Shown here: positions 1 through 15,212 of the stretch, piece by piece
How positions within the stretch are numbered: position 1 is the stretch's first letter
Layout: each line of letters begins with the position of its first letter
NCBI GenBank assembly: GCA_016839365.1
Contig: JAEOUH010000092.1
Location: 1-15,212, forward strand
Reading direction: 5' to 3'
DNA: 15,212 nt
Origin: Candidatus Hermodarchaeota archaeon
GTDB taxonomy: Archaea > Asgardarchaeota > Hermodarchaeia > Hermodarchaeales > Hermodarchaeaceae
Notes under the pieces: generated by a model
What the model saw: only the letters and a program-made list of their open reading frames with translations
What the model was told of the DNA's origin: nothing
The model's database searches: none
Program-made: the position numbers and the translations under genes

Positions 1-1
1 C

Positions 2-307
2 CAAGATGGATCCTTTGTCGAATCGAAACAGGAATCAAGCGGTATCCACTGTGAAGTAGACAAAACCGGTAAGAAAATCCGAATGATTGTGCCTCAAGGC
101 ACCAGCCTCATTGAACGACGAACAGCATTGCGACTGGCTGACACCGTTGCGCGGAGTGGATATCTATTATCAACCGGCGAACGCGTCGGACAAGGTTACG
201 AACTTGTTGTCGATGAAAAAGGCTCAGCAATACCAGATCGACTCAAACAAAGTCCAAGAGTCAGCTACAGCTCGGTTACAGTTGGCAGCGTCGTCGACAA
301 GAAGTAG
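2..307 (+). CDS. 5'-truncated hypothetical protein, putative single gelsolin-like domain
   Basis: Frame is open from base 2 (QDGSFVESKQESSGIHCEVDKTGKKIRMIVPQGTSLIERRTALRLADTVARSGY...), so the ATG at 83 is probably internal; ends TAG at 305-307. The strand-turn-strand then ER-x-x-AL-x-x-A helix pattern resembles gelsolin repeats. Product call is an inference. Confidence 0.5.
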   Translation, partial: QDGSFVESKQESSGIHCEVDKTGKKIRMIVPQGTSLIERRTALRLADTVARSGYLLSTGERVGQGYELVVDEKGSAIPDRLKQSPRVSYSSVTVGSVVDKK

Positions 308-392
308 GCCACACTCCGTGAAATGGTGAAGCGTTCCAAATATCAGATGAAAACAAGGCTGCAAGACATCCTGACCAGTTGAGGTGATTGAT

Positions 393-569
393 GTGAGCGA
401 AGAAGAAAGTAAAGGGGTCTCTTTGAGCGAGGAGCTGAAGCGCGAAATTAAGAGGGGCGCAAGTCTCGAACACGCACCAGAAGTCAAACCCAGAGAATTT
501 GACTTATCCGCTGAGAAAGCCCTCCTCGAAAAGCTCAGAGCAGAAGGGAAACTCGAAGAAGAGGAGTAA
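393..569 (+). CDS. Small charged protein (58 aa) with WH2/beta-thymosin (actobindin)-like motifs
   Basis: Strong SD GAGGTGA at 381-387, 5 nt before GTG at 393 (the ORF-track start at 384 lies inside the SD); TAA at 567-569, followed by an inverted repeat and a pyrimidine tract. Motifs ELKREIKRGASLEHA and EKALLEKLRAEGKL. Coding status well supported; WH2 function inferred. Confidence 0.6.
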   Translation: MSEEESKGVSLSEELKREIKRGASLEHAPEVKPREFDLSAEKALLEKLRAEGKLEEEE

Positions 570-610
570 CTCCTCCCCCTCGTCGATAAATCCCTCCCAT
601 TTTCTTTTCC
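561..610 (+). terminator. Putative terminator of the small ORF (inverted repeat over the stop codon plus T-rich tract)
   Basis: GAGGAG(561-566)-TAA-CTCCTC(570-575) perfect inverted repeat, followed by TTTTCTTTT at 600-608, between convergent genes. Confidence 0.45.
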
Positions 611-628
611 AAAACAACCAGCCCCACA

Positions 629-1513
629 CTATGTTGGGGACTTTCCTTTACTCAGGTTTTTAATAATCGGAAGATCTCGGTATTTTTGGATTCGTTGCAG
701 GATGTCAGCTCTGAGTTGCTGATAGACTGGTCCTGTACGAAGCACCCATTCAGAGAAATGCTCTGCCATTGCCTCGGGGCTCCAACGATGCTTTCCATCA
801 TCACTGGTCCATACAATTTCGAATGAATCACCTTTCTGTATGATTTCACCATGTGCCTGACAGAGTTGGCATTCGACCTGATTGGGCCCTCGAAACTGAA
901 AGAATATCGTTCCACATTGTGGGCAACCATGTTTGGGACTATCTAATGCGACTGTGTACTCAGGTTGGCGGATTTGGCGTACAAGCGTTTTGCCGATTTC
1001 CTGAGCCCGCTTCACTGTTGCTTCATCGAGGAGCACTTCTCCTGGACCTGGTCGATAGGCAACGAAGCGGTCAACAGGTTGAAGTCGTAATATTCCTGAA
1101 AGCATTGAAAGCATTGGTAAAGTAAAAGGATCCCAGTTTTGGAGCCCTGCCGTGGCGATGATAGCGCCAGGTCGCGTTGTCATCTGACTAATTTGCAGAC
1201 TGTATTCGAAGAGTCGGTCGATGAGAAGTTTGATTATTCCAGCAGGACCAAGAAAGTAGGTTGGGGCCGAGAGGATAATTGCATCAGCCCATTGGAAATG
1301 CTTCCACAAGACATGCATATCATCATCCAAGCGACACGATTCCCCCTTAAGTACGCAGGCTAGACACCCCTTACAAGGGAGTAGGTGAAAGTCGGATAAT
1401 CGGAGAGCCTGCACCTCCGCGTCTTCATTTTGAGCTTGCATTAAAGCCTCCTTGACTAAGACTTCGCAGTTTCCCAGTTTACGCGCAGAACCAATCACGC
1501 CAAGAACCTTCAT
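629..1513 (-). CDS. Flavodoxin-family (NADPH-dependent FMN reductase / iron-sulfur flavoprotein-like) protein with a C-terminal Cys4 zinc-ribbon extension
   Basis: MKVLGVIGSARKLGNC FMN-binding start; CKGCLACVLKGESC (CxxCxxCx6C) cluster motif; ADAIILSAPTYF and KLLIDR; C-terminal CPQC...CQLC. Start moved to ATG at 1513 (GGTG SD-like sequence upstream); ORF-track start is 1525. Confidence 0.85.
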   Translation of the reverse strand: MKVLGVIGSARKLGNCEVLVKEALMQAQNEDAEVQALRLSDFHLLPCKGCLACVLKGESCRLDDDMHVLWKHFQWADAIILSAPTYFLGPAGIIKLLIDRLFEYSLQISQMTTRPGAIIATAGLQNWDPFTLPMLSMLSGILRLQPVDRFVAYRPGPGEVLLDEATVKRAQEIGKTLVRQIRQPEYTVALDSPKHGCPQCGTIFFQFRGPNQVECQLCQAHGEIIQKGDSFEIVWTSDDGKHRWSPEAMAEHFSEWVLRTGPVYQQLRADILQRIQKYRDLPIIKNLSKGKSPT

Positions 1514-1601
1514 AGGATGCACCACAGGCTAATCTGATACTTAACCTTAAGAGTCTACAGCATCAGGAAAAACTCTCGGTTCCATTAGGCTGTTCGTGAA
1601 A

Positions 1602-1892
1602 CTAGTATGTAATCCGGAAGTCACGAAGGGTGGAATCAACCGGGACATTGATAATAGCGACATTGTCGACATGCGCCGATGGGGATCCATGATGGAGGAA
1701 ACGAATAAACTCTTCGATGACCTGATCTGCACCTTGGGCATGGCATTCGACGGTTCCATCCGGATTATTTCGCACCCATCCTACAAGACCGAGTTGATGT
1801 GCCTTGTCACGAGTATAGGCACGAAAGAAGACCCCTTGCACTCGACCGTGTACCAAAGCTTGTATCGCTCGCATTATCAATTCATGGCTCAA
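1602..1892 (-). CDS. acyP: Acylphosphatase
   Basis: VHGRVQGVFFR and GWVRNNPDGTVE signature motifs, HGSPSAHV, C-terminal FRITY. Start may instead be the ATG at 1874. Confidence 0.95.
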   Translation of the reverse strand: MSHELIMRAIQALVHGRVQGVFFRAYTRDKAHQLGLVGWVRNNPDGTVECHAQGADQVIEEFIRFLHHGSPSAHVDNVAIINVPVDSTLRDFRITY

Positions 1893-2005
1893 TATGTAAG
1901 TGCTACTCCTTAAGACATTTCATCGTTATAGATGATCGGAATTTGGAGGTTGGTTTAGGAATCCTTAAATCCGTCTACCCTATCAGCCACTCCGAGGAAT
2001 ACGCC

Positions 2006-2296
2006 ATGAGCCACACTAATCCCGATCCCAGCACCCAAAAAGAGCTTTCTAATATTCCGGGAAAAATCGGGCGAACTGACTATCGCGAATGGGTTAAAGT
2101 GTGTCCTCGCTGTTTTAGTCCCAACATCCAACCACTCACTAATATTTCAGGGACACTGATTCAAGAGCAATGGTACTGTTCTGAGTGTGGTTATGCTGGA
2201 GTCACTATAGAAGTAAAAACCGAGGACCTCATCCGATTCCGATTGCAGCAGTTGGCGAGGCTGTACAACAGAAATACAAAAGGAAGGTCCACTTAA
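2006..2296 (+). CDS. Small zinc-ribbon protein (96 aa), function unknown
   Basis: SD-like GAGGA at 1994-1998 before ATG at 2006; CPRC...WYCSECGY motif. The longer ORF-track version (1799) overlaps acyP and is rejected. Confidence 0.75.
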   Translation: MSHTNPDPSTQKELSNIPGKIGRTDYREWVKVCPRCFSPNIQPLTNISGTLIQEQWYCSECGYAGVTIEVKTEDLIRFRLQQLARLYNRNTKGRST

Positions 2297-2314
2297 CGGC
2301 CGATGAATTGATTC

Positions 2315-3187
2315 CTAAGCAACCTGTGGGAAGGCTACCTCTGCTGCAGCTCCCATTAGGGTCTTAAATAGTAGTTCCTTGTTACGAGGATCAATGGCGA
2401 CCAAGCCAATGGTTCGGAGTCCAAGTAGCCGGGCAACAGTATCAGGAAGGAGAGCATCTTTCAAGTCCTGCTTATTTGCAATTGCCCAGACTAAAGCACC
2501 ATCAGTCCATTTCTGAATTATCGGAATCAGTTTCCGAGTTGACATCACGTTCTTTAATGTCGAATCGGTGACCATTAACACAACATCTGTCCCACGGAGA
2601 TAATCTTTCCATTTTGGAACCAACAGTTCCTGACCAGGGAAGTCCCAAACGGCCAGTTCATAAGGGCCAAGCTTTGCCGTTTGCATCTCTTCTACGTACA
2701 CGGCCATTGTAGCTATATGATTGAGGTCGGCGCGTTGACTCATGAGCATTCTTAGGATTGTGCTTTTGCCCACACCGCCTTCGCCGAGAAGGACAATCTT
2801 GAGTGTAGACACAATGGCTTGATCGATGACAGGTCCAAGTCCTTGGAAAACTTGTGAATTCCTGTTACTTTTGAAATCCCAGATCTGTTTGGCGAATTTT
2901 TGCTTCATGGTCCGGACGGCGTTGTCGATTTTTTCTTGAAGTATTTCGTCTTTGTCTTGACGATCAGCGACCAAGACGAGGATGAGGTCCGAGTCGACAT
3001 ATTTATGGATGAATTTCATGCCATCCAAAAAGATGGGCACGGGGAGATCTTCGCCGGTGTCTCTTTCGAGCTGGCGGAGAGACTGTATATATTCAGAAAC
3101 GACTGGTTGGTCAATTTCAATTGCCCAGTATGAACGGTGGAAGAGTTTGATGCCGTTTCTGGTGATTAACAGGACGTTATGTATCAA
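2315..3187 (-). CDS. Longin-domain / Arf-like small GTPase fusion protein
   Basis: N-terminal ~125 aa longin-like (MIHNVLLITRNGIKLFHRSY...KFIHKY...LILVLVADRQD). C-terminal G-domain: G1 GEGGVGKS, G2 T in HIATM, G3 WDFPGQ, Arf-type WKDY, G4 ANKQD. Confidence 0.85.
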   Translation of the reverse strand: MIHNVLLITRNGIKLFHRSYWAIEIDQPVVSEYIQSLRQLERDTGEDLPVPIFLDGMKFIHKYVDSDLILVLVADRQDKDEILQEKIDNAVRTMKQKFAKQIWDFKSNRNSQVFQGLGPVIDQAIVSTLKIVLLGEGGVGKSTILRMLMSQRADLNHIATMAVYVEEMQTAKLGPYELAVWDFPGQELLVPKWKDYLRGTDVVLMVTDSTLKNVMSTRKLIPIIQKWTDGALVWAIANKQDLKDALLPDTVARLLGLRTIGLVAIDPRNKELLFKTLMGAAAEVAFPQVA

Positions 3188-3248
3188 CCGCGCTCGTCTC
3201 CCGGCTAGTATGTCCCACGGTTCTGGGTGTTGGATATTTGTTTTTGAG

Positions 3249-3256
3249 CTTTAAAA
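3249..3256 (-). promoter_or_regulatory. Putative TATA box for the longin-GTPase gene
   Basis: TTTTAAAG on the minus strand about 60 nt upstream of the TTG start at 3187. Confidence 0.35.
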
Positions 3257-3307
3257 TAGTTCTACCTAGAGGGGAGGAGTTCGTTTTGCATTAAACATTT
3301 CTAATTG

Positions 3308-3316
3308 ATAAAAAAG
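3308..3316 (-). terminator. Putative oligo-T terminator after the MttB-family gene
   Basis: CTTTTTTAT on the minus strand within 10 nt downstream of the TGA stop at 3326-3324. Confidence 0.4.
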
Positions 3317-3323
3317 ATCATTT

Positions 3324-4823
3324 TCAGCTTGGACCATGGGGTAGTGAGGAATTCTTATGACGCTTCATGAAGTTTTTCGCAATCGCATTCAAATCTTGAA
3401 GTTGTGAGTCGTCTAATTTGGGTACGTCGTGGGTGGTTAGAATCTCTTTGACACGCTCACGAGCACGGTCTAAACTGGTCAATGCTCCTTGGGATTGCCA
3501 GCTTTCAAATGGTTGGCGGTCGACTAATTTACCTGGCATATAGTGTTCTTTCCTGAACCAGGCTAGCGTATGACGTAAGCGGAGGAAATCTCCACCTTTT
3601 GTCCCGACTTCTCGGAGCTCATCTAGAGCAAGGGTGTCATCATTCACTTCAACGCCGGTGATGAACCGTTTCATCATCCCCGCAAGCATGTCGTCGATGA
3701 CAAGCTTCTCATAACTTTGGGTGCTTTCAAAAATAAGCATCCCTGCACCAGCGATATTGTTGATTCCTGCCATCGCCGCAAGAAGAAAACCGGTTGCTGC
3801 TTCATAGCCCACTTGTGCATCGGCACTAATTTTCGCATCTGAAAGGCCCATGTACCCGTGGGTTGGGAGGTTGTAATGTTTTGCTATCTGTGCATAGGCG
3901 CATGTGAGCATCATGCTTTCAATGGCTCCCAGCCGTGCTGTTCCATACTGCATATCGACAGCTGTAGGAGAGCCGCCATAAATTACCGGTGAACCTTTCT
4001 TTGCAAGTTGAGTGAGTACAACACCACTTAGCGACTCAGCATTATGCAATACCAAAGACCCAGCGATTGTAATCGGACCGGTTGCTCCGAGTTGGGGCAT
4101 TGAAATAAGTTCAATTGGAATTCCGGCAGCCGCACCGAGTAGGAGATCATGAACTGTCAGTTCACTCCACTGTAATGGAGCAGATGGACATGTATCAAAG
4201 ATGGCACGTGGTTTGTCTCGGAGCTTCTTGGGTCCCCCTGCTATGACTTCAAGCATTTGCTTCATATCGTCAAAGGCGTCAAGTGCAAAGGTGCCGGTTA
4301 TGATGGGTTTTGTTGAGTGCTGTAGGAGTAGGTATAGCCGGTAGCGATCCGCGAGGAGTGGAGGTACATCTGCTGGGATGAGGGCCGTGCTTTGAGCGTC
4401 GATGAATGGTAACGCATCAGTGACTCGGGCGAAGTCGATAACATCTTTGACGGTTGGATGCCGTCGCGCACCGGTTTCTCGGTCCAGAATATGCGTTGCA
4501 GCCGAGCCTGGATTGAATTGGATTTGATTTCCTTCAAGGAGAACAGCGGGATGCCCTTCACGATCAAATAGCTGGATTGAGGATGGTGCATGTTTTATTT
4601 GCTCTTCAACGAGTGAAGAGGGGAAATAGGCATGCTCCTTGTCAAAATTAACTGAGGCTCCGGCTTCTTTGAGGAGTTCTAATGCGTCACGGCTTTGGAT
4701 TTTCATTCCAACTTCCTCAAGGAGAGAGAGGCTTTCTGAGTGAATTTGCTGAATCTCCTGCTCCGAGAGCATCTTCAATTGGGGTCTTTGTGTCAATGTC
4801 TCTTGTCTCCGATGTTGTTTCAT
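3324..4823 (-). CDS. Trimethylamine methyltransferase (MttB) superfamily, non-pyrrolysine member (methylated/quaternary amine:corrinoid methyltransferase)
   Basis: LSEQEIQQIH..SL.LLEEVG start, GATGPITIAGSLVLHNAESLSG, GSPVIYG, GLSDAK..DAQ.GYE, GAGML...SYEKLVID; no in-frame TAG. Its ATG overlaps the stop codon of the corrinoid gene (ATGA, 4820-4823). Confidence 0.92.
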   Translation of the reverse strand: MKQHRRQETLTQRPQLKMLSEQEIQQIHSESLSLLEEVGMKIQSRDALELLKEAGASVNFDKEHAYFPSSLVEEQIKHAPSSIQLFDREGHPAVLLEGNQIQFNPGSAATHILDRETGARRHPTVKDVIDFARVTDALPFIDAQSTALIPADVPPLLADRYRLYLLLQHSTKPIITGTFALDAFDDMKQMLEVIAGGPKKLRDKPRAIFDTCPSAPLQWSELTVHDLLLGAAAGIPIELISMPQLGATGPITIAGSLVLHNAESLSGVVLTQLAKKGSPVIYGGSPTAVDMQYGTARLGAIESMMLTCAYAQIAKHYNLPTHGYMGLSDAKISADAQVGYEAATGFLLAAMAGINNIAGAGMLIFESTQSYEKLVIDDMLAGMMKRFITGVEVNDDTLALDELREVGTKGGDFLRLRHTLAWFRKEHYMPGKLVDRQPFESWQSQGALTSLDRARERVKEILTTHDVPKLDDSQLQDLNAIAKNFMKRHKNSSLPHGPS

Positions 4824-5473
4824 CCTTCTGTCGCGCCTGTCAACCGTTTTGCGATTTTCACTGCTTGATTAAAATCAACACCGTAACCATCAGCACCAAT
4901 GCTGTCTGCGAAATCTTGGCTGACTGGTGCTCCACCCACCATGATTTTTACCCGTTGATCAAGTTTTTCCGTTTTTAATAGCTCAATGGTTTCTTGCATC
5001 CGGTCCATAGTCGTGGTCAATAACGCAGACATCGCAATAATATCCGCGTTGACTTCCCTGGCTTTGGAGACGAACTGAGCTGGTGTCACCTCAACACCTA
5101 AATCATACACGGTAAATCCCGCCACCGTTAGCATGGTCGCCACAATTGATTTTCCGATATCATGGATATCCCCTTGCACCGTACCTATCACGATAGTACC
5201 CAGGGCATCCTCGTCTTGAGATTTAGCCAGATGGGGTTCAAGGAATTCAAGGGCCTGTTTCATCGTTTCCGCGGCTACTGCGAGTTCTGGCAAGTAGGCT
5301 TCGCCTTTTTCAAATCGATCACCTAACACTCGAATACCTGCCGTAAGCCCTTGGTTGACAATAGTAGTTGCATCAATTCCTTGATCAATGGCCTTCGGAA
5401 CAAGGTTGAGAACTCGTTCAGTCTGACAATTAATCATCTCTTCACGAATTTCATCAATAATTTCATTTCCCAT
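4820..5473 (-). CDS. Methyltransferase cognate corrinoid protein (MttC/MtbC family)
   Basis: N-terminal helical cap (GDRFEKGEAYLPEL); B12-binding GTVQGDIHDIGK (DxHxxG), SALLTTT, MVGGAPV. Confidence 0.95.
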   Translation of the reverse strand: MGNEIIDEIREEMINCQTERVLNLVPKAIDQGIDATTIVNQGLTAGIRVLGDRFEKGEAYLPELAVAAETMKQALEFLEPHLAKSQDEDALGTIVIGTVQGDIHDIGKSIVATMLTVAGFTVYDLGVEVTPAQFVSKAREVNADIIAMSALLTTTMDRMQETIELLKTEKLDQRVKIMVGGAPVSQDFADSIGADGYGVDFNQAVKIAKRLTGATEG

Positions 5474-5507
5474 ACAGTATCCACCTTATCTCATTGGTAC
5501 TGTTGTG

Positions 5508-6554
5508 TTACTCAATGATTTCCCAATTACGCTGGTATTTGTCAAGTTCAGTTTTGGTTCGTGCATCCATAGGGTGTTCTCTATCTGGGATGTCCAGAGC
5601 TTTTGGTTCACCACACAACGGAGTGCTGAAGTAGCGTTGTCCACTGTCATTAATCATGGTCACAATCGTTTTGAGTTCAGGGTGTCGCTTTGCTAGTTTC
5701 AGAGCTGCGGCAACATTACACCCTGACGAGATTCCACAAAAGAGTCCTTCTTCGCGGCTGAGCCATTGAGCCATTTCTAGAGCTTCATCTGAGGTTGTAG
5801 TAATGATTCCATCTAACATGCTCAAATCGAGATTCAAGGGCACAAATCCATCGCCAATGCCTTCGATGTGGTGAGATCCCCATTTTCGATGTGCGAGAAG
5901 GGGCGCTTCCGTAGGCTCAATGGCATAAAGCTTCACCTTTGGATTCTTCTCACGCAAGAATCGTCCCACGCCTGTTATCGTTCCCCCAGTGCCTTGGCTA
6001 GCGATGAACGCATCCACGTTTCCAGCAGTCTGTTCCCATATTTCTTGACCTGTCGTTTCATAATGGGCAAGAGGATTATCTGGATTGCTGAACTGTGCGG
6101 GTTCCCAATATTTTCCTGGATTCTGCTCTTTTAGTTCCTTAGCTTTCTTTAGACACAAGTCCACATCAGATTCCCCACCCGGAGTGAGGATAATCTTAGC
6201 GCCATACGCCGCCATGAGTTTTCGACGTTCTTGACTCATCCCTTCGGGCATGATTATGGTCACGGGGTAGTTCAACATCCGACCAACAAAGGAACAGGCA
6301 ATACCGGCATTTCCCGTTGACGACTCGATGATCTCCATACCTGGTTTTAAGTCTGCACGGGCAATGGCTTCGTGGATCATCTTGTAGTAGATACGGTCCT
6401 TCAGGCTCCCTGTGGGTGAATACCATTCGATTTTTCCTAGGATATTGACTCCCGCCTGCTTGCTAATCTTTGGCAAGCGCAACAATGGCGTTAGACCAAT
6501 GAGGTCAAAGACATTCTCTTGGACCTGCTTGTATTTTTCCCAGTTTAAGGGCAC
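5508..6554 (-). CDS. cysK: Cysteine synthase family PLP-dependent enzyme (CysK/CysM/CBS-like)
   Basis: IGLTPLLRL, PTGSLKDR (PLP lysine), ESSTGNAG, GTGGT phosphate loop, HHIEGIG, GISSG, DSGQRYFS. Start set at GTG 6554 because AGGAG (6564-6568) lies 9 nt upstream; the ORF-track TTG at 6563 abuts that SD. Confidence 0.9.
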   Translation of the reverse strand: MPLNWEKYKQVQENVFDLIGLTPLLRLPKISKQAGVNILGKIEWYSPTGSLKDRIYYKMIHEAIARADLKPGMEIIESSTGNAGIACSFVGRMLNYPVTIIMPEGMSQERRKLMAAYGAKIILTPGGESDVDLCLKKAKELKEQNPGKYWEPAQFSNPDNPLAHYETTGQEIWEQTAGNVDAFIASQGTGGTITGVGRFLREKNPKVKLYAIEPTEAPLLAHRKWGSHHIEGIGDGFVPLNLDLSMLDGIITTTSDEALEMAQWLSREEGLFCGISSGCNVAAALKLAKRHPELKTIVTMINDSGQRYFSTPLCGEPKALDIPDREHPMDARTKTELDKYQRNWEIIE

Positions 6555-6597
6555 AATAAACAACTCCTAACAAATCAGTCGCAGCATAGTCTAGCCC

Positions 6598-6607
6598 GTA
6601 TATAAGC
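6598..6607. promoter_or_regulatory. Putative TATA element in the divergent cysK/sfsA intergenic region
   Basis: GTATATAAGC reads TATATAA on + and TTATATA on -, about 45 nt upstream of the cysK start. Confidence 0.5.
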
Positions 6608-6691
6608 ATACAGCTTCGTGGGATGCACGAGGCGAAGAATCATAAAGGAACAAGACAGGGCAAAGAGAAAAGACCAGCAGGAGCCCTTTCT

Positions 6692-7411
6692 GTGAAACTT
6701 CAAGGACCCTTTCATTACGGAAATTTTCTCGAACGTCCCAATCGATTTCTCACTATCTGCCAACTCAACCGAAAACGTGTTCAAGCTTACATCCCCAATC
6801 CAGGGCCTATGCCTGATTTACTCTTTCCTGGGGTCGAGGTCCTTCTTCGACACAACCCTGGTGTTCACAGGAAAACAGATTACGATTTGGTCTGTTCCCG
6901 TAGCCAAGGGGTTCTGCTCTCTCTCGATTCCCGTGTTCCCAACTGGATTCTAGCCGAAGCGCTTCCAAAAGGTCAACTACCCCCGTTTTTACAGTATAGT
7001 GAATTCATCGCTGAACCCCAATACCGTGAGAGCCGTCTCGACTTTCTTCTACACTCAGAGGGTGTCTCCTCATGCTATATTGAAGCAAAATCCTCGACTG
7101 ACGCTGTGGACAAAATCGGTTTATTTCCCCGTGTTCCAACCGAACGTGGACAACGACATCTTCGGGAGCTGATGCAAGCCGTTGATGAGGGGTATCGCGC
7201 AGCCATTGTATTCATTGTTCAGCGCACTGATGCTACTAGGCTGCGACCGAATGACCTTGTCGATCCGGAGTTTGGAACAATCTTACGCAAAGCCGTCAAG
7301 CATGGTGTTGAAGCCTACGCGTGGACTACACGCTTTGACGAATTAAGTCACGAGATCGTCATTGATCAGTCCATTCCCGTCGACCTGACTCCGCCCAGCC
7401 ATGCAGACTAG
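6692..7411 (+). CDS. sfsA: Sugar fermentation stimulation protein A (SfsA; OB-fold plus PD-(D/E)xK nuclease)
   Basis: FLERPNRF, IPNPG.M..LL.PG, RKTDYDL, SRLDFLL, YIEAKS, FP..PTERGQRHLREL, FIVQR, DPEF. Start set at GTG 6692 with AGGAG at 6679-6683; ORF-track ATG is 6623. Confidence 0.92.
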   Translation: MKLQGPFHYGNFLERPNRFLTICQLNRKRVQAYIPNPGPMPDLLFPGVEVLLRHNPGVHRKTDYDLVCSRSQGVLLSLDSRVPNWILAEALPKGQLPPFLQYSEFIAEPQYRESRLDFLLHSEGVSSCYIEAKSSTDAVDKIGLFPRVPTERGQRHLRELMQAVDEGYRAAIVFIVQRTDATRLRPNDLVDPEFGTILRKAVKHGVEAYAWTTRFDELSHEIVIDQSIPVDLTPPSHAD

Positions 7412-8482
7412 CTAGCTGAATTGTCCATATTTTTCAGCTGCTGCTACCATAGCCCGGATATTGTTAAGAGGAGTTAACGGTGGCACCTCACAACCGCTAC
7501 TCAGGATAAAACGCCCATCTTGACCGACTGTTTCAATGCACCACTTTGCAGCGGCTTCCACCTCAGCTGGTGTTCCATTCAAGAGAAGTTCGGTTGGATT
7601 TAGGTTTCCCATTAAAATCACCTGTTGCCCGATGTGCTCTTGAGCCTCTTGCATATCCACAAGATGATCGAGTTCCAATATTTGTACCTCTGTGCTTGCC
7701 ATCTGGTCTAATATCATAGCTGTTTTTCCGCAAATATGCAGTGAAGCAATACTTCCTACCCGGGTAACTGCCTTAGCGATTTGAGTAAGATGAGGGGCTG
7801 CAAAGGTGGCAAATGTCTTTGGGCTGATGAGGCTACCGCTTGCCGTAGGATCTGCTGTTACAATGACATTAACACCTGCTTCAACGTTGGCTAGAGCATA
7901 CCGCATGGACGCTTTAGTGGTCAGACTGAGGAGGGTGCTAACAAATTCGGGGTTGCGAATCGTTGCTACCATTAAAGCATTGACACCTGCAAGCTGCCCA
8001 GCCAAGGTGAAAGGGCCGGGCGTATAGGCAAAGAGCGGCACGTCACAATTGACCGCATCTTTCACAAGTTTCACCATTTCCATGTGGAGAGGTAAACGCC
8101 CGGAGCTATGGGGATCTGGTATCGCCACCTTATCGATATCGTTTGGGGACTTGACGATATGATCCGCCACTTGTGGAACTGAATCTTTGGGGAACCGCAT
8201 CGTACATCCCATCGCCTCGGCTAACAAATTAAACGAACTTTCCCATCCCACATAGATGGCGTCATATCCGAGTTCACGTTGCCCAGCCAAAAGCGCTTCT
8301 GCAGTCTTTTCAGGGCTATGGAGGGCTTCCACTAAGCCAACTCCAGTTATCTGCGCGGTCGTATAGGTGATTTGTGGAATAACGGGAACGCGATCTGGCT
8401 GCTCTCCACGAAGTAGGCTCATAACACGTTGAAAGGGAGTAAGTGAAGGCATTTGTTCGCTTCCACAGTTTTTTGATTCCAT
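7412..8482 (-). CDS. MtaA/CmuA-family methylcobamide:thiol methyltransferase (UROD superfamily)
   Basis: LTPFQRV..LLRGEQPDRVPV start, EAMGC, PGPFTLA, DPTASGSLISP, zinc ligands LHICG and SSGCEVP, GNLNP. Start may be the ATG at 8452. Confidence 0.85.
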   Translation of the reverse strand: MESKNCGSEQMPSLTPFQRVMSLLRGEQPDRVPVIPQITYTTAQITGVGLVEALHSPEKTAEALLAGQRELGYDAIYVGWESSFNLLAEAMGCTMRFPKDSVPQVADHIVKSPNDIDKVAIPDPHSSGRLPLHMEMVKLVKDAVNCDVPLFAYTPGPFTLAGQLAGVNALMVATIRNPEFVSTLLSLTTKASMRYALANVEAGVNVIVTADPTASGSLISPKTFATFAAPHLTQIAKAVTRVGSIASLHICGKTAMILDQMASTEVQILELDHLVDMQEAQEHIGQQVILMGNLNPTELLLNGTPAEVEAAAKWCIETVGQDGRFILSSGCEVPPLTPLNNIRAMVAAAEKYGQFS

Positions 8483-8569
8483 CTAGGTATCTTGAGTTCA
8501 TACTAGCTTTTGCTTGTTTATTTTCGTTTGCTACAGGTGGAAAAAACCATCCATGCCTAAGGCAGCATC

Positions 8570-8576
8570 TTTAAAT
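8570..8576 (+). promoter_or_regulatory. Putative TATA box upstream of tfb
   Basis: TTTAAAT in the divergent intergenic region between the methyltransferase gene and tfb. Confidence 0.35.
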
Positions 8577-8656
8577 GACAAATATCCACAGTTTGGGTGG
8601 GGAATGTGTCTTCCCCCACGCGCGTGCCGGATAGGCTGGGTTCGGATCCGATACCT

Positions 8657-9613
8657 ATGTCTGAAAACAATCGACGGAAGGCTCAACCAGATACAACTCC
8701 TTCAGAGGACGAACCACAAACCTGTCCCAACTGTGGAAGCAATCACCTTATTATGACATCCTCGCGTGAACTTGTCTGCTCCAATTGTGGTCTCGTAATT
8801 AGCGATGATGTCCTCGATTTTGGAGCCGAATGGCGTGAATTCTCGCCCGAAGAACGTGATAAACGAGCCCGTGCTGGACCTCCCTCTACGCTCACAATGC
8901 ACGACCGTGGACTCTCCACAACCATCGATTGGCGAGATGTGGATGCACGAGGACATAAACTCGATGCCCATCGGCGAGCGGAAATGCAACGTATCCGTAA
9001 ATGGCACAACCGCAGCCGCGTCTACCAAGCCAGTGAACGGAACCTCGCAAGTGCCATGAGTGAACTTGACCGCTTATCGGGGCAATTGGACCTGCCCCAA
9101 CGAGTCCGACAGTCAGCTGCTCTTCTTTATCGACGAGCCCTAGATAAGAATCTCATTCGTGGACGCAGCATTGAAGCTATTGTTGCGGCGTGTGTCTATG
9201 CTGCCTGTCGTTTCACCAGCTTCCCTCGAACCCTAGCCGATGTCGGACGATATACACGGGTTGGACGAAAGGAACTGGGTAGATCATATCGACTCATTGT
9301 CCGACGACTGGGCCTCCAAATGCCAATCACCCAACCTGAGGATTTCGTTTCACGCTATACCAATGCCCTCAAACTCTCCCAACGCACCCATGCCCGAGCC
9401 CTTGATATTCTCATGAAAGCTCGGACCAAGGGCATCACCTCAGGCAAGGACCCCACTTGCATCGCCGCCGCAGCCATTTATATTGCCTCGATTCTGGAAG
9501 GTGAACGCCGAACCCAACGTGAAATTAGCGAAGTCGCTGGAGTCACCGAAGTCACCGTGCGGAACAGGTACAAAGAACTTGTTCGGGCTTTTGATCTTGG
9601 GGTCGAAGTTTAG
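8657..9613 (+). CDS. tfb: Transcription initiation factor IIB (TFB)
   Basis: Zn ribbon CPNCG...VCSNCGLV, B-reader EWREF...RARAGPP, HDRGLST.I, ERNL, LIRGRSIEA, PRTL, RRTQREISEVAGVTEVTVRNRYKEL. Start uncertain (ATG 8657 or GTG 8597). Confidence 0.96.
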   Translation: MSENNRRKAQPDTTPSEDEPQTCPNCGSNHLIMTSSRELVCSNCGLVISDDVLDFGAEWREFSPEERDKRARAGPPSTLTMHDRGLSTTIDWRDVDARGHKLDAHRRAEMQRIRKWHNRSRVYQASERNLASAMSELDRLSGQLDLPQRVRQSAALLYRRALDKNLIRGRSIEAIVAACVYAACRFTSFPRTLADVGRYTRVGRKELGRSYRLIVRRLGLQMPITQPEDFVSRYTNALKLSQRTHARALDILMKARTKGITSGKDPTCIAAAAIYIASILEGERRTQREISEVAGVTEVTVRNRYKELVRAFDLGVEV

Positions 9614-9747
9614 ATTCACGCAAACCGAGTTTCCTAATCATTCAGTCTAGACAAAGCTACTTAAAGTCACATTCCTGAGTGTATGGAAGGTTTCCAGCTG
9701 AGGCGTTTTAATGCCTTAAGCTAGTTTTACATTTGGAAGCGGTCATT

Positions 9748-11712
9748 GTGAAACGATTATCATTACTATCCGGGCTTTTCTGCATGGCGGTCATCTTTGC
9801 CCTTCTTAGCAATCCCGTTACCGCTGAAGCAATCTCCGGTTCAACGAATATCAATAAAACAGTCCACTCAACTTCGATATTAACAACCACTCCTCAACGA
9901 AATCCCGTTCCAATACTCGCACCACCATCTCCTGCAGGAGAATATGTTGTAATTATCGTAGAGACTGGGCTGTGGGGTTTGACGGCAATTCAGAATGCCG
10001 TGAATACCTATCGAATGGACTTAAACAATACCGGATATAACACAATCCTCTATACTAGCACCATTGCCAACGCCCCTGCGCTACGTACATTGTTGCAAAA
10101 CTGGTTCTCGACAAATAACATCATTGGTGCAGTGCTCATCGGCAACCTCCCCTATATCCGGTTCTATCATCCAGCGAACACCTCTGGTCAAAGTGGCGGT
10201 CAAGGTACATATGGGGCTGATACCTTCGTATGTGATCTTTATTATATGGACCTAGATGGTAATTGGTTCGATACAAATACCGACACCATCTATGATGTCC
10301 ACAACGCATCTTCAGGGGCTGATATTTTTCCTGAAATCTACGTTGGTCGTATTGATGCCACCAACCGTGTATTAGGAAGTCAAACCAACGCCAATGATAT
10401 TATCACTGTACTTAACAGAATCCACTCCTATCGGGTTGGTGGTGTGGCACGGACGCATCGAGCGCTAACCTACATAGATGACGATTGGCAATTATGGGCT
10501 GATGGGACATATGATAATTGGCCTGCTTGGCTCAATAATGCCTATCCGACTCGTACTGATGTCCATACCCCCGCAACTTGGACTAATGCCACCGATTGGC
10601 TCAATAATCGGATAAACCAAGACTATGAATGGGCTCATCTTTGTGCCCATAGTGGAGCCTCTCCTGGTACTCACTATTTCGGTCCAGGGGGCTCAGGTGA
10701 AGGCACAGTCACGTCCACACAAATCCACAACCAAGTTCCCACTTTTAACTTCTATAACCTCTTTTGTTGCCATGGGGCTGATTGGATTACCACCGACGAC
10801 CTGGCCACCACCTACCTGTTTTCTGGTAGTCATTCACTTGCTGTCGTTGGAACGACCAAAACCGGAGGAATGCTAGAAGGATCAAGCTTCTATAATGCGC
10901 TAGGTCAGAATGAAACGCTTGGAAAAGCCTTAGGGACTTGGTTCCAAGGCATTAAAAGCTACGCGTATTATTGGCTTGAATGGTTCTATGGCATGACAAT
11001 CCTGGGAGATCCGTTCCTCACCACCCACTATGATATCACCGCACTTGCTCCTACAATTTCCTCCTCGACACATCCAACTCAATCCCAGTGGTCAACTAAT
11101 CCAACCCCTCAATTCAACTGGACCATCCCCGTTGATGTGAACGGTATTGCAGGTTACTATTATATCATTGACCAAAATCCGACCACCATCCCTACTGCTG
11201 CAACAGGGACCTATACAACAATTAACGGAACCCTCTCCTCAACGCCTTTAGCTGATGGAACTTGGTATCTCCACGTTGTTAGCAAAGATAATGTTGGCAA
11301 TGTTGGATCGGAAGCCGCACATTATCAAGTAAACGTCGATGCAACAAATCCAACTGTCACCATCACGTCACCTACTACTGGTAGTTTTGTTTCAACCACA
11401 TTTGATCTTGTCTGGACAGTTACTGAAACTGGTTCTGGTTATAGTACAGCTGACATCTATGTGAACACTTCACTATTCACAACCATCAGTGCACCTCTCT
11501 CCAACACCACCATCACTGATCTCATAACAGGCACATACGTGATCAATGTCACGGTCTTCGACGTTTCAGGGCTCAGTGGGTCACATCAAATCACTGTCAT
11601 CGTCTTACCTCTCCTACCGCCAGGAATTCCGGGATTCCCATTTGAGGCAATTGCATTAGGAGCCATCCTTGCGGTCAGCCTTGGGGTCTTATATAGACGA
11701 CGTCGACGCTAG
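9748..11712 (+). CDS. Secreted, membrane-anchored peptidase C25 (gingipain)-like protein with Ig-like domains
   Basis: Signal peptide (KRLSLLSGLFCMAVIFALLSNPVTA); C25-like motifs VLIGNLP, DLYYMDLDGNW, PEIYVGRI, candidate dyad CAHS / LFCCH, AVVGTT, ILGDP; Thr-rich beta-sandwich region (LADGTWYLHV..KDNVGN; D.TNPTVTITSP); C-terminal IPGF-TM-RRRRR. Start GTG 9748 or TTG 9733. Confidence 0.75.
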   Translation: MKRLSLLSGLFCMAVIFALLSNPVTAEAISGSTNINKTVHSTSILTTTPQRNPVPILAPPSPAGEYVVIIVETGLWGLTAIQNAVNTYRMDLNNTGYNTILYTSTIANAPALRTLLQNWFSTNNIIGAVLIGNLPYIRFYHPANTSGQSGGQGTYGADTFVCDLYYMDLDGNWFDTNTDTIYDVHNASSGADIFPEIYVGRIDATNRVLGSQTNANDIITVLNRIHSYRVGGVARTHRALTYIDDDWQLWADGTYDNWPAWLNNAYPTRTDVHTPATWTNATDWLNNRINQDYEWAHLCAHSGASPGTHYFGPGGSGEGTVTSTQIHNQVPTFNFYNLFCCHGADWITTDDLATTYLFSGSHSLAVVGTTKTGGMLEGSSFYNALGQNETLGKALGTWFQGIKSYAYYWLEWFYGMTILGDPFLTTHYDITALAPTISSSTHPTQSQWSTNPTPQFNWTIPVDVNGIAGYYYIIDQNPTTIPTAATGTYTTINGTLSSTPLADGTWYLHVVSKDNVGNVGSEAAHYQVNVDATNPTVTITSPTTGSFVSTTFDLVWTVTETGSGYSTADIYVNTSLFTTISAPLSNTTITDLITGTYVINVTVFDVSGLSGSHQITVIVLPLLPPGIPGFPFEAIALGAILAVSLGVLYRRRRR

Positions 11713-11725
11713 AAAAACACAATCT

Positions 11726-11759
11726 GGACGCGTTACAGCGTCCCCCTCTTTCCTTTTTT
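11726..11759 (+). terminator. Hairpin plus T-tract terminator between convergent genes
   Basis: GGACGC(11726-11731)-GTTACA-GCGTCC(11738-11743) stem-loop followed by CCCTCTTTCCTTTTTT. Confidence 0.55.
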
Positions 11760-12534
11760 AACGCTTCACCGAGTTATTGAGTGTCACTTCACATCGCTTG
11801 AAAAGCTGATCGATGTTCTGGGCAAATAGGTGGCTTGGACTCACCTGGACCAGGATTTGCCGGCTTCCCAACTCGATTAACCGGGTAAAGAGGGGCACGA
11901 CCGTGGCCACTTCAAAGCCATACTCTTGCTCGATGTCTTTTTTCACTTTATCAAAATCATAAATGCCAGGAACTTTATTGCATACGATATAAGTGGACGG
12001 TACCCCAAGTTTCCTCGCCAAGGCTAGGGTAATTGCTGTACCCAGAAAGTCCTGTTGGTCAAGACGCATGATAACAAACAACAAGTCTGTCGTAGCAATG
12101 GACAGGAGGGTTTCTTGATCTAATCCTGGATGTGTGTCAATGAAGAGATAATCCAGTTGCTTTGCCTGCATAATTTGCTTAAAGCCTTGACGAAGGTCTG
12201 CCACCTCATAGCCTTCGCGAATAATGGTGGATATATCATCGGCGTTGAGACTCGCTGGAATGATGTGCAAGTTACCAGCCTTCAGTCTCATAGCTTTGGT
12301 GTGGTCGATAGTAGCTTTTTCGATGGTGCACTTCTTTCGGAGATAGTCATTCAGAGTATATTTGAACCGTTCTCCGCCTAAACCAAAGAGGACGTGTAAT
12401 CCAGGGCTTTGAATATCTGTGTCCATCACGCCGATGTTTCGACCTTTCATTGCCGCGTAGGTGGCAAGATTGGCTGTCAGATTGCTTTTTCCGGTACCCC
12501 CTCTGAAGCTGTGAACGGTGACAATTTTACCCAT
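11758..12534 (-). CDS. MinD/ParA-family ATPase (RGGTGKS subtype)
   Basis: IVTVHSFRGGTGKS deviant Walker A, MDTDIQSPGL (A'), HIIPAS, LFIDTHPGL (Walker B), VCNKVP, VVP. Confidence 0.9.
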   Translation of the reverse strand: MGKIVTVHSFRGGTGKSNLTANLATYAAMKGRNIGVMDTDIQSPGLHVLFGLGGERFKYTLNDYLRKKCTIEKATIDHTKAMRLKAGNLHIIPASLNADDISTIIREGYEVADLRQGFKQIMQAKQLDYLFIDTHPGLDQETLLSIATTDLLFVIMRLDQQDFLGTAITLALARKLGVPSTYIVCNKVPGIYDFDKVKKDIEQEYGFEVATVVPLFTRLIELGSRQILVQVSPSHLFAQNIDQLFKRCEVTLNNSVKR

Positions 12535-12633
12535 TACAGTATCCGCCTTAGTATTGACATCCCTGTAGTTCTCGGAATCGGATTCTTTAGTTCTTGATTC
12601 GAGGTTAGAATTTTGCGTTATTAAAGCATTGGT

Positions 12634-13902
12634 TTAAGTCAACCATTCGATGTTTGCCCCCAGTTTTCGCAACACCGCGATAAGCTTCTCTTCGTCCACA
12701 CCAATGCGTCGGGCGATATCACTTGAGGTATTGTTCCCATCACAATAGGATTTGGCGTCTTCTAAGATTTTGTATTCATCACGGGGGAGTCCAACGGTTT
12801 CCAGATAGGCGAGGAACCTCCGGTCGCTGGCGACAAGTTTCGGGTAAAATTGAACTCGTCGGATGTATCCCCGTGTAGAGAGGTAGCTGAGAATTTCCGA
12901 TAATTGCCGTCCATGGACTCCGGTTCGAATCCGAATTTCTTCCACCGTTGAGATCCCGTCAACAGCTTGAAGGACATCACGGCCTGCTTTGCCAAATAAA
13001 TTATCAAATTCTCGGGCTTGTCCTGTGCTTTCAGCAAAGAGGGTACTTTCCATCATGGGATTAGAAGCGAAGACATCAAATTCTGAGAAGGTTTCAGTAA
13101 TTAATGTTTTAGGCTGAACTTTTACCATACTCGAATAGTCAATATTGCTAAGACCATAAACTAGCGGTGATATCATTTCTGCACATCGACCGACCTTCAT
13201 ATCTTCACGGATTATCACCAGCAAAACCAAATCTGGTTTAAGGTGATGAACGAAGAGTTTAGTGCCTTCTTCCAGAGTAGTTTGAGATACAGCAAAATAA
13301 CTTGGCAGCTCCATGTTTCGGGATTGATGGATTTGGCGTGAACCAACTTCAAACTCGTGTTGTGATAACTTTGAGGCAATTACAAATCCATCCTGAGTAA
13401 GCAATGCAGCTCGCAAAATGCCACGTTGTCCCTCAATAATATTGAGTAGTTCTTCGATTCGCTCAAGGTTTTCAGGAGGAATAATCGCTGTGGGATAGCG
13501 TTGCTGGATTTCGGGTATCTTATCATATTTTTTTAGAATCTCCATGACATATTCGCGGAATCCAATAAACAGGTGAGATGAAAGGACTGATTGCTGTAAA
13601 ACATGACCATATTGCTTTTCAAAAGCTTGGGCAATTTCTTTGATGATTAATCGGTAGATGTTCTCATCATCAGCTTCACCAATCGCAATGATGAAAAGCA
13701 GATCCGCCTGGCTCTCATAAACAAACTTGTTCTCAGCGAAGGTGACGACCCTTATCTGCCCTTCACCAATTTCTTCAGCAAATCCTGCCTGTGCTGAAAG
13801 AAAGCCTGCGACGAGGGCATCAAGCTTCGGAGCTCCATCGGGAGCAAAATTAAACAAGGGCATACCGCCCTTCCGAAGAACAATAATCTCTCTAACAGGC
13901 AA
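12634..13902 (-). CDS. Multidomain longin + roadblock-like + tandem winged-helix protein
   Basis: SD GGTGA (13909-13913) 6 nt before TTG. Approx. aa 1-125 longin (IIVLRKGGMPLF...LVAGFLSA..FAEEI...KFVY...LLFIIAI); approx. aa 145-250 roadblock-like (GILRAALLTQDGFVIAS...DLVLLVII); two C-terminal wHTH-like units (VLQAVDGISTVEEI...LSYLSTRGYI; YCDGNNTSSDIARRIG). Confidence 0.75.
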   Translation of the reverse strand: MPVREIIVLRKGGMPLFNFAPDGAPKLDALVAGFLSAQAGFAEEIGEGQIRVVTFAENKFVYESQADLLFIIAIGEADDENIYRLIIKEIAQAFEKQYGHVLQQSVLSSHLFIGFREYVMEILKKYDKIPEIQQRYPTAIIPPENLERIEELLNIIEGQRGILRAALLTQDGFVIASKLSQHEFEVGSRQIHQSRNMELPSYFAVSQTTLEEGTKLFVHHLKPDLVLLVIIREDMKVGRCAEMISPLVYGLSNIDYSSMVKVQPKTLITETFSEFDVFASNPMMESTLFAESTGQAREFDNLFGKAGRDVLQAVDGISTVEEIRIRTGVHGRQLSEILSYLSTRGYIRRVQFYPKLVASDRRFLAYLETVGLPRDEYKILEDAKSYCDGNNTSSDIARRIGVDEEKLIAVLRKLGANIEWLT

Positions 13903-13985
13903 AGGGTGTCACCAGGAATTAACCATTAGTAAAACCGCGCGTTGATTAACCTTTGTATTGTTAAAATCACTTCTCCATTGAAACC

Positions 13986-13993
13986 CTTATAAT
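13986..13993 (+). promoter_or_regulatory. Putative TATA box in the divergent region upstream of the MFS-like gene
   Basis: CTTATAAT about 55 nt upstream of the ATG at 14049. Confidence 0.35.
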
Positions 13994-14048
13994 CCCTTCC
14001 CACTATTGTTCACCCCCATCTTGTATTGCATCTGTGGAGAACAATGCG

Positions 14049-15212
14049 ATGAAACGTGACAAAAATTGGGCTATATCAGCGATCCTTGCTCTCCCCTTTG
14101 CTTGGGTCATCGCGTTTCTCTTATTCATGCATCCAGTTTTTCTATCTGATCCGGTTCTTCTTCTCCCAGTGATAATCGGATTATTCCTCGGCCTCCTAGT
14201 CGGGGGCTTTATTGCAGACAAACTGCCTGGACGAAACCTTCTCCTTGTTCTCTTTCATGTAATGATTCTGGTTATCGGAATCGCACAATGGATACTTCCA
14301 ACAGGATTTTGGAACTCCTTATTCGGTCAGCTTCTGCTTGCCTTTCTCCTTTTCCTGTTCGGCAGCGATCTTGTACTCTTCACTGTTTTTCTCAACCGAT
14401 TAGTATCTAGTGTGAATCGTGAAAGAGTCGTAGCTATTACGACTGCAGTCAGTCTTTTTTTCTCGGGTCTCTTTCTGTTCTCATGGAAATTTTTTGGCGG
14501 AACAAATTTCGCTCCTACGGTTACAGCCGGACTGATTCTCTTCAGTCTACTGGTCGTGTTTTTCATTCAACCGTGGAAGGGAGAACTACAAACTTATTTG
14601 GTTCCAGGTTTTATCCGACCCTATGCAGCCTGGTGGGTCATCTACTTAGCCGCGTTCGGGTTGTATGTCTGGGCGACACGACTCGAATATCGTCATTTGT
14701 TCAATGGCTTATTTTACAACGCACCAGAACTTCTTCCTCCAGAACTTGTTTTGATGGGCTTTTGTGGAGCCGCCCTCCTTTTTGCCCTAGTACCTTATAG
14801 ATTTGGAAGAAAAGTCGTGTTCAACATCGGCACACTTCTTTTGGGCTTACTCTGCATCTTTGGGGGCGCTCATGAGGAATTGTTGATTGCCGATACTGTT
14901 TCCATCGTCTTATCAATCTTATCGGCTTTTGTTGTTGCTTTCATAATTGGAGTGGGGGCCTGGCTCGTCTGGGCTGAAATTGGATCAGTTCGGATGAAAG
15001 GCCGTCGCGCTGCATTTGGATGGTTGATGGTAGGGTGTCTTATTGGGATTATTTGGTGCATTACTGTATTCTCATCCTACTCATTGACTCCGTTGCTTGT
15101 ATACCCCATTGCGGCTTCTCTGGTACTAATCAGCATATTTCCATTGACAAACGCCCGAGAGGTAATATGGAATGAACGCCTCGTTGAGGACATCGATGTA
15201 AGTGTGGACAGC
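14049..15212 (+). CDS. 3'-truncated MFS-like polytopic membrane protein
   Basis: Translated by hand: open from ATG 14049 (GGAG at 14036-14039) to the window end, 388 codons, MKRDKNWAISAILALPFAW...; about 12 hydrophobic segments; motif-A-like GGFIADKLPGR and its second-half echo LVPYRFGRK; WAEIGSVRMKGR. Absent from the ORF track because there is no stop codon in the window. Confidence 0.8.
   Translation, partial: MKRDKNWAISAILALPFAWVIAFLLFMHPVFLSDPVLLLPVIIGLFLGLLVGGFIADKLPGRNLLLVLFHVMILVIGIAQWILPTGFWNSLFGQLLLAFLLFLFGSDLVLFTVFLNRLVSSVNRERVVAITTAVSLFFSGLFLFSWKFFGGTNFAPTVTAGLILFSLLVVFFIQPWKGELQTYLVPGFIRPYAAWWVIYLAAFGLYVWATRLEYRHLFNGLFYNAPELLPPELVLMGFCGAALLFALVPYRFGRKVVFNIGTLLLGLLCIFGGAHEELLIADTVSIVLSILSAFVVAFIIGVGAWLVWAEIGSVRMKGRRAAFGWLMVGCLIGIIWCITVFSSYSLTPLLVYPIAASLVLISIFPLTNAREVIWNERLVEDIDVSVDS

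Follow-up and report, generated by a model that had tools for sequence, protein, structure and literature searches.

Two adjacent small genes of an Asgard archaeon, designated here ORF1 and ORF2, form a probable two-gene actin-related unit, of which the gelsolin part is well founded and the WH2 part has the standing of a hypothesis. The protein encoded by ORF1 very probably adopts the gelsolin fold and belongs to the gelsolin/cofilin superfamily, in which it is a distinct subfamily with the single-domain 'ProGel' architecture. ORF2 encodes a microprotein with a WH2-like segment and a separate, strongly conserved C-terminal helix.

Gene layout

The window, i.e. the whole stretch of DNA that was analysed, comprises nucleotides 1-15,212 of contig C81, which belongs to an Asgard genome that is 84% complete. 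ORF1 (positions 2-307, + strand, with its stop codon at 305-307) is open at the 5' edge of the window. The first 127 nt of the window exactly match the end of contig C13, and when ORF1 is read through this overlap it commences with a GTG codon 17 nt before window position 1, with the ribosome-binding site GGGTGA six nt ahead of that start. The complete protein is 107 aa in length, its first six codons being located on C13. The join between the two contigs is supported by the gene upstream of ORF1 on C13, because this gene (52% identity) is the orthologue of the gene that precedes ORF1 in related genomes.

ORF2 (393-569, + strand) starts with GTG and encodes 58 aa. The start at 393 was preferred over an in-frame GTG at 384, since relatives carry a start codon (ATG, GTG or TTG) at the position equivalent to 393. 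The two ORFs are separated by a spacer of 85 nt (308-392, + strand), in which the longest T-run is 2 and which contains the Shine-Dalgarno sequence GAGGTGA (381-387) ahead of ORF2. A T4CT4 tract, read directly from the sequence, is present at 600-608 (+ strand), 31 nt past the ORF2 stop codon, in the convergent gap before a minus-strand FMN-reductase gene (629-1525). It resembles the oligo-T terminators of archaea and would presumably function as one. The earlier note had described two co-oriented small genes 85 nt apart, lacking an obvious T-tract or TATA box between them and followed by a terminator-like feature only after the second, and this description was borne out.

Conservation of the gene pair and its probable co-transcription

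Profiles of ORF1 and ORF2 were searched against 400 genomes of the Asgard phylum. An ORF1-family match was obtained in 254 of these 400 genomes. The ORF2 gene was present in all 19 genomes of the window's family-level taxon (the window's genome plus 18 others, representing two genera), and the same profile search did not find it in any of the 400 genomes outside that taxon. In each of the 19 genomes ORF2 is encoded on the same strand as ORF1, 66-122 nt behind it, and the adjacency first seen in the window is thus a feature of the whole family. The pair persists in the second genus despite different downstream genes, and within the main genus the gene order around it is kept over more than 10 kb.

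Alignment of 22 homologous spacers (66-122 nt, with T-runs never above 3) revealed that only two elements are kept, namely 'ctc(c/t)gtgaaa' right behind the ORF1 stop codon and the Shine-Dalgarno sequence GAGGTGA, which is retained in all 22 loci at 5-7 nt ahead of the ORF2 start. The remainder of the spacer is variable, and no conserved TATA-like element was seen in the aligned gaps.

Median pairwise dN/dS was 0.13 for ORF1 and 0.10 for ORF2, at a dS of about 1.3-1.5, from which both are judged to be real translated genes under purifying selection. All homologues found (29 close homologues of ORF1 and 51 homologues of ORF2) are derived from Asgard metagenome bins and are annotated as 'hypothetical'. 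The pair displays the sequence features expected of an operon: a common strand, a short spacer, no terminator between the genes, an internal ribosome-binding site and a conserved order. Co-transcription of the two genes, which the earlier note had proposed, is likely at the level of sequence, given the conserved adjacency, the lack of a T-tract between the genes and the conserved Shine-Dalgarno sequence of ORF2.

ORF1 and the gelsolin fold

The AF2 model of ORF1, obtained with the family alignment, exhibits the order beta-beta-beta-beta-alpha-beta-beta-alpha with a core pLDDT of 77-88, and shows the arrangement by which the gelsolin fold is recognised, i.e. a mixed beta-sheet packed on a single long helix, together with a short helix at the C-terminus. 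A Foldseek search with this model returned Thor ProGel first (E 4e-3) and thereafter only gelsolin-type domains, the top matches being Thor ProGel, Loki 2DGel, adseverin and gelsolin. The gelsolin-like domains of Sec23/24 also match the fold, at lower Z (5.8 and 4.1). Sequence conservation in the ORF1 family peaks in the long helix, which is arginine-rich, and in the loop behind that helix.

Sequence homology between ORF1 and recognised gelsolin-domain proteins was detectable, albeit weak, in both search directions. Comparison by hhalign of the ORF1 family with a 255-aa GelX-like protein of the same genome, encoded on contig C67, yielded an E-value of 3.2e-5 (probability 73%, 72 columns). When the gelsolin domain of this protein was used as the query, ORF1-family genes of other genomes were recovered at E 6e-6 to 5e-5, together with 1DGelX-like genes across Asgard. 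The GelX-like protein contains WLWQGASTSLVERRAAQRKARSLVSAGYQL, to be compared with IVPQGTSLIERRTALRLADTVARSGYLL in ORF1, as well as the motif WLWQG, and itself gives weak matches to ProGel (E 0.32) and PF00626 (E 0.4).

The Pfam model PF00626 (Gelsolin) matched neither ORF1 nor any of 22 members of its family at E up to 10. Weak matches are removed by the HMMER filters, and domains of the Asgard ProGel type are known to be difficult to recognise from sequence (PMC7444086). Sequence searches of the PDB with ORF1 and with the family profile retrieved only chance-level matches, none of them to 7C2F. The chance-level PDB matches of the ORF1 and ORF2 queries comprised ribosomal uS12, OpcA, the C-terminus of ATP synthase alpha and LSm2. 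A likeness of the ORF1 N-terminus to the OB-fold/uS12 (E 0.21) was ruled out by the fold searches, and Pfam matches of the ORF1 and ORF2 families to GTP1_OBG (E 0.008-0.14) and GAAD (E 0.026) were rejected as noise.

The (D)W-x-G motif before the long helix is not found in ORF1, which reads RMIVPQGTS at this site; the wider family reads L-x-(V/I)P-x-G-x-S, with no Trp in the members shown. This motif is a signature and not a fold-level definition, and its absence marks a divergent subfamily. The gelsolin-like assignment, which the earlier note had made from a motif, has thereby advanced to one carried by a fold match to ProGel and gelsolin and by weak sequence links to 1DGelX-type proteins.

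The 'capping/severing' role that had been suggested alongside this assignment was not adopted for ORF1, because single-domain ProGel, its nearest solved relative, binds G-actin weakly and bundles filaments without severing them, and because severing and capping depend on the presence of an X domain or of a second gelsolin domain (PMC7444086). By analogy with its characterised relatives, ORF1 itself would more likely than not bind actin. The sequence LKHS/LKQS in ORF1 was considered as a WH2-like box and dismissed: it is part of the short second helix of the fold, and the box of 2DGels is positioned ~20 residues farther along.

ORF2 is a short protein with two conserved blocks

Two blocks are recognised in the ORF2 family. 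The first reads (S/N)(L/F)-x-(E/D)ELKREIK-x-G-x-K-L-(E/D/A/K)-(H/K/S)-(A/V), in which E14, L15, K16, R17, E18 and L25 of ORF2 are invariant and I19 is nearly invariant across the family alignment. The second is the almost invariant DLSAEKALLEKLRAEGKL (residues 37-54; 501-554, + strand), which corresponds to a predicted C-terminal helix and is followed by an acidic tail. Almost all positions from D37 to K53 are invariant among 35 aligned sequences, making the C-terminal helix the most conserved region of the protein. A resemblance of this helix to the WASP 'C' region or to ESCRT MIM1 motifs was entertained but not adopted.

The AF2 prediction for ORF2 consists of a helix at residues 2-20, a coil of 18 residues (21-38) and a second helix at 39-50, with a pTM of 0.33 and a pLDDT above 90 for the second helix. 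As modelled, ORF2 is not globular and would constitute a short extended chain for which no tertiary contacts are implied.

No known family, structure or literature match for ORF2 was found in Pfam, the PDB and the literature searched. A profile search of 1.84 billion representative proteins retrieved only the ORF2 family itself, with four true relatives, and no fusions of ORF2 were found among these proteins. A protein of 3,548 aa (P0084), matching over nine stretches, was discarded as spurious; it is repetitive and S/E/K/N-rich and matches the linker region only.

Likeness of ORF2 to WH2 and thymosin peptides

WH2 domains are composed of an amphipathic helix at the N-terminus, bearing an LL-x-x-(L/I) box, and of an extended 'LKKV' box behind it, which is made up of an invariant Leu, a basic pair and V/T; they are disordered until bound (PMC8102491, PMC12871907). 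The corresponding stretch of ORF2 is ELKREIKRGASLEHA, and its likeness to WH2 is at motif level only. In ORF2 itself, the WH2-like segment (residues 11-28, LSEELKREIKRGASLEHA; 423-476, + strand) is made up of an amphipathic helix and then G-x-x-L-E-H-A. Residues L11, L15 and I19 are located on one face of the helix, the latter two being invariant or nearly so, and the I-x-x-G-x-x-L spacing is as in WH2, with the invariant L25 as the equivalent of the LKKV-box Leu. At 58 aa and with its low pTM, ORF2 is also short and, as modelled, non-globular and extended, as WH2 and thymosin peptides are. The linker from the LKKV-like box to the C-terminal helix measures 9 residues in ORF2, and the linker between the LKKV box and the C-terminal helix of thymosin beta-4 is also 9 residues long.

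The LL box of ORF2 contains one Leu only, the Leu-Leu dipeptide being replaced by E-L, and the LKKV box reads LEHA, with E-H in place of the basic dipeptide. Relatives mostly read L(E/D/A)H(A/V) or L(E/Q)SA at the box, and K-K is present in three distant members only (KLKKA). The Pfam models PF02205 and PF01290 gave no match to 35 ORF2 members at E up to 10, short motifs of this kind seldom reaching HMMER thresholds, and WH2 chains of the PDB were not found at E up to 10 with protein, family or motif-profile queries of ORF2. A relaxed WH2 pattern (L...I..G..L.[KRH][AVTS]) was scanned over the six-frame ORFs of the genome and occurred four times in ORFs of 40 aa or more. In ORFs of 100 aa or more it occurred once, compared with 1.05 occurrences expected from shuffles of those ORFs, so that a match to the motif occurs at chance rate.

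Of the WH2-like character that the earlier note had attributed to ORF2, the Leu/Ile/Leu positions, their spacing and the predicted helix-extended-helix arrangement therefore stand, whereas the basic dipeptide is absent, database matches are lacking in Pfam and the PDB, and the relaxed motif is no more frequent than chance. The WH2 likeness of ORF2 is a hypothesis whose support comes from conservation, architecture and context and not from the motif as such, and the binding of actin by ORF2 in a WH2/thymosin-like way is possible but somewhat doubtful. No residue of the ELKRE sequence varies, not even those that would be solvent-exposed in a WH2 helix, and ORF2 may therefore have another partner.

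A microprotein of Loki-type genomes with a like motif

Weak matches to the ORF2 profile led to a microprotein of 50-51 aa in Loki-type genomes, which reads M(T/S)-x-LG-x-ELK-x-EIKKGV-x-LQKV and continues with an E/K-rich helix. The microprotein occurs in 124 of the 135 genomes of its family, and its gene is located between a GNAT acetyltransferase gene and the Pelota gene and not by cytoskeletal genes. An ungapped alignment places the Loki-type sequence (ELKxEIKxGxxLxKV) on the N-terminal block of ORF2, with E, L, K, I and L in common. A motif profile detected small ORFs of this type in the window's genus and three Loki-type families and nowhere else. One genome encodes a 500-aa protein consisting of about ten Loki-type units in tandem; in a search for longer fused forms none of 8,000 word-sharing candidates passed, such forms probably having been crowded out by E/K-rich words. 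None of 12 Loki-type microproteins was matched by the Pfam WH2 and thymosin models (E up to 10), and HMMER at library scale does not link the ORF2 and Loki-type families. The two have this motif in common and are at most putative homologues.

Genomic context

The genome encodes Lokiactin (cut by a contig end), two 2DGels and three GelX-like proteins, all on other contigs, and an actin system is therefore present in this organism. No actin or profilin gene was found beside the pair, either here or in relatives, and none of its flanking genes in this genome is cytoskeletal. Upstream of the pair lies a gene for a membrane-anchored protein of roughly 600 aa that is rich in N-glycosylation sequons. 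Downstream are genes for the FMN reductase, an acylphosphatase, a small zinc-ribbon-like ORF and an Arf-like GTPase with an N-terminal extension, and farther downstream a methylamine methyltransferase set, TFIIB and others.

Elsewhere in Asgard, the surroundings of ORF1-family genes differ between families. In family f12, a Ras-family GTPase gene is located directly downstream, and in family f32 the ORF1-family gene precedes a SNAP/TPR-like gene of roughly 590 aa, with a Roadblock gene nearby. In one genome the ORF1 homologue is encoded 1.1 kb from a 2DGel gene, and in one case an ORF1-family domain is fused behind a coiled coil of 440 aa.

Proposed function and alternative explanations

In the reading preferred here, the ORF1-ORF2 pair would be a small operon of an Asgard archaeon, of the Hermod/Thor group to judge by the source names attached to near-identical proteins. 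By analogy with ProGel, ORF1 would act as a weak monomer or side binder, or as a bundler, rather than as a severing protein. ORF2 would be a co-expressed, intrinsically extended microprotein, the N-terminal helix, G-x-x-L-E-H-A element and C-terminal helix of which would extend over an actin monomer as WH2 and beta-thymosin peptides do, and it may thereby hold or hand over actin monomers. The gelsolin-type helix and the WH2 helix occupy the same actin cleft, and ORF1 and ORF2 could therefore not both sit there on one monomer. Any joint action of the two proteins must consequently use different sites or different subunits. In a more specific version, termed here 'split gelsolin', ORF2 would supply in trans the WH2-like strand up the actin face that 2DGels carry in cis behind domain 1, plus a second contact through its C-terminal helix. 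Bound to a single actin or to two adjacent ones, it would form with ORF1 a capping or sequestering complex of two chains; this version is considered improbable. Actin binding by either protein and cooperation between the two are what we infer from the evidence above, and the whole picture of a two-gene actin-regulatory unit is put forward tentatively.

Several of the observations on ORF2 may also be read in other ways. ORF2 might be a dedicated partner or regulator of ORF1, acting for example through its C-terminal helix and not on actin, with a coincidental likeness to WH2. Its occurrence in all 19 genomes exclusively as the immediate downstream neighbour of ORF1 fits such a role, as do the stronger conservation of the C-terminal helix compared with the WH2-like part, the full invariance of ELKRE beyond the need of an actin-facing helix face, and the chance-level frequency of the WH2 motif. 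Yet ORF1-family genes occur in 235 other Asgard genomes without ORF2, and no obvious change in ORF1 is linked to the presence of ORF2, some members that retain ORF2 lacking the C-terminal tail motif GSVVDKK of ORF1. This role is regarded as fairly unlikely. It is likewise unlikely that ORF2 is a lineage-specific small protein unrelated to actin, the position of which merely reflects conserved gene order in a young, narrow clade. The conserved gene order over >10 kb in the main genus, the confinement of the family to two genera, the lack of any family, structure or literature match among those searched, and the GNAT and Pelota genes flanking the like Loki-type microprotein would all be expected if this were the case. 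Against it, the second genus, with its different downstream genes, retains both the pair and its spacing, and at a dS of about 1.3-1.5, which is near saturation, the Shine-Dalgarno sequence and the short, T-tract-free spacer are nevertheless kept, as for one transcript. Furthermore, the positions common to ORF2 and the Loki-type family are those critical to WH2.

The gelsolin fold of ORF1 could in turn serve a role other than actin binding, either resembling that of Sec23/24 or involving small GTPases or trafficking proteins, for which we see only a slim chance. The missing tryptophan motif and Pfam match, the lower-scoring matches to the Sec23/24 domains and the arginine-rich nature of the conserved helix are compatible with such a role, as are the Ras-family GTPase (f12) and SNAP/TPR-like (f32) genes that follow ORF1-family genes elsewhere and the Arf-like GTPase gene located 1.7 kb from the pair inside the window. 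Small GTPase genes, however, are very common in Asgard genomes, and such neighbours are thus weak evidence. By a clear margin, actin-binding gelsolin domains are the closest in structure, chief among them Asgard ProGel, which has been crystallised on actin (PMC7444086), and the sequence links of ORF1 lead to 1DGelX-type proteins, which act on actin (PMC7444086). The proximity of an ORF1 homologue to a 2DGel gene in one genome also points towards actin.

Comparison with known actin regulators

The closest fold match of ORF1 is ProGel of Thorarchaeota (PDB 7C2F; PMC7444086), to which no sequence match was obtained even with the family profile. Where ProGel reads LWRGA, ORF1 reads IVPQG, and the ORF1 family possesses a conserved C-terminus of its own, P(D/E)RLK-x-SPREVY, with which its members end in most Asgard lineages. 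ProGel has been shown to bind and bundle actin (PMC7444086), whereas ORF1 is known here from its sequence and predicted fold. The Asgard 1DGelX and 2DGel proteins (PMC7444086, PMC9433394) contain a gelsolin domain homologous to ORF1, with SL(I/V)ERR(T/A)A-x-R-x-A...(S/A)GY-x-L in common, but ORF1 has neither their X domain nor their second gelsolin domain. In 2DGels, a four-residue WH2-like motif (LRRV, LKHV or LVDV) is carried in cis after domain 1 (PMC7444086, PMC9433394), while in the present pair the WH2-like element would be part of a separate 58-aa protein encoded downstream.

With eukaryotic WH2 domains (PF02205) and beta-thymosins (PF01290), ORF2 has in common a predicted N-terminal amphipathic helix and I-x-x-G-x-x-L-x-x-(A/V). 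It shows no statistical sequence match to them and is not filed as a member of either family, and its C-terminal half, which is more conserved than the WH2-like half, is unrelated to them. The nearest archaeal precedent for ORF2, and the sole one found in print, is arcadin-2 of Crenarchaeota. A short helix of this protein, which is encoded beside an actin system, binds the hydrophobic groove of crenactin and sequesters monomers, an activity that has been demonstrated, and its authors liken it to thymosin beta-4 (PMC5173319). Arcadin-2 is nonetheless a protein of 203 residues from a different phylum that acts on crenactin. Its sequence does not resemble that of ORF2, and the helix in question is C-terminal and tryptophan-reliant. 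In the literature searched, neither a free-standing WH2- or thymosin-like protein in Asgard archaea nor the ORF1-ORF2 pair was found described.

Implications for the Asgard actin system

According to the literature searched, Asgard actin is regulated mainly by profilins and gelsolins (ProGel, 1DGelX and 2DGel), and WH2-like elements have been described in Asgard archaea only as four-residue linkers inside 2DGels. Relative to this repertoire, ORF1 represents a new subfamily of a known family and ORF2 is a candidate only. The weight of the latter is limited by the lack of statistical support for its WH2 likeness, and since ORF2 is found in one family-level lineage, it says little about the ancestor of eukaryotes. 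The ORF1 family, for which no Pfam model exists and which was detected in 254 of 400 genomes, is a separate, widespread single-domain gelsolin-fold addition to the Asgard repertoire. If ORF2 binds actin monomers, it would be a sequestering peptide of the thymosin/WH2 type in archaeal relatives of eukaryotes. If the 'split gelsolin' arrangement is true, ORF2 and the Loki-type microproteins would be the first free-standing actin-monomer binders of the WH2/thymosin type outside eukaryotes.

Genomic context of the gene pair

The gene pair comprises ORF1, which encodes a 107-aa single-domain protein of gelsolin/cofilin fold, and ORF2, which encodes the 58-aa WH2-like microprotein behind it. Directly upstream of ORF1, on contig C13 of the window's own genome (L002:3-1283, + strand), lies a gene that is retained at this position in both genera of the window's taxonomic family. 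Its product of ~600-650 aa, for which no Pfam family was found, contains many N-x-(S/T) sequons as well as internal repeats and has a C-terminal membrane anchor. Genome G099 carries the pair twice. ORF2 is frameshifted in one copy (L087; G099:C408:297-469) and intact in the other (G099:C389), so the frameshifted copy may reflect mixed strains or misassembly.

Further downstream, a small conserved gene (window 1799-2296, + strand; relatives at L003:8044-8340 and L004:8005-8340) is positioned between the acylphosphatase and GTPase genes. Its product, 98-111 aa in relatives, contains two CxxC pairs (CPRCF...CSECGY) and is likely a zinc ribbon, with no Pfam family being assigned. The adjacent GTPase gene (window 2315-3187, - strand), which relatives keep at the equivalent position, encodes a 290-aa protein in which an Arf/Roc/Ras-type GTPase domain (residues 128-260) follows an N-terminal extension of ~120 residues that faintly resembles the clathrin-adaptor small-chain/longin-like and SLM4 families. 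Beyond it, a methylamine methyltransferase set (window 3324-8482) includes MTTB (3324-4823), a corrinoid B12-binding protein (4820-5473) and a URO-D/MtbA-like protein (7412-8482), interspersed with genes for a PALP enzyme and SfsA. The remainder of the window encodes TFIIB (8597-9613) and three proteins without a family (9733-11712, 12634-13902 and 14034-15212).

Gelsolin-domain genes and ORF1 homologues

Contig C67 of the window's own genome carries three neighbouring genes (255, 238 and ~318 aa) encoding a gelsolin domain plus extension, located at L063:970-1737 (-), L063:37-753 (-) and, for the third copy, G000:C67:9607-9858 (+). The first of these (255 aa) links ORF1 by sequence to recognised gelsolins.

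Among other Asgard genomes, ORF1 homologues were observed in several settings. In the large family f32, a same-strand gene of ~590 aa always lies 3' of the ORF1 homologue (L066:2188-3972, - strand; equivalent position in L065-L076), adjoined by Roadblock/LC7 and aminotransferase genes; the N-terminus of its product matches SNAP/TPR repeats (E 2e-5). In family f12, a Ras-family small GTPase gene is located ~45 nt downstream on the same strand (L029:1155-1691, L080:3468-4019 and L081:3467-4018, all -). Genome G008 encodes an ORF1 homologue (L027:2025-2321, +) and a two-domain-gelsolin-like protein (IYVWLGKDSS; L027:3450-4076, +), separated by 1.1 kb with an opposite-strand hydrolase-like gene in between. 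In genome G128, the ORF1-type domain forms the C-terminus of a 545-aa fusion (L079:4055-5692, -), attached to a coiled-coil region of ~440 aa.

A microprotein and a repeat protein with ORF2-like motifs

Loki-type Asgard genomes encode a 50-51-aa microprotein (M-x-LG-x-ELK-x-EIKKGV-x-LQKV followed by an E/K-rich helix), which has an N-terminal motif in common with ORF2 and lies nearer than ORF2 to the WH2 consensus; it returned no Pfam match. The corresponding gene (L105:1501-1653, +; L104:1501-1653, -; L023:2484-2630, +; further loci among L104-L115) was found in 124 of the 135 genomes of its family and is flanked by GNAT acetyltransferase and Pelota genes. In genome G138, a 500-aa protein (L151:1491-2990, +) consists of a microprotein-like module repeated in tandem approximately ten times, each unit being of the type (I/L)(L/I)-x-E-I-x(5)-L-x-x-(I/V)...E...K-x-x-R-(L/M) and the first reading ILEEIKKGPALQKV.

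Follow-up and report, generated by a model that had tools for sequence, protein, structure and literature searches.

A constrained 58-residue Asgard microprotein with a WH2-like N-terminal module, encoded beside a gene of predicted gelsolin fold

A 58-residue open reading frame near the start of a contig from Candidatus Hermodarchaeota archaeon raises the question of whether an Asgard archaeon encodes a free peptide that handles actin monomers in the manner of the WH2 and beta-thymosin peptides of eukaryotes. The window analysed here comprises 15,212 nt (contig JAEOUH010000092.1, positions 1 to 15,212), and a sequence-only reading of it had described the frame as a stand-alone WH2/actobindin-like microprotein, small enough for annotation to miss. 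The Asgard actin regulators described in the literature fall into two classes, profilins and gelsolins, both of which have been assayed on rabbit actin, and, bacterial effectors aside, peptides of the WH2 and thymosin kinds are regarded as eukaryotic. In the accessible parts of the literature on Asgard actin, WH2 is mentioned only as a four-residue gelsolin linker or in reference lists, and no description of a free WH2-like archaeal peptide was found in that literature. A free archaeal peptide carrying a WH2 helix would, if genuine, add a third class to these regulators and bear on the origin of eukaryotic actin-monomer control; were it not to bind actin, there would still be a strongly constrained, nameless microprotein family with a conserved partner gene. 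New in this study are statistical evidence that connects the Hermod- and Loki-type modules, a fold test of the neighbouring gene, distribution counts and an analysis of selection.

The host is an Asgard archaeon, as had been supposed from the letters: the contigs of relatives are titled as Hermodarchaeota/Promethearchaeota MAGs, and the window contains TFIIB, an Arf-like GTPase with a longin-like N-terminus and an MttB/corrinoid set. Actin, whose presence in the host the sequence-only reading had named as a condition of its proposal, is encoded in the genome by a gene whose product scores 382 bits against PF00022 and is approximately 60% identical to animal actins. Two further actin-fold genes, one profilin and two two-domain gelsolins accompany it, the linkers of the latter being the canonical LKKV and LKRI.

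The frame at 393-569 is a real gene, encoding a 58-residue protein under strong purifying selection in Hermod-type Asgard archaea. It opens with GTG at 393 and closes with TAA at 567-569, and public gene calls do contain it, albeit namelessly, so the expectation that annotation would miss it was mistaken. In a six-frame search, one ortholog without internal stop was recovered from each of the genomes of the genus (14/14) and of its sister genus (4/4), and nothing credible from 42 further genomes of this phylum. Among the orthologs, GTG, ATG or TTG serves as start codon at an identical position, downstream of a GGTGA that is kept 4-7 nt ahead of the start in 19/19 loci, while pS (0.67, synonymous sites being near saturation) far exceeds pN (0.12), corresponding to a pN/pS of 0.185. 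Stop-free orthologs in 18/18 genomes, start-codon turnover behind a conserved GGTGA and the excess of pS over pN together place the frame beyond chance. The near-perfect Shine-Dalgarno sequence and the terminator-like signals that had been noticed around the frame were both found where expected (Table 1); the T-tract and hairpin are common to the 3' end of a convergent FMN-reductase gene, and T-tracts lie 3' of the stop codon in nearly all microprotein orthologs. The conserved intergenic motif listed in Table 1, perhaps a promoter or processing element serving the microprotein gene, lies at the equivalent place in most orthologous loci of the first genus and, in a weaker form, in the sister genus. 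No Rfam family was found in the window.

The encoded protein is, as first read, poor in hydrophobic residues (ILVMFWY account for 13/58 positions, with a single aromatic) and is acidic, with a pI of 4.9 and a net charge of approximately -6. Its AF2 monomer model contains helices at residues 6-20 and 39-50 and no compact fold (pTM 0.32), and the 18-residue stretch and second helix singled out beforehand do begin at nt 432 (residue 14) and nt 513 (residue 41), respectively. When 1.84 billion representative proteins were searched with a profile, only four relatives emerged, of 57-67 aa, two of which are more diverged and without the motif Gly. The best explanation of these features is a translated, largely unfolded, lineage-specific acidic protein. 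A longer Hermod relative, 109 aa on an 857-nt contig, is probably a chimera and was set aside, as were another longer match, attributed to chance, and the weak whole-protein matches in larger ORFs, of which the one inspected, a thioredoxin-reductase-like ORF, was noise.

Table 1. Positions of the microprotein gene, its modules and flanking features within the window
Feature	Position (nt)	Strand	Description
Upstream gene	2..307	+	5' end lost at contig start; full length 107 aa in relatives
Conserved intergenic motif, ~20 nt	312..331	+	Directly after the stop codon of the upstream gelsolin-fold gene
Shine-Dalgarno GAGGTGAT	381..388	+	4-5 nt upstream of GTG start
Microprotein gene	393..569	+	58 aa, acidic; two predicted helices with a flexible linker between
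N-module, residues 10-34	420..494	+	Amphipathic helix, Gly, Leu, then extended stretch; WH2-like part
C-module, residues 37-58	501..566	+	Near-invariant amphipathic helix plus acidic tail
T-tract (600-608) and hairpin (622-639), then T-rich run	600..639		Terminator-like

Concerning the WH2 likeness, this resides in the N-module, where hydrophobic residues at -4 and 0 are followed by Gly at +3, Leu at +6 and an extended stretch, which is the arrangement of helix, Gly and Leu by which WH2 is recognised. The first predicted helix stops just ahead of G22, and the second is predicted about 10 residues past the tetrapeptide (AF2). Residues E14, L15, I19 and L25 do not vary; G22 is kept in 19/19 genomes but gives way to Lys in two metagenomic sublineages, and the pN/pS of the module is 0.16. 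The skeleton L-x3-[ILVM]-x2-G-x2-L-x-[KRH]-[AVT] occurs four times in the 884,000 ORF residues of the genome, that is, at about 3e-4 per 58 aa. Conservation of this motif, which the sequence-only reading had put forward as a check across Asgard genomes, was borne out for L15, I19, G22 and L25 within the family; it did not hold for the His, which varies as [HS], nor for G22 in the two sublineages with Lys. In the window the tetrapeptide itself reads LEHA, and the family as a whole has L-[EDAQS]-[HS]-[AVT] where the basic LKKT/LKKV type would be expected of a WH2; the reservation voiced earlier about an acidic LEHA was justified, the tetrapeptide being neither basic nor conserved. The hexapeptide LEHAPE, with Glu at the position of actobindin Lys16, likewise departs from that of thymosin and actobindin.

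A match to curated profiles, which the sequence-only reading had looked to for confirmation, did not materialise: Pfam WH2 (PF02205) and Thymosin (PF01290) matched neither the microprotein nor its 19 orthologs at E-values up to 10, and a six-frame scan of the genome with both profiles gave matches elsewhere (WH2 at 9.3 bits) and none at the microprotein ORF. No WH2 match exceeded the cut-off in any of 201 Asgard genomes (0/201). When the whole-protein profile was compared with solved structures, the tandem WH2 of N-WASP appeared at E 0.27, ranking below chance matches, one of which was the C-terminus of ATP synthase alpha (E 0.13); a profile of the Hermod N-half only retrieved no WH2 from the same structures.

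The N-module does have relatives elsewhere among the Asgard archaea. On its own, the Hermod N-module profile retrieved 52-58-aa ORFs in another Asgard family (best E 1.2e-5, a 57-aa frame), and a joint profile gave a single small ORF in each of 117/135, 4/4 and 18/18 genomes from three families; across 400 genomes, its sole other match was weak and lay in an ORF of 500 aa belonging to a fourth family. By hhalign, the Hermod microprotein matched the ~50-aa Loki-type microprotein at 87.9% (E 3.2e-6) over residues 10-34, and the two are collinear over their full length with 27-32% identity; a reverse search with the full Loki-type profile missed Hermod at E 0.001. Judged by these profile alignments, the N-half of the microprotein is a diverged copy of an Asgard peptide module. 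Further architectures of the Loki-type module are tandem arrays of about ten units, found in proteins 494 and 500 aa long, and fusions in which it follows either LRR domains or a profilin-like domain, the latter scoring E 2e-4 and 1e-3 against Pfam Profilin, short of the cut-off. The LRR proteins bear it C-terminally (loci L185 and L186), a fusion that would tie the module to a protein-interaction scaffold. The Loki-type microprotein genes lie between a GNAT acetyltransferase gene and pelota and not beside actin genes. A canonical LKKV tetrapeptide was present in one array unit and in a single distant relative that stands alone.

Comparison of the module with solved structures depended on the composition of the profile. 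With array units included, these having been hand-picked by pattern, the top three matches were N-WASP (E 0.011), N-WASP (E 0.097) and VopL (E 0.5); without them, N-WASP at E 0.037 was the best natural protein, under two designed repeat proteins, and a profile of stand-alone proteins only placed LSm2 first and the WH2 of MIM next at E 1.2. All of the WH2 alignments (N-WASP, VopL and MIM) fell in the exact register expected. At the level of these alignments, the likeness of the module to solved WH2 peptides is suggestive, the E-values being marginal and not significant.

With WH2 (PF02205; N-WASP, MIM, VopL) the microprotein has in common a short unfolded module of equal helix, Gly, Leu and extended-stretch skeleton, and relatives of the Asgard module occur free, in tandem arrays and beside profilin-type domains. 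WH2 and thymosin units are known in the same settings, namely free, in tandem and alongside profilin-linked machinery. It differs from WH2 in failing the curated profile, in having LEHA or a variable tetrapeptide in place of the basic LKKT/V, in possessing a conserved C-terminal helix and acidic tail for which WH2 offers no counterpart, and in its archaeal host. With beta-thymosin and actobindin (PF01290) it shares the layout of a free 40-90-aa peptide in which an N-helix, a tetrapeptide, a linker of about 10 residues and a second helix succeed one another. The helix-to-Leu spacing of thymosin beta-4 differs from that of WH2, and in this respect the microprotein is of the WH2 type. Its L-x-H-A resembles the LKHAET found at residues 15-20 of actobindin, where Lys16 cross-links to actin (PMC2132640), whereas the microprotein family has Glu, Asp, Ala, Gln or Ser in place of the cross-linking Lys.

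An acidic tetrapeptide is not disqualifying per se, because the two-domain gelsolins of Asgard archaea carry WH2-like four-residue linkers (LRRV, LKHV, LVDV and LKDV) and the acidic residue of LVDV in the Loki gelsolin contacts actin via a bridging Ca2+ (PMC9433394; bioRxiv 2025.11.30.690169). Those linkers lie inside a folded multi-domain protein and lack a preceding WH2 helix, whereas the microprotein is a free peptide with such a helix. Arcadin-2 of Pyrobaculum is another short archaeal peptide and is mentioned as depolymerising the actin homologue of its host (PMC12050087); its target is crenactin and its phylum a different one. The suggestion that the second helix might be a WH2 of the WASP type was not upheld, as the resemblance amounts to 5-6 letters, the Gly is displaced by one position, and acidic residues occupy the segment that is basic in WH2. 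The wider assignment to a thymosin/actobindin/WH2-like class survives in part: the skeleton, the homologous Asgard module and the in-register WH2 matches speak for it, and the curated profiles and the missing basic tetrapeptide against it. We consider the microprotein a good, if unproven, candidate for a peptide that works like WH2 or beta-thymosin, and not a profile-level member of either family.

The gene upstream of the microprotein encodes a single basic domain (pI 9.4, net charge +3.5) with a predicted gelsolin/ProGel-like fold. Its AF2 model is moderately confident (pLDDT 65) and, when compared with 48,161 chains by VIA-align, was closest to Thorarchaeota ProGel (7c2f; Z 8.6, rmsd 2.9 over 76 residues); ranks 2-19 also belong to the gelsolin family (gelsolin, villin, adseverin, fragmin, severin and Asgard gelsolin; three are hybrid or complex chains). 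Foldseek likewise placed 7c2f_B first (prob 1.00, E 0.013) in a list dominated by gelsolins. In fusions from other lineages, the domain follows two Pfam Gelsolin repeats or precedes a long acidic GelX-type region. The gelsolin assignment derives from this predicted fold and from the fusions, since sequence-level searches gave none: there was no Pfam or NCBIfam match, including the Gelsolin repeat PF00626, no similarity to ProGel or any other gelsolin in the PDB, and an hhalign value of 0.25% between the upstream family and two-domain gelsolins of the host type. The family is present in 123/201 Asgard genomes. Thorarchaeota ProGel and 1DGelX are its closest known counterparts, and its predicted single gelsolin/cofilin-type fold is that of ProGel; Asgard gelsolin-fold domains gain activity via added C-terminal segments (PMC7444086), the difference here being that the putative added segment is a separate gene.

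Some further observations were made on this family and its relatives. The tail P-[DE]-R-L-K-x-S-P-R-x-x-Y is strongly conserved and is longer in Hermod (2-307 in the window; L024:8438-8758), its L-K-x-S occupying the place of the WH2-like FKHV in gelsolin domain 1. Three-domain Asgard gelsolins combine two Pfam Gelsolin repeats, an FLKHV linker, a Pro-rich spacer and a ProGel-like domain (loci L097-L101, L105 and L106), and GelX-type proteins possess a very long acidic E/V-rich repeat region (L102-L104). A different Asgard family invariably has, about 100 nt after its gelsolin-fold gene, a gene for a protein of more than 470 aa that combines a SNAP/TPR-like N-terminus with a membrane segment and a CARDB-like domain (L086-L095), a pairing that may link actin regulation to the membrane. 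A search of the present genome with a query from that family did not find this membrane protein, and homology of the microprotein to its N-terminus was rejected (hhalign 0.5%).

The gelsolin-fold gene ends 85 nt upstream of the microprotein gene, and the gap measures 58-122 nt across loci. The pair is present in 4/4 sublineages, comprising both genera and two sublineages known from metagenomes only, in one of which it is intact despite a transposon inserted nearby; there, a resolvase and a TnpB (Cas12f-like) gene lie between the FMN-reductase and acylphosphatase genes (L127:5169-7218; L129:1323-3372). Adjacency by itself is weak evidence, since this narrow clade conserves gene order across the entire neighbourhood. 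In 20 genomes from about ten other families, neither a similar small ORF nor a WH2-type skeleton was found within 2 kb of the gelsolin-fold gene.

From these data we propose that the N-helix of the microprotein would bind actin in the fashion of WH2, and that the microprotein would cooperate with the gelsolin-fold protein, whether by acting on one and the same actin or by passing monomers on. We judge the chances of actin binding by this putative WH2-like helix to be evenly balanced. In its favour are the existence of a real and constrained gene whose conserved N-half positions are those of the WH2 skeleton, rare in this genome; the homology of the module, its tandem arrays and profilin-like fusions, and the in-register matches to N-WASP, VopL and MIM; and the gelsolin-fold neighbour, a monomer layout resembling thymosin, and a host with eukaryote-like actin, profilin and gelsolins. 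Against it stand the absence of Pfam WH2 and Thymosin matches, the marginal PDB E-values, a non-basic and variable tetrapeptide in a host whose own gelsolins have canonical linkers, the Lys at G22 in two sublineages, a C-module that the reading leaves unexplained, and Loki-type genes that are not beside actin genes. A broader interpretation, which we offer tentatively and consider more doubtful than probable, is that a WH2-type actin-monomer module is native to Asgard archaea and predates the split between Hermod and Loki, that Hermod possesses a two-gene regulator consisting of a gelsolin domain plus WH2, and that such peptides form a third class and a possible ancestor of eukaryotic WH2 and thymosin.

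It may instead be that the microprotein is a small acidic helical protein unrelated to actin, with a WH2 likeness acquired by convergence and a gene order that is inherited synteny, an explanation that we regard as unlikely. No curated profile backs membership of WH2 or thymosin, the PDB E-values lie near 0.01-1, with designed repeat proteins and LSm2 equalling or outscoring WH2, the Loki-type genes adjoin pelota and an acetyltransferase, and the gelsolin adjacency within one family is no better conserved than the rest of the locus. Against this explanation, four separate features hint at actin: a neighbouring gene of gelsolin fold, fusion to profilin-like domains, occurrence in tandem arrays, and the fact that solved WH2 peptides, aligned in register, lead the natural proteins among the PDB matches. 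The skeleton is, moreover, rare in this genome.

The C-module is not explained by the WH2 reading. It is the most constrained part of the protein, the C-terminal 22 residues having a pN/pS of 0.055, with invariant columns from D37 to K53 and a pLDDT of about 90 at residues 41-50 (AF2), and the C-halves of the Hermod and Loki-type relatives had no detectable relation by alignment or hhalign. Inspected by eye, it did not qualify as a second WH2, an RPEL, MIM1 or SAP motif or an EEVD-type tail, the spacing being wrong or the residues unconserved. Its helix and acidic tail might provide another contact site, either for actin or for the basic protein of gelsolin fold. Taken further, the latter possibility would have the microprotein act with, or regulate, the gelsolin-fold protein encoded upstream and not actin, the acidic C-terminus docking on the basic domain, in the way that charged tails and X domains are appended to other Asgard gelsolins, and the WH2 likeness being secondary, which in our estimation is quite unlikely. 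The charges of the two proteins (net -6 against +3.5) are complementary, the C-module is specific to the lineage in which the gelsolin-fold gene is adjacent, the pair is kept in all sublineages, and other Asgard gelsolin-fold proteins have charged extensions in cis (PMC7444086, PMC9433394). Conversely, no fusion of the two genes was found among the 1.84 billion representatives or in the search for longer relatives, and the N-module is common to relatives that have no gelsolin neighbour. That 393-569 is a chance open frame and not a gene, for which its small size alone might argue, is virtually impossible given 18/18 genomes without stops, start-codon turnover behind a conserved ribosome-binding site and a pN/pS of 0.19.

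The genome and window around the proposed actin-binding microprotein afforded some minor observations. The main actin gene (C21:30609-31622) is cut by a contig end here and in several relatives, which suggests that assemblies break at actin, perhaps via paralogs or strain variants; a full-length actin of the host type (L049:1474-2616) shares 99% identity with the truncated copy. The two further actin-fold genes are arranged in tandem (C71:16486-18636). The Arf-family GTPase of the window (2315-3187), with an N-terminal domain resembling longin and the clathrin-adaptor sigma subunit, is kept in the genus and is absent from the equivalent locus in the sister genus. Weak longin, roadblock and winged-helix matches were obtained at 12634-13902, upstream of a MinD/ParA-type ATPase (11758-12534).
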